Source of the DNA: Escherichia phage JEP8
DNA: 64,000 nt
Sequence record: MT764208.1
Reading direction: 5' to 3' (one strand)
Part shown: piece after piece, positions 1 through 64,000 of the stretch
Layout: every line of letters starts with the position of its first letter
Position numbering within the stretch: position 1 is the stretch's first letter
The notes under the pieces: model-generated
Told to the model about the DNA's origin: nothing
Databases searched by the model: none
What the model saw: only the letters and a program-made list of their open reading frames with translations
Made by a program: the position numbers and the translations under genes

Positions 1-886
1 ACGCTTTTTACCAGTCCAGAATCCACCGATACCCGCAGATTTCAATGGAGGACCAGCAATTGCCTCACGGTCCATAAACATCAAGTGCTCATAGTTGTTC
101 ATGTACTCGCATAACTCGCGATATCCCTCGTCGATAATAGGTTCCATTCGATGTTTACCGAAATTATCAAGGAAGTCAACAAGTTTTTCGGTATCGTCGA
201 AACGGTCTTCCCCACCAACCTTATCAATAACATTGTTAACCAGCACATAAACGGAGTCAGTATCACAATAACGAACATATGCAAAATCAGTTGTTCCGCA
301 AAGCTCGTTTAAGTATTCGTTAATCTTACGCTCAATCCACTGAATTGCAAGCTGACCGAACAGTGTGATCGCACTAGCGTTACGGAGATCATAAAAACGG
401 AATTTAGGATTCCCCAACGCACCATAAAGGGAGTTGATCAAAACTTTTCGAGAAAGCTGGTTTGTATTGCACAAGATCGACTCGTCTTTACATTCATCCA
501 GCAATTTCTCTAAGGCATCTTTACTTAATTCAGAAAGCATCGATTTAAACGCTTCGTCAAAGTCGTGACGCACTTCAACGCTATAGCTAATGGTTCCCCC
601 ATAAACATGATTTTCATCGTGTAGAATCGCTTTACAGAGTTCAGCATTGCGATCACATGCCAACATCATGTTTTTGTACTGCTTACGCTGATCGAATACC
701 TTTTTAATCTCAATCGGTACGATACCATGAATATCTTTTCGATACATCCATCCGTTAGGCGAGCAAGAATACTCATCACTAGGACGTGGTGCAGTTTTAT
801 TGATATACTCGTGCATCGGTGCAGCATCAAAAGATCCAGCGATTGTTTCCGGCGAAATGTTAACCTGACGGATGATTGATGGATAC
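1..886 (-). CDS. 43: DNA polymerase gp43, downstream (C-terminal) exon; 3' end lies beyond the window edge
   Basis: Minus-strand frame from 886 downward reads (G)-YPSIIRQVNISPETI..., continuing PolB motif A of T4 gp43 (FDLTSL|YPSII). In-frame TAA at 889-891 directly upstream and no in-frame ATG/GTG/TTG or RBS, so not an independent cistron. Window start reads ...PPLKSAGIGGFWTGKKR. Confidence 0.85.
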
Positions 887-2000
887 CATTATGTTCAGCG
901 CGGTTCGCTACTCCCGCGCCCGTTCTCTTGCGAACTGCTACATGTCACCATGTAGATCAGACTATATCACATTCTCATAGAGAATCCTGCCATTTCGAAT
1001 CGCTTGATTCTACTCTACTCGGTTCGTTACCCTTTCGATAGTCGTTGAACAACTGCATCTTTAAGCTCATTTTGATCAAACGGTGTTCTCTTACAGTACC
1101 CGCTATAATTCTTAGCAAAAGGTTTCTTCTTACCAAAGATCTCTTTTCCTGAATTATGTGCTTCAACAAGAAAATTCACCATTTCATCAAATGTGAAACT
1201 TGCAAATTTAGCATAAGTTTCATTACGTTTTGACATTATTTTACTCATAACTTCCGGTCGTTTAGACGCTGAATTTTCGCGTTTCTCGCCAGTATTAAAT
1301 GATACCAACTCACCGGAAACATATCTAGGATCATCACAACTAACTCTAAACCGATTTCCTTCATTATCCTTAACGATAACAGTATTCTTTAGCTTTTCTG
1401 CCATAGAATCAAGACCTTTTCGTATAGTGTCCTCATCAGCCCCGAAATATTTCTTTCCGCTCATATCGGTTCTGGCTTTTCCGGTCTTGTTTTCGGATAT
1501 TTTCAGTCTAACTTCCTCTCGCTTGGCTGGGTTATTGTCTCCAGCGAATGCATCTTTGGTTAACGCCTTCACTTTATCGTCATAAGATCCTCTAGAGATG
1601 AAAGCATATGCTCTCTTGCATTCACCGTTATTGAATATTAAGCACAATAACCGATGCGCCTCGACGTGGTCTTCAAACTTAAGCCTAACAAGATTCCATT
1701 TATCTAACCGATATTCAGGGAACATTGACTTCGGGCATATATGATGCACCTCGGAATATTCTTCACCCTGATACGGATTAGACACCAGTTTAATGTAGTC
1801 GTTTAATGCTTCCTCGTTATGTATTTCGTACTTTCTTAAAATGTCTTTCATCTCGCGCCTCCAATGTATATCAATATCTATATACATTATAAGACACGTT
1901 AGCTCAAAATGCAACTGCTGCTGATTGTCTCCTTAGAGATTTCCCAGCAATTAAGCAGGTTATTCGATCACTGTCACCAGTGAAAGCCCCATATCAGTTT
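887..2000 (-). mobile_element. Putative group I intron in gene 43 carrying an HNH homing endonuclease ORF
   Basis: Upstream exon ends ...ACU UCC CU (U at 2001); intervening sequence ends with G at 887; joining restores T-S-L-Y-P-S. GGGG at intron nt 11-14 can pair with exon CCCU (P1, G-U at splice site). P-like AAUUGCUGGGAAA and Q-like AAUCAGCAGC (UGCUG/CAGCA pairing), S-like GAUAUAGUC, and GNRA-capped hairpins (CACUG-GUGA-CAGUG; CUACAUG-GUGA-CAUGUAG). Confidence 0.6.
1027..1851 (-). CDS. HNH homing endonuclease (encoded inside the gene 43 intervening sequence)
   Basis: HNH motif EVHHICPKS...WNLVRL...EDHVEAH. ORF track 1027..1914 trimmed to the ATG at 1851 (MKDILRKYEIHNEE...), which has GGAGG 6 nt upstream. 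Confidence 0.8.
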   Translation of the reverse strand: MKDILRKYEIHNEEALNDYIKLVSNPYQGEEYSEVHHICPKSMFPEYRLDKWNLVRLKFEDHVEAHRLLCLIFNNGECKRAYAFISRGSYDDKVKALTKDAFAGDNNPAKREEVRLKISENKTGKARTDMSGKKYFGADEDTIRKGLDSMAEKLKNTVIVKDNEGNRFRVSCDDPRYVSGELVSFNTGEKRENSASKRPEVMSKIMSKRNETYAKFASFTFDEMVNFLVEAHNSGKEIFGKKKPFAKNYSGYCKRTPFDQNELKDAVVQRLSKG

Positions 2001-3202
2001 AGGGAAGTAAGGTCAAAGCTCATCATCCAACGGTAAGCATTCGGCACAGGTTCTTTTACAAATGCGCCTGGATAAGTCTGCTTAGGCTGTATCTTATTTT
2101 CCGGTACTACTTTACCCTCTGCTTTCAGAGATCCGAAGATAATAGCATCCCATACCTTCATCGGGTTATATACATGGTTAAACTTAATTTTCGCATAGAA
2201 ACATAGACTATACACAAGATCGATAAATCCACGCTTTTTATCAATCGCCAGCACACGGTCAACGTCGCCGATGTTATAATCGATGTAAAGTTGATGGTTG
2301 TCATCACGCAATTTCTTTAATGGACCATCATAATCAACCTTACCGATTCCTGTCTCATATTCAGCAACATAATCTAATGCATATGTTGGTTGAGTCGTAA
2401 AGCTAAATTTCTTGTACAGGTCAATATAATCAAGGCTTTCGATCCCCATGATCGTAAATGCTTCACGCTCGTTGCCAAAATCATCCTGTGAGATTCTGGA
2501 TTTAATCTTACCGCACGGGCTTAGACGGTTTGCCGTTCGACTTCCAAACTTATTCCCGATACGTTTAATGATATATGGAATATCGAATGTTTCTGTGTTC
2601 CAGCCAGTGAAACCAACGGGTCGGTTTTCCTCAAAGAATCGGATGTATTCTAACAGCAATTCATCTTCTGTGTCATAAACGTTATAAACAACGCGCTCCA
2701 CAATATCAGGTCGAAGAATAGACTTGCTTGCTTCCCAGATTTCACCGTTTTTTCCTTTCAAATCAAATACAAAGAAACGATCATGTAAGGAATCATAATG
2801 CGTAATTGCATCGATAGGATATTTCGCTTCTTCTGGTTTAGGAAATTCTGGGGCAGTGACCTCAATATCAACCCACGCTACACGGATTTTATTTCGGTCA
2901 TATCGAATCTCGCCTTTATATGTATCGGACAGATAGGAGATGATAAAATCATCCATCCCTAGTGCCTCTTGCCCCATTTCCCCCATCTTTTTACGCCATT
3001 TGTTGGCCTCGTTCATAGATGGGAATTTTTTAGCAATGCAAGGCTTGCCATAGATATCTTTATAATTCGTAACCATACCAGGCGCGGCATGATGAAATAA
3101 AGTTGGCGTATATTCAACGTAACGCTCTTGTTCTTGTCCAGCATCATCAATATAACGCTCGTAGATCTTATCACCCACTCGCTCACATGACAGAAAATAC
3201 AT
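2001..3202 (-). CDS. 43: DNA polymerase gp43, upstream (N-terminal) exon
   Basis: MYFLSCERVGDKIYERYIDD...DIEV...FDLTSL matches the T4 gp43 N-terminus and 3'-5' exonuclease region (DIEVT, YIDLY...). ATG at 3202 preceded by GGAGGA; the track start at 3232 is GTG. Frame stops with TGA (1994-1996) just past the proposed 5' splice site. Confidence 0.9.
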
Positions 3203-3234
3203 AATATAAACTCCTCCACTTACGAAAGACACTC

Positions 3235-3263
3235 ATTATAGGGGAATCGACTTGGTTTGTCAA
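3235..3263 (-). promoter_or_regulatory. sigma70-type early promoter upstream of gene 43 (TTGACA-N17-TATAAT)
   Basis: Minus strand: TTGACA (3263..3258), 17-nt spacer, TATAAT (3240..3235), then GGAGGA RBS and ATG at 3202. Confidence 0.6.
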
Positions 3264-3284
3264 TACCCCTATCCCATCAGTATC

Positions 3285-3647
3285 TTAGCGTCCGATCTGA
3301 TATTTCTCGATCAGAGTCCACTCTTCTTTCTGTTTGAAAGACAGTACACGGAAATTATTAACTTCGGTAGTTTCAAAATCACTATCAATTAGGGTACATA
3401 GATTCCACTGCGCCAGAAGTTTTGCAATGTTATTACGGCGTAATTCATCTTCCCACGTCATTTTAACACTACGACCATCTAATTTCAACAACTCCTTGAA
3501 ATGAACGATGTAATAGCGCCCTTTCTTCTGGAGAATATGACAAGACTGATACAGAGTCTTGTCTCGATTGTTGGCAATGCCGCAGCGGGTTAAAGTCTCC
3601 TTAATTTTAAGGAAGTTTTCAGGACTAATCAAATTAATTTCAATCAT
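3285..3647 (-). CDS. regA: Translational repressor RegA
   Basis: MIEINLISPENFLKIKETLTRCGIANNRDKTLYQSCHILQKKGRYYIVHFKE... closely matches T4 RegA; position between 62 and 43 as in T4. Confidence 0.9.
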   Translation of the reverse strand: MIEINLISPENFLKIKETLTRCGIANNRDKTLYQSCHILQKKGRYYIVHFKELLKLDGRSVKMTWEDELRRNNIAKLLAQWNLCTLIDSDFETTEVNNFRVLSFKQKEEWTLIEKYQIGR

Positions 3648-3648
3648 T

Positions 3649-4227
3649 TTACCACCTTTCTATAATCTTTTTAAGTCGTTTCCTTTCTGTCTGATTCTTA
3701 GTAACACCCGCCAAAAGTTCATCGGTCGCATACGGTTTAATGTGCTTCAATAACTTGTCCATATATCCCTTTTCATTAGCCAAATCGAGATAAAACCGGG
3801 CGTCATCCATATTTACACAATATGCTTTCGCCACTGCCGTTAAAACCAATTTTTGGTCCAATTCTTCTGTTAGTTTAGCCCATTTACCGTATCGTTTCCC
3901 CTTAGAAATACTCTGTAAGAGATAATCAAAATGCATTTGATCTGGGAGGCCATGACCGATTAAATTCATCACATACGCGCTATATAGACAATCTGCGTGC
4001 TGGGAAAGAGCGGTGTTAATCCATCTCTGGTTATATGCAGAATTGTTTCCCACATTAACGCGCTGTTTATCTAAGGTGATATGATCCATCAGAGCAAATA
4101 ATGCATTGTCGGTTTTCTCGGTGAACGTGTCCGCTAATTCAGACACCTTTTCCCAATCACGAGAGCGCCATGCAATTTCATGCTCGTTTAATTGTGTATC
4201 ATCTTCACCGAAAAATTGACCTAACAT
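3649..4227 (-). CDS. 62: Clamp loader small subunit gp62
   Basis: Size and position between 44 and regA; motifs NEHEIAW..DW, MNLIGHGL, KGKRYGKWAKL match T4 gp62. Confidence 0.85.
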   Translation of the reverse strand: MLGQFFGEDDTQLNEHEIAWRSRDWEKVSELADTFTEKTDNALFALMDHITLDKQRVNVGNNSAYNQRWINTALSQHADCLYSAYVMNLIGHGLPDQMHFDYLLQSISKGKRYGKWAKLTEELDQKLVLTAVAKAYCVNMDDARFYLDLANEKGYMDKLLKHIKPYATDELLAGVTKNQTERKRLKKIIERW

Positions 4228-5201
4228 TATACGAACTCCAATTCAACCATTAATTGCATTAACAAAAAGACAATGTGAATCTCTTTATCAGCCGCGTGCG
4301 CAAACATCTGATTATTTTCACCGATGATCTCAGTGAGACGAATAATCGACGCTGGCTTAACTTGAGTATACAACTCATTATAAAGTTTCTTGACAAATTG
4401 AGCGTATGTATTGGTATATCGTGGCGCAAGTTTACGCACATTAGCAAACTGTTTAGTTTTAAGTGCTTCCACTACATCGGTTACTTCGGTATTGCTACTT
4501 TCGATAACCATACTCAATACACCAGCATCAATTTTACCGTGTTTTGCGTAACGGTCCAAAAGTTTCATTACGCGCCGGAAATCTGGGAAGTTCTGCTTAA
4601 CCAGTTCCGCCAATACGCGCATTTCTTCTACTGGAACACCTTCTTTATCAAGAATTGCTTTACACCGGACGATCATTTCTTTCATCATGCGAAGCTGGTC
4701 ATCTTTAGTCGGAGATCCAAACGTGATTGGATCAAATCGAGATCTCAACGCTGGGATAATACCTTCTAGATCGTTTGCTGTGATAATGAAGGTCACATTG
4801 TTTGAGTATGCCTCGGAGAAACTACGCAAGTGTCTTTGAGCATCAGCCAGCCCTGCTCGGTCATACTCATCGATAATAACAACTTTGCCTTTTTCTCGTT
4901 TTTCTTCATCGAGTGATACACTCTGCGCAAAGCGTGTAATCTCATCTCGGATAAAGTCAATCTTACAATCTGCGCCGTTAACAAACAGATAATCAACACC
5001 CACATCTTCACAAAGCGCCTTAGCAACGGTTGTTTTACCAGTACCCGGCGATGGGCTATGCAGAATCATTGAAGGGATTCGGCCTTGTTTAACGATCTGC
5101 GCGAAGATCTTTTTATCTGCTTCCGGCAGAATACATTCAGAAATTGATTTCGGACGGTATTTCTGTTCCCACTGAAACTCATTTTCATTAACACTCAGCA
5201 T
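4227..5201 (-). CDS. 44: Clamp loader large subunit gp44 (AAA+ ATPase)
   Basis: Walker A SPSPGTGKTT, Walker B VVIIDEYD, EQKYRP N-terminal motif as in T4 gp44. Start set to ATG at 5201 (GAGAGGTG RBS). Confidence 0.9.
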   Translation of the reverse strand: MLSVNENEFQWEQKYRPKSISECILPEADKKIFAQIVKQGRIPSMILHSPSPGTGKTTVAKALCEDVGVDYLFVNGADCKIDFIRDEITRFAQSVSLDEEKREKGKVVIIDEYDRAGLADAQRHLRSFSEAYSNNVTFIITANDLEGIIPALRSRFDPITFGSPTKDDQLRMMKEMIVRCKAILDKEGVPVEEMRVLAELVKQNFPDFRRVMKLLDRYAKHGKIDAGVLSMVIESSNTEVTDVVEALKTKQFANVRKLAPRYTNTYAQFVKKLYNELYTQVKPASIIRLTEIIGENNQMFAHAADKEIHIVFLLMQLMVELEFV

Positions 5202-5265
5202 ATAATCACCTCTCACAAATTACATCATTAAAAAGGGGAGTATAATACTCCCCACAAACATTATA

Positions 5266-5952
5266 TTAGTCGGTGTAGCTGGAGTCAAGGTCACACGCGA
5301 TCATATAAGATACGGTTTCACTTGCCAGCCATACAGCCTTACGGCGAGTGAAGCTCAGTTTGTAATCACCGAAGTCAGTAGCAACCAGTTTCATGTTGTC
5401 TTTACGAATAAAGAAATGGAAGTCGGCGGTTCCGGTATATTCGCCCATGTCAAGACAAAACATCTCATTAGGATTGTTTTTGTCAATCTCTTCCCAGCCT
5501 TTGATCATCAGACGACCATCAATCGGTAGAAATTCAAGGCGGTCCACTTTAAGCTGATTGCTCATTTTCATAAGCTGTTTCAGATCGTCGTTGCTCAATT
5601 CGTAATCTACATCGCTTGCAGGTGGAGTAACTCGGCCTTTCGGTGATACGATAGCGGCAGCACTAGCACCAGGATAGTTAATTTTCAGTCGATCGTTAGA
5701 CACACGAATGTTTCCAGTGCGGTTATCAACCGTAATATCTGCTTCATCGCCTACCAGATTCAGAATACCCAAGAAAGAGTTAAGATCGTAAATCCCAATT
5801 TCGTGTTCCAGTTCTTGATTCAGAGTCGCTTCACCATATACAACGTTTGTCATGTTTTTGGTGATCAGCACATTTCCTTTTTTCAGGATGATACCTGGGT
5901 TAATAGCGGAAAAGTTTTTCAGGGTAGCAATGGTTTCTTTAGTCAGTTTCAT
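5266..5952 (-). CDS. 45: Sliding clamp gp45
   Basis: MKLTKETIATLKNFSAINPGIILK... matches T4 gp45 (MKLSKDTTALLKNFATINSGIMLK); 228 aa. Confidence 0.9.
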   Translation of the reverse strand: MKLTKETIATLKNFSAINPGIILKKGNVLITKNMTNVVYGEATLNQELEHEIGIYDLNSFLGILNLVGDEADITVDNRTGNIRVSNDRLKINYPGASAAAIVSPKGRVTPPASDVDYELSNDDLKQLMKMSNQLKVDRLEFLPIDGRLMIKGWEEIDKNNPNEMFCLDMGEYTGTADFHFFIRKDNMKLVATDFGDYKLSFTRRKAVWLASETVSYMIACDLDSSYTD

Positions 5953-5982
5953 CAAATCACCTTTATCATGTTAATCAATTAA

Positions 5983-6381
5983 TTACGGGTTCACTTCGTG
6001 CTCATTTTGAATCTTTAGCATTCTTTCGATAAATTTTTTCTCGGCTTCCTTATCGGATGAGTGAGTATACTTCAATCCAATGTAAGCTGTCAAGTATTGT
6101 TGCAGAGCATAGACAGTAACAGGATTCTTTGCGGTCTTTTTTCCGTCGAGATATACCAGATCACCACGAACATCAAACGCAAGTTTACGACGAATCACAT
6201 CATCAACAAATTTATCTAGGACAAAATACCACTCAATACACTCTATCCCGTGACGGTAGTTCATTACATCATTATCTTTGATATAATCAAACGGAATATG
6301 ACATAATTTACTATTTTGTAGGATGAATAGCATTTGTTCTTTTAAGCTCATACGTTTCATTCTATCACTTCCCATCAGCAA
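5983..6381 (-). CDS. Hypothetical protein at the rpbA position between 45 and 46
   Basis: 132-aa ORF; assignment by position and size only. Confidence 0.5.
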   Translation of the reverse strand: MLMGSDRMKRMSLKEQMLFILQNSKLCHIPFDYIKDNDVMNYRHGIECIEWYFVLDKFVDDVIRRKLAFDVRGDLVYLDGKKTAKNPVTVYALQQYLTAYIGLKYTHSSDKEAEKKFIERMLKIQNEHEVNP

Positions 6382-6757
6382 TTGCGATCAGACGAGTTAC
6401 TACTACGCTAGCGGCTTCAATCAGCAGTTCATCAGTGTCAATCTGATAACTTTTTTCGAGAATATCTTTACCTCGAATAGTTTTAGCGCCTTTAGCAATT
6501 GAATCATCGTAATACTTGCGCATTGCAGCGATCCATTCTTTTTGCACCATATCATCAATATGCGCGTACAGTTCAAAGCGTGCTTGCTGCGGGATAACCT
6601 TCATTTTAGCTTTCTCGCTTTCTGGCATTTGTAGTACCCACGCTTTACGGATCTTGTTCATTGCTCGGTCAAATTCGAGACTGGTTTTCTTGTTCTGAAT
6701 GTCTGCTACAGTAATTTTAGCCAGGTTTGCGGAAGTAGTCATAATATTAATCTCCAA
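6365..6757 (-). CDS. Hypothetical protein
   Basis: 130-aa ORF tiling with neighbours on the early-gene strand. Confidence 0.55.
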   Translation of the reverse strand: MEINIMTTSANLAKITVADIQNKKTSLEFDRAMNKIRKAWVLQMPESEKAKMKVIPQQARFELYAHIDDMVQKEWIAAMRKYYDDSIAKGAKTIRGKDILEKSYQIDTDELLIEAASVVVTRLIAIADGK

Positions 6758-6772
6758 AATAAAATCAGTATA

Positions 6773-7003
6773 TCACGTTCTAAAGTTTGTTGCAACCCCA
6801 GCATCAGGGTAATCAAGTTTATCAAATTTGGGGACCAGCATAAACTCATGATGACGACAAGACAACATTTTTGTTATGTCTTCATCGCTGTATATGCTGT
6901 TTTTCATATCCCCCATACTAACTACATATTCTTCACCGGAATATAGATTGATTAATGTATACAATTCTAACTCCGGCTGCGTTACTCTGTCAAATGTTAA
7001 CAT
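6773..7003 (-). CDS. Hypothetical small protein
   Basis: 76-aa ORF immediately upstream of gene 46. Confidence 0.45.
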   Translation of the reverse strand: MLTFDRVTQPELELYTLINLYSGEEYVVSMGDMKNSIYSDEDITKMLSCRHHEFMLVPKFDKLDYPDAGVATNFRT

Positions 7004-8687
7004 TCATTTCAGTGAATCGCCCACGTTTAACCATCTTGAGATGACGGCTAAAATCATCAGGGTTATGGTCACGATGGCTGATAATATACACGTTATCATC
7101 TAACTTGTCAATGATGGAATCAAGTGCTTTTACGCCTTGAACGTCAGTAGCCCCATCATAGATTTCATCGAGTACCAACAAAGAAATATTAGTACCAGAT
7201 ACTTTACCAGCAACATCACGCCATGTAAAGAGCATCGCAAGATCAATACGTGCTTTTTCGCCTTGACTGAATGATGTATACGAAAACGATTCACGCCCCC
7301 GTGATTTGATTGTTTCGTTAAACTCTTCATCTAACGTAAAGATATAATCCGCTTCCATGATCTCCAGATAATAAGCAATTCGATCATTGAAATATGGAAT
7401 ATATTTCTTGACGATAGACGCCTTAACACCGGAATCCTTCAACATTTCTGTTACAAATCCGCGATGATATTTTTCAAGAACTAGTTTTGATTTTTCATTG
7501 GTAATCTCTACCAGTTCGTGTTCCAGTTTAGCAAGTTCTTCGGAATTGTCAACCCTTTCTTTTTGTAATTCCTGAATTGCTTTCTGGATCTGTTTAGCCC
7601 GACCTACAGATGCCGTTAAATTAGCTCTCTGTGACTCTATAGCGCGTTTAATTTCCAAGACCTTAGTTTGTGCTGTCTGGAAAGAATTGGCTTTCTCTGC
7701 GTATTCTACGCGCTTCTCGTCAATCAGAGACAGCTTATGTTCTGCTTGTGCTTTTTGCTCGCGCACCGCTTGATCATTACCCTGAATGATCGGTTGTGTA
7801 CACGTAGGACAGACACCGCCTTTCTCGTGCATATGGATAACACGATCAAAGTTCTGGATCTGTGCCCCAATCTGTGCGATAGCCGTATTAATTTTAGCCA
7901 ATGCCGCGCTGGGATCTTCCGGCATAACAACAGCCAATAGCTCATCGGTCAAGCGAGTTTCTTCGGCTTTAAATGCTTTAGCCGATTCCACCTCTTTATC
8001 ATACATATTCTGTAAACGCTGGAGATTCTCGGCACTCGCCTTGCTAGCGTCTTCTATGTACTTTTTATGAGTGTTGATTTGTTGCTGAACGTGATTAGCT
8101 TTCATTTCCTGCATTTGGATATTCTGGGTAATCTCGCGCACATACGCTTTATTCAGTTTATCCATTTCGCCTAGCGTAGCAATATCAAGCAAATCCTCGA
8201 CCAGCTTACGGCGACCCGCTGCCGGAAGACTCATAAACGGAACATAACCCGCAGTGCCTAAAACAACAATCTGCTTAAAGCTGGCTAGGTTCATGCCTAT
8301 GATACCTTCAAAATATTCCTGAAAGTCTTTGGTGCTTGCGCTCTCATCGATCTTTTGACCGTCGCGATGCACTTCGAATACTTCCGGCTTTTGTCCACGT
8401 TTAATATAAAATTCTTTCCCGTCCAGTTCAAACCAGACTTCGACTAACAGTTTCTTTTTGTTGACGCTGTTAATCAATTGGCCTTTCTTGATACTACGAA
8501 ACGGTTTACCAAACAATACAAAGCAAAGCGCCTCGATCATTGTTGATTTACCAGCACCGTTAACACCAGTGATCAGTGTCTTTTTGAATCCGTCTAGCTG
8601 AATCTCAACAGGTTCAGCACCCACGCTCATTATATTTTGATAGCGCAAGGTTTTAAAATTTAACTTTGCCATTAAGCCACTCCGCAA
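6990..8687 (-). CDS. 46: Recombination endonuclease subunit gp46 (SbcC/Rad50-like ATPase)
   Basis: Walker A GVNGAGKST, zinc-hook CPTC, long central coiled coil, C-terminal signature and D-loop (LLVLDEIYDG); 565 aa as in T4 gp46. Confidence 0.9.
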   Translation of the reverse strand: MRSGLMAKLNFKTLRYQNIMSVGAEPVEIQLDGFKKTLITGVNGAGKSTMIEALCFVLFGKPFRSIKKGQLINSVNKKKLLVEVWFELDGKEFYIKRGQKPEVFEVHRDGQKIDESASTKDFQEYFEGIIGMNLASFKQIVVLGTAGYVPFMSLPAAGRRKLVEDLLDIATLGEMDKLNKAYVREITQNIQMQEMKANHVQQQINTHKKYIEDASKASAENLQRLQNMYDKEVESAKAFKAEETRLTDELLAVVMPEDPSAALAKINTAIAQIGAQIQNFDRVIHMHEKGGVCPTCTQPIIQGNDQAVREQKAQAEHKLSLIDEKRVEYAEKANSFQTAQTKVLEIKRAIESQRANLTASVGRAKQIQKAIQELQKERVDNSEELAKLEHELVEITNEKSKLVLEKYHRGFVTEMLKDSGVKASIVKKYIPYFNDRIAYYLEIMEADYIFTLDEEFNETIKSRGRESFSYTSFSQGEKARIDLAMLFTWRDVAGKVSGTNISLLVLDEIYDGATDVQGVKALDSIIDKLDDNVYIISHRDHNPDDFSRHLKMVKRGRFTEMNVNI

Positions 8688-8916
8688 TCACACATTCCAT
8701 AATATTAAATGCTAACACATCTTCATCAATGTTGTAAACACTTGCAGCCTTCACTTTAACTAGTGTGTCTCTGCGATCTGGCAACATGATCACATAATCC
8801 AGTGTCGCCGGATCATATGTCATAAAGGGATCAATGTAAATCCCTTTATTCAATGCCAGATATTCGCGAAGACCTTCTATAACCCTGTGTCTAAGGTAGG
8901 TCATCGATAGAATCAT
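8653..8916 (-). CDS. Hypothetical protein
   Basis: 87-aa ORF between 46 and 47. Confidence 0.5.
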   Translation of the reverse strand: MILSMTYLRHRVIEGLREYLALNKGIYIDPFMTYDPATLDYVIMLPDRRDTLVKVKAASVYNIDEDVLAFNIMECVIAEWLNGKVKF

Positions 8917-9509
8917 TTTAGTTTATGTTCCTCTAAAAATTCTTCAATTTCACCTTGCAGGTCTTCCGCTTGCTGTTCCAGAATATCGCGAAATTCACCT
9001 ACAGTCAAGCGGTGATCACATTTCACCAGTCTATGCGGGAGAATATACCCCTTGTACATTGTCTCTGACGCTTCCAGGAATACCCCGCTATGCATGACAG
9101 AGATCCAACCTGTTAGAGTCAATGGAGTATTCGGAAAATAATATTTGCTGGATTGTTTCCACTGGACGAAAGCACCATATACAATCGGATTATATTCACC
9201 AACCACACTCTTAATAATAGCTTCTACTTTGTCTTTTACAAATACGCCCATATCCATATTGATCATCAATTCTTGTGGATGTATCACTTTAAGATAACGA
9301 TGATAACCATCATCATAATACAGCTTAACCACTGGCTGACCCCACGTAGATGAAATATTCGCTTTCAGATAACCATAAATCGGATTCTTGTAATGTGATT
9401 GTTTTATCGTGTAGTTATGCAACAGCGTAATAAAATGTTGCATTACCAATTTATCTGGATCAGCCGCGACCATAGTCGTATTCATAATATGTTCCCCCTT
9501 CAATCTCAT
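8913..9509 (-). CDS. Hypothetical protein
   Basis: 198-aa ORF between 46 and 47. Confidence 0.55.
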   Translation of the reverse strand: MRLKGEHIMNTTMVAADPDKLVMQHFITLLHNYTIKQSHYKNPIYGYLKANISSTWGQPVVKLYYDDGYHRYLKVIHPQELMINMDMGVFVKDKVEAIIKSVVGEYNPIVYGAFVQWKQSSKYYFPNTPLTLTGWISVMHSGVFLEASETMYKGYILPHRLVKCDHRLTVGEFRDILEQQAEDLQGEIEEFLEEHKLK

Positions 9510-9777
9510 ATTGTTTCAGGTCTTCTAAAAGTTCATCCATTGCTTGTTTCAGCACATGACGCAGCGTAAAGTAATAGCTTTCATCAAATTCTATTTCATC
9601 GCGAGGAATAGAGCGAAACTTACACTTAACGGTAGTGTCAGTGAGTCGCTTTTCGAGCATCATCCGAACTTCTTCATGCTCTTTGGAATACCATACATCA
9701 ACGGAGATCCCCTTACGGCGAGCAAACATAGGCAACGCTGCATTAAATTCCATTACTTTTTGTGCAAGTGTTTTCAT
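9460..9777 (-). CDS. Hypothetical protein
   Basis: 105-aa ORF; start may be internal. Confidence 0.45.
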   Translation of the reverse strand: MKTLAQKVMEFNAALPMFARRKGISVDVWYSKEHEEVRMMLEKRLTDTTVKCKFRSIPRDEIEFDESYYFTLRHVLKQAMDELLEDLKQYEIEGGTYYEYDYGRG

Positions 9778-10025
9778 CGTACAGACTCCATAGACCCACG
9801 AGCAATAACATTCTGGGTAATATCAGCAACCTTACGGGATACGATGGTTGCTAGTTCCAGTCTAGTGATATTGTCTCGGTCGAAAGGAATTTCATCATGT
9901 GTCCACATCCCGTAATTAGAACGGAAGGATAGCATATGTTGACCATTCCGAACAACCTCAAAAACTCGGATCTTAGTAAACTTCTCTAAACTTGCGTTAA
10001 ATTCTTTCAGTGTGTCGGTAATCAT
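9774..10025 (-). CDS. Hypothetical protein
   Basis: 83-aa ORF directly upstream of gene 47. Confidence 0.5.
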   Translation of the reverse strand: MITDTLKEFNASLEKFTKIRVFEVVRNGQHMLSFRSNYGMWTHDEIPFDRDNITRLELATIVSRKVADITQNVIARGSMESVR

Positions 10026-10080
10026 AATAACCTCCCATCAATTTTTTAGAGAGTATAACGGGGATTTCTCCCCGCGTCAA

Positions 10081-11106
10081 CTAACTTTTTGCGCTATTTA
10101 CTTCGGCTAAAAGCTCATCGGAGATACGCTTAACTGCCGCAAGTTCTTCCGGTTCTAGGTTTTGTTCTTCCAGATATTCATAGACCATCTGAATAGTGCT
10201 TTTAACTTCAATAACACCTGTTTCCTGTGATGCGCTACTCTCCAGCTTATGGACCACTTTTAGCTTGTGTACAACGGCCTCTAACGCGCTTTCTAACTTA
10301 GTTAACCCATTATCAGCGACCGTTGCAATTAGGCGCACACTAAGCCCTTTAAAGCGTTCTACATCGATTTTATCATCTGACGGGTAAGTGATACGCACAT
10401 GATAAGTTTTGTCATTCTGGATAAACTCCTTTTTGTGTGTATCTGTATCGAATACCCAAAAACCACGCGGATCATTTTCGTCGCCAGCCGTTAGTGTGTA
10501 TGGTGTACCGATATACGTTACGTTACCGCCATCACTGATAGTATGAAAGTGACCGGAAAACACTTCACGGTATTTCTTGAGGAAGTCCGCGCTATAACCT
10601 TCGGATTTTAACCCTTTATAGAAATAGTAGCCGGACAATTCCCAATGGCCTACACAATATTCGCTGAATGAATTTTGAATAAACTCTAAAACCTCGGATT
10701 TATTGTCATCACAAAACCACGGGAACAGGTCGAATGATACCCCATCAAAGGTAACTGTTTCCGGCTTATCAATAACCTTAATGCAATCATACTGGCTTAA
10801 CACTTCGCGCGGTGCGTTAGGCTGGATCTTATTGCGTTTAAACATATCATGATTCCCGACCGTGATATAACAGGTGATTCCTGCCTCTTCCAGTAATGGG
10901 ATGACCTTAGTACGGTTAAATTTCATGGTTTCATGTGTGATAGCCTTGCGACAATCAAACCAATCCCCTGTTTGAATCCATATCTTAATACCATTTTCTT
11001 TAGAATAATCAACAGCTTTCTTGATCGTGTCTAAAATATACTCATGCACCCACGGATCATCGCCACCGATACCAGTATGCAGATCACCCAAAAGCAAAAT
11101 TTTCAT
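10081..11106 (-). CDS. 47: Recombination nuclease subunit gp47 (SbcD/Mre11-like phosphoesterase)
   Basis: MKILLLGDLHTG, GDWFD, GNHD, GHWEL...GHFH phosphoesterase motifs; near-collinear with T4 gp47. Confidence 0.9.
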   Translation of the reverse strand: MKILLLGDLHTGIGGDDPWVHEYILDTIKKAVDYSKENGIKIWIQTGDWFDCRKAITHETMKFNRTKVIPLLEEAGITCYITVGNHDMFKRNKIQPNAPREVLSQYDCIKVIDKPETVTFDGVSFDLFPWFCDDNKSEVLEFIQNSFSEYCVGHWELSGYYFYKGLKSEGYSADFLKKYREVFSGHFHTISDGGNVTYIGTPYTLTAGDENDPRGFWVFDTDTHKKEFIQNDKTYHVRITYPSDDKIDVERFKGLSVRLIATVADNGLTKLESALEAVVHKLKVVHKLESSASQETGVIEVKSTIQMVYEYLEEQNLEPEELAAVKRISDELLAEVNSAKS

Positions 11107-11150
11107 AGTCTCTTCCTCTCTTCGTTTTCGATGCTCTCACTATATCATAG

Positions 11151-11187
11151 AAAAATAAAAAGGGAAACCCCTTTCGGAGTCTCCCTT
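11151..11187 (-). terminator. Rho-independent terminator (10-bp stem, GAAA loop, U-run)
   Basis: Minus strand GGGAGACUCC-GAAA-GGGGUUUCCC followed by UUUUUAUUUUU. Confidence 0.55.
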
Positions 11188-11196
11188 ATAAAGCCA

Positions 11197-11484
11197 TTAC
11201 AGCATACTTAATACCGTTTGCCGTGTACTAATCCACATAGCAGAAAGCAGTTCTGGCGTGTGTGGCTGTTTGTAGATATCACGTAACTTTCCGATAGCGT
11301 AGATATACGCATCACGGTTATCATCGATGATAGCTTGTTCAGCCCACCGCTTAAGGCGTGCAATCTCTCGCGAGTTCTTACGCAAGATCTTTTCCGCTTT
11401 CTTAGCGGCTTTAGCCTCTAGTTCTGCTTGTACTTTGTCTACTTCATTCACTGCAATCTTGTCATGCTGTTCATCGTAAGTCAT
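11197..11484 (-). CDS. Hypothetical protein
   Basis: 95-aa ORF between 55 and 47. Confidence 0.5.
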   Translation of the reverse strand: MTYDEQHDKIAVNEVDKVQAELEAKAAKKAEKILRKNSREIARLKRWAEQAIIDDNRDAYIYAIGKLRDIYKQPHTPELLSAMWISTRQTVLSML

Positions 11485-11485
11485 G

Positions 11486-11719
11486 TTATTTTACCTCTGG
11501 GATATAATCAATTATTAAAGAAAATTCATCTTCTGATACATTATAGCTATGTGAGATTGTACCCGTCAAGACCTCAAGATCCGGTGATTTGATATTGCAC
11601 GGATCGATAATCACCGGAACGCCGCAATCTCTCAAAAATAATTTGGCGAAATACGGCACGAGGTCAGTTTCAAACTCTGCTTCTTCCAGCAAACGGGAAA
11701 TGTTAATTTTCAATCTCAT
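11486..11719 (-). CDS. Hypothetical protein
   Basis: 77-aa ORF between 55 and 47. Confidence 0.5.
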
Positions 11720-12236
11720 AAAATTGGTCCAGGCTAGGCAATTCCTCAGTCAATACATCTTCAACCTTTGGCGCTTTCGGTTTATTGACCGATTCCTCGT
11801 AGTTGTTGATTTTATCGTAAATGTCCTGTATGAATGCCTCATCAGCAATCTGGCACATATCAGCGTCGCGTTCGTCATATACATGATGCACAAAATATTT
11901 GTATTTTGCGGCTGTCGCTGTTCTCTCTTTTTTAATGCGCTGTACAAAAGCATTAAAGCACGCTTGCGTGATGTAAGCATGAGGATTTTTATACTTTGTC
12001 TCGTCAAAATTAATCAAACCCTTGACCGCCGCTTCGATTCCGTCGTCGATCATTTCTTCGCGCCATGTTTGACTATAACCAGAAAAGTTAAAACGACGTG
12101 ATAGATTTTTAGAGATTTGCATAATTGCTAGGCCGATTTGATCGCTCATTGGAACTTGCCGACCTTCTGCTGCAATTTGTTGTTTCCAACGGCAAATTTC
12201 TTCGTAAAGCTCTTTATTGTTTACATAATCAGACAC
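11703..12236 (-). CDS. 55: Late-transcription sigma factor gp55
   Basis: YVNNKEL...RFNFSGY...[28 protein letters not shown]...FIQDIYDK almost collinear with T4 gp55. Confidence 0.9.
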
Positions 12237-12276
12237 TTCGCACCCTCGCTATTATTTAGGAAATAACCCTTTCGGG

Positions 12277-13746
12277 CTATTCCCCATTACCATTATACTT
12301 TCTTTGCTTAGTTATCCACACTCTAACCATCTCTACTGATTCACCGTCAGACGGATCAAGAGTTTTTCCTTTTTTCTTCATGCGATACTTAAATCCGTTA
12401 AATCTTGCATTCTCTTGCTCGTTAAAGTCGAACATCTTTTTAAATGATTTTCTCCCTTTACGCTCACCACATTCTAGCGGAATCATTCGGTCTGTTATTA
12501 CATTGGCATTAGGTAGAAACGTTTTTAGATAATCCACCAACGCCCAATCAGGAACATATAGATTAACATTCTCCTTGCTCTCGTTGTCTCTCAGGTTACA
12601 ACGCAAACATAATTGAAATGCTGGTTCCAGATAATCAGACACATGACGCGCTTTCAAAAACTCGTTTGTCGGGAGATCACAACTATTAGCAAGACCTTTT
12701 AAAATATCAATCTCCCATCGTTGAGGGTTAAAGCTGAACATCACAGCAACATTTTTATGATGAATGTAAGAGTTAAGACCATAAGATCCGTAAGGTATCC
12801 GCTCACCAATACCATTTGTGCACGCTTCACGGTCCCGATTCACGGTATAAATGAAGTCATCGCCACATTCATTTTTAACCATATCAACAAGACGTTCAAA
12901 GGTATTGTTTGTTTCTGACTGGTGACGCGACCAGCGTTCGGAGTCAGTCATAAGGATGATGTTAACTCTATCTGTATTTTTATACTCTTTGAAATATAGT
13001 CTGGATTCTAGCGCACTCGGAACAAAATCGCAATTTGCATAGTATCGTAGATACTTCCCACTATATGTATCAAAGAGATTTGCACATGCTATCGTAACCT
13101 TTTTAAAGTCTCCCCACGTACCGTGTTTGTTATCGTTCAAGAAAACAATTTTCGACCCATTCTTCCGGTGTCCTTCGTTATGTTTTACCATAACGTTGAT
13201 TTTCTTCTCTAATAACGCCTCATAAAGCCCTCTAAGAGAAGAATCGATCATATCAGTACCATCCTTTGCACTTTCTATCTTTTCTTTGATAGCGGCCTTC
13301 TCAGAGTCTTTTAGAACTAAGTTCTGTAGGCATTCCGATTCGTCGGCGATTGGTTCGCAATGCTTCGTGATAAGTTCAAGATTAGACTTAAACGGATACT
13401 CATTAAATTCAACCAGTTGAGGAACTTCATCAATGTAAAGAGCATATTCACCAAACATTTTTGAACGTTCCATATTAGATAACGCTGTATGTGTAATGAA
13501 TATCACATCAGCACCGTCTTTAACTGATTGCATTATCGACGCTTGCACTGTCTTAAGGCTTCTTAGTCTTGTGCTATCGATCAAGACAGCACGACCGCCC
13601 ATTCTTTTAAACTTATTGTAAGATTGTTCACTTAAAACACGAGATGGCGAAGCAATAACCGCTTTTTCTTTTGTCTCTAGGACGTGGGAAAGTATAGCAT
13701 CAGTTTTCCCCGCCGCTGGCAATGCGATTAATGTTTCAATCTTCAT
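12277..13746 (-). CDS. Uncharacterised P-loop NTPase-domain protein (489 aa)
   Basis: N-terminal Walker A-like LPAAGKTD and Walker B-like LYIDEVPQ; no resemblance to T4 alpha-glucosyltransferase despite lying in the 47-55-nrdH interval. Confidence 0.6.
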   Translation of the reverse strand: MKIETLIALPAAGKTDAILSHVLETKEKAVIASPSRVLSEQSYNKFKRMGGRAVLIDSTRLRSLKTVQASIMQSVKDGADVIFITHTALSNMERSKMFGEYALYIDEVPQLVEFNEYPFKSNLELITKHCEPIADESECLQNLVLKDSEKAAIKEKIESAKDGTDMIDSSLRGLYEALLEKKINVMVKHNEGHRKNGSKIVFLNDNKHGTWGDFKKVTIACANLFDTYSGKYLRYYANCDFVPSALESRLYFKEYKNTDRVNIILMTDSERWSRHQSETNNTFERLVDMVKNECGDDFIYTVNRDREACTNGIGERIPYGSYGLNSYIHHKNVAVMFSFNPQRWEIDILKGLANSCDLPTNEFLKARHVSDYLEPAFQLCLRCNLRDNESKENVNLYVPDWALVDYLKTFLPNANVITDRMIPLECGERKGRKSFKKMFDFNEQENARFNGFKYRMKKKGKTLDPSDGESVEMVRVWITKQRKYNGNGE

Positions 13747-14051
13747 TAGAAACCCTTACGTCGTGCTTTCTGGCATTTCTTGATCATTTTATCAGAAATT
13801 TCGCGCTTAGGTGCAAGCTCTTTCACACCGAAAGCACTAATGCCAAATTCAGAGAGAATATATTCAACCAACAATTCACGCACACGCGCTTTACCGATAT
13901 TCACGCCGTTATTTTTCAGATATGTCTGGCCTTCGACTTGCATCAGATCTAAATCAGCGTCGGTAATATTGATTTCTTCCATGCGCCCAAATCGAGAGTA
14001 AACCATGTGTGCGATTGCATTGTGTACTAACATAATATATTCCTCACTCAA
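13746..14051 (-). CDS. Hypothetical protein
   Basis: 101-aa ORF. Confidence 0.5.
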   Translation of the reverse strand: MSEEYIMLVHNAIAHMVYSRFGRMEEINITDADLDLMQVEGQTYLKNNGVNIGKARVRELLVEYILSEFGISAFGVKELAPKREISDKMIKKCQKARRKGF

Positions 14052-14202
14052 GAATTACTTAATGATACTTACTTTACCAGATCCATGACAATGAGCGCAA
14101 CACCCATCACCACGTAATCCTGTTCCGTTACAGTGTTTACACTTCTTCAACGGTAAAGTCATTATAGCAAATAAAGCAATAATGAACACCGAAACTAAAT
14201 TC

Positions 14203-14472
14203 TCAATAATCATAAATCGCCCTCAGTTCTTTATAGCCTCCAATGTGCTCGTTGTCAATGAATATCTGGGGGTATACAAACCGGAGGCTCTTTGAGTTCA
14301 GCCTCCCCGCCAGTTCTTCAATCATATCACGGTCGGGAATAATGTCAACCCCGACCTGCTTGAATACTGGTTTAAGTGTATACGGAATACCCAGATCATC
14401 CAGTAGCTTCATTGCACTAATACAACCATAACAATGATAAGCCTCTTTAGGTATACCGTATATCTCGATCAT
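14203..14472 (-). CDS. Glutaredoxin-like protein (NrdH-like)
   Basis: CxxC motif (CYGC) near the N-terminus, ~89 aa, ...GGY C-terminal region; adjacent to the anaerobic RNR genes. Confidence 0.65.
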   Translation of the reverse strand: MIEIYGIPKEAYHCYGCISAMKLLDDLGIPYTLKPVFKQVGVDIIPDRDMIEELAGRLNSKSLRFVYPQIFIDNEHIGGYKELRAIYDY

Positions 14473-14945
14473 TTCTCAGCCTTTAATCTTTCTAGTTCTT
14501 CTTCCAGTTCCTTGATCCGTTGGTCACGTTCAAAGTCACGCTGTAACTTAGTGGCGAATACTCGTTTAAACTGATTGTAATCATCGATTTTAAACACTTC
14601 TTCTTCGCCATAGCGACGCACAGAAACTTCGTAGTTATTGAAGAATTGTTGCATCATTGCTTCGGATGATAGTTCTGCTGATACTACTTTAAAATATTGA
14701 TCTTCGGTAGGTGAAAACCAATTACAAGCATAAAGATAAACCTTTTCATTGTCTGGACACTGATAAGCCTTACCATCGATTTCAATCACAGAAACATATT
14801 CAGGTATACTGGATGAATCAATAGCTAAGACTTTAAACGCACGGTCCCCGATAAACTCGGAGATCACACGATTCGCATCACTGGTTGCAAATGCTTTACG
14901 CGCTTGTTCGTTTTTCCACTGATAGGTCATACCAACAACAAACAT
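14469..14945 (-). CDS. Hypothetical protein, WEVGKTY-domain paralog family
   Basis: VGMTYQWKNEQARKAF...IEIDGKAY...; C-terminal charged coiled coil (KELEEELERLKAEK). Confidence 0.6.
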   Translation of the reverse strand: MFVVGMTYQWKNEQARKAFATSDANRVISEFIGDRAFKVLAIDSSSIPEYVSVIEIDGKAYQCPDNEKVYLYACNWFSPTEDQYFKVVSAELSSEAMMQQFFNNYEVSVRRYGEEEVFKIDDYNQFKRVFATKLQRDFERDQRIKELEEELERLKAEK

Positions 14946-14946
14946 A

Positions 14947-15771
14947 TTACCAACCTCGCTCTTTACCGATCAAAAATTCAACTTCACGACGTTTAATATC
15001 TTCTTGAAGGTCTTTAATCTTCTGGCGATCTTGCATGATTTCGTCCATCTTGTCAAGTGCTGTAATGAAATCATCGAAACGTTCAAAGGTTTTACCTTCA
15101 TTTGCTTCGCCAAATTTAACCATTGTCAGGCCGTAACGACTACTAAACAGACGTTTCAACTGTCCAACGATCTTAGAATCAGTAGTGACGACTTCCAATT
15201 CTTCTACTTCTTGAAAGAATTTTCTATCAGAATCAATAAACCAGCTAATTCCTTTATGGTCTTTATCTTCGGTTGCACTCATTAGAGTATGGTCTTTACC
15301 ATCAATTTCAATTACATCAATTTGCCCACATGGACTAACCTTTTTAACAGTAAAAGGTCTATAATTTATTGCTCGTGCAATAACATAATTAAGGTTTGAT
15401 ACGTTTTCAGCATAATGGCAGAAGTCGGTCATAGCATTCGCATCTTTCCAAGTATAAGTTTTACCAACTTCCCATTTCTGGGGAACTTCTTCGACTTCAC
15501 GAAAGAATTTTCTATCGAATGGACTAAAGAAATATGTTGCAGTCCAAATGTCTTTTCCTGTAGCAGTTTTCGCCGTATGATAAACACCGTCTAGCTCTAT
15601 TGCATCAATCCAACCGTTACCCTCGATCTCGATGATGGTAAATGGCTTGTCACCAATAGCTGCACTAATATCGCTGTTAAGTGGAGAAAGAACACCTTCT
15701 CCGTTAGTAATAAACTCAGTTTTAGCGTTTTCGTCTTTCCAAGTGTAAGTTTTACCAATTTCCCATTTCAT
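14947..15771 (-). CDS. Hypothetical protein with two tandem WEVGKTY domains
   Basis: Two internal copies: WEIGKTYTWKDENAKTEF...IELDG...DRKFFREVEE and WEVGKTYTWKDANAMTDF...IEIDGK...DRKFFQEVEE. Confidence 0.65.
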   Translation of the reverse strand: MKWEIGKTYTWKDENAKTEFITNGEGVLSPLNSDISAAIGDKPFTIIEIEGNGWIDAIELDGVYHTAKTATGKDIWTATYFFSPFDRKFFREVEEVPQKWEVGKTYTWKDANAMTDFCHYAENVSNLNYVIARAINYRPFTVKKVSPCGQIDVIEIDGKDHTLMSATEDKDHKGISWFIDSDRKFFQEVEELEVVTTDSKIVGQLKRLFSSRYGLTMVKFGEANEGKTFERFDDFITALDKMDEIMQDRQKIKDLQEDIKRREVEFLIGKERGW

Positions 15772-15783
15772 AATATATTCCCC

Positions 15784-16284
15784 TTAACCGATTTTATCAA
15801 GTTCGTTTAATGCTTTCTCTGCTTCCTGTATAGCTTGCACTCTTTCCGGCATTTTGTCAAGAAAATCTTTCAACTCTTCAAAACTGGAGATATGACGCAA
15901 GGCATTAGCACCGATAGCCGCATGTGATTTGCATTCAAAGCGGATTTTATAATTATCCATAGCCAATTTGAGAAGATCAATTAGATCATGTTCATGACCA
16001 GGCAATAAAACTTCTTTGAAGCACGCTCGGTCGTCATCGGAAAACCATATATTATCACCAACATCGATAGAACTAATATAATCCCCTTCGTGATTATAGA
16101 TTGAACGTACATTACCCCAACGGTCTACCGTAGCGACAGTAAATGGTTTATCTAGATATGTAAACACACCATCAATATTAGGTTTTTGTTCGTAACGCCA
16201 ACAATCACGCAAAATACGCTTTTCGTCCTCACCAACCAACTTATATGTCTTCCCTTCTTCCCATTTCATAATATCATCTCTCAT
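15784..16284 (-). CDS. Hypothetical protein, WEVGKTY-domain paralog family
   Basis: WEEGKTYKLVGEDEK...; C-terminal helical region resembles that of 16274..16810. Confidence 0.6.
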   Translation of the reverse strand: MRDDIMKWEEGKTYKLVGEDEKRILRDCWRYEQKPNIDGVFTYLDKPFTVATVDRWGNVRSIYNHEGDYISSIDVGDNIWFSDDDRACFKEVLLPGHEHDLIDLLKLAMDNYKIRFECKSHAAIGANALRHISSFEELKDFLDKMPERVQAIQEAEKALNELDKIG

Positions 16285-16810
16285 TTTTGATACGTGATTC
16301 TAATTGGATCATACGGTCGCGCGTTTGCTTATATTCGCGGATAGCACCGATTCGGCTAGGCATACCATCCAGTACGCTCTTAATACCTTCTAGGGTAGTG
16401 ATTTTAGCAATGCTATTATGCAATCCTGTCTTATCGATCAACTGAATGTCGTAGGCTTCCATAAGCAGACCCAGACGTTCTAAAGTTAGGTCTTCTTCTT
16501 TTTCTTCCGATTCTGGAATCTTAGGTTCAATAGTAACTTCGGTAAAGAAACGACGCTCACCAGCCCAAAACCACACACCGGAACAGCCAATAGGGGATTC
16601 TTTTAACGTCATAGAGTCGAAATCACTACCAATAATAGTAATTTCTCTAACATCACCATCATCGTCAATGTCTTCTACCATAAACGGGCGACCAGCCAAC
16701 AAGTCCACAATACATCTGTTAATAGACGACGAAAATTTAGTCAGTTCGGCTTTCGACGCTTCGCATTCAATCTTGTAAGTTTTACCAACTTCCCATTCCA
16801 TAATAATCAC
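16274..16810 (-). CDS. Hypothetical protein, WEVGKTY-domain paralog family
   Basis: WEVGKTYKIECEASKAEL...RRFFTEV... Confidence 0.6.
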   Translation of the reverse strand: MIIMEWEVGKTYKIECEASKAELTKFSSSINRCIVDLLAGRPFMVEDIDDDGDVREITIIGSDFDSMTLKESPIGCSGVWFWAGERRFFTEVTIEPKIPESEEKEEDLTLERLGLLMEAYDIQLIDKTGLHNSIAKITTLEGIKSVLDGMPSRIGAIREYKQTRDRMIQLESRIKNER

Positions 16811-16811
16811 C

Positions 16812-17315
16812 TCAAATAATTTTCACTGGAATACTATTAACAATCTTGTATTGTACTTGATTGTCAGACCCCCGCCACGGCTTCTTCGTTGGCATATCTT
16901 TAATATAACGCCCATCGATGAACATGTCAACTGATTCTACAATTTTTCTTTGCTCATCATTCAATTGGTCAAGGGTATAACCGGACCATAGCCAAATATC
17001 TTTATTTGGCATCCATGATTTTACTTCATCGATGATCCGCTGTACACCCTTTAAATTGCGTTTATACAGTGGATCGCCACCTAAGAATGTTAGCCCCTGA
17101 ATAAAATCAGGACTAAGCAGATCCAGAATCAATCCCATTGTATCATCGGTGAATGGTTCCCCGTTCTTAGGATTGAGTATACTGGAATTAAAACAACCAT
17201 CACATGCGTGTGAACATCCGGTAACGTAAAGGGAGACTCTCACTCCCTCACCGTTAACCATATCACAATCTTTAATATCGGCATAGCGTAGTTTGCCGTA
17301 TGTATCAGAACTCAT
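16812..17315 (-). CDS. nrdG: Anaerobic ribonucleotide reductase activating protein NrdG (radical SAM)
   Basis: Radical-SAM cysteine triad CSHACDGC; ~167 aa. The ORF-track start is TTG, so the ATG at 17315 (MSSDTYGKL...) is used. Confidence 0.85.
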   Translation of the reverse strand: MSSDTYGKLRYADIKDCDMVNGEGVRVSLYVTGCSHACDGCFNSSILNPKNGEPFTDDTMGLILDLLSPDFIQGLTFLGGDPLYKRNLKGVQRIIDEVKSWMPNKDIWLWSGYTLDQLNDEQRKIVESVDMFIDGRYIKDMPTKKPWRGSDNQVQYKIVNSIPVKII

Positions 17316-17499
17316 ATTCAATTACCCCGAACTCGTTTACAATCTGCGCTTTATAGTAACCACCGCGAGATGCCAATAGATAAGCTGGTCTTAGGTATTC
17401 GTATTCACGGATTTCTACTTGTGCGTTTTCAGTTTCCCAAATCAGTAAAGTCCACATATTTGATTCTCCTGTAAAGTTGTATCTCGTCTTGATGAATAT

Positions 17500-17528
17500 A
17501 GTATAGGGGATCTCGCGATCCCCGTCAA
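17500..17528 (-). promoter_or_regulatory. sigma70-type early promoter cassette
   Basis: Minus strand TTGACG-N17-TATACT followed by the conserved ...AGGAGAAUCAAAU leader. Confidence 0.5.
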
Positions 17529-17532
17529 GAAT

Positions 17533-18060
17533 TTATTTTAAATTTTTTCGAATGTATTCAGACCATTCCTTCCCTGTCATTTCGGACCCGTTCTGGAAAC
17601 TGAAATATTCATAAGGCATCGAGTCAAGATAAAACAGGATCATACATCGCGCCATATAATACCAATCACGATTAAAGTAAACTACGTTATCACCAGTGCC
17701 ATCAACCCCTTTATCATAACCATCGCGGGTACGGGCTACCCATTGAATAGTATCAGTTTTCTCACGGATAGTAACAGGTTCCCAATATCCAGCACATCCA
17801 GCATGACCACACGAACAAGTAAGGAAGTATTGGCCTTTTGCTTTGTTGTCATCCCATTCACGATGGATTGGTTCGACCTCGTGAAACAGTACCAAACAAT
17901 CATGATTATGCAACACTGGCTTACCATCAATCAATGCATGGAATGTATACAAACGACCAGTAGACAAATAGCTATCCTCACGCTCAACCAGTTCAATAGC
18001 AATCTTTTTAGCTCGTTCTTTGTGTCGTTGTGCTTTACGCTTACGGTTTAATGATTTCAT
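17533..18060 (-). CDS. Hypothetical Cys-rich protein
   Basis: Contains CSCGHAGCAGYWE; start set to the ATG with GAGGTG RBS (MKSLNRKRK...). Confidence 0.55.
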   Translation of the reverse strand: MKSLNRKRKAQRHKERAKKIAIELVEREDSYLSTGRLYTFHALIDGKPVLHNHDCLVLFHEVEPIHREWDDNKAKGQYFLTCSCGHAGCAGYWEPVTIREKTDTIQWVARTRDGYDKGVDGTGDNVVYFNRDWYYMARCMILFYLDSMPYEYFSFQNGSEMTGKEWSEYIRKNLK

Positions 18061-18077
18061 ATTCACCTCACACATTA

Positions 18078-18620
18078 TCAAAGGTCGCGATATAGTACAT
18101 TATGAAAATGAGAACTTGCATTACCAATATTGTAGATAATAAATTCTTCATCCGGCGCTTGCGCTACAAATTGAGTATGAGCAACCGCCACAACCTTAAA
18201 AATACGATCCGTGATCTTGTGTTTAATTTCTGCCCCTACTTCCATAGGAACATATTCATTTGTTTCTGTTTCAGTCGCAAAACAGCCATCTTCTTCATAA
18301 GCACGAACAAATCGGTCGCAATCAGTACGCTTAACAAATTCAAGAGTATATAATTCTCGTGAATTGTCGGTATAGACCAATACAGAATTATTATGATAGC
18401 GAATCACATACAGGTTATTATCATCGTCAATTACGCAAAAGCTACGGATTCCTTCGCCTTGACTCCAGCAGATATTAACCACCGTTCCTCTAATAAAAAA
18501 ACTTTCCTTTAAATTAAAACTAGTCAATGTGCTAGCGTGCATTTTAACAACAACACCATCGCCAATTTCCAGTTTACGAAGTTTAACTTCTTTGCTCAGT
18601 ACACAAAACATCATCATCAT
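18078..18620 (-). CDS. Hypothetical protein
   Basis: 180-aa ORF with an upstream promoter cassette. Confidence 0.55.
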   Translation of the reverse strand: MMMMFCVLSKEVKLRKLEIGDGVVVKMHASTLTSFNLKESFFIRGTVVNICWSQGEGIRSFCVIDDDNNLYVIRYHNNSVLVYTDNSRELYTLEFVKRTDCDRFVRAYEEDGCFATETETNEYVPMEVGAEIKHKITDRIFKVVAVAHTQFVAQAPDEEFIIYNIGNASSHFHNVLYRDL

Positions 18621-18649
18621 GTTGTCCTCTCGTTGTTTTCGATGTGAGC

Positions 18650-18677
18650 ATTATACATTAGCTAATCAAGTTGTCAA
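18650..18677 (-). promoter_or_regulatory. sigma70-type early promoter (TTGACA-N16-TATAAT)
   Basis: Minus strand TTGACA (18677..18672) and TATAAT (18655..18650), then GCUCACAUCGAAAAC leader, RBS and ATG at 18620. Confidence 0.65.
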
Positions 18678-18683
18678 CACCCC

Positions 18684-18714
18684 AAAACGAAAAAGCCGAC
18701 CCTTTCGGATCGGC
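18684..18714 (-). terminator. Rho-independent terminator downstream of nrdD
   Basis: Minus strand AGCCGAUCC-GAAA-GGGUCGGCU hairpin followed by UUUUUCGUUUU. Confidence 0.65.
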
Positions 18715-18720
18715 TGAAAA

Positions 18721-20583
18721 TTACATGTGCTTAACGCGGTTTACCATCTCGGAGTGTTTCCCGTGGTTAAATGGACGCAGATCAACAGATCCAAGATATC
18801 CACTAACGCGACGGATAACATTCATCTTTTCCAGATTGTCATTGCCGCAATCAGGGCAAACAAAACCAGACTCGGTCGCTCTCATTTCCTTATTAGATCC
18901 ACATACATGACATACATCAGAAGGAGTATTAACACCGAAGTAGTGCAATTTATCCATTGCATAGTCTACTACAGTTTCAAGACCTTTCAGGTTGTTTTTC
19001 ATGTCTGGGAACTCAACATAAGAGATCATGCCACCGGACGCCAGCCAGTGATAATCTTTCTCAAAGTCGATTTTCTCAAATGGTGTGACTTTCCGGTCTA
19101 CGTCAAGGTGGAATGAGTTGGTGTACCAGTCTTTATCGGTAGCACCCTTAACAATACCAAATTGCTCTCTGTCCAGTCGATTAAATCGATAGCAAAGGCT
19201 CTCGGCTGGCGTACCGTAAAGACTAAACCCAAGTCCGGTTTCATCCTTCCATTTTTCAGTATAATGACGCAAGATCTTAAGAATATGTTTACCGTATCGC
19301 TGCGCATCTTCCGAATCAAACGGATGAACACCAAACAGGACGCTCAATACCTCATGTAAACCAATATATCCAAGAGAGATACTAGCGCGACCATCTTTCA
19401 ACACTTCCAAAATTTCATCGTTTTGATGAATACGGAAAAATGCACCTTCTGTATACAGCACCGGAGCAACATTGGCTTTAGCGCCTTTTAAAGCGTCTAC
19501 GCGACTCATGAGCGCATCAAAGCAAATAGGCATACGATTGGCTAGCTCTTGTTCGAATAGCTCAATTCTGCGCATTACAGACGCTTTACCAGCACGACGC
19601 GCGGCAATAAGGGCAATACGCGGAAGATTCAGAGTCACAACACCTAAGTTATTACGTCCGTCTAATACTTCTTCTCCTTTCTCATTATGCCACACACCCA
19701 GGAAGCTACGACAACCCATCGGGCTAACCGGAACACTAGATCCGGTGATACTACGGTTATTCTTCGCAGAGATATAATCAGGGTAAAGACGCTTACTAGA
19801 ACATTCCAATGCAAGTTGCTTAATGTCGTAGTTCGGATCTTCCGGTTTAAGGTTTAATCCTTCTTCTAAGAACATCACCAGCTTAGGAAACACCGGAGTG
19901 ATACCATCTTTACCTAAACCTTTAGTTCGAACGTTCAGGATCGCTTTCTGAATCAGTTTTTCTTCCCAGCTAGTACCCATACCAAAGGTTAAAGTCACAA
20001 AAGGCGTTTGACCGTTGGTGGAGAACAAAGTGTTGATTTCATATTCCAACGCTTGATACCCGTCTAAAGTTTCTTTTTCTGTCTTCTCTTGTGCATAGAG
20101 AGTATCAGCTTTGATTCCGTAGGTTTCGGCATCAGCAAGGTGTTTATGATATGTTTTCTCAACATACGGTGCTAACACCTGATCGATGTTTGCGATTGTG
20201 GTCCCTCCATATTGATGACTTGCCACCTGTGCGATAATTTGAGCGGTCACAGCACATGCAACACCGATCGATTTAGGACTTTCGATTTGTGCGCTACCCA
20301 ATTTAAAACCATTCTCTAACATGTCTTTGAGATTAACAAGACAGCAGTTAGTAAACGGCATAGCGGGTGCATAATCCATATCATGATAATGAATATCACC
20401 GTCTACATGCGCTTTATAGATGTGCTCAGGTAACACGGTTTTAGCAATCTGTTTAGACACAGCACCAGCAATCAGATCTCGACGTGTCGGGAATGTTCGC
20501 GCGTCTTTGTTCGCGTTCTCTTTACTTACTTCGTTTTCTTTACCCGTTGCGATCTCTGTAATGTCTTTGATTAGTTTTTCCAT
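18721..20583 (-). CDS. nrdD: Anaerobic ribonucleoside-triphosphate reductase NrdD (glycyl radical enzyme)
   Basis: 620 aa; C-terminal glycyl-radical motif RVSGYLG and C-terminal Zn-ribbon cysteines (CHVCG...CPDCG); uninterrupted. Confidence 0.9.
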   Translation of the reverse strand: MEKLIKDITEIATGKENEVSKENANKDARTFPTRRDLIAGAVSKQIAKTVLPEHIYKAHVDGDIHYHDMDYAPAMPFTNCCLVNLKDMLENGFKLGSAQIESPKSIGVACAVTAQIIAQVASHQYGGTTIANIDQVLAPYVEKTYHKHLADAETYGIKADTLYAQEKTEKETLDGYQALEYEINTLFSTNGQTPFVTLTFGMGTSWEEKLIQKAILNVRTKGLGKDGITPVFPKLVMFLEEGLNLKPEDPNYDIKQLALECSSKRLYPDYISAKNNRSITGSSVPVSPMGCRSFLGVWHNEKGEEVLDGRNNLGVVTLNLPRIALIAARRAGKASVMRRIELFEQELANRMPICFDALMSRVDALKGAKANVAPVLYTEGAFFRIHQNDEILEVLKDGRASISLGYIGLHEVLSVLFGVHPFDSEDAQRYGKHILKILRHYTEKWKDETGLGFSLYGTPAESLCYRFNRLDREQFGIVKGATDKDWYTNSFHLDVDRKVTPFEKIDFEKDYHWLASGGMISYVEFPDMKNNLKGLETVVDYAMDKLHYFGVNTPSDVCHVCGSNKEMRATESGFVCPDCGNDNLEKMNVIRRVSGYLGSVDLRPFNHGKHSEMVNRVKHM

Positions 20584-20629
20584 TGTATCACCTATGAAAA
20601 AGCGGGATTTTCTCCCGCTCGTTGATAGT

Positions 20630-21124
20630 TTATTTTACCAGTTCTGCTAATTCTTTTTCTTTAGCTTCCAGTTCAGCTTTAAGCTGTTTAATCTCTTGTC
20701 GCTTCTTATTAGCGGCTTCCTGCTTACTATTGCGGATAATCTGATCTAGATACAACTCCCAATCCTGAATATTTTTGATAATATAACCGTCAACATTAAT
20801 TGGTCGGATATTTAGTACAGCTTCCAGTTTAGTCGCAAAAACTTTAATTGCTGGTGTGAAGTATTCATATTCGTTATCTTCAAACCAATAACCTAGACTT
20901 GCATTCTCAATACGAAGACGAAGTTCAAGATCAAGGTCTTTATCTTCGGTGTAAAGATCTTGCACATGCCCCATCGAACTAACAACAACTTTAAAACGAA
21001 TTTTATCAACACCACCAAACACATCAGTAAGGATACCAGCAATTGAGCTATTAGCGCAAGATTGGTCGCTGAATGCGTCAAGGTTTTCTTTAGTTACAGT
21101 ATACCAAACATCTTGTACCCACAT
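20630..21124 (-). CDS. Hypothetical protein, related to the WEVGKTY-family C-terminal region
   Basis: KVFATKLEAV resembles KRVFATKLQRDF of 14469..14945; C-terminal coiled coil. ATG preceded by the GAGGATTATATT leader. Confidence 0.55.
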   Translation of the reverse strand: MWVQDVWYTVTKENLDAFSDQSCANSSIAGILTDVFGGVDKIRFKVVVSSMGHVQDLYTEDKDLDLELRLRIENASLGYWFEDNEYEYFTPAIKVFATKLEAVLNIRPINVDGYIIKNIQDWELYLDQIIRNSKQEAANKKRQEIKQLKAELEAKEKELAELVK

Positions 21125-21153
21125 AATATAATCCTCTCGTTGTTAAGTGGGAG

Positions 21154-21181
21154 TATTATAGCATACTCCCTTCGCATGTCA
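21154..21181 (-). promoter_or_regulatory. sigma70-type early promoter (TTGACA-N16-TATAAT)
   Basis: Minus strand TTGACA (21181..21176), TATAAT (21159..21154), then GAGGATTATATT-ATG leader. Confidence 0.6.
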
Positions 21182-22357
21182 AGCACTAACTTTTTTCTTT
21201 ACTGCTTTCACCTTCTGGCGAATTGCTCGAATCTCTTCGATCTCTTTTTCAGTCTCTTTAACAATTTCTTTGCGATTCTGAATATCTGTATCGAGATTAT
21301 CATCAAGTTTAGGCAGCATGTCAATCAAGAACTTTTTAAAGTCTTTCAGGTTTCGGATAACAGCACCTTCACCCATTACCGCCACCCCTACACCATCCGG
21401 CAGATCACCAAACAGCTTAACCAGTTCAGACAGATGATCATGATCTTCTAGTGCTTCTTCCGGTTCAGATGGCAGTTCAACAAAGTTATAACGTTCATCA
21501 TTGCTGATCAAGTGATACCAGCAAAGCCCAAAAGATTTAGGAGTATATTCTACACCATCAACTTCAACCGCGTCAACACTTCCGAAAGAATCTACTTTAG
21601 TTGCCTTAAATCCGTGTTCCAGCTTTTGAACAATTTCAATAACATGACTGGATACGGTTTCCGTATTAAACCAATGAGGCAAATTATGTGGATTTGGCTT
21701 GTAGCGTTCGCCTACTTTAAATCTCTGACCACGCTCTTGCATACGGACATATTCAACTCGCGTGATTTCCGCGAAGTATTCAAATTCGCCACCGTCAAAC
21801 ACACAAGCCCATTGATCACAAAAACGATCTGCCTTAACAGTTTCACCTTTCGCGGTGATCATGGTAGCTGATCCGTGCAATTCTTCTTCAACTAAAAAGC
21901 CATATTCGACAAAATCAACAAGTTTCATAGCTTCTTTGTGATCTGGATCATGCTCTCCCCAGAATCGCTTAAATTCTTGCAAACCTTCTGGGGTAAACGA
22001 ATAACATTTACCTTTTTCAAAGTAAGTCGGCATTGCATCCTCTTTCTTGTTCATCGCTTCGTATGCCTCTTTTGAGATGCGTTTAAAGTATTTACGCTCA
22101 TTGTGCATAATCATAGTAGCCCAATAATCAACAATATCATTAGCGGAATAAACTACATCTCCAGCTTCAATAGTAATAACATGACCGTGGTCATCTTTTT
22201 CTAATACTTTAAAGCCCTTTTCTACGATTTCAGCAACCCGAATATGACCACGGCGCGAAGCATCGGTCAGAATAATTGAATAGCGAGAAAAGTCTAGAAA
22301 CTCATCTTTACCACCTTCACGGAATGCATAGTAATGACCTTCAAAGAATTTAGCCAT
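21179..22357 (-). CDS. Hypothetical protein (392 aa) with repeated domains of the paralog family
   Basis: Shares ERKYFKRISK..., GFKVLEKDD... and a C-terminal ...NLKDFKKFLIDM helical region with 22414..22980. Confidence 0.6.
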   Translation of the reverse strand: MAKFFEGHYYAFREGGKDEFLDFSRYSIILTDASRRGHIRVAEIVEKGFKVLEKDDHGHVITIEAGDVVYSANDIVDYWATMIMHNERKYFKRISKEAYEAMNKKEDAMPTYFEKGKCYSFTPEGLQEFKRFWGEHDPDHKEAMKLVDFVEYGFLVEEELHGSATMITAKGETVKADRFCDQWACVFDGGEFEYFAEITRVEYVRMQERGQRFKVGERYKPNPHNLPHWFNTETVSSHVIEIVQKLEHGFKATKVDSFGSVDAVEVDGVEYTPKSFGLCWYHLISNDERYNFVELPSEPEEALEDHDHLSELVKLFGDLPDGVGVAVMGEGAVIRNLKDFKKFLIDMLPKLDDNLDTDIQNRKEIVKETEKEIEEIRAIRQKVKAVKKKVSA

Positions 22358-22413
22358 AATATAATCCTCTCGTTGTTTAGATGTGAGTATCTTACTACTC
22401 CCGTTTCATCATG

Positions 22414-22980
22414 TCAAGCGTTAAATGACTTTTGGATCTCTTTCAGTTCAGCTACTTTATCGGCGCTGAATTTAGCGTAGGTATCATGTCGAATAATTTC
22501 ACTTTCAAGAAAGGTTTCCAGCCGAGATCTATTTTCAATAAGGAACTCTTTCAGGTCTTCCGCGTTCTTGATAAAGATTTTATTGTCAGTAATGTCATCT
22601 TCAATCGCAAAGGAGATAGAGCGAACTTTACCAAACAAGTTAATCAGATCTTCCAGAGATTCTTCTTTCTTAACTGGTTTCATTTCTTCAAACTGCTTTT
22701 TAGTGATGCGTTTAAAGTATTTGCGCTCGCTTGCATCAATCATGATTGACGCACCCTCATAATCATGAGTTTCTACCAAATACACTTTACCCATAACATT
22801 AACCGTAAGAACTTTAAAGCCCCTGTGAAGCACACCATACAGGAACTTGTTATGTTGTGGATAGCGTTTAACAAATTCCTCTGCGGACTCAGCATTACGG
22901 AAAGTGTAATAACGACCTCGTTCAAAAACAGCATCATTTGAAGACTTAGCTGGATACAATTTATACGTTTTCTGTACCAT
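22414..22980 (-). CDS. Hypothetical protein, paralog of 21179..22357
   Basis: ASERKYFKRITKKQFEEM, GFKVLTVNVMGKV, ...NAEDLKEFLIEN. Start set to the ATG with GAGGA RBS (MVQKTYKLY...). Confidence 0.6.
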   Translation of the reverse strand: MVQKTYKLYPAKSSNDAVFERGRYYTFRNAESAEEFVKRYPQHNKFLYGVLHRGFKVLTVNVMGKVYLVETHDYEGASIMIDASERKYFKRITKKQFEEMKPVKKEESLEDLINLFGKVRSISFAIEDDITDNKIFIKNAEDLKEFLIENRSRLETFLESEIIRHDTYAKFSADKVAELKEIQKSFNA

Positions 22981-22994
22981 AATATAATCCTCTA

Positions 22995-23267
22995 TCATTT
23001 CACTAATTGAACAGCACGGAACAGAATGCGCTCACACGGAAGCAGCATAAATTCCCAACGCGGATCAAAGTCTTTAGCGGTGTATGTTTTCCCATCAACC
23101 GAGATTTCACTTACATAACCAACAGGTGACACTTTAAGAACAGTAAATCCATTCTTGATGACTTCGTAGGTATCTTTCACTCCTTCGTATTCATCATCTA
23201 AGAAGTCTTTACGTGCTTGCTCAGATTTAAAAACATAGGCAACACCGGATTTAAACATCTTACGCAT
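22995..23267 (-). CDS. Hypothetical protein, WEVGKTY-family single-domain member
   Basis: VAYVFKSEQARKDF...GFTVLKV...ISVDGKTY; start set to the ATG with AAGGAGAA RBS. Confidence 0.55.
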   Translation of the reverse strand: MRKMFKSGVAYVFKSEQARKDFLDDEYEGVKDTYEVIKNGFTVLKVSPVGYVSEISVDGKTYTAKDFDPRWEFMLLPCERILFRAVQLVK

Positions 23268-23330
23268 TGTTGATTCTCCTTCTTGATTAGATGGGAGCAT
23301 TTTACTACTCCCATTTCTTATTGTCAACTA

Positions 23331-23804
23331 CTATCTTAAACTTTTTATGAATTGTTTCTTATACTTCTTCGTGATCTCTTCTCTTGTATCAGCGTCGCAG
23401 TAATCGAAACCTTCTGCGTCCATAATAGCAACCATCTCCGCGCGGGTCAAGCGTGAAAATAGTTTTACTTTATCAACGGCATATTGAGGATGTAAATGAT
23501 TGTTGGTGTAGTCTCCTTTGATGTAATTAACATAGTTTGTAGCCCAAACAACGAAATCAGCACCTAAAGCACCAACACCAAACCGCTTAAAGTCTCCGGT
23601 CAACGATCCTTCTAGGCGGTTGCAACACGAATGAAGCAATCCCCTTACGCGGCCTTGCCCTTTCCCATCTAGATCATGATCATGGTCAAGATGGTTTTTG
23701 CTCATATCCTCAAAAAGTGGCAATTGACAAAGGGGGCAAATGCCCCCCTGTTTTTCGAATAGTTCTTGTTTGTACTCTTTAGCACTCTTAGCAGTCAGTA
23801 ACAT
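23331..23804 (-). CDS. 49: Endonuclease VII (Holliday junction resolvase) gp49
   Basis: MLLTAKSAKEYKQ...CPLCQ...HLDHDH...GLLHSCCN matches T4 endonuclease VII; ATG at 23804 with GGAGGGTG RBS. Confidence 0.85.
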   Translation of the reverse strand: MLLTAKSAKEYKQELFEKQGGICPLCQLPLFEDMSKNHLDHDHDLDGKGQGRVRGLLHSCCNRLEGSLTGDFKRFGVGALGADFVVWATNYVNYIKGDYTNNHLHPQYAVDKVKLFSRLTRAEMVAIMDAEGFDYCDADTREEITKKYKKQFIKSLR

Positions 23805-23828
23805 AAATTCACCCTCCAAAGAAGGTAT

Positions 23829-24110
23829 TTAACCATTAATCTTGTTTTTGACTACAAAGGATCTGAACTCATCAAAACCACCTATATAATCACCATTATA
23901 GAAAATCTGCGGCATGGTGGCAATAACTTCTACCCCTGAGCGATCCTGAATGTCGGCAATGATAGAATCAATCTTTACCGGACGACCGTTTTCGTCTACA
24001 CCATCATTAACCGGAATGTAGATGTAAGGGATCTTACGCGATTCACAAAGGCGCTTTGCATTCTGGCAATACTTACAGTTGTAACCTTCAAAACCAAAAA
24101 TTTCTACCAT
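23829..24110 (-). CDS. nrdC: Thioredoxin/glutaredoxin NrdC-like
   Basis: CKYCQNAKRL...MPQIF..GDYIGGFDE pattern as in T4 NrdC; ~93 aa. Confidence 0.8.
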   Translation of the reverse strand: MVEIFGFEGYNCKYCQNAKRLCESRKIPYIYIPVNDGVDENGRPVKIDSIIADIQDRSGVEVIATMPQIFYNGDYIGGFDEFRSFVVKNKING

Positions 24111-24118
24111 GTTATACC

Positions 24119-24931
24119 TCAATCTACGTTAGTTACATAAACTTCTTGCGTATCAGAAGACTTACCACCTGAACGATCTAGGCAATAGGTCTTATTCAAC
24201 AGGACGCAGTTTAAATCATTCCGCTTGATAAAGTCAAGGAGATGATCATTTACCTTTCCCTTATGATGTGTGACATTACTGATACCAAACTGAAAACCAC
24301 GCGCCATAATAGATTCTACCCACTGATAGAATTTAATCTCTTCCTCGTTACTCCAGAACTTATTGTATTCCGCAGAAGTGATAAGGTACGGCGGGTCCAA
24401 ATAAACGAAATCACCTGGCAAGATCTCGATCTCGTCATAGCGACCAGACGTAAAACTGATTCGACCGTCTTTGTTTTCTTCCTTAAAATTCAGGACACGC
24501 TCTACCGCGTTTTCGTTAAAAGTCCGGCGACCAAAATTAGCATTAAATTCTCCCTTTCGGTTATGGCGGTTAATGTTGCTAAAACTGTGCTGAATCAACA
24601 CAAACAGAGATAGCGGATCTGGATTCTCGTTATACTTCTTACGGAATATCATGTAAGCGTCTTTATCATCACGAGACAAATCATTTTCGGCAATAATACG
24701 CTTGATCGTAGAAACCGGATCAGGACACTCGTCAATCGCTTTGTACGCGTCAATTAAGCGGTGATCATAGTCATTAGCCAGCACATCACCTTCGACGTAC
24801 AGAGACACGCTCAAGCCGCCACAGAAGGCATCAACAAAGCGGTTATAGCGCTTAGGGAAATACTTACTAACACCGGGCAATAGCTTTTCCTTATTGCCAG
24901 TATAGGGAATTAAACCTAATGCTTTCTTCAT
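24119..24931 (-). CDS. dam: DNA adenine methyltransferase (Dam, alpha-class)
   Basis: N-terminal YTGNK, motif I FVDAFCGGLSVS, catalytic DPPY (FVYLDPPYLITSAEYNKFW); near-collinear with T4 Dam. Confidence 0.9.
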   Translation of the reverse strand: MKKALGLIPYTGNKEKLLPGVSKYFPKRYNRFVDAFCGGLSVSLYVEGDVLANDYDHRLIDAYKAIDECPDPVSTIKRIIAENDLSRDDKDAYMIFRKKYNENPDPLSLFVLIQHSFSNINRHNRKGEFNANFGRRTFNENAVERVLNFKEENKDGRISFTSGRYDEIEILPGDFVYLDPPYLITSAEYNKFWSNEEEIKFYQWVESIMARGFQFGISNVTHHKGKVNDHLLDFIKRNDLNCVLLNKTYCLDRSGGKSSDTQEVYVTNVD

Positions 24932-25362
24932 TATCCCTTCCTCAAATAAGTTCGCTCAATCTCTACCAGTTCGAAAAAATCTTGCCAGTCGCAAGGAAAA
25001 TTGCAGTTTCCGAAATGATCCTCTTTGTAAAGTTCTTTACCGGATGGCAGCTTAATATCTGTTACGCTGTAGTATCCGCAACAATCGCAATCACCATCTG
25101 TATATTCTGTTTTGGTAGGAATATCCATCATTGCCAGATACAAAGGTACATCGTCTTGCTCAAAGTTCATGTAACCTTCATGGTCGAATGAAACAAAGTT
25201 ATCATCGCCACCGAAAGGGATATAATGGTCATAATCGGTTACAGGTTGACCGTGCAATTCCCATTCTACAATTTTAACATTACCGCTAAACTTGATGCCC
25301 ATAATTTCAACAAGAAAATGAGTATCGTCAATGTAAATCTTACTAGGAGTTGGATAACCCAT
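24931..25362 (-). CDS. Hypothetical protein (Cys-rich C-terminal region)
   Basis: 143-aa ORF; DGDCDCCGYY...CNFPCDW. Confidence 0.55.
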   Translation of the reverse strand: MGYPTPSKIYIDDTHFLVEIMGIKFSGNVKIVEWELHGQPVTDYDHYIPFGGDDNFVSFDHEGYMNFEQDDVPLYLAMMDIPTKTEYTDGDCDCCGYYSVTDIKLPSGKELYKEDHFGNCNFPCDWQDFFELVEIERTYLRKG

Positions 25363-25372
25363 TATATAATCC

Positions 25373-25669
25373 TCATATCTCAGAGAATAGAATCTCTGTT
25401 AGCTTCACTGACTGCTCTCTGAATGTTAGCGTATACTCGAAAGGAAAGTCAACACCCAACTTCAAAAGAGAATAGCCTACCGCCTCTTTATGCTTATCGG
25501 TTAGGGCGATCCTAACCAATTCCCGTTGAATCTCTTTAGGCGGTGAATGGATAGTAACACGGGTATCATGTAATGTCCAGTCACCATTTCGAATTAAGAT
25601 TAACGGTTTATCATCATTGAAGATCACCGACCCCTTTCCGGTCGGTGAATGTTTTATATTAATCATCAA
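25373..25669 (-). CDS. Hypothetical protein
   Basis: 98-aa ORF. Confidence 0.5.
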   Translation of the reverse strand: MMINIKHSPTGKGSVIFNDDKPLILIRNGDWTLHDTRVTIHSPPKEIQRELVRIALTDKHKEAVGYSLLKLGVDFPFEYTLTFREQSVKLTEILFSEI

Positions 25670-25880
25670 ATTCTAAGAAATATTCTGGAACGATATAACC
25701 GTTAAAGTCATTGCACTTATAAAAATGTGGTGCATTCAATGCTGGATGAGCATTAGTAAAGAGTTTACCCTCTAGAAACAGAATGTAATTAATCGGTCTA
25801 ATACCGACAGAATCAGGATCTAAACCTTTTTCTTTCAGTTCAGCCAGCGTTAAAACTCGTCCAGATCGTAACTTAGCCAT
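25659..25880 (-). CDS. Hypothetical protein
   Basis: 73-aa ORF. Confidence 0.45.
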   Translation of the reverse strand: MAKLRSGRVLTLAELKEKGLDPDSVGIRPINYILFLEGKLFTNAHPALNAPHFYKCNDFNGYIVPEYFLEFDD

Positions 25881-26166
25881 GATTTACCCCCAATTCATCA
25901 AGATTATGTCGCAGCATTTCAGAGTATTTTTCTACTTCCTTGATCTTAGTGTGGATCTCCACGATCTCATCTTCACTATCAGATAGTTTAATGGCAATCG
26001 CGAGCGTGCTTTTACCAGCTTTCATAGTCTCTTTCCGTTCAACCAATAGATCCGCGTGTTTCAATAGCAATTCTTCACGTCGAACATAAGCGACGGTCAA
26101 AGCCTCATCAGCGATTTCTAAAGCATTTTCAGCGACACCAACAACCATTTTACGAGTAGACAGCAT
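25873..26166 (-). CDS. Hypothetical protein
   Basis: 97-aa ORF. Confidence 0.5.
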   Translation of the reverse strand: MLSTRKMVVGVAENALEIADEALTVAYVRREELLLKHADLLVERKETMKAGKSTLAIAIKLSDSEDEIVEIHTKIKEVEKYSEMLRHNLDELGVNHG

Positions 26167-26180
26167 AAATTCACCTCACA

Positions 26181-26489
26181 TTATTTCACGTTAACGCCGT
26201 CATCAATCCAGCCGACGCTATTTTGTTTAACAGTTTTACCATAGGATGCATACTTAATCAAGCATGGTTTAACATCATTATCAAATCTTCCTAAACGTAC
26301 TCCCAAATCAGGAATATCCATGTATGCGGCTTTATATCCCCATGTGCCGTATTCAGAATCAATCTCAACCGGACGGCCTTTAAAAGCATACACTACACCG
26401 TGACGGTCAACGATAACATAGCGATAGCCAGCCGGAAGATACACAGTTTCGCCGTAAACTTTAACTGGAGTAGCAGAAGAGATAAACAT
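26181..26489 (-). CDS. Hypothetical protein
   Basis: Start set to the ATG (MFISSATPVKVYG...) preceded by GAGGATTATATT. Confidence 0.55.
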   Translation of the reverse strand: MFISSATPVKVYGETVYLPAGYRYVIVDRHGVVYAFKGRPVEIDSEYGTWGYKAAYMDIPDLGVRLGRFDNDVKPCLIKYASYGKTVKQNSVGWIDDGVNVK

Positions 26490-26523
26490 AATATAATCCT
26501 CACATCGTTCATTTGATGCGGTC

Positions 26524-26552
26524 ATTATATGATAACCGCATTTTCATGTCAA
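26524..26552 (-). promoter_or_regulatory. sigma70-type early promoter (TTGACA-N17-TATAAT)
   Basis: Minus strand TTGACA (26552..26547) and TATAAT (26529..26524). Confidence 0.6.
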
Positions 26553-26559
26553 CAGTTTT

Positions 26560-26869
26560 TTAAAAATCTTCTTCCGGTTTATATCGACCGTCATCGACTG
26601 GTTTTGGACTGAATCCTTTATGCGTGCGCGGCTTCGCTTCCGGTTTACCAGCAATCATCAAACCAAAACATTTCAGCCCCTTATAACACATAACAATATC
26701 AACCACGGTCCACGTTATAGGCCATACGATTGCAGCAATACAAAATGCTCCTGTATCGACCTCTTTGGTGTCCTTGTCGAATCTGGCGTACAAGCAGAAT
26801 ACTAGATACGAGATCATTGCACCAGTAGTCCAGATATAAAGCACATTAACAATATCTTGTGTTGTCACA
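26560..26869 (-). CDS. Hypothetical membrane protein
   Basis: Hydrophobic segments; probable GTG start at 26869 with AGGAGG 5 nt upstream. Confidence 0.5.
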
Positions 26870-26878
26870 TTATCCTCC

Positions 26879-27157
26879 TTACATGTCTTGCAGTGCATAA
26901 AAGCATTTTTCTTCATAGTCATAGAAAATGTCAAAGTATGCTTTTTCCACATACTCGCCATTAATCCAAGCGGCAGTAACAATCAGAGTGGTCCAGTTAG
27001 ATCCGCTCTCAACGGTAAAGGTTTTAATACCCAGCTTCGCTGCCAAGTCGAACGCAAACCGGACGCAACCACGGCAGGAAGTGATATTGGAAGTTTTGAT
27101 TTTAAAGCCACCGCGAGTTTTAGAAATTTCTACTTTAGCGAAAGACAGGTTGCTCAT
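26879..27157 (-). CDS. Hypothetical protein
   Basis: Start at the ATG with AAGGAGAATCAAA leader (MSNLSFAKVEI...). Confidence 0.55.
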   Translation of the reverse strand: MSNLSFAKVEISKTRGGFKIKTSNITSCRGCVRFAFDLAAKLGIKTFTVESGSNWTTLIVTAAWINGEYVEKAYFDIFYDYEEKCFYALQDM

Positions 27158-27199
27158 TTTGATTCTCCTTAAGAAAGTGTGTTTCGTTTTGATGTGTGT

Positions 27200-27228
27200 A
27201 GTATAGGGGATCACCGATCCCCTGTCAA
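27200..27228 (-). promoter_or_regulatory. sigma70-type early promoter cassette (TTGACA-N17-TATACT)
   Basis: Minus strand TTGACA (27228..27223), TATACT (27205..27200), then the ...CAUCAAAACGAAACAC... leader. Confidence 0.55.
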
Positions 27229-27236
27229 CAACTTTT

Positions 27237-27500
27237 TTATGATTTTAGTGAATTAACCACCACATCAAAATGATGTACAGAGTACACCTTATTAAACACA
27301 TATTCATCGTGTTTAGGAATCGCCCCTAATCGCTCTATTTCGCTCGCTAACACGATAAAACGTTTATCCGGTGCATTTACCTTATATGCTTCAACAACGC
27401 ACGGAAAACGCGTTTTAGCGAGTTCGGGATAGTTTTCTGACTCCATCAGGACAATGAATACCCTATTACATTGATTGTAGAATCCGGTTTTTGATTTCAT
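27237..27500 (-). CDS. Hypothetical protein
   Basis: Start trimmed to an internal ATG to limit overlap with the upstream ORF; start uncertain. Confidence 0.45.
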   Translation of the reverse strand: MKSKTGFYNQCNRVFIVLMESENYPELAKTRFPCVVEAYKVNAPDKRFIVLASEIERLGAIPKHDEYVFNKVYSVHHFDVVVNSLKS

Positions 27501-27807
27501 CAAGTTTTCTTCTCTGTGAAATTCGTGCAATCTTCCTTTCATGATTTCGTTGGTTCTTGTCTTCACAGTTTACCCACTCAACAAGGTCTTTACCTAACTC
27601 GAAAGCCCATTCTCGGTCCTGCTTTACGTTTTGTAGGTATGGACTTTCCGACACTCGAAGAAGTGATCTTGTCGTAACAAGAATGATCTCAGGAATGTTC
27701 GGATGTTCCTTTCCATATACAATAGGACGCGAGTCACTATCAATACCCTGTAAGAAGGTGTATCCTGAATCACTTAGAATCATATACTTTTTCATTTCAC
27801 ACATCAC
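27466..27807 (-). CDS. Hypothetical protein
   Basis: 113-aa ORF. Confidence 0.5.
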   Translation of the reverse strand: MMCEMKKYMILSDSGYTFLQGIDSDSRPIVYGKEHPNIPEIILVTTRSLLRVSESPYLQNVKQDREWAFELGKDLVEWVNCEDKNQRNHERKIARISQRRKLDEIKNRILQSM

Positions 27808-28061
27808 AGTTTCCTCAACCAGTTATTAAAGCGAGCAAACCATGACGCTTTTCGTGCTTCTTTTACTTTATGTGCACGCAAACCACTGAAACACCATTCA
27901 TAATCATCACTGAAATATGATTCAACAGGAACACCCGCATTTCGTAGTTCTCTGGTCTTTATCATGAATCCTTGACATAAGGGGCGACCTTCAACAATGA
28001 TAGGAAGTTTAACTTTTTCCATGAAAGTATACCCAGCACGGTCAATAATTTCAATTTTCAT
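27804..28061 (-). CDS. Hypothetical protein
   Basis: 85-aa ORF. Confidence 0.5.
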   Translation of the reverse strand: MKIEIIDRAGYTFMEKVKLPIIVEGRPLCQGFMIKTRELRNAGVPVESYFSDDYEWCFSGLRAHKVKEARKASWFARFNNWLRKL

Positions 28062-28305
28062 TTACATTATCTCCATAGATCTTTCCATCAATATCAATTT
28101 CACCAGCACGAACATCTAGGATAAGATGCGGTAGGTGAATGCAGTTTTCCCACCCTACTCGCTTCATTTCTGAAACAGTGACGTAAGCCCACCCGTTCGC
28201 TGTAATAAAGTCTACTTCAACCTTGAGAGGAAAGCAAGACTTTTCTATGTCTTCAAATCCGATAATGTGTTTTGTCGTTGAATATGGAATATATCCGGTG
28301 ATCAT
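28051..28305 (-). CDS. Hypothetical protein
   Basis: 84-aa ORF. Confidence 0.5.
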   Translation of the reverse strand: MITGYIPYSTTKHIIGFEDIEKSCFPLKVEVDFITANGWAYVTVSEMKRVGWENCIHLPHLILDVRAGEIDIDGKIYGDNVNEN

Positions 28306-28736
28306 TTTGTGATCTCCTTATACTCAACACACCATAAGCGGGTAGCCCATGATAAACGCTCATAACGCTGGCAGAAATCGGACCATAGATATTGTGTACC
28401 GTCTTGCATGGTTGAAATATGCGTTTTCTCACCTACTTTCACGAAAGAAGTATTCGATTTTGTGATCTCGACCGGAGTATATCCGAAAGCGGGTTCCAAG
28501 CCAACATCTGAACTAAATGCCAATTTAACAGAATTTGTTTTTCTGACCGCTGTCCGGTTTCCTTCTGGGTACAGCACAGCAGGTTTAGCGCCTAAGCGGA
28601 TAAACTCAGTGTTTTTAATAAACAGAATATCATGATAACCGTCATATTCCGACACTTCCATAGTAACAGGAAAATCGACATGTTCTAAACCTGGTAGATC
28701 TCGCATATCATGAAAGGTCGCCATCAACTTTTTCAT
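28302..28736 (-). CDS. Hypothetical protein
   Basis: Start at the ATG with GAGGA RBS (MKKLMATFHD...). Confidence 0.5.
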   Translation of the reverse strand: MKKLMATFHDMRDLPGLEHVDFPVTMEVSEYDGYHDILFIKNTEFIRLGAKPAVLYPEGNRTAVRKTNSVKLAFSSDVGLEPAFGYTPVEITKSNTSFVKVGEKTHISTMQDGTQYLWSDFCQRYERLSWATRLWCVEYKEITK

Positions 28737-28746
28737 TCTATATTCC

Positions 28747-28944
28747 TCACTCTTCTGTTTCATTTCTTTTATATGGTACTATAACAGGATTAATACAGCA
28801 AGCACCAATTACGTTATGAGCACCACAATTTAAGCATTTATAATCATGGAACTTATTAAGGAATCGACCAAACTCATAACCGACTAGCGCCGCATGTACT
28901 TGAGTCTCGATCTCATCCATATCAGCCAATGTTTTAACCTTCAT
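28747..28944 (-). CDS. Hypothetical small Cys-containing protein
   Basis: Start at the ATG preceded by GAGGATTATATT (MKVKTLADM...); CxxC...CC pattern. Confidence 0.5.
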   Translation of the reverse strand: MKVKTLADMDEIETQVHAALVGYEFGRFLNKFHDYKCLNCGAHNVIGACCINPVIVPYKRNETEE

Positions 28945-28954
28945 AATATAATCC

Positions 28955-29245
28955 TCAAATTGTAGTTTTGCGAAGATGGTCATTACATGCTTTTAATGCA
29001 TCGGTCGCGGTGTCATAGCGAGTATTATCATAGCACCAATAACCATCTGTCAACTGATAAATTAATCCATCCTTTTTAGCTTCGATGAAAGACAATTCTT
29101 TGAAAGTTTCTACTTTCTTTGCTGATACTCCACGGTCACGTCGCTTATACAGTTTAGCTAAAATGCGTTCAGCTTGTTCCTCTTTATCTCCAGACAGATC
29201 CCAGATGATGTTTCGGATATGCTTGATTAATTGTTCAGTGGTCAT
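28955..29245 (-). CDS. Hypothetical protein
   Basis: 96-aa ORF downstream of a promoter cassette. Confidence 0.55.
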   Translation of the reverse strand: MTTEQLIKHIRNIIWDLSGDKEEQAERILAKLYKRRDRGVSAKKVETFKELSFIEAKKDGLIYQLTDGYWCYDNTRYDTATDALKACNDHLRKTTI

Positions 29246-29274
29246 CTTTGATTCTCCTTAGTTGGTATGCGTGC

Positions 29275-29302
29275 ATTATAGCATTGTGATTATCTTTGTC
29301 AA
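29275..29302 (-). promoter_or_regulatory. sigma70-type early promoter (TTGACA-N16-TATAAT)
   Basis: Minus strand TTGACA (29302..29297), TATAAT (29280..29275), then GCACGCAUACCAACUAAGGAGAAUCAAAG-AUG. Confidence 0.65.
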
Positions 29303-29307
29303 CACCC

Positions 29308-29340
29308 AAAAACAAAAAAGGCTACCCCGAAGGATAGCCC
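29308..29340 (-). terminator. Rho-independent terminator downstream of the gp38-like gene
   Basis: Minus strand GGGCUAUCC-UUCG-GGGUAGCC hairpin followed by UUUUUUGUUUUU. Confidence 0.65.
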
Positions 29341-29346
29341 ATAAAA

Positions 29347-30126
29347 TTACACGCGAGCACCGTAGATCGTGCCTACTTTATCCCAGCGAGGGGCATTGCC
29401 AGTAACAGCCTTACCAGCCGCTCCGCCATTATATTCCGATCCCCGTCCACGGATATTACATTTACCACCAGCGCCACCAGCATCACCACCGTTACCGCCA
29501 TTATATACACCGTTGACAGACCCTTTACCTGGCGCGGAAATAGTACCAGCAGTAGCACCCTGTTCCATTTTAGCAGACCCACCAGCAGCGCCAAATGGAC
29601 GACCGCCGCCACCTCCAAAAGTCAATTTCATTTGTGGAAAAGGAGACCAGTATCCTCCGCCACCACCACCACCGCCACCGCAAATAGCGCCGTTATTTGT
29701 GATGCGTAAGCGTGTGCCTATACCGTTGTTAATTGCATTACCACCAGCACCACCAGCGGAGTTATTGCCACCATTACCACCACGCCCCCAAACATGAACA
29801 CCTGCATTAATGATCAATGTTACATATTCGTTTGTTAACGAGCTAGGGAAGTCAAGACAAGGAACGCCAGTAGATTGGGAAACAATATTACCCGTGATAG
29901 TAATTACTACCGGAGTAGATCCTTGTGCTTTCATCCAGTTAATAAGAGTGTCTTTATTGTAAGAGTTACTAGCACCAATGCTATAATGAATCTCTTTAGA
30001 GCGTCCGACCATTGCCGACATATACGCCGGACGACCTAAGCGTACAGCTTGCATTGCGGCGCTCATCCACCGTTGACCAGTCTCGGACACCGCAGATGAT
30101 CCTACCCATCCAGAAGATATTGCCAT
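29347..30126 (-). CDS. gp38-like glycine-rich receptor-binding adhesin (T2-type)
   Basis: N-terminal WVGSSAVSETGQRWM...NTLINWMKAQG, GRGGNGGNNS, poly-Gly run GGGGGGGGG, GGGGGRPFG and C-terminal ...TIYGARV match the T2/T6-type gp38 adhesin as recalled; 259 aa. Confidence 0.75.
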   Translation of the reverse strand: MAISSGWVGSSAVSETGQRWMSAAMQAVRLGRPAYMSAMVGRSKEIHYSIGASNSYNKDTLINWMKAQGSTPVVITITGNIVSQSTGVPCLDFPSSLTNEYVTLIINAGVHVWGRGGNGGNNSAGGAGGNAINNGIGTRLRITNNGAICGGGGGGGGGYWSPFPQMKLTFGGGGGRPFGAAGGSAKMEQGATAGTISAPGKGSVNGVYNGGNGGDAGGAGGKCNIRGRGSEYNGGAAGKAVTGNAPRWDKVGTIYGARV

Positions 30127-30138
30127 AAAATTTCCTCA

Positions 30139-30162
30139 CAAGAAAAGCCCCAATTAAGGGGC
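30139..30162 (-). terminator. Hairpin/terminator between the 73-aa ORF and the gp38-like gene
   Basis: Minus strand GCCCC-UUAAUU-GGGGC followed by UUUUCUU. Confidence 0.45.
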
Positions 30163-30180
30163 ATTGATTGATAATATTAC

Positions 30181-30402
30181 TTAGATGACCTCTGCTTCAC
30201 CATCCAGGAAGAAAGACCATGTTTTGTTAGGATAGCGAAGCGCCCATGATTCAGCAGTTTTAACACCAGCTTCGAACAATTGACGGCTGGTTACTTTAGC
30301 CATACCATCTTCGATGGCAACGTTTTCAATAATCATCGGGTACTTAGCGCCACGCATGAAACCGAAACCAGCGGAAGATTTGATAATTTTAACAGTTGCC
30401 AT
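30181..30402 (-). CDS. Hypothetical protein (73 aa), co-transcribed upstream of the gp38-like gene
   Basis: ATG preceded by the AGGAGAATCAAAA leader and a promoter cassette. Confidence 0.55.
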   Translation of the reverse strand: MATVKIIKSSAGFGFMRGAKYPMIIENVAIEDGMAKVTSRQLFEAGVKTAESWALRYPNKTWSFFLDGEAEVI

Positions 30403-30443
30403 TTTTGATTCTCCTAGAAAGTGTATCTCGTTTCGATGTGTGT

Positions 30444-30473
30444 ATTATGCAATAACACCGGAACGCTGTCAAC
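30444..30473 (-). promoter_or_regulatory. sigma70-type early promoter (TTGACA-N18-CATAAT)
   Basis: Minus strand TTGACA (30473..30468) and CATAAT (30449..30444), then the ACACACAUCGAAACGAG leader. Confidence 0.6.
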
Positions 30474-30490
30474 ACTTTCTAAGAAAAATT

Positions 30491-30775
30491 TTAAACTAAT
30501 CGAATGTAGCCCAAAATTTCAGCACTTTTAGCCAGATCTAAAATTTCCCATTCAAGATCGCCGTAGTCATAATTTGCAACCATCAACTGACCATTTTTCA
30601 TGCAGCAATCATGAGAGAAAATTTGCCCCGCATAAACTACGATAGTGATAAACTTTCCTGATTCTGGCGGTGTGGAAGACAAAGCGACCATATGACCATT
30701 CAGCTTAGTCACCAGTGATGGAACAATAAAATTCGGGCTTACCTTAATACCGTTAAATTCGTTTGTGTCTTTCAT
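30491..30775 (-). CDS. Hypothetical protein
   Basis: 94-aa ORF. Confidence 0.5.
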   Translation of the reverse strand: MKDTNEFNGIKVSPNFIVPSLVTKLNGHMVALSSTPPESGKFITIVVYAGQIFSHDCCMKNGQLMVANYDYGDLEWEILDLAKSAEILGYIRLV

Positions 30776-31122
30776 GCCAGACCTCGCAAAACACTAATAG
30801 CATAATCATGCTGGTTATTCATAATATCAATTGCATTGTGATAACGAGCTAAACCATCAAGGATAAATTCTTGTTTATCCTGTTTCAGTTTGGTATCACG
30901 CGCAGCCATAAGAGCATCGAGAACAGGTCCAAAGTGATTATCTAATTCATCTTCGGTTGCAATGTTTCCTATTGCCTCGTCGATCCGTGATTCTAATGCT
31001 TGCTTTTCGTTGATCACTTGCTGGGTATATTCCAACACATCAAGAATATCGCGGGTAACGTCGCCGTGATAAGGTATTCCCGCATGAAGATGATCAATTA
31101 ATCGCTGAATATCGATGTTCAT
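30772..31122 (-). CDS. Hypothetical protein
   Basis: 116-aa ORF. Confidence 0.5.
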   Translation of the reverse strand: MNIDIQRLIDHLHAGIPYHGDVTRDILDVLEYTQQVINEKQALESRIDEAIGNIATEDELDNHFGPVLDALMAARDTKLKQDKQEFILDGLARYHNAIDIMNNQHDYAISVLRGLA

Positions 31123-31457
31123 TTGTAACCCTCCTCTGAAAGCACATCCCAGATCGTTGAGTCAAGGTGCATTAAATTCCACATAATAGAGTCATAACTA
31201 CCGAAGCCAGAAGTAAAAATTACATCACACTGGCGATAGGTCTTATGAAAATCGGTGGCTGTCTCTGCATCAATCGGCATATCGTCACCAGAAAGCACCA
31301 GACATTTAAGAATCATAACTCTGTTAGCCGTTGGCGCTTGCTTAGTCTTTTCAGCATATTTTTCGATGATCCGTTTTGCCTTTTCTTCTTTGATACGTCC
31401 AGACCAAATCCGGTTTCGGTATTGATTCATAATAATTTCAATCACATCATTTTGCAT
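31119..31457 (-). CDS. Hypothetical protein
   Basis: 112-aa ORF. Confidence 0.5.
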   Translation of the reverse strand: MQNDVIEIIMNQYRNRIWSGRIKEEKAKRIIEKYAEKTKQAPTANRVMILKCLVLSGDDMPIDAETATDFHKTYRQCDVIFTSGFGSYDSIMWNLMHLDSTIWDVLSEEGYK

Positions 31458-31656
31458 TCTTCACGGTCTCCATAATTGTTTTGTAAGCCAGTTTAAGATG
31501 ATCACCGAAAAACTTTGCAGTGTTACCCTTCGGATCGCGGAGCATGGTTTCTACGATCTCATCGGCAGTAACAATTTCTCCTTTCTTTGCTGCATGTTCT
31601 ACCATATACTTCAAAGTTTCTTCGGAAGCAAGTGCTGCGGCTACTGGATTAATCAT
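31447..31656 (-). CDS. Hypothetical protein
   Basis: 69-aa ORF downstream of a promoter cassette. Confidence 0.5.
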   Translation of the reverse strand: MINPVAAALASEETLKYMVEHAAKKGEIVTADEIVETMLRDPKGNTAKFFGDHLKLAYKTIMETVKNAK

Positions 31657-31685
31657 TTTGATTCTCCTTTGTTGTCGATGTATGC

Positions 31686-31714
31686 ATTATGCTATACCCT
31701 ATTCCGGTTGTCAA
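31686..31714 (-). promoter_or_regulatory. sigma70-type early promoter (TTGACA-N17-CATAAT)
   Basis: Minus strand TTGACA (31714..31709) and CATAAT (31691..31686). Confidence 0.6.
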
Positions 31715-31720
31715 CACCTA

Positions 31721-31750
31721 AAAACGAAAAAGCCACCCTTTCGGATGGCT
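31721..31750 (-). terminator. Rho-independent terminator
   Basis: Minus strand AGCCAUCC-GAAA-GGGUGGCU followed by UUUUUCGUUUUU. Confidence 0.6.
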
Positions 31751-31983
31751 TTTGATTATATTTTATTCTAATCCATTTGTATAGTAGTGTTTGAATCGAC
31801 CTTTGCTAAACTCGTTAAACATAGTAACCAATTTACCACCACTTTCCAATGATAGCACTTCCTCGTCTTAGACGGGTCTTCCGATTCGGCAGTAATTGAA
31901 CACGCGAAAGTATGAGGAAGCCAAATAGTTGTGTTAATGCTAGTATTCTTTTACTTCTGGTATGCATCCCACAGTGACTAACA

Positions 31984-32382
31984 TTAAGCCAGTCGAGTGA
32001 GTTTATAAATTGTTTTAAAGCATAGAGCTTTGATATCGTCTAAAACGCTCTGTAACGAGCTATCAACATCATTATAAATCTCACTAGCCATTTGCGTTAA
32101 CTCTTGCAAATAGGCAATTTCGCTCATCTCCTTGCGGACGACCAACGTTGGCTGATAACGACCAGTGATCCCAATATTGGTTTCAGTGAAATCATCAACC
32201 AATTCTTGCATTTCAAGATAGAACTCTTCTAGAGCCTTATGTTTTGCATAAGATCCAGGACCAGTTACTCCAAAATGCGCAGAATGCATATAAGTAACAC
32301 TCATCAGACATTCACCGATAAAGCGGTCAACTTTATTAGCTTTCCCCTCTTCGGACGTCTTTAGAAAATCAATGAATTTCAT
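31984..32382 (-). CDS. Hypothetical protein, possibly ferritin/Dps-like four-helix bundle (weak)
   Basis: Start trimmed to MKFIDFLK...; motif HSAHFGVTGPGSYAKHKALEEFY loosely resembles Dps helix A/B region. Confidence 0.4.
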   Translation of the reverse strand: MKFIDFLKTSEEGKANKVDRFIGECLMSVTYMHSAHFGVTGPGSYAKHKALEEFYLEMQELVDDFTETNIGITGRYQPTLVVRKEMSEIAYLQELTQMASEIYNDVDSSLQSVLDDIKALCFKTIYKLTRLA

Positions 32383-32671
32383 GTTCTTTATTCTCCATAT
32401 TATGCAACATAACAAACTGTTGTGCGGCATATTCCCCCATAATAAAACACTGCTTAGAATCCATACATTTACTACGAGCATACATCTTCATAATATGGGC
32501 ATGAAATTTCTGGCTGGTTTCAATGGAAGGAGATATTTTGTTTACATATACTATCATTGCACCGTCGAAATAATCAGTAAAGTCACCAGTTGGATCATAT
32601 TGATCAGCACTGACGCTTCCGACCGCAGTAAAGCATATTGCCGCTGTTAGAGTTTTACGAATAAATGACAT
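32369..32671 (-). CDS. Hypothetical secreted/periplasmic protein
   Basis: N-terminal signal-peptide-like MSFIRKTLTAAICFTAVGSVSA. Confidence 0.5.
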   Translation of the reverse strand: MSFIRKTLTAAICFTAVGSVSADQYDPTGDFTDYFDGAMIVYVNKISPSIETSQKFHAHIMKMYARSKCMDSKQCFIMGEYAAQQFVMLHNMENKEHEIH

Positions 32672-32740
32672 AAGTCATTCCCCCAGATTTAAAAATATTC
32701 AGTTATATTTATAATCTGGGGCTTTATTTATGATTAACTC

Positions 32741-33337
32741 TTAGTTGGTAGTACCATCAATAAAATGTTTACGGCACACAGAAACATATTTATCCTCTGC
32801 ACCAACTTCGATTTGAGCACCATCGCGAATAACATTACCCTCTTTATCTACACGAAGGACCATTGTTGCTTTCTTGCCACAATGACAAATACCCTTCATT
32901 TCGACCAGTTTATCAGCAAATGCCATTAATGCCGCAGATCCTTCAAATAGATTGCCCTGAAAGTCAGTGCGAAGGCCATAGCACAGTACAGGGATATTTG
33001 CATCATCAACAAGCGCACACAAGCCTAAAACATGCTCTTTAGTCATAAATTGGGCTTCATCTACAAAAACTGCATCTGGACGCCATCGATCCGGTCTACG
33101 CTTACCTAACGATTCACGATAAACCAAGTCGAAAAGATCATCCGATTTAGTGAAGGTGATCGCTGGAGCACTTAGGCCAATTCGGGAAACAACTTCACTT
33201 TCTGAATCTCGATTATCAATCGCTGGCTTAAGAATTAATACTCGCATATCACGTTCGGTATAGTTATAAGCACTTTGTAACAGGGAAGTTGATTTGCCAG
33301 CGTTCATAGATGCATAGTAGAAATATAATTGCGCCAT
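32741..33337 (-). CDS. tk: Thymidine kinase
   Basis: P-loop MNAGKST near the N-terminus, DEAQF, and C-terminal Zn-binding cysteines (C..C...C..H); 198 aa. Confidence 0.9.
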   Translation of the reverse strand: MAQLYFYYASMNAGKSTSLLQSAYNYTERDMRVLILKPAIDNRDSESEVVSRIGLSAPAITFTKSDDLFDLVYRESLGKRRPDRWRPDAVFVDEAQFMTKEHVLGLCALVDDANIPVLCYGLRTDFQGNLFEGSAALMAFADKLVEMKGICHCGKKATMVLRVDKEGNVIRDGAQIEVGAEDKYVSVCRKHFIDGTTN

Positions 33338-33630
33338 TAATTAATCTCCAAAAATCCAGCAAGACCTAAACCGATATAAACCCAGATACAAAGGAAAAAG
33401 AAGCAAACACCCATAGCAAAGATAAATCCGCGTAGTGTCTTTGGATAACCTACCCAATATTCCCGACCATCTTCTAACCGGATCAGCTTATTTCCTTGAG
33501 AGTCCATATCAATTACAACATGTTTATTTCTGGATTGTAACAGATACTGCTTGACAATCTCAATACCCGCCATAATAACAATAACGAAAATAAAAGTCCA
33601 CACAACAAGATTAATGATAGTCTCAAGCAT
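33337..33630 (-). CDS. Hypothetical membrane protein
   Basis: Two hydrophobic segments. Confidence 0.5.
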   Translation of the reverse strand: MLETIINLVVWTFIFVIVIMAGIEIVKQYLLQSRNKHVVIDMDSQGNKLIRLEDGREYWVGYPKTLRGFIFAMGVCFFFLCIWVYIGLGLAGFLEIN

Positions 33631-33865
33631 TTTCTATCACCTCCACCCAATCAGGTGTTTCCTGAAAGACTCCTTCGCCTTCATGATGGTCGCAACCTTT
33701 ATTGCTGCAATACATCCACCAATCCCACATTCCCCACGGTAAACGATGCATATCGTCGTTACAGCAAGTGAAGATGATAGGCCAACCACATCTACCACAA
33801 CGGCAGTTTTCCTTCATGTGAGCGGTATTAGGCTTCTTCATAGATGACTCCAATATAATCGACAT
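33623..33865 (-). CDS. Hypothetical Zn-ribbon-like protein
   Basis: CRCGRCGW...CCND...CSNKGCDHH. Confidence 0.5.
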   Translation of the reverse strand: MSIILESSMKKPNTAHMKENCRCGRCGWPIIFTCCNDDMHRLPWGMWDWWMYCSNKGCDHHEGEGVFQETPDWVEVIENA

Positions 33866-34068
33866 TTACATTTAGGGCAATGCGGTTCTTTAATATAATA
33901 CCCGTCTGTCTTCGGAACACTAACAGGAGCGGTTTTTATATTGTATTCAGTGAAACAACGAAAACAAGTTACGTTTTCTACAGACTGACGTTTCACCCAA
34001 TCACCGGAATATAGATCATTTTTATTTGTCATATTCAACCACCACAATGTTAATGTCTGGAGTAGCAA
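33838..34068 (-). CDS. Hypothetical Zn-ribbon-like protein
   Basis: CFRCF...CPKCKC. Confidence 0.45.
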   Translation of the reverse strand: MLLQTLTLWWLNMTNKNDLYSGDWVKRQSVENVTCFRCFTEYNIKTAPVSVPKTDGYYIKEPHCPKCKCRLYWSHL

Positions 34069-34477
34069 TATTAATGATCTCTTCTACACATTCCCACTCA
34101 AGGCCACCGATACCGCAACCGATTTTAGGAATATAGAAAGGCTGTATAGCACCCTCAAAAACATCATTGAGAGACTCAAATCCTTTCAGGATAGCACCAT
34201 ATTCAGCATTTGGACCCGGTCGGAATTGGGTATAGAGATTCACCCCGCACCAGTTATAACCATTAACTTGATGCGTCCAGATACTAAACCCACCCAACTT
34301 TTCTACCTTACCGCGAGAAGTTTGCTTGTCAATCTCTAACGCTTGCGGGAACTCTTTCGCGATCTTCGCAGCAATACCAGCGCCCATAGTATGAAAACAA
34401 TTACAACCATGAATTAAATGACCGTTTCCTTGTTTAAACAGGGCGATGAGATCGCCCTTTACAGTATCAATAATCAT
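34022..34477 (-). CDS. Macro-domain protein (TARG1/OARD1-like ADP-ribose-processing fold)
   Basis: GDLIAL...HGCNCFHTMGAGIAAKIAKEFP...PKIGCGIGGLEWECVEEII resembles the TARG1-type macro domain pattern. Confidence 0.6.
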   Translation of the reverse strand: MIIDTVKGDLIALFKQGNGHLIHGCNCFHTMGAGIAAKIAKEFPQALEIDKQTSRGKVEKLGGFSIWTHQVNGYNWCGVNLYTQFRPGPNAEYGAILKGFESLNDVFEGAIQPFYIPKIGCGIGGLEWECVEEIINIATPDINIVVVEYDK

Positions 34478-34492
34478 AATATAAACCTCTCA

Positions 34493-34852
34493 TTAGTCAC
34501 GGGAAGACAACCCAGCCATAAAACGGCTTAACAGTGTGTCGCGATAAGCAAAGCATAATTGCTTATCAGGGGCAGTATCACACAGGTTGCGTTTTGTTTT
34601 AGCAAAGCTGGCAATACTCAGATCCCATGCTCGATTTTTTCGTTTTTCGTCTCGACCTTGTTTATATGCTTCATCAAGTTCGAGCGCGATAAAATCACTA
34701 CACATGTTATCATCATCACAGAAAGTTTTAATGATCTTTTTGTTGATCTCAAATCCTTTGTATTCGAACTTTGGATAAGGGCGCTCATTACTAGCAAGCG
34801 CACCAGCCGAGAACATCATAACAATCATAGCAATTATTGTCAACTTTTTCAT
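34493..34852 (-). CDS. Hypothetical secreted protein
   Basis: Signal peptide MKKLTIIAMIVMMFSAGALA. Confidence 0.5.
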   Translation of the reverse strand: MKKLTIIAMIVMMFSAGALASNERPYPKFEYKGFEINKKIIKTFCDDDNMCSDFIALELDEAYKQGRDEKRKNRAWDLSIASFAKTKRNLCDTAPDKQLCFAYRDTLLSRFMAGLSSRD

Positions 34853-34859
34853 ATATTCC

Positions 34860-35450
34860 TCAATAGCGTTTAGTCTTAAGAATGCCTTTACTCTTTAGAT
34901 GGTTAGCCTTTTTTAGTACGTCATCAGCATAACCTAATCCGGCTTTATAGTTCCATCCAGCATTGTAAGAAGCTAGCGCGAGTCTGATATTACCGTTTCG
35001 AATATCCAGCCAGTATGCTAACTCATCCATCGCGTAGAATGCAGAAACCTCGCGATTCATGATAAAGTTGATAGTCTGGCGATCACTCATTTTAACACCG
35101 CGCTTTGCATTTTTCGCTTTCACCGTTTTAAGGTAATTTTGAAATAATCCATAAGCATGATGATTTTTCTTTGGTGCTAAGTTTGCACCCGCGCTTGATT
35201 CTTGCCATGCGATACCCGCCAGGATGTGACCTAAACCCTTTCCGTTATAGCGAATATTCGGATGGTACTTTTTCAACTTACCGCTTTTCTCGAATTGCTC
35301 GCCGTATTGATAGGCGAAATGTAAATTATCTAGTTGGTGTGCTGTAAAGTTGTCTATCGGCGCTTTTTTGATCGGTGCGCTAGTCGATGCGTGTGTAGCA
35401 CCAACGGCTAGTGACAGACTCAATACTATCGCTTTTAGAACTTTTAACAT
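34860..35450 (-). CDS. Secreted lytic transglycosylase (SLT)-domain protein
   Basis: Signal peptide MLKVLKAIVLSLSLAVGATHA; SLT-like motifs IAWQESS and AYGLFQ. Confidence 0.6.
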   Translation of the reverse strand: MLKVLKAIVLSLSLAVGATHASTSAPIKKAPIDNFTAHQLDNLHFAYQYGEQFEKSGKLKKYHPNIRYNGKGLGHILAGIAWQESSAGANLAPKKNHHAYGLFQNYLKTVKAKNAKRGVKMSDRQTINFIMNREVSAFYAMDELAYWLDIRNGNIRLALASYNAGWNYKAGLGYADDVLKKANHLKSKGILKTKRY

Positions 35451-35535
35451 TAATTTCTCCTGTTTGGCTTAACTTTCTGATTTCATAATATAGCCCTATC
35501 ACCAGAAAGTCAAGCATTAACTCAACCAATTTCCA

Positions 35536-35958
35536 TTATTGGTCTACCTTCAAAACAACCGCCGACATTTTACCCGCCAGTCGTTTTGGATTCTCTATAA
35601 TCATTCGGCAGCATAGACCGTGATATGGCTTACCCTCTTCGATTAGATCTACTGTCATCCCGATCCACATGTTACCGTCAGTAATTTCTAATCGATTAGG
35701 TCGGTCTTCCATTTTCAGGAAGTCGAAGATCTCCGGCAAACGAGTTTCTATCTTATTGAATAGTTCCATTGTCTTATGTTCATCGATATGACGATCGGTT
35801 AGACGGTCGATCATATGCGGACTAAAGCGAATGAAAATATACTCGCCGTAACCATCATTCAAGCACTTTTCTTTGATCTGCGCATTGGTTTTGCGCATTT
35901 CGGTTTCGAAGAATCTACGCAGCTTACTACGGCGAACATGTACGTTAATTGTTTCCAT
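35536..35958 (-). CDS. regB: Endoribonuclease RegB
   Basis: From the internal Met: METINVHVRRSKLRRFFE...RLEITDGNMWIGMTV...CRMIIENPKRLAGKMSAVVLK matches T4 RegB. Confidence 0.8.
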   Translation of the reverse strand: METINVHVRRSKLRRFFETEMRKTNAQIKEKCLNDGYGEYIFIRFSPHMIDRLTDRHIDEHKTMELFNKIETRLPEIFDFLKMEDRPNRLEITDGNMWIGMTVDLIEEGKPYHGLCCRMIIENPKRLAGKMSAVVLKVDQ

Positions 35959-35962
35959 TTTA

Positions 35963-36298
35963 TTATCCTTTCTTAAACAAATTGCGAAGCCAGTATACAA
36001 ACGGGATTTCTTTAAACTTGAACTTGTCAATAGTTAATTCTTTAGTAGCAAGATGAATACCATAAGCATCATGTGTAACTATATGCCATTTTCTATAGTC
36101 CAAATGTGAACAACCGTCTGGATCTAGGTTAATAAGAGTTTCTCGCTCACTAGGATTATTTTTCCACAATTTTGTAATAGGATCGCACATAATTCGACCT
36201 AGCGTACCATGAATAATCTCACAACGGTAAAGTTTTCCAGCAGTGAGATAGGCGCACCCGTCATAGTCGGTATAAACAAACACTTCTTTAACACTCAT
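35963..36298 (-). CDS. Hypothetical protein, DGxCSHL small-paralog family
   Basis: DPDGCSHLDYRKWHIV; start at the ATG with AGGAGTATTAAA leader (the ORF-track start overlaps the promoter). Confidence 0.5.
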   Translation of the reverse strand: MSVKEVFVYTDYDGCAYLTAGKLYRCEIIHGTLGRIMCDPITKLWKNNPSERETLINLDPDGCSHLDYRKWHIVTHDAYGIHLATKELTIDKFKFKEIPFVYWLRNLFKKG

Positions 36299-36319
36299 TT
36301 TAATACTCCTTTGTTTCGA

Positions 36320-36355
36320 TGGGGGTATATTACTACCCCCGATCATGTGTGTCAA
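36320..36355 (-). promoter_or_regulatory. sigma70-type early promoter cassette (TTGACA-N17-TAATAT)
   Basis: Minus strand TTGACA (36355..36350) followed by TAATAT and the CCCAUCGAAACAAAGGAG leader. Confidence 0.5.
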
Positions 36356-36616
36356 CTACTTTTTCAAGATTTTTTTGATCACATTCCAAAGACCTTTATT
36401 CTCAGGTTGTTTTGGTTCTTCGATCAGTGTCCATGTTCGACCGTCTAAGTGTGCACAATTTTTAAGACAAATAAAAATCTGGTGTCCCTTATCATCACGG
36501 ATATAACCACTATTCGCAAATCTTTCATGTGGTGTATATTCATACAGTGTATTTGGTGTAATATACTTGCGGTTACTATAAGGTGTCATCACATACATCA
36601 TGGTACTAACTCCCAT
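36356..36616 (-). CDS. Hypothetical protein, DGxCSHL small-paralog family
   Basis: GYIRDDKGHQIFICLKNCAHLDGRTWTL. Confidence 0.5.
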   Translation of the reverse strand: MGVSTMMYVMTPYSNRKYITPNTLYEYTPHERFANSGYIRDDKGHQIFICLKNCAHLDGRTWTLIEEPKQPENKGLWNVIKKILKK

Positions 36617-36792
36617 TTATCACCGCGAAGATGAGAACATCCACCATCAAGAAGGATCGTAATACGAAACCCCGCATCATCTTCAATATACCCGATAGTC
36701 GGTGGATGTTCGTCGTCTCGTGCCGGGGTAAAATCATACATCTTCCCCGGTGTGATATCATTGCCTTTATTGCTATTGGTATAAACTTGCAT
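36598..36792 (-). CDS. Hypothetical protein, DGxCSHL small-paralog family
   Basis: GYIEDDAGFRITILLDGGCSHLRGDKWEL. Confidence 0.5.
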   Translation of the reverse strand: MQVYTNSNKGNDITPGKMYDFTPARDDEHPPTIGYIEDDAGFRITILLDGGCSHLRGDKWELVP

Positions 36793-36813
36793 TTTCTTAA
36801 TCTCCTATATTAA

Positions 36814-37512
36814 CTAACCACGGGTATAGTGTTCCAGAACAACTGTCAGATGAATATATTCTAATAGATCTTTCCAAAAGTCAACATCTGGTTCTTCCGG
36901 CATACCGTTTTTCTTTGCCTCTTCACGAGCGAGTTTAACACGCTCGTAGAGATCTTTCAATTCTTCCCGCACATTATCAAAGGTTCTTTCTCCTAACTTA
37001 CACGCTAAAATCGAAGAACGTCTCGCGAGCGGGAATTGTATATCACCTGTCTGATAGATTTCAAGTAGCTGATAACCAACACGCAGAGCATGAGAAAGAT
37101 CTTTCCAGTTACTGAAATACTTTTCAGATTTGGCTACCTGTTTCTTGAGATAACCAGACAAACCCCACATACCAACATGATAGAATTTATCGCGATGTGT
37201 TCGGATGTATTCCCATTCTCTGGAGGATTCAACCAACATGTTACTAGGCGCGTGCACCATGTCAATAGCACCGATATCGCCTTTACATGCCAGATTGATA
37301 AACCGTTTTAGACTGAACATATTAACGTCAATATCGTCTTTGGTGTTCTTGATACCTTGACCGCTAGTGCTTTGGTCATAGTGTTCTTTCATCGATCCTA
37401 AGATAATTTCTTTCGCAGTCGGAACAAAGATACCACGATAATCTTTATCGGAATTTTCAGTATCAAGGCCGTATAAGTGAGACCCGAAGACCATTTTAAC
37501 CATTGTATGCAT
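36814..37512 (-). CDS. Nucleotidyltransferase-fold protein (Pol-beta superfamily)
   Basis: N-terminal FGSHLYGLDTENSDKDYRGIFV (GS...D.D signature of Pol-beta-type NTases) with a helical C-terminal region; ATG with GAGGGT RBS. Confidence 0.6.
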   Translation of the reverse strand: MHTMVKMVFGSHLYGLDTENSDKDYRGIFVPTAKEIILGSMKEHYDQSTSGQGIKNTKDDIDVNMFSLKRFINLACKGDIGAIDMVHAPSNMLVESSREWEYIRTHRDKFYHVGMWGLSGYLKKQVAKSEKYFSNWKDLSHALRVGYQLLEIYQTGDIQFPLARRSSILACKLGERTFDNVREELKDLYERVKLAREEAKKNGMPEEPDVDFWKDLLEYIHLTVVLEHYTRG

Positions 37513-37598
37513 AATTAAACCCTCAGTTGATTAAGAGATTGCATCATACCATCATAAAAATAAAAAGCCAACCCTTTTCGGATTGGCTTGATGAAAAA

Positions 37599-38015
37599 TT
37601 AGAGAGATTCGGTAAAGGTACGAGCGATAACATCACGTTGCTGGTCTGGAGTCAGACTATTGAAGCGCACTGCGTAACCAGAAACGCGAATTGTAAGCTG
37701 CGGGTACTTCTCAGGATGTTCAACAGCGTCCAGCAACATTTCTCGTAACAATACATTAACATTCAAATGCTGACCACCTTCGACAACCGGAGCACCATTA
37801 TCTACAATGACAGGACGGAAGCTAGTTGTGTGCAGTGCCAGCGAATCGACGTCTTCTGCGGTGATCACATGGTCTTCTGCGAAAGTTTTACTAACAATTA
37901 CTTTAGCACCGATCAGTGCTTTCGGTTCGGATACCAGAATCATAGGCGCGAAGTGTCCACCAATAATAGTACCTTTATGCTCACCTTTCATGATTTGAAT
38001 TGCTTTAAATTCCAT
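37599..38015 (-). CDS. Autonomous glycyl radical cofactor (GrcA/YfiD-like)
   Basis: C-terminal [61 protein letters not shown] nearly matches E. coli YfiD, including the RVSGY glycyl-radical motif. Confidence 0.85.
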
Positions 38016-38150
38016 AATTCACCTCTTATAGATCAGGACGTTCGTCATTAACTTTTCCAACCAAAACACCATAGAGTTTATCAGGTTGGACTTTACGATT
38101 CTTTTTAATTGTAGCACGAAATCGACGAGCTACGCTATCTTTATTTTTCA

Positions 38151-38636
38151 TTAGTTGATACCTAAGCCAATGAAAATAGGTTGGTCTTCTACATTACCCA
38201 TCCCAACACTAAGTCGATTCACTTCTAAAAACTGCAATACGCTGTCAGTAAATCCGCGCATGGTAGTATCTAGGATAAAAATTGTTTTGTCAAGACTACG
38301 ACCTCGCCATGTGATCGGATTCAGGAAAGTTCGGATCGACGTACAATCTACATTTGAAATATTTACATTTTCACCGCGACCGCGATCTCGGATCGTTTTG
38401 GCATGTTCCCGCGTCGTTGAAACGATAAAGACACTATAGCCTTTTCTAGTATAATGGTCATATAACTTGATTGTAGCGTCTGTATGCCCTGTCTGACGTC
38501 CTAAATTGATTGAGACGATGGAATCTAGGTCATCAGCAAAATTGCGTCGCTTACGACGTTCTATGATGCCATTTACGGCAGATACACACGCAGCATAAAT
38601 CAAATCTTTACTTTCTAATTTTACATCAATATTCAT
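38151..38636 (-). CDS. Hypothetical protein
   Basis: 161-aa ORF. Confidence 0.5.
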   Translation of the reverse strand: MNIDVKLESKDLIYAACVSAVNGIIERRKRRNFADDLDSIVSINLGRQTGHTDATIKLYDHYTRKGYSVFIVSTTREHAKTIRDRGRGENVNISNVDCTSIRTFLNPITWRGRSLDKTIFILDTTMRGFTDSVLQFLEVNRLSVGMGNVEDQPIFIGLGIN

Positions 38637-38698
38637 GGTAAAGTCTCCAGTGAACGGGGAGAGATCCTTAGATTGTCTCCCCGTTGATGGTTAATATT

Positions 38699-39088
38699 TT
38701 ATTTTGGATCTGGGTATTTGCTGTGTGGTAATTGTAGATGAGGACCATCTTTAAAACTAGTCCAATCCCCACCCCATTCAACAGGAACACCCAATTCTCG
38801 ACCAGCTTGTTTAAATGCATCAGCGATCATGCGGTAATATTTCATGTTCCATGTATCTTTATCTTTCGGATACGCTACAACGTCAACCGCGAAACCGTGA
38901 AGATGACGAGATTTCATAGTCTTAGATTTACCTTCCGCAACATATTTCTTTTGCGTTTCTAGACTACGCACACCTTCCGTAATACCAAAATCGACCGGAG
39001 TCAGTTCTAATGCACGATGAACGACTTTTACCAGGTCTGGATGTACACCAACAAGCCGATCTTTGCTTCTTTGAGATAATCTAAACAT
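38699..39088 (-). CDS. Peptidase M15-type endolysin (probable L-alanyl-D-glutamate endopeptidase)
   Basis: Zn-binding pattern SRHLHGFAVDV ... DGPH typical of M15 cell-wall peptidases; occupies the locus where T4 has lysozyme e; GGGGGTGA RBS. Confidence 0.7.
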   Translation of the reverse strand: MFRLSQRSKDRLVGVHPDLVKVVHRALELTPVDFGITEGVRSLETQKKYVAEGKSKTMKSRHLHGFAVDVVAYPKDKDTWNMKYYRMIADAFKQAGRELGVPVEWGGDWTSFKDGPHLQLPHSKYPDPK

Positions 39089-39116
39089 TATTCACCCCCT
39101 TTGTGAGTGATAATAT

Positions 39117-39308
39117 TTAGATTCCTGCAATCCTGCATAGAGTTCTTGTATTAGCACCAATCAGGATAGCATTGACTACAACCATTCCCCAATCAACCCA
39201 CGGATTATTATAAATGCTAAATCCGTTTGTTATGCCAAATACAAGCATTCCGGTACACATACTCAGAGCAATAATCAACATCACGGTAAAACCAAATGCA
39301 AATTTCAT
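39117..39308 (-). CDS. Small hydrophobic membrane protein (holin/lysis-accessory candidate)
   Basis: 63 aa, two predicted TM segments; immediately upstream of the endolysin. Confidence 0.5.
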   Translation of the reverse strand: MKFAFGFTVMLIIALSMCTGMLVFGITNGFSIYNNPWVDWGMVVVNAILIGANTRTLCRIAGI

Positions 39309-39309
39309 A

Positions 39310-39527
39310 TTATTTTCCTTTTCTCTGTTTACGTTTATAAAAGTAATACATTACCTCATCGCGTCCGGTGATCCAACATGCTAGGGCAGTAAACAGGTTT
39401 ACAATTCCCAACACACCTACTGACGCGGCGCTGTCAACAGACATAGGAACAGTAAAGGCCATAGCTAACATAGCAATGCCACAAATGACATTAAGCACCA
39501 TTATAATAAGACCGAAGAAAACCATTG
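39310..39527 (-). CDS. Small hydrophobic membrane protein
   Basis: Start set to the ATG with GGAGGA RBS (MVFFGLIIMVLNV...). Confidence 0.5.
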
Positions 39528-39529
39528 TC

Positions 39530-39707
39530 AATCCTCCCAAATAAGAAAACCAACAATCACGCCAGTGATAAGACATGATGCGCCGCTAATAAGACAACCA
39601 GCACCAAGTGATTCCCACCAGATCAGAGAAGCGACAATAACGCAAATTCCCCAGACTACCGCAATCACAACATAGGCAAGGGTCGCCCAAAACATATATT
39701 TGTTCAT
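39530..39707 (-). CDS. Small hydrophobic membrane protein (59 aa, below ORF-track cutoff)
   Basis: Manual translation MNKYMFWATLAYVVIAVVWGICVIVASLIWWESLGAGCLISGASCLITGVIVGFLIWED. Confidence 0.4.
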
Positions 39708-39892
39708 AATAAACCCAACTCACCAAACAAATAAGAAAAAAGCCATATCAACAGAAACGAGGCAATTGATCCGACAAGCAAAATGATATTAGAGAATCCA
39801 CCGTCTACCCAGGCAACAAAACAGAATACGCTAGTATAGAAGCATAAACCCATTACAAAGCATACTATAAGCAACCATAGATAAAACGTCAT
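39704..39892 (-). CDS. Small hydrophobic membrane protein
   Basis: 62 aa, hydrophobic. Confidence 0.5.
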   Translation of the reverse strand: MTFYLWLLIVCFVMGLCFYTSVFCFVAWVDGGFSNIILLVGSIASFLLIWLFSYLFGELGLL

Positions 39893-40114
39893 AGAAAGTC
39901 CTCCAGCGAGATAAATTAGTGCGGGTAGTGGAATGTACTACCCGCTTTGTTAATCAACGCAGAGCTTCTTCTAGCGCGATCCCAAACCATCCACAAACAA
40001 CGCCCATACAGACAGCTACAAGAAGATTCATTCTCTCTTTAGGGATCATTGCAATCATAACAACAACCATACAGAAAGCCATTACCATTGATGTTAACAT
40101 TTGTTCAACCATTA

Positions 40115-40453
40115 TCACACCTTTAAAGTCATAGACGCATAAACATTAATGCCAGGCCAGTTAGGATCGCAATTATACTCAACATCCCACAAATAAAGCG
40201 GTTTAGATGTATCAGCCAAGTTTTTAAAATCTTCTACCCACATTTCAAGGCTATATGATGGATAAACTAGGCTATCATATCCGCCGTAACGTTGGCCTAC
40301 TGGTCGGTCAGTAAAAACTACCTCAAGATCCGGTAATTCTTTTTCAAGGATAACCGCCAGCGCATAAATCAGACGGTCTTCCTTGTTACGCTGCCGAAGG
40401 ACCGTTGTCAGTTGGTTTTTCTGGTTCACTAGCAAGCACCTCCACATTTTCAC
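40115..40453 (-). CDS. Hypothetical protein (start uncertain)
   Basis: 112-aa ORF overlapping the upstream ORF by ~68 nt. Confidence 0.4.
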   Translation of the reverse strand: MKMWRCLLVNQKNQLTTVLRQRNKEDRLIYALAVILEKELPDLEVVFTDRPVGQRYGGYDSLVYPSYSLEMWVEDFKNLADTSKPLYLWDVEYNCDPNWPGINVYASMTLKV

Positions 40454-40706
40454 AGAATGAAATTTTCACAGACACAATTTTACCATAAGTGAAGAATGAA
40501 TATACATTATCGATATATTCAACGTCACCTACAATCACATCAAACTGCGGATCAGCAACCGCCGCAACATATTCTACCAGTTCATCAAGAGAATGCAACT
40601 TAATTTCATCAATTCGGCTGTATTTGGTTGCATCTTTGATTTTAAAACCACGTTCTTTCAGCTTATCAATTAGAATTTCACGCGGAGTTTCAAACAGTTT
40701 GCTCAT
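40386..40706 (-). CDS. Hypothetical protein
   Basis: 106-aa ORF. Confidence 0.5.
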   Translation of the reverse strand: MSKLFETPREILIDKLKERGFKIKDATKYSRIDEIKLHSLDELVEYVAAVADPQFDVIVGDVEYIDNVYSFFTYGKIVSVKISFCENVEVLASEPEKPTDNGPSAA

Positions 40707-40727
40707 AATATAATCCTCACATTAAAT

Positions 40728-40928
40728 CTAAAATTTGTTAACGACGAATTGCATAATTAGACTAATCATAAACATTGCAAACCAAGTATAAATGCAACAG
40801 ATAAAAGCTACATACAATTCAATCTGGTCAGAGAATACACCGGGTAAAAGCATTAGCAAAATAACAACAGTAAAGACGCTAGCGATACCCGCAACAAAAC
40901 CAATATCATTTTTACTAATCGTCATCAA
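40728..40928 (-). CDS. Small hydrophobic membrane protein
   Basis: 66 aa. Confidence 0.45.
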   Translation of the reverse strand: MMTISKNDIGFVAGIASVFTVVILLMLLPGVFSDQIELYVAFICCIYTWFAMFMISLIMQFVVNKF

Positions 40929-41122
40929 GTCACCGTTTTGTAAAGAAACACAATAAAATCCAAGACAAGAAAGACAGTGTAAATGATCATCGTCAAGACA
41001 GTAAACACTGTCAAATTTTCATCGTTAGTTAATTCATAGTCGCCCATCCATACAATAACAAGATATAGCATTGAAAGAATGGAAGCACCTACTAAGTTAA
41101 AAAACATATTCTTTAGCGTCAT
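40925..41122 (-). CDS. Small hydrophobic membrane protein
   Basis: 65 aa. Confidence 0.45.
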   Translation of the reverse strand: MTLKNMFFNLVGASILSMLYLVIVWMGDYELTNDENLTVFTVLTMIIYTVFLVLDFIVFLYKTVT

Positions 41123-41123
41123 G

Positions 41124-41306
41124 TTAACAATCCTCGCGGCTTAAGTCAACAGCAATTGCATACAGAATAATGAATATACTAGCAGATCCGAGAATCAATG
41201 CACCGTCACATTTTGAAACTCGCTCATCAAAATGCAACATTATCCATCCGAGGATGTTAAAGGCGCACACCGCGCCTATGTTATCTAACCAATTAATCTT
41301 TTTCAT
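41124..41306 (-). CDS. Small hydrophobic membrane protein
   Basis: 60 aa. Confidence 0.45.
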   Translation of the reverse strand: MKKINWLDNIGAVCAFNILGWIMLHFDERVSKCDGALILGSASIFIILYAIAVDLSREDC

Positions 41307-41314
41307 AATATACC

Positions 41315-41641
41315 TTAGAAAGAAACAGTTTTCAAGAAATCCAGATTTTCAGTACCGAATACAGAAAAGTAGTGTTTTCCTTTTTCGGTTTTAGAGAAAG
41401 CGATTGTCTTCTCTACATGGTGACGGAAGCCAGACAGACGATCACCCAGGTCAAGGCGGCAAGCGTAAGTAGTGCCGTTTTCGAAAGTAACCTCGATTTG
41501 AGTTTTGTCGTATTCGCTTTCATAGGCTTTTGCTGCCGCTTCCAGTGCTTTACGCTCGAAGTCTTCGAAGTGGAATACTTCGTTTGCGTTAGCGAATACA
41601 GAAGATTCAGAGAAGATAACTTTAACAGATACTGGTTTCAT
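41315..41641 (-). CDS. Hypothetical protein
   Basis: 108-aa ORF downstream of a promoter cassette. Confidence 0.55.
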   Translation of the reverse strand: MKPVSVKVIFSESSVFANANEVFHFEDFERKALEAAAKAYESEYDKTQIEVTFENGTTYACRLDLGDRLSGFRHHVEKTIAFSKTEKGKHYFSVFGTENLDFLKTVSF

Positions 41642-41682
41642 TTGATACTCCTTAGTAGTTCGTGTTTCGTTTCGATGGGTGT

Positions 41683-41711
41683 ATTATGCTATACACCCTC
41701 TCGTGTGTCAA
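41683..41711 (-). promoter_or_regulatory. sigma70-type early promoter (TTGACA-N17-CATAAT)
   Basis: Minus strand TTGACA (41711..41706) and CATAAT (41688..41683), then the ACACCCAUCGAAACGAAACAC leader. Confidence 0.6.
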
Positions 41712-41719
41712 CAACTTTT

Positions 41720-41908
41720 TTAGTCTTTTTTCATAATTTCTAGAGCAGTTTCTACAGCACCTTTCCAACCCTCCCACATAATGGACATAGTAATGAAGTT
41801 AAAGCACCCGCAGGAATCAGCCTTTTTAGAAATAAACCATTCTGCAAACTCTTCGCTCATACCATGCTCTTTAGCGGATTCGCGTAATTGTTCAATTTGG
41901 TCTTCCAT
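41720..41908 (-). CDS. Hypothetical protein
   Basis: 62-aa ORF. Confidence 0.45.
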   Translation of the reverse strand: MEDQIEQLRESAKEHGMSEEFAEWFISKKADSCGCFNFITMSIMWEGWKGAVETALEIMKKD

Positions 41909-41917
41909 AGTATCACC

Positions 41918-42118
41918 TCAACACTTAACGTTATTCAAACGATTTTGAAAGTACATATAGCAAGCATAATTTTGTTTTGGCTGTACCGTATCAGATAAGC
42001 ACGCTTTTACAGCCTCGCGGTCCGATGGGTCTACGCCCTCAGCGTTAAGCAATGCTAAGATCTGATAATAGCGTACTCTCAGTTGCGTTAATGGTTTCTC
42101 TCCCATAAAACCCTCCAA
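41918..42118 (-). CDS. Hypothetical protein
   Basis: 66-aa ORF. Confidence 0.45.
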   Translation of the reverse strand: MEGFMGEKPLTQLRVRYYQILALLNAEGVDPSDREAVKACLSDTVQPKQNYACYMYFQNRLNNVKC

Positions 42119-42346
42119 TTAAAGTTGTTCTGCAATGTATGCGGTGCATTTACGGAGTTTAGCCATCGCACCACCTTTCATGTCGCTTGCACCTACAAGG
42201 TTCATAATCTCTAAGCGGTCAGCCGGATTCAGTCTAGTAGCCCAGATCTGGTTAGCCAGTTCCATTTTACCCATCTGCGGTTCCATCTCTAACAGTTCGC
42301 GCTCAAATTCGATAATTTCTTTTGCTGCGTCTTTAAAGTTAATCAT
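42119..42346 (-). CDS. Hypothetical protein
   Basis: 75-aa ORF. Confidence 0.5.
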   Translation of the reverse strand: MINFKDAAKEIIEFERELLEMEPQMGKMELANQIWATRLNPADRLEIMNLVGASDMKGGAMAKLRKCTAYIAEQL

Positions 42347-42412
42347 TTTGGTCCTCCCGTTTCGTTGATGGTTATATTGTAGGGGAGTTATCCTCCCCTG
42401 TCAACACTTTTA

Positions 42413-42598
42413 TCAGAAATATGCAATATAGTTTGCCAGTCCTACAGAGTCATCATTCGGCATTGCTTTTACTGCCAGTTCAAACCCTGCTTCAACTTTC
42501 TGTTTAGCGGATTCTTCGTTATAACCCCAGATTACCAGAATAGCTACTACGTTTTCTTTGCTTACTGCTTTAAGTGCTTTAGTGATGCGACGTGCCAT
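42413..42598 (-). CDS. Hypothetical protein
   Basis: 61-aa ORF downstream of a promoter cassette. Confidence 0.5.
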   Translation of the reverse strand: MARRITKALKAVSKENVVAILVIWGYNEESAKQKVEAGFELAVKAMPNDDSVGLANYIAYF

Positions 42599-42644
42599 AA
42601 TTTGATTCTCCGTTTAAGAAAGTGTGTTTCGTTTCGATGGGTGT

Positions 42645-42673
42645 ATTATGCTATAGGCCGGATCTGGTGTCAA
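42645..42673 (-). promoter_or_regulatory. sigma70-type early promoter (TTGACA-N17-CATAAT)
   Basis: Minus strand TTGACA (42673..42668) and CATAAT (42650..42645), then the CAUCGAAACGAAACAC leader. Confidence 0.6.
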
Positions 42674-42700
42674 CAACTTTTTTAAAAAAATTTTAGGCAA

Positions 42701-42725
42701 TAAAAAAGCCACTCCGAAGAGTGGC
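42701..42725 (-). terminator. Rho-independent terminator
   Basis: Minus strand GCCACUC-UUCG-GAGUGGC followed by UUUUUUAUU. Confidence 0.65.
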
Positions 42726-42876
42726 TTATAGGGAAGGTAGCGAATCTTCCTTGTCTCCAACCTGCTAGCGGACTAGCAAGTGAATGCTTTAGCGTACCGG
42801 ATCGCCCACATACGCTGTAATAAATGCGGCTAGGTGACGTCCAAATCATTCTAACCGCGCTGTCTTTAGTTCACTA

Positions 42877-43095
42877 TTATTTATATCGCTTTCTCTCGCG
42901 ACGTTTTTGATCTTCTTCCTTGATAGAGTTAAATGCATCAAAAAGACACATGACACTGATAATGAACATAACCGTATTTTCTACGATATCCCACGGCTTC
43001 GCATCAGTACAGATCCCCCAAACGGTAAGAAATGCAAATAAGGCAGAAGAGATCACAAGCATGATACTTGCTAAGATATAAAAAGTCATTTTCAT
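42877..43095 (-). CDS. Small membrane protein
   Basis: 72 aa, hydrophobic N-terminus, basic C-terminal tail. Confidence 0.5.
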   Translation of the reverse strand: MKMTFYILASIMLVISSALFAFLTVWGICTDAKPWDIVENTVMFIISVMCLFDAFNSIKEEDQKRRERKRYK

Positions 43096-43286
43096 GGTTT
43101 TACCTCAATTCTTCGATATTCATCACACATCCACGCAGTAAGCAAGAATCCCAACACATAAGCAACAAAATACGTTAATGCTTCTTCTGGTTCGGTGCTA
43201 TGCGCCATCATCAGACCAGCGAGAAAGGTCTTAACAATTACATTTAAAATAATTAGCCACGCAAATAATTTCATCGTTTGCCCCAT
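43092..43286 (-). CDS. Small membrane protein
   Basis: 64 aa. Confidence 0.45.
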   Translation of the reverse strand: MGQTMKLFAWLIILNVIVKTFLAGLMMAHSTEPEEALTYFVAYVLGFLLTAWMCDEYRRIEVKP

Positions 43287-43510
43287 TTCGGACGAGTCTG
43301 TTCAAACTTATACATTACGTAACAATCTCGAATCATCCACGTAACAAGAGCACCAGTCAACACAGACAACACACAGAAGAAGTAAAACGGTCCGGTTGCA
43401 TTATCAACATGAGCAAGCCATGTAAAGAAAACACATGCAAGGAATGTAAAGAACATCATAAAGCACAAAAAAGCGAAATATTTTATACTACTCATATCGC
43501 CACCATACAA
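43271..43510 (-). CDS. Small membrane protein
   Basis: 79 aa. Confidence 0.45.
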   Translation of the reverse strand: MYGGDMSSIKYFAFLCFMMFFTFLACVFFTWLAHVDNATGPFYFFCVLSVLTGALVTWMIRDCYVMYKFEQTRPKWGKR

Positions 43511-43598
43511 CAGATCATAAGAAAACCCAACGCAATAAGAATTGCATCAAATTTAGTGAACTCCGGTCCACCTATCAACATCATTCGTTCCTGTTCAG

Positions 43599-43798
43599 TC
43601 ATAGATCACAGATCCATCTAAAAGCACCACATACAGCGATCAGGAGTGTAGGAACACTTGAGAAGAAAACCAACGTACAAAAATCATCTAGTGTAATACC
43701 GGAATAACTACCGACTGCAATCACACCGATGATCAGACACAGAAAGAAAACAAATGCAATCAGAAACAAAGTATTGCTAAACAGTTTAGTGATCATTA
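43599..43798 (-). CDS. Small membrane protein
   Basis: Start set to the ATG with GGGGTG RBS (MITKLFSNTLFL...). Confidence 0.45.
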
Positions 43799-43989
43799 GA
43801 CACCCCACGACGATCAATTTCAAAAACTTTTTTATCATCAACGAAGCATGTCACAACTGCCTCGTTGACTTCCGCAAATTGTTGTGTTACCCACTTAAGG
43901 TCAGATCGAAACAATGTTCTATTAATAACAAATGTTTTACCGCTCTTATCCTTACCCATAAATTTTGCTTTAACCATATCCAATTCCAT
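43786..43989 (-). CDS. Hypothetical protein
   Basis: 67-aa ORF. Confidence 0.45.
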   Translation of the reverse strand: MELDMVKAKFMGKDKSGKTFVINRTLFRSDLKWVTQQFAEVNEAVVTCFVDDKKVFEIDRRGVSNDH

Positions 43990-44000
43990 ATTATCACCTT

Positions 44001-44159
44001 ATTTGCTAATCGCTAAACCTAATCCGAAGAGAGCACCCGAGGCTACAGTATACCCGAAAGTTTCAAAGGCAGTAAAGACATCTAAGCCACCAGCTAACAG
44101 AGTTGCAGTAAACAGAGTACCAGCTACGAACATAAAAGTTTTACCGATAAATTTCATTT
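44001..44159 (-). CDS. Small membrane protein (52 aa, below ORF-track cutoff)
   Basis: Manual translation MKFIGKTFMFVAGTLFTATLLAGGLDVFTAFETFGYTVASGALFGLGLAISK; preceded by the AAGGAGAATCAAAAA leader. Confidence 0.4.
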
Positions 44160-44189
44160 TTTGATTCTCCTTTCGTTTCGTTTCGATGG

Positions 44190-44222
44190 GAGTATCTTAC
44201 TACCCCCGTTTCATGTTGTCAA
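44190..44222 (-). promoter_or_regulatory. sigma70-type early promoter cassette (TTGACA-N17-TAAGAT)
   Basis: Minus strand TTGACA (44222..44217) followed by TAAGAT and the CCCAUCGAAACGAAACGAAAGGAG leader. Confidence 0.5.
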
Positions 44223-44228
44223 CTATTT

Positions 44229-44603
44229 TTAAGAATATTTTACTTCGTCTACAATGTCTTTCATGACATTGATTTCCATTCCGGTCAGAACACGTTGGAA
44301 CATGTGCTGCACATACGCTTTCAGATATTCATTTGATGGCTTGCTATCGAAAGTCTTTTTAGTGTAGTAGTCATCACCGAAAGCTACTGTAATTACATTT
44401 TCGTCGTCGTTCCAAGCGATATAAGCAAATTTGCCGTTATCCCAGAAGCGAGCACTAATTGCTACTTTTGTTGAATCGAATCCTACTTCGCTGTGAGATT
44501 CAAGAACTACTTGCGTGCCAGTTTCTTTATGAATGTAGTAGCGGGATACTAAGTCAAAGTTACGGGTGTAGTGACATTCGAATTTATCTTTAAACATCAT
44601 CAT
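44229..44603 (-). CDS. Hypothetical protein
   Basis: 124-aa ORF. Confidence 0.55.
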   Translation of the reverse strand: MMMFKDKFECHYTRNFDLVSRYYIHKETGTQVVLESHSEVGFDSTKVAISARFWDNGKFAYIAWNDDENVITVAFGDDYYTKKTFDSKPSNEYLKAYVQHMFQRVLTGMEINVMKDIVDEVKYS

Positions 44604-44637
44604 TTTTTGATTCTCCTAAGTGTGTTTCGATGTGTGC

Positions 44638-44666
44638 ATTATGCTATAGTCGTTTATGGTTGTCAA
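44638..44666 (-). promoter_or_regulatory. sigma70-type early promoter (TTGACA-N17-CATAAT)
   Basis: Minus strand TTGACA (44666..44661) and CATAAT (44643..44638). Confidence 0.6.
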
Positions 44667-44672
44667 CACATA

Positions 44673-44702
44673 AAAACAAAAAACCCCGAAAAATTTTCGG
44701 GG
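44673..44702 (-). terminator. Rho-independent terminator
   Basis: Minus strand CCCCGAAAA-UUUUUCGGGG hairpin followed by a U-run. Confidence 0.6.
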
Positions 44703-44709
44703 TATAAAA

Positions 44710-45180
44710 TTACAGTTTGGTCGTCCACTCCAGGTCTAGATCTTCGACATACTCATGAGATCGGACAATCTCTAAATCGAACTCTAGGTCAGTGCCAAAT
44801 TTACGCGCACCAACATCATAAGAAAGCGTGATATGCGGTACATATTCAGGATAATCCCACGTCGCACCTAAAGCAGTTCCGATATCGTGTCTGAATTGCA
44901 TGTAGTCGCTTTCAAATGCCAGCACAAGTGCATTAGTACCGGATTGAGTTTCAAACACTTTAAGATGACACAGAGAGCCTAAGAACTTTTCCCCTTCTTC
45001 TGGGATAAACGGAACATAGACACGAGAATATAAGATAGTGCTATGCAGTTTATCACGAGGAACGGCATTAGGCAGATCGTAGAACTCCTGCAATTTTTCA
45101 ATGCGGTCTAGTGTATCCTCAGTGAATTTAACAGCCGCATATGTACCTTTAACGGATTCTCGAAACGGGGTCATAATCAA
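44710..45180 (-). CDS. 2H phosphoesterase at the gene 57B position (Acb1-like cyclic-oligonucleotide phosphodiesterase candidate)
   Basis: Two H-x-[TS]-x motifs (HSTILYS and HITLSY) ~80 aa apart, the 2H/LigT-fold signature; directly upstream of 57A. Confidence 0.65.
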   Translation of the reverse strand: MIMTPFRESVKGTYAAVKFTEDTLDRIEKLQEFYDLPNAVPRDKLHSTILYSRVYVPFIPEEGEKFLGSLCHLKVFETQSGTNALVLAFESDYMQFRHDIGTALGATWDYPEYVPHITLSYDVGARKFGTDLEFDLEIVRSHEYVEDLDLEWTTKL

Positions 45181-45443
45181 GCCTCCGTGATCAGTTCTAC
45201 TTCCTCTTTATCGTCTTCCGCTGCTTCGTCTTTAGGGAGAAGTGCTTTCACTTCTTCGACAATAGCATCAAGGGAAACAGTGCCGTTTTCGTCTGGCTGA
45301 ATACCCAGAATGCGTACCAGTTCCATCAATACACGCTCACGATCTTTCAGTTGGCCTTCTAAGAATGCGGCCTTTTCTTGAGTGTCAAACAGACGTACTT
45401 TCAGGACATTAATCATTTGTTCATGCTGATTGGACATATTCAC
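45177..45443 (-). CDS. 57A: Tail-fibre assembly chaperone gp57A
   Basis: 88-aa acidic coiled-coil protein ...LMELVRILGI...AIVEEVKALL...EDDKEE resembling T4 gp57A; position before gene 1. Confidence 0.75.
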   Translation of the reverse strand: MNMSNQHEQMINVLKVRLFDTQEKAAFLEGQLKDRERVLMELVRILGIQPDENGTVSLDAIVEEVKALLPKDEAAEDDKEEVELITEA

Positions 45444-45469
45444 ATCTCCTACTTGTTGATAACTTTTTA

Positions 45470-46126
45470 TTAAATGTTCGCGAGAATCGCGCTTTCAAAT
45501 TCTTCTAATGTGCCATTATTTATAATGATGGTTTCACCGTCAATAGGCAAAATTCCTTTTTCGGTGGAGTGAGTCGATACAATACCAGTATCACGCTGAA
45601 TATGCAACACCTTAGCACCCATAGCACGCATGAGAGCAATTTCAATAGGCTGACGCACATCAACCACTACAAAATACCCTTCTTCATTTTTGCGCTTCAT
45701 AAACTCATCCACAAAGAGATTACACCAATAAAGCGGATTGATCAAGTTAACCATTATATCAGTACCGAGAGTGGTTAACATGAGACGAATAGACCAGACG
45801 TTATTATGTTTTTCGCCGATCTCATTAACAACCTTGTAAATCTCAGCCAGACGATCACAAGTAAAGGAGCTACCGCCATACTTCGAATCTAGCATAAGCA
45901 GACACTGAATAAACCACTTATGCGCGGTATAGGTATCAATACCTAGATCGGCTTCTCTGTCACGCCCTAACCCGTCAAAGTCAAGATAAGTCAGACCTAA
46001 GTCTGGTTGACATTCGCATAAGATTTCTTTGATCGGTGCTGCCAGTTGATAACTGTGTCCATCAATGATTAACGCGGCAGTGTCTTTTCCTACTCGCTTT
46101 TTACCACAAAGTGCAATCAATTTCAT
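45470..46126 (-). CDS. 1: dNMP kinase gp1
   Basis: P-loop CGKKRVGKDT at the N-terminus; ...WSIRLMLTTLGTDIMVN...VLHIQRD... matches T4 gp1. Confidence 0.85.
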   Translation of the reverse strand: MKLIALCGKKRVGKDTAALIIDGHSYQLAAPIKEILCECQPDLGLTYLDFDGLGRDREADLGIDTYTAHKWFIQCLLMLDSKYGGSSFTCDRLAEIYKVVNEIGEKHNNVWSIRLMLTTLGTDIMVNLINPLYWCNLFVDEFMKRKNEEGYFVVVDVRQPIEIALMRAMGAKVLHIQRDTGIVSTHSTEKGILPIDGETIIINNGTLEEFESAILANI

Positions 46127-46141
46127 TATATAAGCCTCTTA

Positions 46142-46732
46142 TTATTTTCTAAAAACAGGGTGCATAGCTTTAATACCTTCCACCCGCTGACGATCCGCCG
46201 CCTGAATTGCTGGGCGAGGAACGATCAGTTGACCATCACGTTCAATGCTCATTGTTTTAAAGGGAAGAATTGCAGTACACACCAGAGATTCATGCATATC
46301 ATCGGTGTATGTTAACTCAAGTTCCCCCAATTGTGAACACCAACAACCATAAAAGTTAAAGGTGCAAACAATGTTACGGCGTTCATTGTCCATCATGTGG
46401 ACTTGAACGGCTTCCGGCATTGAATCCTTCCACGCTGTGGAGTTACCGTTATTGTAGTCTACTATAGAAAGCATCCATGTGTAAAGGTTTAGATAGCTTT
46501 CCAAATGCTCATCGACAATAAACCGGACTACCAACGGGTCAAACTCCACATGACTAGACGGATAATCAGCAACCGCCAAACCATATTGACCAGCAACTTG
46601 CTTAGTCGGTGGAATGGTTATAGCAGGAAGTGTAACACCTTGAGCATTTAAAGTAAAGCCTTTTGTTAGCTGTCCATCTGGAATATTGATCTGCCAGTTA
46701 CTAGGGTTAGCATAGTTAAAGAGATTAGACAT
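46142..46732 (-). CDS. 3: Tail completion / sheath stabiliser gp3 (by position)
   Basis: 196-aa ORF between genes 1 and 2; assignment mainly by synteny. Confidence 0.55.
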   Translation of the reverse strand: MSNLFNYANPSNWQINIPDGQLTKGFTLNAQGVTLPAITIPPTKQVAGQYGLAVADYPSSHVEFDPLVVRFIVDEHLESYLNLYTWMLSIVDYNNGNSTAWKDSMPEAVQVHMMDNERRNIVCTFNFYGCWCSQLGELELTYTDDMHESLVCTAILPFKTMSIERDGQLIVPRPAIQAADRQRVEGIKAMHPVFRK

Positions 46733-46921
46733 TACTGATTCCTCAAATGAAAATATTTATTAACAATTGTCGCTTTGCGACGTGCCGTAGGCACTGACTA
46801 ATTTTTAACCGAAACAAATTTTTATTATTCTAAAGATCTTTCTTCGTTTTGGTTATGTTTTAACCAATAACTATATTTTTATACAGTAATAAATAAAACG
46901 GGTACTATACGAGGACTTCTT

Positions 46922-47176
46922 ATGACAGAAGACATTTTGTTAAAACTCTATGATCGTTTGGATAACGAATTAGCAACATTGCGGGGTGAAGTTCTCTATT
47001 TGTCTAAATGCAATACAGATCTGCTTAAGCAGATTGCAGAAAGGGATGATCAAATAAAATCCCTTTCAGGTGCATTACGTGATCGCGACAAGGCATTAGA
47101 GATTTTACAGCGTGTTACCAATAAGGAAGAATTAAAAGACTTCTTACATGGTTATGCTCATGCCATCGATCTATAA
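46922..47176 (+). CDS. Hypothetical coiled-coil protein on the opposite strand between genes 3 and 2
   Basis: 84-aa ORF with GAGGA-like RBS, AAUAAAUA element upstream, and a hairpin terminator immediately downstream. Confidence 0.45.
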   Translation: MTEDILLKLYDRLDNELATLRGEVLYLSKCNTDLLKQIAERDDQIKSLSGALRDRDKALEILQRVTNKEELKDFLHGYAHAIDL

Positions 47177-47204
47177 TAAAAAAGCCCGTCATTGACGGGC
47201 TTAA
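47177..47204. terminator. Bidirectional hairpin terminator
   Basis: GCCCGUCA-UUGA-CGGGC flanked by A-run (5') and U-rich (3'); lies between the stop codons of the plus-strand 84-aa ORF and minus-strand gene 2. Confidence 0.6.
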
Positions 47205-47206
47205 TC

Positions 47207-48028
47207 TTATGCATCCTTCCAAACTTTCCTTGCGTCGTATTTCTTGCCTTTTGACATAAACTGATATGTAGGCATATAGATAATATTGCTCCAGTCTTTC
47301 GGGCTAATCTCAACAAGTTTTGTTTTAATGTGTCCCGGTAGATATGCTTTGATCATATGGTCACTACCACGCATACCTTTTACATCGCTCCATTTGATTT
47401 TTAAGCGTGTTTTATTGCTCAAGGTAGGAGTAGATGCATATTGCTTTAAAAGTGCCTCTAAAAACTGCTGACGGGCTTTAGGAGTTACATAGTGTAAGTT
47501 AAGACCCAACATTACAGTATTACCCGCCTTTGTCTTAGAATCACCCAGACAAATGATCAGCGGGAAAACATCCCAATATGGCAAAGTGTCTTTATACTTC
47601 GCATCATACATAAAGGTATAGATTCGCCCTACTTGCGGTTTTACAATCTGGTGTCCCTTTATTCCCGCTTTTATTGTTTTAGTAAACCACTCCTGTGATT
47701 TTTCTTTAGGGCGACTCTTTGATACAGCACGCATAGACGCACGAAAATCATTAATCATCATCATTGCGCGTTGCTGCTTATTGAGACCCTTTGCGCCTTT
47801 CCCTTTTAGTTTTTCAACTTCTATTGCTGTTTTAATTTCGCTGGCATAACGAGACATACTTTTAGTGAAAGTCGCATAGGCTATTCCCTTAGAATCTGCA
47901 AATGCTTTAGCTGTCATGCCTTTGGCTTTTGCTTTCGCAAATTCTACACCCAATTCGACCCACTGTTTAGACTTTCGTTTTTGGGGAGACGGCTTTTCGT
48001 CTTCGGTGATTATTTCAAATACGCTCAT
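47207..48028 (-). CDS. 2: DNA end-protector protein gp2
   Basis: 273 aa (T4 gp2 is ~274 aa); basic N-terminal region; position between 4 and 3; GAGGATAATATT-ATG leader. Confidence 0.7.
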   Translation of the reverse strand: MSVFEIITEDEKPSPQKRKSKQWVELGVEFAKAKAKGMTAKAFADSKGIAYATFTKSMSRYASEIKTAIEVEKLKGKGAKGLNKQQRAMMMINDFRASMRAVSKSRPKEKSQEWFTKTIKAGIKGHQIVKPQVGRIYTFMYDAKYKDTLPYWDVFPLIICLGDSKTKAGNTVMLGLNLHYVTPKARQQFLEALLKQYASTPTLSNKTRLKIKWSDVKGMRGSDHMIKAYLPGHIKTKLVEISPKDWSNIIYMPTYQFMSKGKKYDARKVWKDA

Positions 48029-48039
48029 AATATTATCCT

Positions 48040-48516
48040 CTATTTGTTAAGCCCTTTAAAGCCAAACACTTTCTTTAATGCATGTTCGGTTATGATCTTA
48101 AACTCCATGTTATGCTTTTGGCACAAATCAACCGCAGCTTTCCACTTTTCCGTGTTTACAGTATATGTGTAACACTCTTGCATGTATCTTTGCTTAGTCT
48201 TAGTGGTTATTCTTTTTGGCCTTTCCGGTGGCCGTGTCTCTTTTGCCGGTTTAACTTCCCACAAGAACTCTTTACCATCTACAAATTTCACCCAAAAATC
48301 CATATGATACTTTCTGGATCGTTTATCTGCGCTAGACCAGTAAGGTATAATCACACACTCAGAGTTCCATTTAGACACGCTAGGACTACGGTCCAAAAAT
48401 TTCATTATGTGCAATTCCCAGCTTGATCTATAAGTGATTTTATGCAAGTTGTTTCCTTTGTACTTCTCAGGATTTTCTGGCTTGAACTTGCCCTTATAAG
48501 TGTTAGATCCTCCCAT
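48040..48516 (-). CDS. 4: Head completion protein gp4
   Basis: 158 aa; position between 53 and 2 on the opposite strand to 53. Confidence 0.7.
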   Translation of the reverse strand: MGGSNTYKGKFKPENPEKYKGNNLHKITYRSSWELHIMKFLDRSPSVSKWNSECVIIPYWSSADKRSRKYHMDFWVKFVDGKEFLWEVKPAKETRPPERPKRITTKTKQRYMQECYTYTVNTEKWKAAVDLCQKHNMEFKIITEHALKKVFGFKGLNK

Positions 48517-48531
48517 TTTAGCACCCTTTAT

Positions 48532-48539
48532 TATAAATA
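48532..48539 (+). promoter_or_regulatory. T4-type late promoter core TATAAATA upstream of gene 53
   Basis: Exact TATAAATA 33 nt upstream of the gene 53 ATG. Confidence 0.6.
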
Positions 48540-48571
48540 CATAATACTATTTATCAATTGAGGGTGCTAAA

Positions 48572-49126
48572 ATGCTCTTTTCTTTCTTCCCTGCCATTGA
48601 ATACAACGGCAAGATGATTACTGACATTGTGCGCAATTACCGCGCATATTTCAACGCAATAATTTCTGATTATAACATACAAACATATTACATTCAAGGT
48701 AGTCCACGACCGGAACAAGTTGCATATGAAGTATACGGAAACCAACAACTTTATTGGATCTTGCTGATGCTTAATGACGTATACGATCCGTTCCATGACT
48801 GGATCACCGATCAAGAGACAGCATATGAATCAGCCGAACAACGATATGCAAACGTAGGAGGAAATCAAGTATTATACCACGTTGATATTGACGGAAACAA
48901 GTATTGGAATCTTACCGAATATCCGAAAGGATCAAGCAATTGGTATGATAAAGGGGATATTCATCATCGTCATTTGCAGTTTCAAGGTGCATTATCGGCG
49001 GTAGACACACTGGAAGATGCGATCCTCCGCAATGAGGAACGACGCAAGATCAAGATCATAGATCCTACACAAATTAAACAATTTATTAACGCATTCATTC
49101 GAGAAATGGAAAAGGCTGATGTGTAA
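48572..49126 (+). CDS. 53: Baseplate wedge protein gp53
   Basis: ...QTYYIQGSPRPEQVAYEVYGNQQLYWILLMLNDVYDP...WYDKGD...GALSAVDT... matches T4 gp53. Confidence 0.9.
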   Translation: MLFSFFPAIEYNGKMITDIVRNYRAYFNAIISDYNIQTYYIQGSPRPEQVAYEVYGNQQLYWILLMLNDVYDPFHDWITDQETAYESAEQRYANVGGNQVLYHVDIDGNKYWNLTEYPKGSSNWYDKGDIHHRHLQFQGALSAVDTLEDAILRNEERRKIKIIDPTQIKQFINAFIREMEKADV

Positions 49127-49137
49127 GGTGATTAATT

Positions 49138-50937
49138 ATGCTAATGTTTAATAACTCCGTTAAATGGTTTACCGGAATTGTAGAAAACAGGGAAGACCCA
49201 TTAATGCTGGGGCGTGTTCAGGTTAGGATTCATGGTATACATCCCTCGCTATCCGCGCACGGTGACATTCAAGGTCTTCCAACCGAAGATCTATTATGGA
49301 TTACGCCAGTACAAGATATTACAAGCGCGGCGATCTCCGGTATAGGTCAAAGCCCTACTGGTATTGTTGAAGGTTCAATGGTATTTGGTTTGGCTTTAGA
49401 TGAACGTTATTTAAACTGCGTTATTCTTGGTACTATTGCCGGACAATATACAGAGAAACCACTCACTACAGAAGGTTTTTGCGACCCTTCTGGTGCATAT
49501 CCTCGTTATATTGGTAATGATGTTAATATTCTTGCTCGTGGCGGTATTAACCCAGAAACCGGGCAAACAACAAAACCTGATAGTGTCTATATTCGAGATG
49601 AAAACACTGGAGTTGCAGTAAATCCAGACGACGAGCCATTAGACCAAATTCCGGTTGATGATAATCCTGATTTTACAATAGAAAAAATGCTGCGGGGCGA
49701 TGAGGGATATCGCGAGAAATGGTATCTTGATTCAGAAGGATATCCGACAATAGGCATCGGGCATTTGATCATTTATAAGAAAACCAGTGATCTTGATATT
49801 ATCAATAATGAACTTTCTAAGCTGGTAGGGCGTGAAGTTACAAACGGAAGACTTACCGCCGAAGAAGTTAGTAAAGTATTTGCCGACGATATAGAAAAGA
49901 CTCGTCGTGATATGCGCAAACATCCACGAATTGCACCTGTCTATAATAAATGTAATGCCTCACGTCGTATGGCATTAGAAAATATGGCGTTTCAAATGGG
50001 TGTTGGTGGATTGGGTAAATTTAAGAATAGTCTTGCTGCGATGTTAGCGGAAGAATGGAAACAAGCCTATGATGGATTACGTCAATCGGTATGGGCTAAC
50101 CAAACTCCAGGACGATCCAGCCGTGTTTCTAAAATTATTCTTACTGGCAACTTAGAATCATATGGCGTAATTGCTCCAAAGAAAGAGGAATCAATTTCTG
50201 ATGATCCGCGAGCACGTTTGAGAAATGCCCGTATTGCTGCCTATAAGACGCAGAGAGCAGAAGAAGACCCAGAAGCACCGTTTACCCCACAAGACACACG
50301 AATCATGTTTAAAGAGCCTAAGAGTTCGTATTCTGCAAGGTATCCTTATAACCATGTGTACGAGTCAGAGAGCGGTCATATTATCGAGATTGATGATACT
50401 CCTTCTCATGAGCGATATCATCGTAAACATCCTTCGGGTACATTTGAAGAAACCAGACCGGACGGAACGAGGGTAGAAAAGATTGAAGGCGATGATTATC
50501 TGATCGTTAAACAAGGCCGGAAAGTAAACGTTAAGGGTAATTTGCAAGTTGTTGTTGAAGGTGACGCGCAAGTTTATTATATGGGTAATGTGATGCAAAC
50601 CGTTGATGGTAACGTCACTGAATTTATTCGTGGTAATGTTAATCAGACCGTTGAAGGTACTGCTAACATGCATGTTGTAGGTGATGTTACCGCTCAGCTT
50701 GACGCTAATTTGACGGCTAACGTCAAGGGTAATGCTGAATTAATGATCGAGGGTAACACTACCGAAACAATTAAAGGTAACTATGATTTAACCGTTGAGG
50801 GTAATTTTAATATGACCGTCAATGGCACTAAATCAGATCAGGTTAATGGTGACTGGTCCCGTAATTGTGGTGCAAGCGTTAAAGATATTGCATCTGGTAC
50901 AGTTAAAATTGATGGTAGCCGTATTGATCTTGGGTGA
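49138..50937 (+). CDS. 5: Baseplate hub / tail lysozyme gp5
   Basis: N-terminal OB-fold region, central T4-lysozyme-like domain (EGYPTIGIGHL...NMAFQMG...WANQTP), C-terminal beta-helix repeats (VxGNxxxxVEG...). Confidence 0.9.
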   Translation: MLMFNNSVKWFTGIVENREDPLMLGRVQVRIHGIHPSLSAHGDIQGLPTEDLLWITPVQDITSAAISGIGQSPTGIVEGSMVFGLALDERYLNCVILGTIAGQYTEKPLTTEGFCDPSGAYPRYIGNDVNILARGGINPETGQTTKPDSVYIRDENTGVAVNPDDEPLDQIPVDDNPDFTIEKMLRGDEGYREKWYLDSEGYPTIGIGHLIIYKKTSDLDIINNELSKLVGREVTNGRLTAEEVSKVFADDIEKTRRDMRKHPRIAPVYNKCNASRRMALENMAFQMGVGGLGKFKNSLAAMLAEEWKQAYDGLRQSVWANQTPGRSSRVSKIILTGNLESYGVIAPKKEESISDDPRARLRNARIAAYKTQRAEEDPEAPFTPQDTRIMFKEPKSSYSARYPYNHVYESESGHIIEIDDTPSHERYHRKHPSGTFEETRPDGTRVEKIEGDDYLIVKQGRKVNVKGNLQVVVEGDAQVYYMGNVMQTVDGNVTEFIRGNVNQTVEGTANMHVVGDVTAQLDANLTANVKGNAELMIEGNTTETIKGNYDLTVEGNFNMTVNGTKSDQVNGDWSRNCGASVKDIASGTVKIDGSRIDLG

Positions 50938-50945
50938 GGTAACTA

Positions 50946-51512
50946 ATGGTTGAAATTCTTCCGATGAGTTCAAAATTGGAGGATATCAGCGAGCGAGAAA
51001 TCTTTGAGGTGGTGTTCTCTTATAAAGCAACGCCACCGGATGCAAATACCACATACACGATTAAAGAGTTTAAGATCAGCGAGTATCGCCCTAATAAGGG
51101 CGTTACCGTTGAAGAAACTAAAATATCTGGTGAGTATCGGGATAGTTTTTCGCTTGGCACGGATTCTCTTAAATATATAACGAAAGATAGAATTAAAAAA
51201 TCTGCCGGAAGTTTTGATGATTTACCAGATCCAACTACCGCAGATCTATATTATTTTAACGCTCCTACACGTCTACAGGAGGTTTATACTTATAAAGTCA
51301 CCCTAACCTATATCCAATCTGTTTCAGAGTCTTCTGGTGGTTCTGGTGAAGGAAATAGTGGTGGTTCCAATAGCCGAGAGGGTGCTGGTGAAACTAATCC
51401 GCCTCCGGTAGTAACCGAACACACAATAGAGAAAGTTTATACTCAAACCGTTTTTGGAAATTGGGATGTGTGGTCGCAGCAACTAAGAGATTATGTACAT
51501 AGGGGTGTTTAA
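50946..51512 (+). CDS. Hypothetical protein at the gene 5.1 position
   Basis: 188-aa ORF directly after gene 5. Confidence 0.6.
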   Translation: MVEILPMSSKLEDISEREIFEVVFSYKATPPDANTTYTIKEFKISEYRPNKGVTVEETKISGEYRDSFSLGTDSLKYITKDRIKKSAGSFDDLPDPTTADLYYFNAPTRLQEVYTYKVTLTYIQSVSESSGGSGEGNSGGSNSREGAGETNPPPVVTEHTIEKVYTQTVFGNWDVWSQQLRDYVHRGV

Positions 51513-51578
51513 TGGCTGGCGGGTGTCGATGCCCCGCCGTCATAAATAGTTATATAATGATTTAATATGAGGTGTTTT

Positions 51579-52319
51579 ATGATTAAAGTGCATGACGATT
51601 TCAAAGAACTTTATAATGTATGCTCTGAACGTTTTTATTATGATGAAACGAGCGGAACAATTAGACGAAAATATGATTGTAAGAGCAATCATTATAAAGC
51701 GGGTGATGTAGTAGGATATAAAAGAAAACAAAAAAGAACAAATAGTGAAGATGATGTGTGCTATCTGTTTACTAAGATTGATGGAGTTTCTTATTCAATT
51801 CAACAAATTGTCTTCTTGCTTACCGACGGATATATACCAAATTGCATCGATCATATTAACAGAGACACACTAGATAATCACCGTGAAAATCTTCGTGATG
51901 CATCGCGAAGCGGAAATGCTCGCAATAAGTGCAAAGTATATAAAAATGGTTTCGCCTCTTCCGATTACATTGGTGTGTCTAAGCGGGGTTCTGGATTTAG
52001 GTGTCGTATTAGAATAAACCATGTTATTGCATATGATGAAACGTTCGAAAATGAAACATCTGCTGCATATGCATATAACGTAGAATGTATAAAATTAGGT
52101 GTCAGTGAGTATACCAACTTTAATAAATTTGAAGACGAAGAATCTGTTAGGAAACTTTACGAAAAAGAGAAAGAAAATAAAGAGTTTCAAGAATATTGGA
52201 AGGGAACACATAAACAGGGTAAAAGATGGGGTGCTAAAGTTAAGAGTGTGCGTTTGGGTACATTCGAAACAAGGGAAGAAGCTAGACTAGCTATAATTCG
52301 CTACAAAGAGGGGTTTTGA
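51579..52319 (+). CDS. HNH homing endonuclease with two AP2-like DNA-binding domains
   Basis: HNH motif [18 protein letters not shown]; AP2-like segments [38 protein letters not shown] and [35 protein letters not shown]. Start at the second ATG (GAGGTG RBS). Confidence 0.8.
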
Positions 52320-52612
52320 TGGCTGGTTTATCATATGACAAAGCAAAAACTACTGGACATGGTAATTACGGTCCGACAATAATTAATGCAACTCAATCTA
52401 AGGTATTTGTTGAGGGTATCCCTGTATTAGTCGAAGGAGACCCAATTACACCACACACAAAAACAACAAAGCCTTATGATACACACGGGGGAACTACGGT
52501 CGCCAGTACCCCGAAAGTATTTGTTACCGGAAAGAAAGCAATTCAAATGGCAGATCGTATTAGCTGTGGCGATACCGTCGCTATGGCATCACCGAAGGTA
52601 TTCATAAAATGA
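52316..52612 (+). CDS. 5.4: PAAR-repeat spike-tip protein gp5.4
   Basis: 98 aa; position before gene 6; PAAR-like repeated beta-strand motifs ([19 protein letters not shown]...[10 protein letters not shown]...KVFIK). Confidence 0.8.
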
Positions 52613-54513
52613 CAAAGCAAAAGATTACACAAATTCCTGATATTTTTAATGCTGCTACATTCGATGAAATTAAAAGCGCATTAACAGACTGGATGAGAAA
52701 CCAGGAAGAATTTAAAGATTTTGATTTTAATGGTGCTGGTATTAACGTATTGATGGACTTGCTCGCATATAACACTCTGTATATTCAGCAATTCGCTAAC
52801 GCCGCGCTATATGAATCTTTTATCAGAACTGCAATTAAGCGTAGTTCAGTTGTTCAAGCCGCGCAAGATTTAGGATATTTGCCAGCAAGTAAAACTAGTG
52901 CATCGACTACAATTATGTTGCACGTAACACATCCTCGAAATCCGGCAAGTATTCGAATCCCACGAGGAACTAAATTTATTGCAAGTGTGGACCGCCAGAC
53001 GTCTTATACGTTTGTTACTACAGAAGACGTTGTGAGCGTTTTAGGTTCAAATGGTTTATATACGCCTATGCTTAAAGTCGCGCAAGGTCGTATTGTTCGT
53101 ACAGAAATGTTATTTGATCCGAAGAAACAAATTCTGATCCGCGATCCAGATATTGACCGCGCTCAGGTTAAGTTGTGGGTAGACGGTGCTGAATGGAAAG
53201 ACTGGACGCGAGAAAGTATTGTTAATGCAACTGGCGCTAGTAATATTTTCTATATGCGTGAAACCGTAGACGGTCATACCGAAATCTTCTTTGGTGAAGG
53301 TGAATCAACTTTATCTGCTGCTGGCGGTGCACTGGAAGCAAATTATATTGGTGGACTTAAGCCGTCAACTGGTGCTAATATCGTAATTGAATATATTAGC
53401 ACTAAAGGCGCGGAAGCAAACGGATCTGTCAATTTCACATACGCGGATACCCTTGCATCTATCTCTATTGTTAAAATTATTGAGAATCCGACAAATGATC
53501 GTGATTATGTCGGTGCAGATGGTGGTGGTGATCCTGAATCAATCGAACGTATTCGTGAACTTGCTCCGGTAATGCGTGAATCTCAGCGTCGTTGTGTTAC
53601 TGCTTCCGACTATGAGGCTTTTGTGTCTAGCCGTTTTGGTAGTATTGTTCAGGCGGTACAATGTTTCACCGACCGAGAAAAACCGGGTTATGCTTTTGTT
53701 GCGGTTAAGCCTAAATCTGGCTTGCGCTTGACAACTGTTCAAAAAGAAGATATGCGGGATTATCTGGCAAAATATAATCTTGCCCCTATCACGCCGAGCA
53801 TCATTGACCCTAACTATCTGTATATTAAACAGAATATTAAAGTTTCCTATTCAATCAATGACTTGTCAGAATCAGAGCAGTGGTTGCGCGGTGCGGTTAT
53901 TGATCAGATTGATGCATATTATACCGACGAAGTGGAAATTTTTAACCAGACCTTTAGTAAGTCTAAAATGCTTGCGCGTATTGACAAAGCTGATGTATCT
54001 GTGATAGGTTCTAGTGCAGAAATCGAGATGGTGCGAGAGATCGACAACTTCTATAAAGCACCGATGGCTGGAATCAAGTTTTTAAACCAGTATAAGAGCG
54101 GAATCAAGTCTAGTTCATTCAACTTCGAAAAGGACGACAAGCAATATCCGATCCATTATGTAAGTACAGAAATGAACAAAGAATCCGGTTTAGCTAAATT
54201 GCTGGTTGGACCTTTCCCTGTTGGTTCTGCAATCGCTTTACCGCACTATTCCGGCACTGATTTTGATAAAGAGGTTATCGACGGTGCAGACCTATACTTT
54301 GAGGTTGGAGAGGTTCAGCATTATGAAGACCTTATTTCATGGGATCTGGGTAAACTGAATATCAATAGCGATCGCTTTACGGGTTCATATATTGAGTTGA
54401 CAGCTAAACCGATTGCTGATAACATCTTTACTAAAGACGGTTCTTTGATCGTGTTTGAAAACGATCTCCGTCCTCAGTACACAACTATTAGTCTGGAGGC
54501 AATTGCTCAATGA
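52609..54513 (+). CDS. 6: Baseplate wedge protein gp6
   Basis: 634 aa, position and size as T4 gp6; N-terminal ...[27 protein letters not shown]. Confidence 0.85.
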
Positions 54514-57500
54514 TTAAAGCGCCTAGTGTAACTAGCTTGACAATAGAAAAATTGTCTGCTAATCAGGCGTATATCACATGGGATGACGTAGGCGAAAACT
54601 TCTTTTATTTTGTGGAGTTAGCCGAAACCAGAACACGAGACGGGGAGATCATCCCCGTCGATGAGTTAAGCTGGGTAAACCTGGGATATACTGCCGAACA
54701 AAACTGGTTTGAGGATAAAAACCTTTTTCCAGAATATTATTACAAATTTCGTGTAGCAGTAGCCGCAGAAGGATTTGAACAAAGTAAATGGATTGAAACC
54801 GAAGAGTTTCAGACATTTAAAACAAACGCATATAATTTTTCTATGATGCGAGAGTTCAACCTTGCAAACGAGTTTGTTAAGCAAAAGTTTACATATGATA
54901 ATCGTGATTATATTAAATTCAATACTGATTTAATTCAAGCATCATTGATGAAGGAAGATTTTGTCTTTAGTCCTGAATATGCAAACATGACAAATATCTC
55001 AAACTACATTGTAGTTGATGAGAACTTTCATGAAATACAGGATCACATAGAAAAAGTTTGTATTGATATAAACCGCACTATGTTAGCGGAAATGAACGGT
55101 GTTTTGTACCTTTTCGAACGGTTCCAGCCGATCGTGAAAGTGTCAAATGATAAAGGTCAATCATGGAAAGCATACAAGGCTTTTAATGACCGTGTAGGAA
55201 ATCCGGTTTCCCGCACATGCGTTTATCAGTCTAAAACCACTACTTACGTTTTAGGATATGACCGAATCTTTTACGGACGACAAGCTAGAGATACTCGATG
55301 GAGCGCGGACGATGTTCGATTTAGTGATGATACGATCACTTTTGCAAAGGTTGGTGACGAGAACGATTTAGGCTTTGACGTTGAGGTCTTTGGTGTGTTT
55401 TCCAGATTAACAGGGGACACCACAAAATACGCCGAAGCTATGGCGTGCAGTGATGACTATTTGTGGGTTGGTGCTAAAGATGTTATTCGCCGGATTCGTC
55501 TTAAGAATACTCCAGTTGATACCGTACAGGGTTCGCCTACGTTTGGCGAAAAAATATTCGACCCTGATGTTATCCGAGTAACAGGAAATGATAAAGCTGT
55601 CATTCAGAAAATGGATGTGATCGACGGTAAATTGCTTGTGTTTGTTACTGGTGAAGTTAAACAGCGTTATCAAGATCCAACTAAACCAGAAAACGTTGTT
55701 CCGTCAGATGATGCGGGTGTATACTTAATCGAGAGTGATGGTCTGTCTTTTCAGAGAGTATTTGGCAACACTCCGCAGGAAAGGGAATATATTCAGCATG
55801 GGTTCAGTAATATGTCAACCAATGGTGATGAGGTGTTCATAAGCCATTATAATCATCACTTCGAAAGCATTTTACCTGATCCAGAAACTGCCGCGAAATA
55901 TGAATTAAGCGAAGCCGTAAAATATTCTCAGGAGCCAACTTATCTAACTGATAAGAAAATACATCAAACTACTTTCAGAGCAAGTTATGATGATTTGCGT
56001 ATCTGGGAGTTAGGACCGCAAGCGTATTATAATGAGGCTGATTATACATGGATGCGTCGAAACGGTGTTCGTGTGTGGATCACAAATGATAATCGCCCGT
56101 TGGTTGTTTATCCAGAGGTTATCTATACTCAAGAAGTTGATACGTCTGGCATTCTTGACCAAAATAGGGTTAACCGAGAAGTTTATGATAAGGGGACCGT
56201 GACCTGTTATCTGAACAATGTTAAATTTGAAGGATTCAAACAATATGCATCCGGTGTAATGTTCCATAAAAACACGGGAGAGATCATAGGATTCTATCAA
56301 TTTAATTACCGTGTTCGTGATCAAGTTGGTGTATACTGGAAGCCAACAAATGTAGCATTTGTTGCTGAATTGCAAAATCAGGTTCGAGAGGTTCCCTGGG
56401 TTCCGGTTCACTACGATCGAGAGCAAGATCCAGATTTGCGACCTTTACTGAATAAGATGACACCGGATAGCTTTTTACTTGAGAACGAAAATTTCAGAAA
56501 ATTCTCTGAATATTATCTGCAATTCTTAAGTGATGGTTCAGGAACATATTATAATAAACTAAAAAATCTGATTAAAAACAAATATCCACGCGAGCAAGAT
56601 GCATATGAGTATCTTTGGTCAGAAATGAACAAACGAAACATCTATGCAGACAAAAACAAGCGAGATGCGGTAGTAAGATTCTTTGAATCCCGCAAATCAG
56701 ATTTTTATTCCACTAAGGGCGTGGAGGCTTCTTATAAGTTCCTGTTTAAGTTACTGTATAATGAAGATGTGGAAATTGAGGTTGAATCGCAAGCCGGACT
56801 AGAGTATGATATTGTCGTTAGTTCAACGAACATTGACGAGGATATCGTAGGTCGCACGATCTATACTCAAACCGGACGGGCTAACGTGACGTATCTTGAA
56901 AGGGAATATGAAGGTGGTCGCCTACGCTGGCGAGTAACCATTCATAACCTGATCGGGCGGTTCGAAGAAGGTCAAGTGATCAAATCAGAGAAAACAGCGT
57001 TTGAAGGGATGATCCTTGTTGGTGTACGTGGTAAAGAGTTGTTGAGTAGTTCAATCGACTATATCAACCGCTCACGAAGCCAATACACCATGAAGATTAA
57101 AAGTGCATTGCCAGTTTCTCGCTATGCAAATGATGTAATGCGATTCGTTCATCCTGTCGGCTTTGGGTTTATCGGTGTTACCCTGCTTACGATGTTCATT
57201 AACAGCGGGTTAAGCATGAAACACACAGAGACGATAATTCAATCTCTAAAAAATTATAAGTTTGACAGCGGATTGCCTAGCGTGTATCCTGATCGGGTGG
57301 CAGACCTTGACGTTGACGGAAACATTAAGAAAGACCCGCTTACCGGAAAAGCATTATACTTAACGTCACCGACAATGGGCGAAGAGTTCCCCGTTCCTCC
57401 TGAATATGATCAGGAGAACAGCGAATTGTTCCACGGACTTAAAGCAAGCGAACGAAGATTTGCAATGAGTCCACTGTTTGACCAGTCGGCGGTAACATTC

Positions 57501-57596
57501 TCTATGTTCCGTGAACTTGTAGATAAACGGTTGAAGGATAATATAGGGAATCCACGAGATCCGAAGAATCCGACACAGAGGAAAATTAATGGCTAA
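54510..57596 (+). CDS. 7: Baseplate wedge protein gp7
   Basis: 1028 aa (T4 gp7 ~1032 aa), between 6 and 8. Confidence 0.85.
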   Translation: MIKAPSVTSLTIEKLSANQAYITWDDVGENFFYFVELAETRTRDGEIIPVDELSWVNLGYTAEQNWFEDKNLFPEYYYKFRVAVAAEGFEQSKWIETEEFQTFKTNAYNFSMMREFNLANEFVKQKFTYDNRDYIKFNTDLIQASLMKEDFVFSPEYANMTNISNYIVVDENFHEIQDHIEKVCIDINRTMLAEMNGVLYLFERFQPIVKVSNDKGQSWKAYKAFNDRVGNPVSRTCVYQSKTTTYVLGYDRIFYGRQARDTRWSADDVRFSDDTITFAKVGDENDLGFDVEVFGVFSRLTGDTTKYAEAMACSDDYLWVGAKDVIRRIRLKNTPVDTVQGSPTFGEKIFDPDVIRVTGNDKAVIQKMDVIDGKLLVFVTGEVKQRYQDPTKPENVVPSDDAGVYLIESDGLSFQRVFGNTPQEREYIQHGFSNMSTNGDEVFISHYNHHFESILPDPETAAKYELSEAVKYSQEPTYLTDKKIHQTTFRASYDDLRIWELGPQAYYNEADYTWMRRNGVRVWITNDNRPLVVYPEVIYTQEVDTSGILDQNRVNREVYDKGTVTCYLNNVKFEGFKQYASGVMFHKNTGEIIGFYQFNYRVRDQVGVYWKPTNVAFVAELQNQVREVPWVPVHYDREQDPDLRPLLNKMTPDSFLLENENFRKFSEYYLQFLSDGSGTYYNKLKNLIKNKYPREQDAYEYLWSEMNKRNIYADKNKRDAVVRFFESRKSDFYSTKGVEASYKFLFKLLYNEDVEIEVESQAGLEYDIVVSSTNIDEDIVGRTIYTQTGRANVTYLEREYEGGRLRWRVTIHNLIGRFEEGQVIKSEKTAFEGMILVGVRGKELLSSSIDYINRSRSQYTMKIKSALPVSRYANDVMRFVHPVGFGFIGVTLLTMFINSGLSMKHTETIIQSLKNYKFDSGLPSVYPDRVADLDVDGNIKKDPLTGKALYLTSPTMGEEFPVPPEYDQENSELFHGLKASERRFAMSPLFDQSAVTFSMFRELVDKRLKDNIGNPRDPKNPTQRKING

Positions 57597-58584
57597 TGAA
57601 AATAGTGTGATCTATCGCTCAATAATTACTAGTAAATTTAGAACGGAAAAACTTCTGAATTTCTATAATTCTGTAGGCGATGAGGCAAATCAAATTACAA
57701 TTTATGGAACGTTTGGACGTTCGGAGCCGTGGTCAGAAAACGAAAAAGAGGTGGGCTTTGCCCCACCTTATCCGACCGATTCAACGGCTGGCGTTGTTGA
57801 TATGTGGACCCATATGATGGGGGCGGTTAAGATTAACAAATCACTTCTTGATGCGGTTATCCCTCGTAAAGATTGGGGTGATACCGGACAGGATAACCCG
57901 CGCACGTTCTTTATCAATGACGTTGTTGTTGTAAACTCAGCACCATATAACCGTACAGATGTTGGTAGCGGTTGGATGGTGTATCGAGTGACAGATGTTC
58001 CTGATCGCGGTTATTGTTCTATTTCAAGCATTGACGCAAAAGTAGAGTGTTTGAAATTGGGTGGAAAATGGACCCCTACGCATGAATCAATCGCGCCACC
58101 AGTAGGGAAAGGCGATTCTATTGATATGGGTGACGGATATCGTTGGGAATATTTGTACACAATTCCACCTGATGCGGCGATCAACCGTTGCACCAATGAA
58201 CATATTGTTGTACCGTTCCCCGATGAACTGCGACAAGATCCGGCGCGTTGGGGCTATGACAATGTGATCACCTGGTATAATGACTATAATCTGCTTTATC
58301 GGCTGAAAGTAGTAACTTTGCGTTTTCAGGCTTATATGGACTCTGCGCAATTCCCAACTACCGCGTTAGTGGGTAATACTGGTTTCCGTCAGTTAAGCAT
58401 TATCCTTAACCCATTGGAAAAGAAAGCACGCCCTAGCGATCCAGACGTTAAAGCGGTTAAAGATCAGTACCGTCCGCAAGACTTAGAGCCACACTCAGGA
58501 GAAATGATCTACATGGAAAACCGACAACCTATCGTTCGGTCATTAGATCAAACAGAACTTGTTTCTGTATTGTTTGAGTTCTAA
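57589..58584 (+). CDS. 8: Baseplate wedge protein gp8
   Basis: 331 aa (T4 gp8 ~334 aa), between 7 and 9. Confidence 0.85.
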   Translation: MANENSVIYRSIITSKFRTEKLLNFYNSVGDEANQITIYGTFGRSEPWSENEKEVGFAPPYPTDSTAGVVDMWTHMMGAVKINKSLLDAVIPRKDWGDTGQDNPRTFFINDVVVVNSAPYNRTDVGSGWMVYRVTDVPDRGYCSISSIDAKVECLKLGGKWTPTHESIAPPVGKGDSIDMGDGYRWEYLYTIPPDAAINRCTNEHIVVPFPDELRQDPARWGYDNVITWYNDYNLLYRLKVVTLRFQAYMDSAQFPTTALVGNTGFRQLSIILNPLEKKARPSDPDVKAVKDQYRPQDLEPHSGEMIYMENRQPIVRSLDQTELVSVLFEF

Positions 58585-58596
58585 GTGTATGATTTA

Positions 58597-58634
58597 AAAG
58601 CCAATTCGAGAGAGTTGGCTTTTCTGTTTTTGGT
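58597..58634 (+). terminator. Rho-independent terminator after gene 8
   Basis: GCCAAUUC-GAGAGA-GUUGGC hairpin followed by UUUUCUGUUUUU. Confidence 0.65.
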
Positions 58635-58635
58635 G

Positions 58636-58664
58636 TTGACAATCTTGTCTGGTAAAGGTATAAT
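58636..58664 (+). promoter_or_regulatory. sigma70-type promoter (TTGACA-N17-TATAAT) inside the late baseplate cluster
   Basis: TTGACA (58636..58641), TATAAT (58659..58664), then GCUCACAUCUAAACAACGGAGGAUAAAUU-AUG, the same cassette leader type as the minus-strand early promoters. Confidence 0.7.
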
Positions 58665-58693
58665 GCTCACATCTAAACAACGGAGGATAAATT

Positions 58694-58927
58694 ATGGCAC
58701 GTCGTAAATTTACAGATAATTGTGAAGCAATTCAGGTATCCCCTTGCGGTTGGGATGTGATCGCGAACGGTGAAAAGATCGGAGAGATCATCGATCATAC
58801 TCATTCATCATTAGCCGATTACACCGATGAACTATGGGAGGGTATCAACTTCATGAATGACACTAAACGATTCAAGACTATCGACGAAGCTATCTATTTT
58901 GTGTATAATCCAACTTTCGGTATGTGA
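58694..58927 (+). CDS. Hypothetical protein (inserted module between genes 8 and 9)
   Basis: 77-aa ORF with GGAGGA RBS directly after the promoter. Confidence 0.55.
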   Translation: MARRKFTDNCEAIQVSPCGWDVIANGEKIGEIIDHTHSSLADYTDELWEGINFMNDTKRFKTIDEAIYFVYNPTFGM

Positions 58928-58938
58928 GGAACTAGAAA

Positions 58939-59271
58939 ATGGCACGCGTAAATATTAAATTGCATTACACAATGAATAAAGCTAAGTTCCCAATGCAAAA
59001 GCATTACTATGGTCTACGTGCACAAGATCCTAAACTCTATGGTACTCATTGGTTTTGTAAACATGATAACCAATGGCACACATACGAAGAAATGCACGAG
59101 ATGATGAAACAGGGTATTGAATTTAGTTATTCTAATTATGACCATCGTATAACTTGCATTCGAAAATTGAAACGATGGATTCGTAAGAATCCGCAATTTA
59201 AAAACTTTGTGTTCTTTATGTCTCATGTTTATTTGGGGCATAGCGTTACCGTCACAGCAAAGGTTAAATAA
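58939..59271 (+). CDS. Hypothetical protein (inserted module)
   Basis: 110-aa ORF with GAGGAA RBS; His/Cys-containing. Confidence 0.55.
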   Translation: MARVNIKLHYTMNKAKFPMQKHYYGLRAQDPKLYGTHWFCKHDNQWHTYEEMHEMMKQGIEFSYSNYDHRITCIRKLKRWIRKNPQFKNFVFFMSHVYLGHSVTVTAKVK

Positions 59272-60110
59272 TGGCACGACTTTCTAAACAAGAACAAAAA
59301 TTACACGACCGAGCAATGGAGTTGATTAATTCAGATCGCCCATTGACATATGAAGAAAAAGAATTTTGCTATAATAACTATCATGGCGATGGGCTAGGTG
59401 GTTCCGGTGCATTCTTTACCCCAGAAGGGCTTGCATGGGATTTTACCATCGATGCACATTGCACAGGAAAAGTATTGGATCTTTGTGCTGGGATCGGTCG
59501 CTTATCTTTTTGTATGTTACATCGTTGTAAGCCAGAAAAGATCGTATGCGTCGAACTCAATCCAGAATTTGCGCGGATTGGCAAGCGACTATTACCGGAA
59601 GCAGAATGGATCACCAGCGATGTATTCGAATTTGAGTCAAACGAAAAATTCGATGTTGTAATTAGCAATCCACCTTTCGGGAAAATCAATACAACCGACA
59701 CAAAGGATGTATTTGAGTACACTGGCGGCGAATTTGAATTTAAGGTTATGACGCTAGGGCAAAAGTTTGCCGATGTTGGCTATTTTATTGTTCCTGTGGG
59801 TTCCGCTGGTTTTGCTTATTCCGGCAGACCTTATTATGACGGGACCATGAAGTCTAATAAATATCTAAAATGGAGCAAACAAACTGGTTTGGTGACTTAT
59901 GCCGGATGTGGGATCGATACATCAATCTATCGCGATGAATGGCACAGTACCAACGTTTTAACAGAAGTGGTTGAGGTTCGGTATTACGAGAAAGAAGCCG
60001 TAGAAGCGCCTAAATCGCGTCCTAACGAACAAATAGAAGAAAGTAAGGAGATTACCTTACCGAAACAGGAAAGCGAGTCTGGGACGCTCTCAGATTTGTT
60101 TGACATTTAA
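59271..60110 (+). CDS. SAM-dependent methyltransferase with NPPF motif (gamma-class amino-MTase fold; DNA N6-adenine/N4-cytosine or RNA/protein target unresolved)
   Basis: Motif I VLDLCAGIGRLS, acidic loop VCVELNPE, motif IV VISNPPFG, in the order I then IV. Confidence 0.7.
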   Translation: MARLSKQEQKLHDRAMELINSDRPLTYEEKEFCYNNYHGDGLGGSGAFFTPEGLAWDFTIDAHCTGKVLDLCAGIGRLSFCMLHRCKPEKIVCVELNPEFARIGKRLLPEAEWITSDVFEFESNEKFDVVISNPPFGKINTTDTKDVFEYTGGEFEFKVMTLGQKFADVGYFIVPVGSAGFAYSGRPYYDGTMKSNKYLKWSKQTGLVTYAGCGIDTSIYRDEWHSTNVLTEVVEVRYYEKEAVEAPKSRPNEQIEESKEITLPKQESESGTLSDLFDI

Positions 60111-60140
60111 TTATAAGCCGTCCTTGTGGGCGGCTTTTTT

Positions 60141-60148
60141 GTATGTAT
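60141..60148 (+). promoter_or_regulatory. T4-type late promoter core TATAAATA upstream of gene 9
   Basis: Exact TATAAATA 37 nt upstream of the gene 9 ATG, after a weak hairpin plus T-run that closes the inserted module. Confidence 0.55.
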
Positions 60149-60185
60149 TTTATAAATAATACATCATAACATGAGGAATTAAACA

Positions 60186-61040
60186 ATGGCACAAGTTCCA
60201 AAGAAAAGAATAGACACAGGTACTGTCGGCAATCCATCGACTGGCGATATCTTATATGATGGCGGCAATAAAATTAACGATAACTTTGATTCAATATATG
60301 ACGCATTTGCTGATCAGCGGTTTAAAGACGTAGACCACGGTGTGGGAAGAATGGTTATTCATGCAACCGGATACTATCAGAAGCATCCACGTCAAAGCTA
60401 CGCTGGTTCCGCTGTTGAGATTGGGAGTCTACACGATATCGATACAACTCAAGGCGCACTTATTGCTATTCTACCTAAAGCAAAGGTCGGCGAGGGTGTT
60501 GTATTCATAAATAGTAACGGTAGCCTTTCAACGACGACACCGCTCAATATTCGAACTCAAGCAGGTGATTCTATTAGCGGTTATTCCGGTGATGCTACAA
60601 TAACACAACCATTTTCAAAAGTCACTGTTTGGTGTACTGCCGTTGAAGGTAGTCGCGTAACGTGGCGATTGGGTATCGAAAGTATGTTTACCGATACAAC
60701 AACGCCATTAGATAAAACAGTTAACGTAACTGGAGTAGCAACAAACGTTGCTATTGCCGCAAAAACAGAATACGTTTCCATCAAATTATTAACTACCGCT
60801 AGCAATACATCCGGTTCAAAAATGCGTTCAAGTGAAACGCTACTGATGATTGATTCTAAAGCCGGAAAAGTTTATGCGACGGAATATGCAGTTTTGCAGA
60901 AGACAGAAGATGAACTATACACGGTTCGTTATTTCATCGGTTCCGGCGATAAAGTATATGCAGAGTATAAGGCTACTGGCGAAAATATTCGTTTAGCAGT
61001 TAAAGCCGTAGACACTATTAAAATCGGGGTTGCTACATGA
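60186..61040 (+). CDS. 9: Baseplate wedge / long-tail-fibre connector gp9
   Basis: PKKRIDTGTVGNPSTGDILYDGGNKINDNFDSIYDAFADQR...HATGYYQKH... closely matches the T4 gp9 N-terminus. Confidence 0.9.
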   Translation: MAQVPKKRIDTGTVGNPSTGDILYDGGNKINDNFDSIYDAFADQRFKDVDHGVGRMVIHATGYYQKHPRQSYAGSAVEIGSLHDIDTTQGALIAILPKAKVGEGVVFINSNGSLSTTTPLNIRTQAGDSISGYSGDATITQPFSKVTVWCTAVEGSRVTWRLGIESMFTDTTTPLDKTVNVTGVATNVAIAAKTEYVSIKLLTTASNTSGSKMRSSETLLMIDSKAGKVYATEYAVLQKTEDELYTVRYFIGSGDKVYAEYKATGENIRLAVKAVDTIKIGVAT

Positions 61041-62839
61041 AACAATTAATTAATATCGGTAACGTTGTTGATGACGGTACAGGTGATTATCTAAGAAAAG
61101 GTGGTCAAAAGATTAATGACAACTTTTCTGAACTTTATAATAAGCTGGGGGATGGTGATATCCCTCATGCATCCGGCGCATGGAAAACTCACACACAACC
61201 AGTATTAAAACCAAATTTTGGTGATGCATGGGCGATTAATACAACGAACAACGCTGTTTCTGTTGAATTGCCTAAAGGAAGCGCGAGTGATTATAATAAA
61301 ACAATTAAACTTCGTGATGTTTGGCGCTCATGGGCTGCACATAACGTAACGTTGAAGCCAGCACAAGGTGATACCATTAAGGGATCTCCAATCGACCGTG
61401 AGTTGTATAAAGATTTCATGGATGTTGAATTGGTTTATTGTGCGCCTGGACGTTGGGAATATGTCGAAAATAAACGAGTAGATACTATCACCACTTCCGA
61501 TTTAAGCACAGTCGCCAAAGAAGTTTATATTGCAACCGAAGGACAAACAGACTTCCCCAATGTGTTTGGTTCCAATACTTACAATATTCGAAATGTTGAA
61601 GTGTATTATCGCGGTAACTTGCTTTATTATGGCAAGGATTTAACCGATGATTCTAACTATGGTTCAATCGGTGAAAACGGTGATATTGTTCCGCTGGACG
61701 GTAAAAGCATTAAATTACGCTTCCCTTGTTCGGCTGGTGATACCATTCAAATCATCACTTATATGGACGGTATCGCATCTTTCCGGTCAAGCTATATTAC
61801 TCATACAATCCGCGTTTATGAAACAGGAATGACCACTTTGGAATCCATCCCTGGTGAAGTTTGGGTTGGTGAACTGGCTAATAAGAAAGAATTTACTAAT
61901 GCGGAATTAGGCGTAAGTAAGAGAGATCTTATTAATCCAAATTCATTTGAATTGCTGATCAACGGCACACAAATGATTAAAGCGGGTGATGCTGATTTAC
62001 CTTCCTTTATTTGTGAAGGCGCTGACGGTGAAACGGAAGAAACCTGCGTACTTGCTGGCGGTCAATGGGTGGAATCTGGGGAAGATTATTCATTGATGTT
62101 CGACGAAAACAGCGTGGTGACTGGTATTAAATTATCTAAAGCACTAGATAACCGAGATACTATCACAATTCGCTGGTTTAATAATGATATCGGAACATTA
62201 ATGGAATGGGACGGTGTAGGCGGTATTAAAGAAAAAGCAGATAAAATCTATCTTAATAACGAAGATGAAGTTACTCTGACAAATCGAATTGAATATACCG
62301 ATTTCCAGAATCCAAGCCAAGCAACTAAACGCCCAATGGAAGATTATACAGGTCGTGTGATGGATATCTATTCCATATTCGATATTTTCTATCCTATAGG
62401 CACAATTTATGAAAATGCGCATAACCCAGCTAACCCAGCGACATATATGGGATTTGGTACATGGGTACGTTATGCAGAAAAAGAATTTTTAGTTGGTTGG
62501 TCTTCTGACGCAAGCGATCAAAACTTCGCACTAAACAACAACGATCTTGATACACATGGTCAACCTACACACACCGCAGGTGGTAACGGTGGTGATGTTG
62601 CATACCAGATCAAGAAAAATATGATTCCTGAATTACAGAGCGACGTTCGAGTTCTTGTAAAAGATGATAACGGAAATATTATCATTGGTGGTTGTCAGGT
62701 AGACCCTGATGCAGTAGGTCCAGCGTTTACCAAATATCGCGAAGATAATGTTAAAGTTAATCAGGGAAATACCGACCCATCAATGATTGGTATTCTTCCT
62801 CCATACAGAACTGTCTATCGTTGGCTAAGGGTAGGTTAA
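61037..62839 (+). CDS. 10: Baseplate wedge protein gp10
   Basis: 600 aa (T4 gp10 ~602 aa); N-terminal IGNVVDDGTGDYLRKGGQKINDNF motif shared with gp9. Confidence 0.85.
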   Translation: MKQLINIGNVVDDGTGDYLRKGGQKINDNFSELYNKLGDGDIPHASGAWKTHTQPVLKPNFGDAWAINTTNNAVSVELPKGSASDYNKTIKLRDVWRSWAAHNVTLKPAQGDTIKGSPIDRELYKDFMDVELVYCAPGRWEYVENKRVDTITTSDLSTVAKEVYIATEGQTDFPNVFGSNTYNIRNVEVYYRGNLLYYGKDLTDDSNYGSIGENGDIVPLDGKSIKLRFPCSAGDTIQIITYMDGIASFRSSYITHTIRVYETGMTTLESIPGEVWVGELANKKEFTNAELGVSKRDLINPNSFELLINGTQMIKAGDADLPSFICEGADGETEETCVLAGGQWVESGEDYSLMFDENSVVTGIKLSKALDNRDTITIRWFNNDIGTLMEWDGVGGIKEKADKIYLNNEDEVTLTNRIEYTDFQNPSQATKRPMEDYTGRVMDIYSIFDIFYPIGTIYENAHNPANPATYMGFGTWVRYAEKEFLVGWSSDASDQNFALNNNDLDTHGQPTHTAGGNGGDVAYQIKKNMIPELQSDVRVLVKDDNGNIIIGGCQVDPDAVGPAFTKYREDNVKVNQGNTDPSMIGILPPYRTVYRWLRVG

Positions 62840-62840
62840 T

Positions 62841-63485
62841 ATGATTTCGAAAACACGTTCAAAAGCTAGTGTATTTTCCAGCGATGCGGCGTTTATTTCA
62901 TACGATCCAGGATCGAAAGATCCTGTTATCGGTGGTTCTCGTCCTATTGGTGGTGTTAATGTCGATCAATCAAGAAAAGGTTCCTATGTAAGCAACGTTC
63001 AATCTGCAATTGATGACCTTTATTCATTGTCAATGATCCGAATTGGTGATGTGTTGGTTACAACCAACTCAACTCCACCACAAGCCGCAGGACAGATTGA
63101 AACTCTGTCATTTTCTGGTTCTGTTAACAATCAGCATAATCCAGACGCAAACAAAGTATTAATTGATGTTTTGGGTTATCCATTTATTGTTGATGTTGGG
63201 TCTTCCGGTGTTTCTCTATGTGAAAAAGTAACGGAAAAATTTACCGAACTAATGAATAAAAACATTATGTTCAAAGAAGTAAAAAGAAAAGGAAGTAGCA
63301 ACGACCAATTAGAAATTCATTATATCGATTCTCTTGAACATCCACCAACCGATATTAACAAGTACGGAATTACAATTACAGGAAATGTTGATTCTCCTGC
63401 TCGTGTTGGTTATGGTTCATGGTCTCGAATGGGTACAGAAGAGAAATTTGGAACTACCCTATATTATTTCAAACGTATTGCATAA
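62841..63485 (+). CDS. 11: Baseplate wedge protein gp11
   Basis: 214 aa (T4 gp11 ~219 aa), between 10 and 12. Confidence 0.8.
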   Translation: MISKTRSKASVFSSDAAFISYDPGSKDPVIGGSRPIGGVNVDQSRKGSYVSNVQSAIDDLYSLSMIRIGDVLVTTNSTPPQAAGQIETLSFSGSVNNQHNPDANKVLIDVLGYPFIVDVGSSGVSLCEKVTEKFTELMNKNIMFKEVKRKGSSNDQLEIHYIDSLEHPPTDINKYGITITGNVDSPARVGYGSWSRMGTEEKFGTTLYYFKRIA

Positions 63486-63496
63486 GGTGATGTATA

Positions 63497-64000
63497 ATGG
63501 CAAACAATACTATTAACCATGTAAAAGACGATGCTCAATACGTCAAGTTTAACCCTGTAAATGATTGGCCTCAAAGCATTACCAACGTACAAGCGGCTTT
63601 AGCCGCTATTAATGGCTTTGCCGTAAATGGATTACCAGACGCTACGGAAGATACAGCCGGGATCGCTGCAATCGCAACTCAGGAAGAAGTAAACGACGGG
63701 ACAGTAGACAATAAGATCGTGACTCCAAAAACACTGGCTGTTAAAATGTCACGTCCAGATGCCACAAAAGAAGTAAAAGGCATTACCCGATTTGCCACGA
63801 TGGAAGAATCGCTGCAAGAGAGCAACGAGAACATGGCAATCGGTCCAGACACACTAAACCATTACTTCACCACTAAAAAGGCGTCAGAGAGCGTTCAGGG
63901 GACTATTAAGATATGTTCTCTTGAGGCGGCAAAGATTGGCAGTGATGACACAATGGCAGTAACACCGAAAAAGATGCACACTGCCATTGCACAGATTGTA
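63497..64000 (+). CDS. 12: Short tail fibre protein gp12 (N-terminal part; continues beyond the window)
   Basis: MANNTINHVKDDAQYVKFNPVNDWPQSITNVQAALAAINGFAVNGLPDATEDTAGIAAIATQEEVNDGT... resembles the T4 gp12 N-terminus. Confidence 0.85.
   Translation, partial: MANNTINHVKDDAQYVKFNPVNDWPQSITNVQAALAAINGFAVNGLPDATEDTAGIAAIATQEEVNDGTVDNKIVTPKTLAVKMSRPDATKEVKGITRFATMEESLQESNENMAIGPDTLNHYFTTKKASESVQGTIKICSLEAAKIGSDDTMAVTPKKMHTAIAQIV

Follow-up and report, generated by a model that had tools for sequence, protein, structure and literature searches.

The question raised by two adjacent genes of Escherichia phage JEP8 (MT764208.1) is whether they equip the phage to export, early in infection, a muralytic enzyme and a companion protein into the envelope of its host. 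In the stretch of 64,000 nucleotides analyzed (the window) all genes at 32-38 kb lie on the minus strand, and the two ORFs are present there at 34860..35450 and 34493..34852. A preliminary description had stated that both products begin with Sec signal peptides, that the larger one carries a lytic transglycosylase domain, that they are made early and that such features are unusual for phage early proteins. The positions and the peptide strings that it quoted were recovered from the DNA, the coding strand being minus.

A region of 2.1 kb containing both ORFs shows 98.8-99.2% identity to members of the Krischvirus group (Shigella phage Sf20, RB49, Phi1, GEC-3S, and KFS-EC). In the annotation of Phi1 the two ORFs are named vs.1 and vs, with regB upstream and tk.4, tk, and rI downstream, and the order regB-vs.1-vs-tk.4 is identical in T4. 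The neighbors of vs.1 in the window are likewise regB, vs, a tk.4 macrodomain gene, tk, and rI, the latter represented by an RI antiholin homolog with a signal-like N-terminus (32369..32671, 2 kb from vs.1). The product of 34860..35450 matches the phrog_600 family HMM (1.3e-59), shares 53% identity with T4 Vs.1 (UniProt P13311; BLASTP E 1e-55) and is identical (100%) to the GEC-3S protein. The product of 34493..34852 matches the HMM of phrog_1256, a family labeled "valyl tRNA synthetase modifier" (2e-33), and shares 27% identity with T4 Vs (UniProt P13310; E 1e-8). Homologs of Vs.1 were found in more than 2000 phage records and those of Vs in 339; together with the strong HMM matches, these numbers indicate that both ORFs are genuine genes and not open by chance. 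Based on family HMMs, similarity to T4 and synteny, it can be stated with near certainty that 34860..35450 (minus strand) is vs.1, encoding a 196-aa precursor, and that 34493..34852 (minus strand) is vs, encoding a 119-aa precursor, both being the Krischvirus (RB49/Phi1-type) orthologs of the T4 genes. Both are long-catalogued T4 genes and are already known, an identity that the preliminary description did not recognize, as it also missed that the smaller ORF bears the valyl-tRNA synthetase modifier label; to this extent the result is routine, the rediscovery of two conserved, non-essential T4-type genes, one of them with an SLT similarity known for about twenty years.

The N-termini of Vs.1 (MLKVLKAIVLSLSLAVGATHAS) and Vs (MKKLTIIAMIVMMFSAGALASN) were examined with home-made rules covering the charge of the n-region, the best 10-residue hydrophobic window and small residues at -3/-1; the features expected of a Sec signal processed by signal peptidase I (SPase I) are a positive n-region, a hydrophobic h-region of 10-18 residues and small residues at -3/-1. 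In this rule-based scan Vs.1 displayed K3/K6, a 13-residue uncharged hydrophobic core and THA↓S at -3/-1, and Vs displayed K2/K3, an 18-residue uncharged hydrophobic core and ALA↓S. The predicted signal-peptide parts correspond to residues 1-21 of Vs.1 (MLKVLKAIVLSLSLAVGATHA↓S; 35388..35450, minus strand), delimited by the -3/-1 rule only, and to residues 1-20 of Vs (MKKLTIIAMIVMMFSAGALA↓S; 34793..34852, minus strand), delimited by the rule-based scan. In T4 Vs.1, cleavage is predicted just after AHS, near SEHTFSNVQLDNMR, and in T4 Vs just before D21 (DTSYTEIR). The signal segment of Vs.1 has low pLDDT in the AF2 model. By the same rules a signal-like N-terminus is kept in 24/25 relatives of Vs.1 and 80/86 relatives of Vs, unlike the N-terminal sequence itself, which is not conserved in either family. 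The relatives that fail the rules are mostly truncated gene calls, and the Vs annotated in phage MP1, which lacks the signal, regains MRLLALLFVPFLCFA↓NP when translation is started at an in-frame ATG lying 51 nt further upstream. Signal peptides are likewise present at the N-terminus of the Vs.1-like proteins of Ackermannviridae (PM10) and Felixounavirus (Alf5). Since the signal features are conserved while the sequence is not, export is the best reading for Vs.1 as well as for Vs, and both are predicted to leave the cytoplasm; the signal-peptide-like N-termini announced in the preliminary description are in fact present. The possibility that either protein is a lipoprotein processed by SPase II was rejected, as no Cys that could form a lipobox (L-[AS]-[GA]-C) occurs within the first 40 residues of Vs.1 or Vs.

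With respect to the enzymatic nature of Vs.1, residues 76-167 match the Pfam SLT domain (PF01464) with 25.6 bits, the gathering score being 21.3 bits. The E-value of this match (9.6e-6) is modest. The sequence contains GIAWQESSA and HAYGLFQN; SYNAGW, absent from the preliminary description, is present as well. In an alignment of 23 homologs (29-89% identity) Glu84 of WQES (motif I), the predicted catalytic acid, is invariant (23/23); its codon, GAA, was read directly at 35199..35201 on the minus strand. In motif II (G-L-M/F-Q, here YGLFQN) G101 is invariant, F103 and Q104 being kept in at least 90% of the sequences, and in motif III (A/S-Y-N-A-G, here SYNAG) S161, Y162, and G165 are invariant, with N163 and A164 conserved to at least 90%. 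When the profile of the Vs.1 family was compared with the PDB, the best sequence matches were EtgA (E 0.064) and MltD (E 0.52), both non-significant; in the EtgA alignment E84 coincides with the E of AWNES, and YNAG and the C-terminal helix align too. A phmmer search of the PDB with the single Vs.1 sequence returned chance matches only, and no NCBIfam family was found for Vs.1 or Vs. The AF2 model of Vs.1 (mean pLDDT 85.6, confident beyond the N-terminus) predicts an all-alpha, goose-lysozyme-like fold, for which Foldseek gave g-type lysozyme, MltD, and Slt as top matches, with probability about 1. The predicted mature protein has about 175 aa, 19.8 kDa and a pI of about 9.9. A paper of 2006 had already reported that vs.1 resembles SLT, giving E-values of 0.012-0.74 in six phages and citing earlier PSI-BLAST results (PMC1524935). 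With an SLT match above the gathering score and an intact catalytic Glu, the assignment of the larger ORF to the SLT/family-1 lytic transglycosylase-like proteins stands. Vs.1 is most likely a small exported protein of this type with putative catalytic activity, and that it is both exported and active as a lytic transglycosylase is considered quite likely from its sequence features.

The same data have to be weighed against the possibility that Vs.1 retains a transglycosylase fold and serves mainly in peptidoglycan binding or as a scaffold, with little or no catalysis. The SLT match is weak for an enzyme family, both in the bit score obtained here and in the E-values of 2006 (PMC1524935), and no reported activity was found in the literature, where searches for an export, cleavage or enzyme assay of Vs.1 or Vs, as well as for an experimental function of any Vs.1-like transglycosylase, retrieved no report. 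Across the 23 diverse homologs, little or no variation occurs in the catalytic Glu and the three family-1 motifs, as expected under selection for catalysis, which makes a non-catalytic Vs.1 improbable.

The preferred reading, an exported enzyme, includes its synthesis early in infection. A sigma-70-type promoter-like site (TTGACT-17-TATTAT) was detected by consensus scan at 35485..35513 (minus strand), within the 85-bp gap between regB and vs.1, and is followed by an AGGAG Shine-Dalgarno sequence upstream of the vs.1 ATG; the annotation of GEC-3S gives the same site as a promoter with -35/-10 signals. In T4, time-resolved omics placed vs and vs.1 in the early RNA / middle protein class, from which it follows that both T4 proteins were detected (PMC9697503 supplement). 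The early timing anticipated for the pair is supported by this promoter and by the early RNAs of the T4 orthologs. At the vs.1/vs junction (…TAT TGA GGA ATA T ATG; 34853..34866, minus strand, read directly) the Shine-Dalgarno sequence of vs contains the TGA stop codon of vs.1, with 7 nt from the stop to the vs start, which suggests translational coupling; an actual overlap of vs.1 and vs, 1-8 nt long, is seen in T4, Metamorpho, W16, Acj9, and FBB1. Vs.1 and Vs are probably produced in a translationally coupled manner.

The timing of expression is also relevant to the proposal that Vs.1 is a lysis accessory held by a SAR-type or uncleaved anchor, inactive at the inner membrane until depolarization at lysis. 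The h-region of Vs.1 is rich in small residues (AIVLSLSLAVGAT), an RI antiholin homolog is encoded 2 kb away, and the comparative paper of 2006 proposed "some role in cell lysis" (PMC1524935). On the other hand, the 13-residue uncharged core of the window protein, followed by THA↓S, agrees more with a signal that can be cleaved than with a helix spanning the membrane, although the median run in the Vs.1 family is 18 residues; and the T4 ortholog belongs to the early RNA / middle protein class and not to the late one. In addition, T4-type phages already possess the endolysin e and the holin t, and T4 tolerates insertions in vs.1, whereas t is essential. Taken together, a SAR-type lysis function for Vs.1 is considered improbable. 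As to the notion that exported proteins would be unusual among phage early products, it did not hold up: the early products of T4-type phages include several that are exported or located in the membrane, of which Spackle, an early periplasmic protein of T4 (PMC7677548), and RI are well known, and the claim is unsupported. A putative early exported transglycosylase is encoded in more than 2000 phage genomes distributed over at least three myovirus lineages (Straboviridae, Ackermannviridae, and Felixounavirus).

Of the two signal peptides, that of Vs is the more puzzling, as vs is annotated as a valyl-tRNA synthetase (ValRS) modifier. The predicted mature Vs has about 99 aa and 11.6 kDa. Cysteines C45, C51, C91, and C100 are invariant in 44/44 aligned sequences, and exactly four Cys past the signal, with the spacing C-x5-C … C-x8/10-C, occur in 80/86 relatives. 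The AF2 model contains four helices (pLDDT 78). A Foldseek search of the PDB with this model gave nothing significant; the weak matches to T6SS immunity proteins (probability 0.05-0.08) do not count as evidence of a relationship. With the single Vs sequence, phmmer against the PDB produced chance matches only. A Pfam HMM search found no family for Vs, PF26829 appearing only in precomputed annotations, where it is listed for cluster P0026, 97% identical to Vs. The family is small, comprising 27 clusters at 50% identity among 1.8 billion representatives searched, all of about 80-135 aa. The signal peptide and the four invariant Cys fit a disulfide-bonded periplasmic protein, a location that is moderately probable for Vs, and this conserved combination of predicted export signal and cysteines is hard to reconcile with the annotation as a cytoplasmic ValRS modifier.

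The annotation nevertheless represents a competing explanation, according to which Vs modifies ValRS in the cytoplasm, its N-terminus is not exported or only partly so, the synteny with vs.1 is inherited and only Vs.1 is periplasmic. [quoted passage not shown] In M9 minimal medium vs showed the strongest depletion in the HIDEN-SEQ transposon screen of T4, and a clean vs deletion impaired plaque formation specifically on minimal medium, a defect which the authors tie to ValRS modification (10.1101/2025.11.20.689424). The occurrence of Vs.1-like enzymes without Vs in other phage families also agrees with separate functions of the two proteins. Conversely, a signal-like N-terminus in 80 of the 86 relatives and four invariant Cys are unexpected for a protein of the reducing cytoplasm, and the phenotype in M9 is not a ValRS-specific test. 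Full-length T4 Vs with an N-terminal His tag was insoluble in E. coli (PMC8076793), which fits a precursor that cannot be exported, and a literature search did not retrieve a paper linking the genetic vs locus to the vs ORF. Weighing both sides, a cytoplasmic Vs is a real possibility that falls short of being probable. A strong internal promoter-like site lies within vs (34843..34815); a signal-less cytoplasmic isoform expressed from it was rejected, as the next in-frame ATG is M50 and a start there would delete C45.

If Vs is periplasmic, as preferred here, it may be functionally connected with Vs.1. The co-occurrence of the two genes was surveyed in 17 annotated phage loci scanned with HMMs for Vs.1 and Vs; a search for related loci with the Vs alignment confirmed 3 viral contigs, evaluated against the divergent first sequence of the alignment. 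In most T4-like genera of the 17-locus sample vs directly follows vs.1 (Tequatrovirus, Krischvirus, Jiaodavirus, Roskildevirus, Gualtarvirus, and five Acinetobacter phages), some of the vs.1-vs loci having a homing endonuclease upstream of vs.1 in place of regB, and in Pseudotevenvirus vs is located two genes further downstream. No Vs was found within 2 kb of the Vs.1-like gene in Ackermannviridae, Felixounavirus, Aeromonas phage AS-sw, and Vibrio phage D506, and these lone genes suggest that Vs.1 is the more widespread protein and Vs a T4-like addition. T4-like phages largely share their gene order in any case, and for this reason little can be concluded about a joint function from vs.1 and vs being neighbors.

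The transposon data on T4 have a bearing on this point. In the HIDEN-SEQ study both vs and vs.1 were non-essential on LB plates, and in liquid LB they received 26.6 and 22.6 reads per site, respectively, about 10-fold below flanking genes (tk.4, 289.6; regB, 178.6; vs.3, 652.1). In M9 the drop was clear for vs (log2FC -2.19, padj 0) and smaller for vs.1 (log2FC -0.87, p 0.0055, padj 0.155). This common profile fits a joint function and, to the same degree, a polar effect exerted on vs by insertions in vs.1; the HIDEN-SEQ authors argued that polarity is not widespread, without ruling out local effects. It can be hypothesized, as a somewhat doubtful proposal, that Vs.1 and Vs constitute a periplasmic two-protein module in which Vs is a disulfide-bonded regulator, inhibitor or targeting partner of Vs.1. 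If so, the vs ORF would either be distinct from the classical ValRS modifier or serve an additional function in the envelope, and the defect of T4 vs mutants on minimal medium would reflect an envelope phenotype that vs.1 has in common with vs.

Altogether, the locus is likely to encode an exported transglycosylase, Vs.1, and a signal-bearing four-Cys protein, Vs, co-transcribed from an early-type promoter. In the model that we propose, the two genes would be transcribed together, leftward, from the promoter between regB and vs.1 and translated in a coupled fashion. The Sec signal peptide would direct Vs.1 to the periplasm and be removed by signal peptidase I, after which the mature, basic enzyme of ~20 kDa would cleave the MurNAc-GlcNAc bond of the host peptidoglycan from early-middle infection onward. 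Vs, with ~100 residues in its mature four-helix form, would also be made with a signal peptide and become disulfide-bonded in the periplasm. Candidate purposes of this activity are local remodeling of the wall during infection, which the preliminary description had proposed and which is plausible, adaptation of the envelope in poor growth and an auxiliary contribution to lysis or superinfection. The name "valyl-tRNA synthetase modifier" has spread over hundreds of genomes for a protein whose sequence features predict a periplasmic location. Settling where Vs is located would either set right an annotation that has stood for decades or uncover a protein with two locations, an unusual case, and would help to explain mechanistically how vs affects fitness in a nutrient-dependent way.

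Among known systems the closest is T4 itself. T4 Vs.1 belongs to the same length class as the window protein and has a signal-like N-terminus, the E-S / GxFQ / SYNxG motifs and the position between regB and vs; the 53% identity covers the mature part, and the difference lies in the linker past the signal peptide, which is 13 residues longer in the window protein (STSAPIKKAPIDN), with otherwise nothing substantial. T4 Vs has the same size, four Cys, a signal-like N-terminus and the position directly downstream of vs.1, the second Cys pair being C-x8-C in the window and C-x10-C in T4. Compared with the GH23 enzymes Slt70, MltC, MltD, MltE, and MltF, Vs.1 is a bare catalytic domain with a short N-terminal helix, devoid of the lipobox, LysM, superhelical U/L domains and ABC-type module found among family-1 transglycosylases, with which it shares only 15-23% sequence identity.

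In architecture Vs.1 is similar to EtgA, a small Sec-exported transglycosylase of the EPEC T3SS, although the sequence similarity is marginal. Other specialized small transglycosylases of secretion and conjugation systems are IpgF, IagB, VirB1, and P19. Membership of Vs.1 in the secretion-system group (EtgA/IpgF/VirB1) was rejected, as no secretion-system genes occur among its neighbors. No partner comparable to EscI is known for Vs.1; a role of Vs as its partner is speculation. A further parallel is offered by T4 Spackle (gp61.3). No sequence or fold relationship between Spackle and Vs was detected, the fold search with Vs having given nothing significant. Spackle, small, helical and made early with a signal peptide, acts in the periplasm as an inhibitor of the gp5 tail lysozyme and sets a precedent for T4 making such a protein to act on a muralytic enzyme (PMC7677548, PMC7650644).

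The leftward gene block holding vs.1 and vs encodes further proteins with predicted membrane or export features, all of the window's genes considered here lying on the minus strand. The homologue of the RI antiholin at 32369..32671 (Pfam Antiholin 1.2e-23; phrog_1246) has a signal-like N-terminus of its own, MSFIRKTLTAAICFTAVGSVSA|DQ, the bar marking the predicted cleavage point, and is another predicted exported protein of the same block. Between tk and an ORF with a zinc-binding domain (33623..33865), an ORF of 97 aa (33337..33630) belongs to a family of unknown function (phrog_16027 at 5.5e-62); its two long hydrophobic segments make it a probable small inner-membrane protein. At 37599..38015 lies the orthologue of vs.6, a GrcA-like autonomous glycyl-radical cofactor, the annotation that it carries in T4 and Phi1.

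The mechanically called ORF of regB (35536..36030) opens with TTG and encodes 164 aa, while in related annotated genomes the gene starts 72 nt further in, yielding a protein of 141 aa equivalent to 35536..35958. The Pfam REGB_T4 match, which starts at residue 29 of the 164-aa ORF, agrees with the start of the 141-aa form. Upstream of regB, three consecutive small ORFs (35963..36355, 36356..36616, and 36598..36792) are paralogues of one another with 28-36% identity and have in common a motif around GC(S/A)HL…(R/K)xW; in Phi1 they are annotated as hypothetical ORF095-097 only.

Across the region, the sigma-70 consensus is matched most closely by TTGACA-17-TATGAT (34815..34843, minus strand; 11/12, with an extended -10 TG). 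This site falls within the first 13 codons of vs and is composed of the K-L-T and V-M-M codons of the signal peptide. The production of a useful signal-less Vs from this site is ruled out, since the next in-frame ATG corresponds to M50. The site could serve as a promoter for tk.4 and the genes downstream of it, or could have arisen by chance. Directly downstream of vs, the next gene is the orthologue of tk.4 (34022..34477), whose product contains a macrodomain (Pfam Macro 6e-7; phrog_335 1.5e-62). Recently, the T4 gene was renamed adfM and described as an anti-DarTG2 factor, with the removal of ADP-ribose from DNA proposed as its role (2025 preprint, 10.1101/2025.11.20.689424).

In Morganella phage MP1 (KX078569.1), vs probably does not start where it is annotated, at locus position 1477; beginning at the in-frame ATG of position 1426, the gene (1426..1725) gains a typical signal peptide, MRLLALLFVPFLCFA|NP. 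In Pseudotevenvirus, two unannotated ORFs of ~134 and 205-221 aa lie between vs.1 and the vs homologue (1866..3963 in the RB43 locus and 1902..3985 in that of Taquito). Salmonella phage PM10 (Ackermannviridae) and Escherichia phage Alf5 (Felixounavirus) carry a Vs.1-like predicted exported transglycosylase without vs, and in several records the gene is mislabelled "RegB endoribonuclease".

For the T4 pair, the authors of the preprint discussed only vs and did not mention its signal peptide (10.1101/2025.11.20.689424). In sheet S8 of their Extended Data Table 6, mutants with insertions in vs or in vs.1, grown in liquid LB, gave reads per site ~10-fold below those of the flanking genes, with a further drop in M9 (log2FC -2.19 for vs; -0.87 for vs.1, p 0.0055, padj 0.155) (10.1101/2025.11.20.689424).

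Follow-up and report, generated by a model that had tools for sequence, protein, structure and literature searches.

Gene content of the region upstream of regB

The window analyzed here, a 64-kb stretch of Escherichia phage JEP8 DNA (MT764208.1), belongs to a Krischvirus and is RB49/Phi1-like, with about 98% identity. Three small genes, designated A, B and C, are encoded on the minus strand between the endoribonuclease gene regB (35536..35958) and nrdC.11 (36814..37512), coding for a nucleotidyltransferase of the RlaP family. The ORFs that a preliminary description of the sequence had placed at 35963..36298, 36356..36616 and 36598..36792 are indeed present at these coordinates and between these two neighbours. 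They are equivalents of RB49p095-097 and are labelled hypothetical proteins in the RB49, GEC-3S and JSE records and in further ones.

nrdC.11 (minus strand, 232 aa, Pfam RlaP E 2e-14), which takes its name from the RB49 annotation, lies directly upstream of gene C. The latter (36598..36792, minus strand, RB49p097 equivalent) is preceded by a Shine-Dalgarno (SD) sequence GGAG at 36805-36802 and encodes a bare core domain of 64 aa, which is acidic (pI 4.6, net charge −5). In gene B (minus strand, RB49p096 equivalent) the core domain is followed by a linker rich in Pro and, at the C-terminus, by a basic amphipathic helix. It could start at ATG 36616 to give 86 aa, but the most likely start, as judged from the sequence, is ATG 36601, giving an 81-aa product (36356..36601), since this codon overlaps the TGA stop of C in an ATGA arrangement and is preceded by GGAG (36613-36610) 8 nt upstream. 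The profile phrog_15978 is also matched from its position 1 at residue 6 of the 86-aa form, and most annotators have chosen the shorter form (GEC-3S and others). Gene A (35963..36298, minus strand, 111 aa, RB49p095 equivalent; SD GGAG at 36309-36306) encodes the core domain with an insertion of approximately 10 residues, an extra β-hairpin and a tail modelled with low confidence. Its stop codon lies 4 nt before the ATG of regB (minus strand, 140 aa, Pfam REGB_T4 E 1e-48), the SD of which is GGAT; a GGAU SD has been noted for RB49 regB (PMC3014915).

The slot between vs.6/nrdC.11 and regB, occupied here by A, B and C, is variable. In T4 the corresponding slot from vs.6 (GrcA-like) to regB holds vs.5, vs.4 and vs.3, which are positional equivalents of A/B/C but demonstrated no sequence similarity to their family by HMM or tblastn. 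Vs.4 is Acb2, the anti-CBASS nucleotide sponge, so that the T4 slot holds a counter-defence gene.

Promoter elements

A promoter combined with a stem-loop (36321..36355, minus strand) was found between B and A. It comprises a −35 motif TTGACA (36355-36350), a 17-nt spacer, a −10 motif TAATAT (36332-36327) and the stem-loop GGGGGTA-gtaata-TACCCCC (36340-36321), which overlaps the −10 motif. The promoter scored 10/12 in the scan, the RNA folds with −15.8 kcal/mol (z −2.7), and the whole pattern is unique in the window, with 0 occurrences expected by chance. The −35 motif, the stem, the −10 motif and the SD are essentially unchanged across 11 Krischvirus sequences, and the GEC-3S record has a promoter annotated at this site. 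Going by its sequence, the element fits the definition of a PeSL given by Arbiol et al. 2010, i.e. a sigma70 consensus promoter that is joined, between genes of a hyperplastic region, to a stable polyG/polyC stem-loop (PMC2839356). The architecture before A, in a variable region of RB49 type, is just that of the PeSL and ORFan cassettes of RB49 and phi1 (PMC2839356, PMC4122927), but A has a PeSL on one side only since regB directly follows it. In the searched text of Arbiol et al. 2010 (PMC2839356) the A, B and C ORFs are not mentioned.

Upstream of nrdC.11, on the same strand, a terminator-like hairpin (37589-37565) with a T-run behind it overlaps a sigma70-like promoter (37571-37543); the GEC-3S and G2494 records have a terminator annotated at the hairpin site. 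The 37543..37589 segment is the probable start of an nrdC.11-C-B transcription unit. No promoter of regB's own is present in the 4-nt gap after A, and A and regB are probably co-transcribed from the PeSL promoter. The sigma70-type promoter sequences point to early expression of all three genes.

A, B and C are homologous and under purifying selection

The similarity of the three products was confirmed by several approaches. BLASTP aligned B with C at E=3e-12 (40% identity over 63 aa) and A with C at E=6e-5 (33% identity over 67 aa), and A with B in short segments only (E=2e-3). In Smith-Waterman alignments with shuffled controls the B-C similarity (z=17.8, 0/5000 shuffles as good) and the A-C similarity (z=5.9, 1/5000) were significant and that of A-B was weaker (z=3.7, 31/5000). 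The profile phrog_6261 was matched by A (E 1.1e-37, profile positions 1-73), C (E 1.8e-29) and B (E 5.7e-6), and phrog_15978 by B (E 4.4e-60). An HMM built from 117 family members recognized A, B and C with E values of 1e-16, 3e-28 and 2e-23, respectively, and no other copy in the 64-kb window. The WEVGKTY family encoded at 14947-16810, from which the preliminary description had distinguished these proteins, is unrelated to them according to hhalign (probability 0.4%).

A and C are present in 58/58 matching phage records with 86-100% aa identity, each record having two C-related places; in the 12 Krischvirus records that were checked in detail, A, B and C were all confirmed. The pN/pS ratios of A (0.13), B (0.28) and C (0.26) are well below 1, which indicates purifying selection. 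The weak A-B similarity taken by itself (E 2e-3, z 3.7) could suggest that the resemblance arose by chance or that the ORFs are non-coding; the probability of this is negligible given the profile matches, the shuffle controls, the 154 clusters of homologues described below, the low pN/pS, the plausible SDs and the confident fold prediction. A, B and C are real protein-coding genes of Krischvirus and anciently diverged members of one widespread phage protein family.

The wider family

The family is not local to JEP8: an exhaustive profile search yielded 154 clusters (50% identity, E<=1e-3) from diverse phages. Its members are mostly stand-alone proteins of 58-70 aa and mostly acidic (median pI 4.9), with the consensus ..YITAGKxYE..IxDDxG..I.L..CAHLxGxxWEVVE. 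The core of approximately 60 aa carries the signature T-x-G-K-x-Y ... D-D-x-G ... C-(A/S)-H-L-x-G-x-x-W-x-(V/I)-(V/I), in which, by the numbering of C, Y19 and W60 are invariant and T14, K17, D39 and H54 are conserved in more than 90%. All seven signature residues (T14, K17, Y19, D39, C52, H54 and W60) are present in C and, at aligned positions, in A; B has all but K17, as it reads TPNTLY. Of the motif originally proposed to be common to the three proteins, the GYIxDDxG half is shared by B and C alone, as A has an insertion at this place.

The two PHROG entries to which A/B/C belong, phrog_6261 (matched by 109/117 members) and phrog_15978 (90/117), divide one family into two, record neither function nor fold, and are without the multi-copy habit, the regB linkage and the SH3-like model found here. 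Several copies occur together at loci L005, L012, L017 and L022, and the single proteins P0018, P0039 and P0060 contain 2-4 family repeats each. Outside T4-like phages the members were found in arrays of small ORFs beside RecT/SSB, ERF/YqaJ or exonuclease genes; the only recurrent neighbour at the non-T4-like loci was the large terminase (within 4 kb, 4 loci), which is not informative.

Searches with A, B and C matched no Pfam family at E<=1. The 117 members (E<=0.01) and 10 long fusion proteins gave sub-threshold Pfam matches only, to DUF6501 in 4 members and to Tudor_5 in 1, and the sole hint of a fusion was a Tad2-like region in P0104 (20 bits vs the Pfam cut-off of 25). PDB sequence searches with the family profiles A2 and A3 yielded no meaningful match, and word-indexed protein searches retrieved unnamed proteins without Pfam domains; in all, the Pfam, PDB and protein searches revealed no named homologue and no solved structure of the family. 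Nothing on A/B/C was found in the literature on Krischvirus/RB49 anti-defence. Three hypothetical proteins of RB49-type phages are thereby assigned to one family of at least 154 clusters that is without a Pfam entry and merits a domain definition.

A zinc site formed by C10, C52 and H54 was considered and rejected, as there is no fourth conserved Cys/His column. C10 occurs in 44/117 members, with no correlated column.

Predicted fold

The AF2 model of C (pLDDT 88.8) shows the SH3-like order of elements: strand, long loop, strand, loop, strand, tight turn, strand, 3-10 helix and strand, the strands being placed at residues 2-4, 19-23, 33-37, 43-47 and 61-63 and the 3-10 helix at 53-55. In the model of A the core has pLDDT above 90 and the tail, with a helix at 99-109, below 55. 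From these models we infer that the core is an SH3-like five-stranded small β-barrel, in which the distal hairpin would be made by DDxG and the 3-10 helix that precedes the final strand by C(A/S)HL.

Foldseek against PDB gave no match at E<=1e-3 for the A or C model; the best ones were SH3, Tudor and myosin-SH3 domains, all weak (E 0.5-1.5, TM 0.38-0.45), and weak matches to the SH3-like domains of Pif1 and Sen1 were also obtained. In BFVD many small uncharacterised phage proteins were found at TM 0.6-0.8 to the model of C, among the neighbours being a DUF7244 protein (TM 0.67, E 0.13). DUF7244 belongs to the SH3 clan of Pfam (PMC13164509), and an SH3-like fold of the family is probable on the strength of the models. 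Like A/B/C, the DUF7244 proteins of Drexlerviridae are stand-alone phage proteins of approximately 60-70 aa with a predicted SH3-like barrel (PMC13164509), but no sequence match to them was obtained from A/B/C or the 117 members, and they are linked to lysis cassettes whereas A/B/C lie in an early accessory region. By inspection, no N-terminal signal peptide is evident in A, B or C, so binding to the cell wall in the periplasm is unlikely.

Origin of the three copies

The three genes had been regarded as locally duplicated. A recent tandem triplication in situ, which would make them young, diverging and possibly redundant or decaying duplicates, would account for their adjacency on one strand, and further observations speak for it: B and C recombine, the metagenomic contig L007 having a C::B hybrid gene in which the crossover falls within the GYIxDD motif, a 14-nt deletion truncates C in FL04, and B and C evolve faster than the neighbouring genes. 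Pairwise identity is only 33-40%, however, and when 119 family sequences were ranked, A, B and C did not turn out to be each other's closest relatives. For A, gene product C came 63rd and B 93rd; its best matches were metagenomic and Vibrio-phage members with about 41 bits vs 24 bits for C, and many foreign members are closer to A than B or C are. The nearest relatives of A, P0041 and P0115, are on contigs whose shortness leaves their gene context uninformative. C ranked B 16th and B ranked C 30th. Separate B-type and C-type orthologues occur in diverged lineages, and the three genes are essentially universal in Krischvirus and under purifying selection. A recent triplication is thus very improbable.

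B and C rather represent an old duplication, since B-type and C-type orthologues occur together in the diverged T4-like contig L008 (RlaP, P0012, P0021) and other lineages have a single C-type copy. The ranking suggests that A, behind its own PeSL cassette, is either an ancient paralogue or a separate acquisition. The locus shows how a T4-type hyperplastic slot is filled: it has a PeSL cassette, old paralogues have been retained next to each other, and a C::B hybrid has arisen in nature.

Linkage to regB

A family member lies just upstream of regB in every T4-like locus recovered whose sequence extends far enough downstream: P0013 in L005, P0017 in L010/L011, P0019 (after Gly_radical and HNH genes) in L012 and A in L007, while in L009, and in this contig only, one ORF intervenes between P0014 and RegB. 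The gaps between the member and regB are 12-52 nt in L005, L010 and L012. The adjacency is kept though RegB identity drops to 48-68% and RlaP is sometimes absent.

This arrangement raises the question of whether the regB-adjacent members modulate RegB, either by inhibiting or timing it in the manner of an antitoxin or by linking it as an adaptor to ribosomal protein S1 or the ribosome, with A-regB as a toxin-antitoxin-like bicistron. Only 4 nt separate the end of A from the regB ATG, and the PeSL promoter is common to both genes. The C-type members are small and acidic like many antitoxins, and RegB has a RelE/YoeB-like fold; a review on T4 explicitly considers that an anti-RegB partner may still await discovery (PMC3014915). 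A would resemble type II antitoxins such as RelB and YefM in being a small gene directly upstream of a gene for a nuclease of the RelE/YoeB fold and in the conservation of this order across the T4-like lineages sampled.

Neither the family nor the nuclease always accompanies the other, though. T4 and other non-Krischvirus T4-type phages in the collection have RegB without a family member: tblastn of the phage collection at E<=1 found only Krischvirus, Vibrio and Klebsiella phages, and T4 contained no member by HMM over positions 1-78000 and by tblastn alone for 78000-169000. No RegB was found in the flanks of ~22 non-T4-type loci (some 15 distinct phages). The T4-like loci are syntenic (vs.8, vs.6, ..., regB, vs.1), so the adjacency may be merely inherited, and the copy beside regB is of the A type in Krischvirus, against the C type in lineages with a single copy. 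The predicted β-barrel is unlike the RHH/Phd folds of known antitoxins, and with no Pfam match no typical DNA-binding domain was detected. Modulation of RegB by its neighbour is unlikely on balance. Its more specific form, that the regB-adjacent members (A and the single C-type copies) are co-translated anti-RegB or RegB-tuning partners that would bind RegB or S1 and time or restrict mRNA cleavage, is quite doubtful; if true, a phage mRNA interferase would here be paired with an antitoxin-like protein of new fold. A functional role of the position upstream of regB would bear on the open question of RegB control.

Possible role of the family

Many small β-barrels (Sm, Tudor, KOW, cold-shock-like) bind nucleic acids, and A/B/C might in this manner regulate the fate of early mRNA alongside RlaP/nrdC.11 and RegB. 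Both neighbouring genes act on RNA, the tails of A and B are basic (full-length pI 8.3 and 9.3, respectively), and the weak fold matches included the Pif1 and Sen1 SH3-like and Tudor domains. Such a role is hard to reconcile with a core that is acidic in most members (median pI 4.9; net charge of C −5) and has K17 as its only conserved basic position. An Rfam scan of 35400-37700 revealed no element, no RNA structure was found beside the genes, and there was no significant match to nucleic-acid-binding families. Nucleic-acid binding is accordingly held to be improbable.

The tiny core, the low median pI, the lack of a zinc site and the multi-copy and repeat habit argue for a binder rather than an enzyme or a nucleic-acid binder, and the sigma70 promoters, the PeSL, the small-ORF arrays and the presence of vs.5/vs.4/vs.3 in the T4 slot argue for an early, accessory character. 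We therefore favour, with a probability of about 0.55, the overall reading that A, B and C are real, anciently diverged members of one family with an SH3-like core and act as early non-catalytic binding modules. The cluster consists of sound, fairly ordinary accessory genes. The mechanism taken alone is more tentative: the proteins, made early from promoters used by the host RNA polymerase, would bind a host or phage protein or a ligand without catalysis, and would serve as accessories in host takeover or counter-defence. Binding could proceed through the conserved RT-loop/3-10-helix face with T14, K17, C52 and H54, which SH3 topology would place on one side, but the conserved residues could also be purely structural. 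If the family were made of counter-defence binders it would matter more, being abundant in environmental phages.

The copies share the core and differ in their C-terminal tails, which are absent from C and may be basic, Trp-containing amphipathic helices in B and A; these tails could bring the bound target to the membrane or a further partner and so make the copies non-redundant. Targeting helices of the MinD/FtsA type are basic amphipathic segments of the terminal 10-15 aa that are sufficient for membrane binding. In both A and B the extreme C-terminus is the strongest amphipathic segment. The helix of B, LWNVIKKILKK, has muH 0.78, a value reached by 1.4% of shuffles, and that of A, FVYWLRNLFKK, has muH 0.65, which is marginal as 7% of shuffles are as high. 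The similarity between the two tails is not significant in Smith-Waterman shuffles (z 0.4). The B-type tail is conserved in P0015, P0021 and P0009.

Three related genes between regB and nrdC.11

Genes A (35963-36298, 111 aa), B (36356-36616 as listed, 86 aa) and C (36598-36792, 64 aa) lie on the minus strand, as does every gene of this region, and each is preceded by a GGAG Shine-Dalgarno sequence. The preliminary description had placed them between regB and the nucleotidyltransferase gene, and the same placement, from nrdC.11 to regB, was found in RB49, where A, B and C correspond to RB49p095, RB49p096 and RB49p097, all annotated as hypothetical protein. B probably starts at the ATG at 36601 and thus encodes 81 aa, since this codon overlaps the stop codon of C (ATGA), is located 8 nt past GGAG, marks the beginning of the phrog_15978 profile and is the choice of most annotators.

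The proposed relatedness of the three ORFs was confirmed by BLASTP (B-C, E=3e-12; A-C, E=6e-5; A-B, E=2e-3), by local alignment scores against 5000 shuffles (z=17.8, 5.9 and 3.7, respectively), by the matches of A, B and C to phrog_6261 (B also matched phrog_15978) and by an HMM derived from 117 members of the family, which detected exactly three copies, A, B and C, in the 64-kb window. The motif originally ascribed to all three proteins is common to them only in its C-terminal half, C(S/A)HL..(K/R/T)W.(I/L)(V/I), whereas the GYIxDDxG half is present in B and C only. The family is distinct from the WEVGKTY proteins, as had been stated (hhalign probability 0.4 %). The latter are encoded at 14947-16810 (-) by three adjacent genes of 274, 166 and 178 aa, the first with two internal repeats, and have an nrdG-like gene (16812-17321) immediately upstream.

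The segment 35400-37600 was 97-98 % identical to Krischvirus genomes (Phi1, GEC-3S, RB49) and was matched by 58 records. A and C were present in all of them with 86-100 % amino acid identity, and each record contained two C-related places, the second being consistent with B. The pN/pS ratios were calculated for 11-13 Krischvirus sequences (the window, RB49, GEC-3S, ECD7, JSE, KMB43, G2494, FL38, PTE-Eco09, UPWr_E1 and SFHK24, with FL04 and metagenomic contig L007 added where the gene aligned full-length). The values of 0.13 for A, 0.28 for B and 0.26 for C demonstrate that all three genes are under purifying selection, with B and C evolving faster than the neighbouring regB (0.05) and nrdC.11 (0.03). 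A, B and C are three real, homologous genes. In Escherichia phage FL04 (L040:873-998) C is shortened by a deletion of 14 nt, and the annotation gives a 41-aa remnant; either FL04 can dispense with C or its assembly contains an error. The adjacent nrdC.11 (RlaP family; 36814-37512, -) encodes 232 aa in Krischvirus versus approximately 335 aa in T4 and in contig L005 (L005:847-1854), i.e. it is without roughly 100 residues of these versions.

A widespread family of small phage proteins

A word-indexed search retrieved close relatives only. When 1.84 billion representatives were searched exhaustively with a HMMER profile, 154 clusters were obtained at E<=1e-3; most are stand-alone proteins 58-70 aa long, and the median pI is 4.9. 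The family consensus is MKVKTDYxGCxYITAGKxYE...GYIxDDxGxxIxIxLxxCAHLxGxxWEVVE, in which Y19 and W60 are invariant, T14, K17, D39 and H54 are conserved in more than 90 % and C52 in 86 % of members. A zinc site was considered and is unlikely, as there is no fourth conserved Cys/His column. The domain is repeated two to four times within members P0018, P0039 and P0060, and some others carry unrelated C-terminal extensions. Isolated phages with members comprise Krischvirus, one Klebsiella Jedunavirus and Vibrio phages of ~135-141 kb (helene 12B3, eugene 12A10, F100 and others). Pfam, PDB and protein searches provided no name, Pfam domain or solved relative for any member, and the sole catalogue counterparts are phrog_6261 and phrog_15978, both without assigned function. 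The family is large, widespread and uncharacterised, a typical phage accessory ORFan family already listed in PHROGs as unknown and labelled hypothetical in GenBank.

Transcription signals

Between B and A a PeSL-type cassette (early promoter plus G/C stem-loop) is located at 36355-36321 (-), with consensus -35 (TTGACA) and -10 (TAATAT) motifs separated by 17 nt and a GGGGGTA/TACCCCC stem-loop overlapping the -10 motif (fold of -15.8 kcal/mol). This pattern is unique in the window and essentially invariant among 11 sequences of Krischvirus, the spacer from the -35 motif to the stem being the exception. It matches the PeSLs of RB49 and phi1, strong early promoters with G/C stem-loops that stop transcription arriving from upstream and serve in the shuffling of modules (PMC2839356), and establishes a PeSL-type element 5' of A. 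The only other GGGGG...CCCCC(C) inverted repeat in the window, GGGGGCAAATGCCCCCC at 23732-23748 (+), may be a further PeSL stem.

Upstream of nrdC.11, at 37589-37543 (-), a sigma70-like promoter has its -35 motif overlapped by a terminator-like hairpin, which consists of a 10-bp stem and a T-run behind it. The two form a second composite of promoter and stem-loop whose stem is A/T-richer than that of the PeSL. The positions of these two elements suggest nrdC.11-C-B and A-regB as the probable transcription units. regB starts 4 nt past A and is preceded by GGAT, a Shine-Dalgarno sequence already remarked for RB49 (PMC3014915). No Rfam family matched the A/B/C region.

Origin of the three copies

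A, B and C diverged anciently and, in the ranking of matches, are not one another's nearest relatives. A was closest to metagenomic members and Vibrio phage F100 (~38-41 bits), with C ranked 63rd (24 bits) and B 93rd; C was closest to the C-type orthologues P0012, P0013, P0014, P0017 and P0019, with B ranked 16th; B was closest to the B-type orthologues P0015 and P0021, with C ranked 30th. One diverged T4-like contig carries RlaP, a C-type and a B-type copy in this order, and other T4-like contigs have a single C-type copy. By these rankings and contigs, B and C result from an old duplication. A, which has its own PeSL in front, either is a paralogue of ancient origin or was acquired separately. 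The term locally duplicated is correct only in a loose sense.

In metagenome scaffold_28569 from ENA (L007:45-296) B and C are replaced by a single hybrid gene encoding the 83-aa P0009, C-like in its 5' half and B-like in its 3' half, with the crossover inside the common GYIxDD motif and followed by the usual PeSL, A and regB. This structure indicates homologous recombination between the paralogues, a chimeric assembly being a less likely alternative.

Predicted fold and possible role

The AlphaFold2 model of C (mean pLDDT of 88.8) has five strands, at residues 2-4, 19-23, 33-37, 43-47 and 61-63. The first two are joined by a long loop, the second and third by another loop, the third and fourth by a tight turn (DDAG) and the last two by a 3-10 helix (SHL), which is the SH3 order. 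Foldseek found no significant match in PDB, the best being SH3, Tudor and myosin-SH3 domains (TM ~0.4); in BFVD many uncharacterised small phage proteins were matched (TM 0.6-0.8), one of them a DUF7244 protein, a family assigned to the SH3 clan in a 2026 paper (PMC13164509). The core is thus predicted to be, probably, an SH3-like small beta-barrel. In the model of A the core (pLDDT >90) is supplemented with an inserted helical segment and an extra hairpin, and the poorly predicted tail ends in helix 99-109.

C is a bare domain, B has the tail EEPKQPENKG-LWNVIKKILKK, conserved in orthologues P0015, P0021 and P0009, and A has a tail of ~35 residues ending with FVYWLRNLFKK. In both B (muH 0.78) and A (0.65) no other 11-mer is as amphipathic as the one at the extreme C-terminus, and we take such basic, Trp-containing terminal helices to resemble membrane-targeting sequences.

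A tiny, mostly acidic, non-catalytic barrel that occurs in multiple copies and intra-protein repeats, with variable tails and in early plastic regions, could act as a stoichiometric binding module that serves host takeover or counter-defence in an accessory capacity. T-x-G-K, with which the RT loop ends, and C-x-H-L in the 3-10 helix would then occupy the canonical SH3 ligand face. In our estimate the probability of this mechanism is roughly one in three. Binding of nucleic acids by these proteins is disfavoured by the acidic core.

Association with regB

In every T4-like contig reaching far enough downstream, a member was found just 5' of regB: RlaP, P0013, RegB and SLT in L005 (RegB 48 % identical to that of the window), P0017 and RegB in L010/L011 (68 %), Gly_radical, HNH, P0019 and RegB, without RlaP, in L012 (63 %), P0014, one ORF and RegB in L009 (68 %, partial), and the hybrid gene, A and RegB in L007 (99 %). 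A second copy is nearby in L005 and in L012. That the synteny of members with regB is conserved in RB49-related lineages is firmly established.

This adjacency, together with the RelE/YoeB-like fold of RegB and the anti-RegB protein raised as a possibility in a T4 review (PMC3014915), could mean that the members are RegB partners, which is the main rival to the binding-module mechanism. Such a partnership is improbable, as the co-occurrence of member and RegB fails both ways and the common synteny of the sampled lineages could account for the adjacency. No RegB homologue was detected in the flanks of non-T4-type loci L003, L004, L013, L015-L030, L032 and L041-L043, and neither tblastn nor an HMM search of positions 1-78000 found a family member in T4, whose vs.6-regB slot contains vs.5, vs.4 and vs.3 instead.

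The only recurrent neighbour at non-T4-type loci was the large terminase (four loci), further contexts being small-ORF arrays near RecT/SSB, ERF/YqaJ or exonuclease genes. In Vibrio phage F100 (L003:3974-4532) the member is among three small ORFs between SbcD-like and SbcC-like exonuclease genes, an arrangement recalling the T4 order 47, 46.2, 46.1, 46.

On the other side of nrdC.11, the vs.6 homologue (37599-38015, -) is of the autonomous glycyl radical cofactor type (GrcA/YfiD), with the glycyl-radical sequence ...RVSGYAVRF... at its C-terminus. An HNH/NUMOD4 homing endonuclease separates it from the next gene in related contigs L008 and L012, and a homing endonuclease is also present upstream of nrdC.11 in JSE. 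vs.1 (196 aa) and vs (119 aa), located at 34493-35450 (-), both have signal-peptide-like N-termini, with a weak SLT lytic-transglycosylase match for vs.1 in related contigs; together with an M15 endolysin at 38699-39088 they place envelope-directed proteins among the RNA enzymes of the region.

Follow-up and report, generated by a model that had tools for sequence, protein, structure and literature searches.

A short NrdC.11 protein of Krischvirus assigned to the RlaP nucleotidyltransferases, with a putative role in RNA 3'-end repair

The minus-strand gene at positions 36814..37512 of the window, i.e., the 64,000-nucleotide stretch of Escherichia phage JEP8 (MT764208.1) that was analyzed here, is the already annotated nrdC.11 gene of RB49, and its product is almost certainly a member of the RlaP family (Pfam: PF10127) of Pol-β nucleotidyltransferases. 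Reading family, activity and repair broadly together, we consider it likely on the whole that the protein is a template-independent RNA 3'-end nucleotidyltransferase (NTase) which works with Pnkp and Rnl1 against host ribotoxins that excise nucleotides. One detail is new, namely that Krischvirus encodes a natural variant of T4 NrdC.11 without the insert of the latter; the rest has already been described. As it stands, the assignment is routine annotation and no surprise to a specialist, the family having been the subject of a prediction in 2016 and of assays in 2025.

Gene and family assignment

An ATG start codon opens the 232-aa reading frame on the minus strand, as seen in the ORF listing and on re-reading of the sequence, and the coding sequence is complete (232 aa plus stop; 27.0 kDa; pI 6.5). 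A Shine-Dalgarno sequence, GAGGG (37520..37524, minus strand), is located 7 nt 5' of the ATG. An earlier examination of the same DNA, made without database searches and referred to here as the sequence-only reading, had recognized a 232-aa frame at these positions, which was correct, but had quoted the motif FGSHLYGLDTENSDKDYRGIFV as the beginning of the protein. The N-terminus is MHTMVKMVFGSHLYGLDTENSDKDYRGIFV; MHTMVKMV comes before the quoted motif, which opens with residue 9. The strand had been left unstated.

The window belongs to Krischvirus and is RB49-like (about 98% identity). The 3.6-kb region around nrdC.11 has 97–98% identity to about 58 Krischvirus genomes, including those of kaaroe, GEC-3S, Phi1, and RB49, and the protein itself is present in public databases at 99% identity. 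The RB49 counterpart, RB49p098, bears the gene name nrdC.11 and the product name 'nucleotidyltransferase'. Because of this correspondence, and because T4 NrdC.11 is matched (E value 2e-50) with a single gap of 106 residues, the gene is identified as one already annotated. Many homologs in GenBank and UniRef are wrongly labelled 'thioredoxin', since the gene name nrdC.11 has been carried over to them.

The product matches Pfam PF10127 with 54.2 bits (E value 2.2e-14; gathering cutoff 23), the match spanning residues 7–191 and profile positions 24–198 of 249. The Pfam title of this family, RlaP, is 'RNA repair pathway DNA polymerase beta family'. PF10127 is also present in every closest homolog, and the PHROG match is phrog_388 'nucleotidyltransferase' (E value 1.7e-79). 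The results from tblastn place homologs in 1599 phage records, a range that starts with T-even-like phages of numerous hosts and reaches as far as those of Mycobacterium, Gordonia, and Bacillus, while an exhaustive phmmer search returned 3570 cluster representatives at E<1e-3. A fold search of BFVD added jumbo phages, giant viruses, and baculovirus HE65, a wide viral distribution. Given PF10127, PHROG 388, the 1599 phage records and the 3570 cluster representatives, the motif is not a chance occurrence. The assignment as a Pol-β nucleotidyltransferase in the sequence-only reading, based on the GS...D.D signature, has thus been borne out by the Pfam and PHROG matches, and can be sharpened to RlaP/NrdC.11.

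Other families of this fold were also considered. No NCBIfam model matches NrdC.11, and the PADLOC scan gave nothing significant, its sole line being CARF/HEPN (E value 0.037). For CCA-adding enzymes and poly(A) polymerases (PF01743), searches of Pfam and NCBIfam at E≤1 returned PF10127 alone, and no sequence-family membership was found for the antibiotic nucleotidyltransferases (ANT/KNTase/AadA/Lnu). A CD-NTase or cGAS-like (CBASS) enzyme obtained no PADLOC match and, in Pfam, only PF10127 was reported; cGAS, DncV, and CD-NTase were likewise absent from the top 50–60 fold matches. A CD-NTase or anti-signaling role, one of the options that had been raised at the outset together with signaling, was therefore dropped, as neither PADLOC nor Pfam nor the fold searches lent it support.

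Domain organization and conserved residues

The AlphaFold2 model of the 232-aa protein (pLDDT 95.6; pTM 0.91) comprises two domains. The N-terminal NTase domain includes residues 1–96 (37225..37512, minus strand) and is composed of β 2–9, α 11–14, β 23–30, α 33–38, β 44–48, β 61–67, α 68–76, α 80–86, and β 93–95. The C-terminal domain (residues 97–232; 36817..37224, minus strand) is all-helical in the model, with helices at 98–105, 107–110, 113–127, 136–155, 165–172, 178–201, and 210–230. A helical domain after the NTase part had been anticipated from the sequence, and residues 98–230 of the model indeed contain helices only.

Conservation was assessed in an alignment of 147 relatives. In this set, conservation is complete or reaches at least 90% at G10, S11, L13, Y14, G15, S21, D22, D24, P31, N56, D60, D62, D84, W100, Y121, Q125, K137, H141, R144, P161, K172, and G174. 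The sequence FGSHLYG (37468..37488, minus strand) corresponds to the hG[GS] nucleotide-binding turn, with G10 and S11 placed by the model at the turn between β1 and αA; Y14 and G15 are part of the GSxxYG form that is common to bacterial RlaPs. Catalytic carboxylates 1 and 2 (D22 and D24) are contained in SDKD (37441..37452, minus strand), at the start of β 23–30. The third, D62 or D60, is contained in the family-specific motif NTKDDID (37327..37347, minus strand), at the start of β 61–67, which is conserved in bacterial RlaPs as KNTKDD[IV]D. Judged from secondary-structure position in the model, the arrangement of the carboxylates is that of a classical Pol-β enzyme. Missing or misplaced acidic residues had been named beforehand as the finding that would speak against an active enzyme; since D22/D24 and D60/D62 are found at the starts of β-strands in the model, the assignment stands.

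In the helical domain, the motif WKDLSHALR (37081..37107, minus strand) includes a conserved basic patch, K137, H141, and R144, and is common to bacterial RlaPs as D[TW]K..H..R. By analogy with the published description of the structure of the Pseudomonas enzyme PfRlaP, this patch would line the NTP/RNA cleft. RlaP-type proteins of about 250 aa from Bacillaceae and from the Planctomycete Zavarzinella have the same set of motifs, i.e., GSxxYG, SDxD, KNTKDD[IV]D, D[TW]K..H..R, and PxxPD.

Proposed function

The name RlaP goes back to a comparative-genomics prediction made by Burroughs and Aravind in 2016 which, in the form in which two later papers cite it, proposes that these NTases refill nucleotides lost from RNA ends prior to ligation, as in the removal of the wobble base by RloC (PMC12776372; PMC7824862). 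The biochemistry of RlaP comes from a single non-peer-reviewed preprint of December 2025, the authors of which concede that the role in vivo is unproven (PMC12776372). It concerns two Pseudomonas RlaPs, PfRlaP and PaRlaP, which are encoded between rtcB and rtcA. Both add 1–2 NMPs onto an RNA 3'-OH using any NTP and also dATP, prefer Mn2+, and are inactive on DNA and on protein, the proteins of E. coli remaining unlabelled (PMC12776372). On a tRNA mimic cleaved in the anticodon, they favor the 5' half, and the nick-proximal 3' end over the acceptor end, and they partly rescue aminoacylation of a tRNA without one anticodon-loop nucleotide, while bacterial RlaPs also label rRNA, full-length tRNA, and fragments (PMC12776372). 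The crystal structure of PfRlaP at 2.1 Å includes an N-terminal NTase domain and a C-terminal helical domain, the terminal helix of which packs back, together with three invariant Asp residues and a basic cleft (PMC12776372). In the same work, T4 NrdC.11 is listed as an RlaP 'of unknown function' (PMC12776372). An independent comparative study of jumbo phages reported that the distribution of RlaP mirrors that of RNA ligases (PMC7824862). In full-text literature searches on nrdC.11, RlaP, and PF10127, no paper came up in which the function of a phage member had been studied. The repair of RNA in T4, where Pnkp and Rnl1 act against PrrC, is a textbook case. In addition to these two, a phage enzyme that restores nucleotides has been predicted as a countermeasure to 'smart' ribotoxins, of which RloC is one, and NrdC.11 provides an experimental handle on this prediction.

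By analogy with the Pseudomonas enzymes, the window protein probably transfers NMPs to RNA 3' ends. Its Pol-β domain would hold the NTP and a divalent metal via G10-S11, D22, D24, and D62 (or D60), the metal preferred by the characterized bacterial enzymes being Mn2+. The cleft between both domains, with the conserved residues K137, H141, R144, and K172, would grip a broken RNA at its 3'-OH end, and one or two nucleotides would be added there in a template-independent manner. During infection, Pnkp would clear a 2',3'-cyclic phosphate or 3'-phosphate, NrdC.11 would act on the resulting end, and Rnl1, which needs a 3'-OH, would seal it. Because Rnl1 is a 5'-P/3'-OH ligase, its chemistry fits a 3'-OH product better than does that of RtcB, the compatibility of which with such a product is raised as a difficulty in the preprint (PMC12776372). 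The net result would be the return of nucleotides to tRNAs that have been cut and trimmed by RloC-like, nucleotide-excising anticodon nucleases. The reading frame, the family, the intact catalytic motifs, the two-domain fold, and the co-occurrence with Pnkp and Rnl1 are shown here. The transfer to an RNA 3'-OH is taken from other family members, and an equal activity of NrdC.11, its substrate in vivo, and the link to ribotoxin defense are what we infer from it.

NrdC.11 would accordingly be classed as an accessory counter-defense enzyme, dispensable on permissive hosts, and the Krischvirus protein would represent a minimal enzyme form of canonical length. In T4, the segment nrdC.11-mobD.3 can be deleted (PMC9825161), as would be expected of an accessory counter-defense gene. 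The specific role of NrdC.11 in counter-ribotoxin repair is put forward tentatively.

Genomic context

The genes that had been noted within a few kb of nrdC.11 were all matched by Pfam, and all are encoded on the minus strand. RegB (35536-35958; E value 1e-48) is located 0.86 kb downstream of nrdC.11, a macro-domain protein (34022-34477; E value 6e-7) 2.3 kb downstream, and a GrcA-like glycyl-radical protein (37599-38015; E value 1.5e-16) 87 nt upstream. A functional link with these three genes by proximity was considered and rejected, the arrangement not being conserved in T4 and the region being hyperplastic. Directly after the vs.6 stop there is a terminator-like hairpin with a 10-bp stem and a T-run (37565..37589, minus strand), which is an annotated terminator in GEC-3S. 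Its tail is overlapped by a weak sigma-70-like promoter match, TTGGCT-17-TATGAT with TG (9/12; 37543..37571, minus strand). From its sequence, the latter is possibly a promoter of nrdC.11 itself; it is not annotated in GEC-3S.

Genes for RNA repair do not adjoin nrdC.11 either in the window, according to the Pfam matches of the neighbors, or in RB49, and this counts against the repair reading. RB49 does encode Pnkp (pseT) and RNA ligase 1 (rnlA), about 75 kb from nrdC.11 and outside the window. NrdC.11, Rnl1, and Pnkp are each found in exactly 58 records of the class with at least 95% identity (Krischvirus), and the counts of NrdC.11 and Rnl1 by genus are almost the same, with 606/636 for Escherichia, 285/287 for Klebsiella, 83/83 for Shigella, 75/77 for Aeromonas, and 69/69 for Acinetobacter; these counts are compatible with co-inheritance, but they are confounded by the shared ancestry of T-even phages.

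Other relatives vary in this respect. In one (P0113; 39% identical; locus L089), the gene order is a kinase, an HD+AAA_33 kinase, Rnl1 (PF09511), two small ORFs, and then RlaP; a second (P0050) has Pnkp at 4.6 kb and an RNA ligase at 6.5 kb; and in a Saccharibacteria MAG (L074) an HD-kinase and an RNA ligase are found within 5 kb. The gene of Gordonia phage Kudefre is near an RNA ligase, a tRNA cluster, and NARP1-like genes, and that of Bacillus phage KLEB27-3 is near Pnk and two metallophosphoesterases. No repair neighbors were present in Mycobacterium phage Faith1 or in three other phage contigs; the latter make up three of the five close relatives sampled, which again counts against the repair reading. 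A tblastn comparison of ten RNA-repair proteins with 80 genome loci gave matches at only about five of the 80, a lower bound because RtcB, Rnl2, and Hen1 were missing from the query set. Tight linkage is therefore not the rule in the clade.

The same observations bear on a general tailing of RNA 3' ends for turnover or regulation, with no ligation step. NrdC.11 would then add 1–2 nt to host or phage RNAs, candidates being the cleavage products of RegB or of an RNase and the acceptor ends of tRNAs, with their stability or usability being altered. The lack of linkage to a ligase or Pnkp in T-even genomes is in line with such a role, as are the position of the Krischvirus gene, which precedes regB by 0.86 kb in the same orientation, and the modest specificity of bacterial RlaPs, which is evident from the range of RNAs that they label (rRNA, full-length tRNA, and fragments) and from their use of any NTP. 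However, the proximity to regB is not conserved, T4 nrdC.11 being about 6 kb away from it. Where tight linkage does occur, the partners are genes for RNA ligase and for end healing, and on a cleaved tRNA mimic the acceptor end is less favored by the characterized RlaPs than the 3' end next to the nick. We thus regard tailing without ligation as unlikely, and retain repair together with Pnkp and Rnl1 as the preferred reading.

Fold comparison and other activities

The structure prediction and fold comparison proposed in the sequence-only reading yielded a confident AlphaFold2 model and a best solved match at the level of the fold. This match is HalB of the Hailong anti-phage system (PDB: 9dbh, 9dbi, and 9dbj), with a TM score of about 0.45 and 12–16% identity in a set searched without the PfRlaP structure. 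Lower fold scores, below those of HalB or 3c18, were obtained for the aminoglycoside and lincosamide nucleotidyltransferases (KNTase/ANT(4'), AAD(9), AadA, and LinB) and for Tam41, all of which differ from NrdC.11 in substrate class and share no sequence family with it.

A nucleotidyltransferase acting on proteins or small molecules, be it an AMPylase of the MNT/DrrA/GlnE type or an ANT-like enzyme, might modify a host factor or a metabolite, for example by neutralizing a HEPN-type toxin through AMPylation. We consider this improbable for NrdC.11. The corresponding fold matches are weaker than HalB and 3c18 and reflect a generic two-domain NTase fold, no sequence match to such families was returned by Pfam, NCBIfam, PADLOC, or the PDB, the assayed RlaPs left the proteins of E. 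coli unlabelled, and no HEPN partner gene adjoins nrdC.11.

HalB makes a tyrosine-primed, template-independent poly-dA that gates the HalA channel (reviewed in PMC13434031). As the best solved structural match it synthesizes DNA rather than repairing RNA, an observation that counts against the repair reading. Sequence searches of the PDB with the single protein and with the 147-sequence profile (E≤10) gave chance matches only, HalB not being among them; hence NrdC.11 has no solved sequence relative within these searches, and its similarity to HalB is at the fold level only. HalB is paired with a membrane channel, HalA, whereas there is no HalA-like gene at nrdC.11, the neighbors of which, as read by Pfam in this phage genome, are the GrcA-like protein upstream and small proteins without a Pfam match downstream. 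It is very improbable that NrdC.11 resembles HalB in being a (deoxy)nucleotide polymerase that needs no template and makes oligo-dA or a similar product, possibly primed by protein, and that would serve as an anti-Hailong decoy synthase, for instance by holding the HalA channel shut as the oligo-dA of the host is degraded by exonucleases of the phage. The tested members of PF10127 add 1–2 nt only, need an RNA 3'-OH, and leave DNA unextended. Moreover, the structure of PfRlaP, which was outside the searched set, is probably a much closer match.

The short form of the Krischvirus protein

The feature that sets the Krischvirus protein apart from most of its close relatives is the linker KSEKYFSN (residues 128–135; 37108..37131, minus strand), which alignment and models identify as the site of the T4-type insert. 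The gap between K124 and W136 amounts to 11 residues in the window protein. The same gap is 89–130 residues long in 142 of the 147 relatives and 10–19 residues long in the other five, the window protein included. In the model of a T4-type protein (P0016; 336 aa; pLDDT 94.8), the extra segment is a folded α/β module within the helical domain, consisting of a helix, five β-strands, and a helix (residues ~132–240). On the Pfam PF10127 profile (249 positions) the short forms are collinear, whereas the long form takes an insertion state of about 96 residues. Bacterial RlaP-type proteins have a linker of 15–20 residues at this site. Owing to this collinearity with the profile and with the bacterial RlaPs, the short form is closer to the characterized enzymes than is T4 NrdC.11.

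In a neighbor-joining tree on the 222 shared columns, which is crude, short forms occupy at least three places, each closest to long forms, and the start of the insert, KYG[IL]KG, is kept in two of the short forms. The tree and these remnants suggest that the insert has been lost recurrently inside the phage clade. The short form is found at ≥95% identity in the 58 Krischvirus records and persists, with 57% identity, in a phage contig that is divergent but syntenic (P0002/L088), where RlaP follows endolysin, vs.8, a small ORF, Gly_radical, and an HNH homing endonuclease, in this order. On the basis of this conservation the short form does not represent decay, and a pseudogene or degraded form was ruled out by the conservation together with the intact motifs. 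That the protein is a decayed or non-catalytic remnant, inactivated by the loss of a ~100-aa insert which 142 of the 147 close relatives possess, is scarcely credible, given that every catalytic and cleft motif is intact, that identity is maintained across Krischvirus and into the syntenic contig, that canonical bacterial RlaPs likewise have no insert, and that the AlphaFold2 model is very confident.

Comparison with known systems

Transfer of 1–2 NMPs to an RNA 3'-OH is known only for two bacterial RlaPs, PfRlaP and PaRlaP. PfRlaP and PaRlaP have the Pfam family in common with the window protein, which scores above the gathering threshold, and the order of the N-terminal NTase domain, the C-terminal helical domain, and the three conserved Asp residues in the description of PfRlaP matches that of the model, this likeness being drawn from the family profile and the published structure description. 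Both the bacterial proteins and the window protein are of canonical length, without the T4-type insert. They differ in context, as the bacterial genes sit by rtcB and rtcA while nrdC.11 in the window adjoins no RtcB, RtcA, or ligase gene. In a sequence similarity network (SSN), T4 NrdC.11 falls in cluster 5 and the assayed enzymes in cluster 1a, the phage clade being distant from the latter (PMC12776372).

T4 NrdC.11 (NP_049709.1; 336 aa; 'nucleotidyltransferase') is the ortholog of the window protein, with approximately 47% identity over about 222 shared residues (BLASTP). The two proteins share GSHLYG, SDxD, KNTKDxID, and WKxLSHAxR as well as the Pfam family. The genes differ in position, that of T4 lying between nrdC.10 and mobD and that of Krischvirus between vs.6 and regB-proximal small ORFs, where T4 has vs.3–vs.5. 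In comparison with T4 NrdC.11, the window protein is without 106 central residues, and the T4-type insert may tune the choice of substrate. The 232-aa Krischvirus protein and the 336-aa T4 protein thus form a ready pair with which the contribution of the insert to substrate choice could be shown.

Homologues of NrdC.11: labels, insert and gene neighbourhoods

Many of the T4-type homologues of NrdC.11 carry the label 'thioredoxin' in GenBank and UniRef, although they are PF10127 proteins (among them the homologues P0016, P0020, P0035 and P0041, and the tblastn phage matches H28, H29 and H31), and one is labeled as an 'HNH homing endonuclease'. Either the gene name nrdC.11 or the adjoining genes seem to have been the source of these wrong labels, which are therefore to be read as a propagated misannotation. 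In the T4-type protein, encoded in T4 at L096 13436–14446, the segment of about 100 aa that is missing from the JEP8 protein forms an alpha/beta module (helix, five strands, helix) in a confident predicted model of P0016 (residues ~132–240; model m14d9b7b087d6). The module has no match in Pfam or among PDB sequences. At least three lineages seem to have lost it, each on its own.

Distant members of the same family (RlaP) adjoin PRPP-synthetase-like and nicotinamide/nicotinate phosphoribosyltransferase-like genes in two phages, Gordonia phage Kudefre (L007 1315–3635) and Bacillus phage KLEB27-3 (L006 5613–8678). This pair resembles the phage NAD-reconstitution pathway NARP1, and because such a pair adjoins them, the RlaP genes of both phages are suggested to lie in counter-defence gene neighbourhoods. 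Elsewhere, one phage contig of 135 kb that carries the long form of RlaP also has genes for a poly-ADP-ribose-polymerase-like protein of WGR+PARP_reg+PARP architecture and for a member of the Gad2 family (L093 1053–2426 and 13362–14648). Two further RlaP-bearing phage contigs contain long runs of 15–20 consecutive overlapping genes on the same strand, each of ~70–90 aa (L091 12711–16921; L092 12272–15085), together with many small Lcl_C-domain genes; these look like tandemly amplified small-protein arrays.

Genes flanking nrdC.11 in JEP8

The interval between nrdC.11 and regB includes three small tandem ORFs on the minus strand, of 64 aa (36598–36792), 86 aa (36356–36616) and 111 aa (35963–36298). 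None of the three was matched in a Pfam search. All share the motif ..Y..TP...GYI.DD.G..I.I.L..C[SA]HL.G..W.L[VI]; the 64- and 86-aa products are 40% identical (E value 3e-12), while the 111-aa product is more weakly related to them (E value 0.002). Judged from their sequences, they look like paralogs of one uncharacterised domain.

On the other side of nrdC.11 lies vs.6 (37599–38015, minus strand), which encodes a GrcA/YfiD-like autonomous glycyl-radical cofactor of 138 aa (Pfam Gly_radical, E value 1.5e-16) with the C-terminal sequence RVSGYAVRF. Its product is presumably a spare part for pyruvate formate-lyase damaged by oxygen, or for the phage NrdD. The T4 vs.6 carries the same annotation. 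Directly 3' of vs.6 and upstream of nrdC.11, a strong terminator-like hairpin and a weak promoter-like match occupy 37543–37589 (minus strand), the T-tail of the hairpin overlapping the weak extended -10 match just 5' of nrdC.11. Transcription of nrdC.11 may occur by read-through past the vs.6 hairpin or from a promoter of its own. In the divergent Krischvirus-like contig bearing the short-form relative P0002, an HNH/NUMOD4 homing endonuclease gene (L088 3951–4547) sits between the glycyl-radical and RlaP genes, and its insertion site is the same intergenic spot that is occupied by the terminator hairpin in JEP8.
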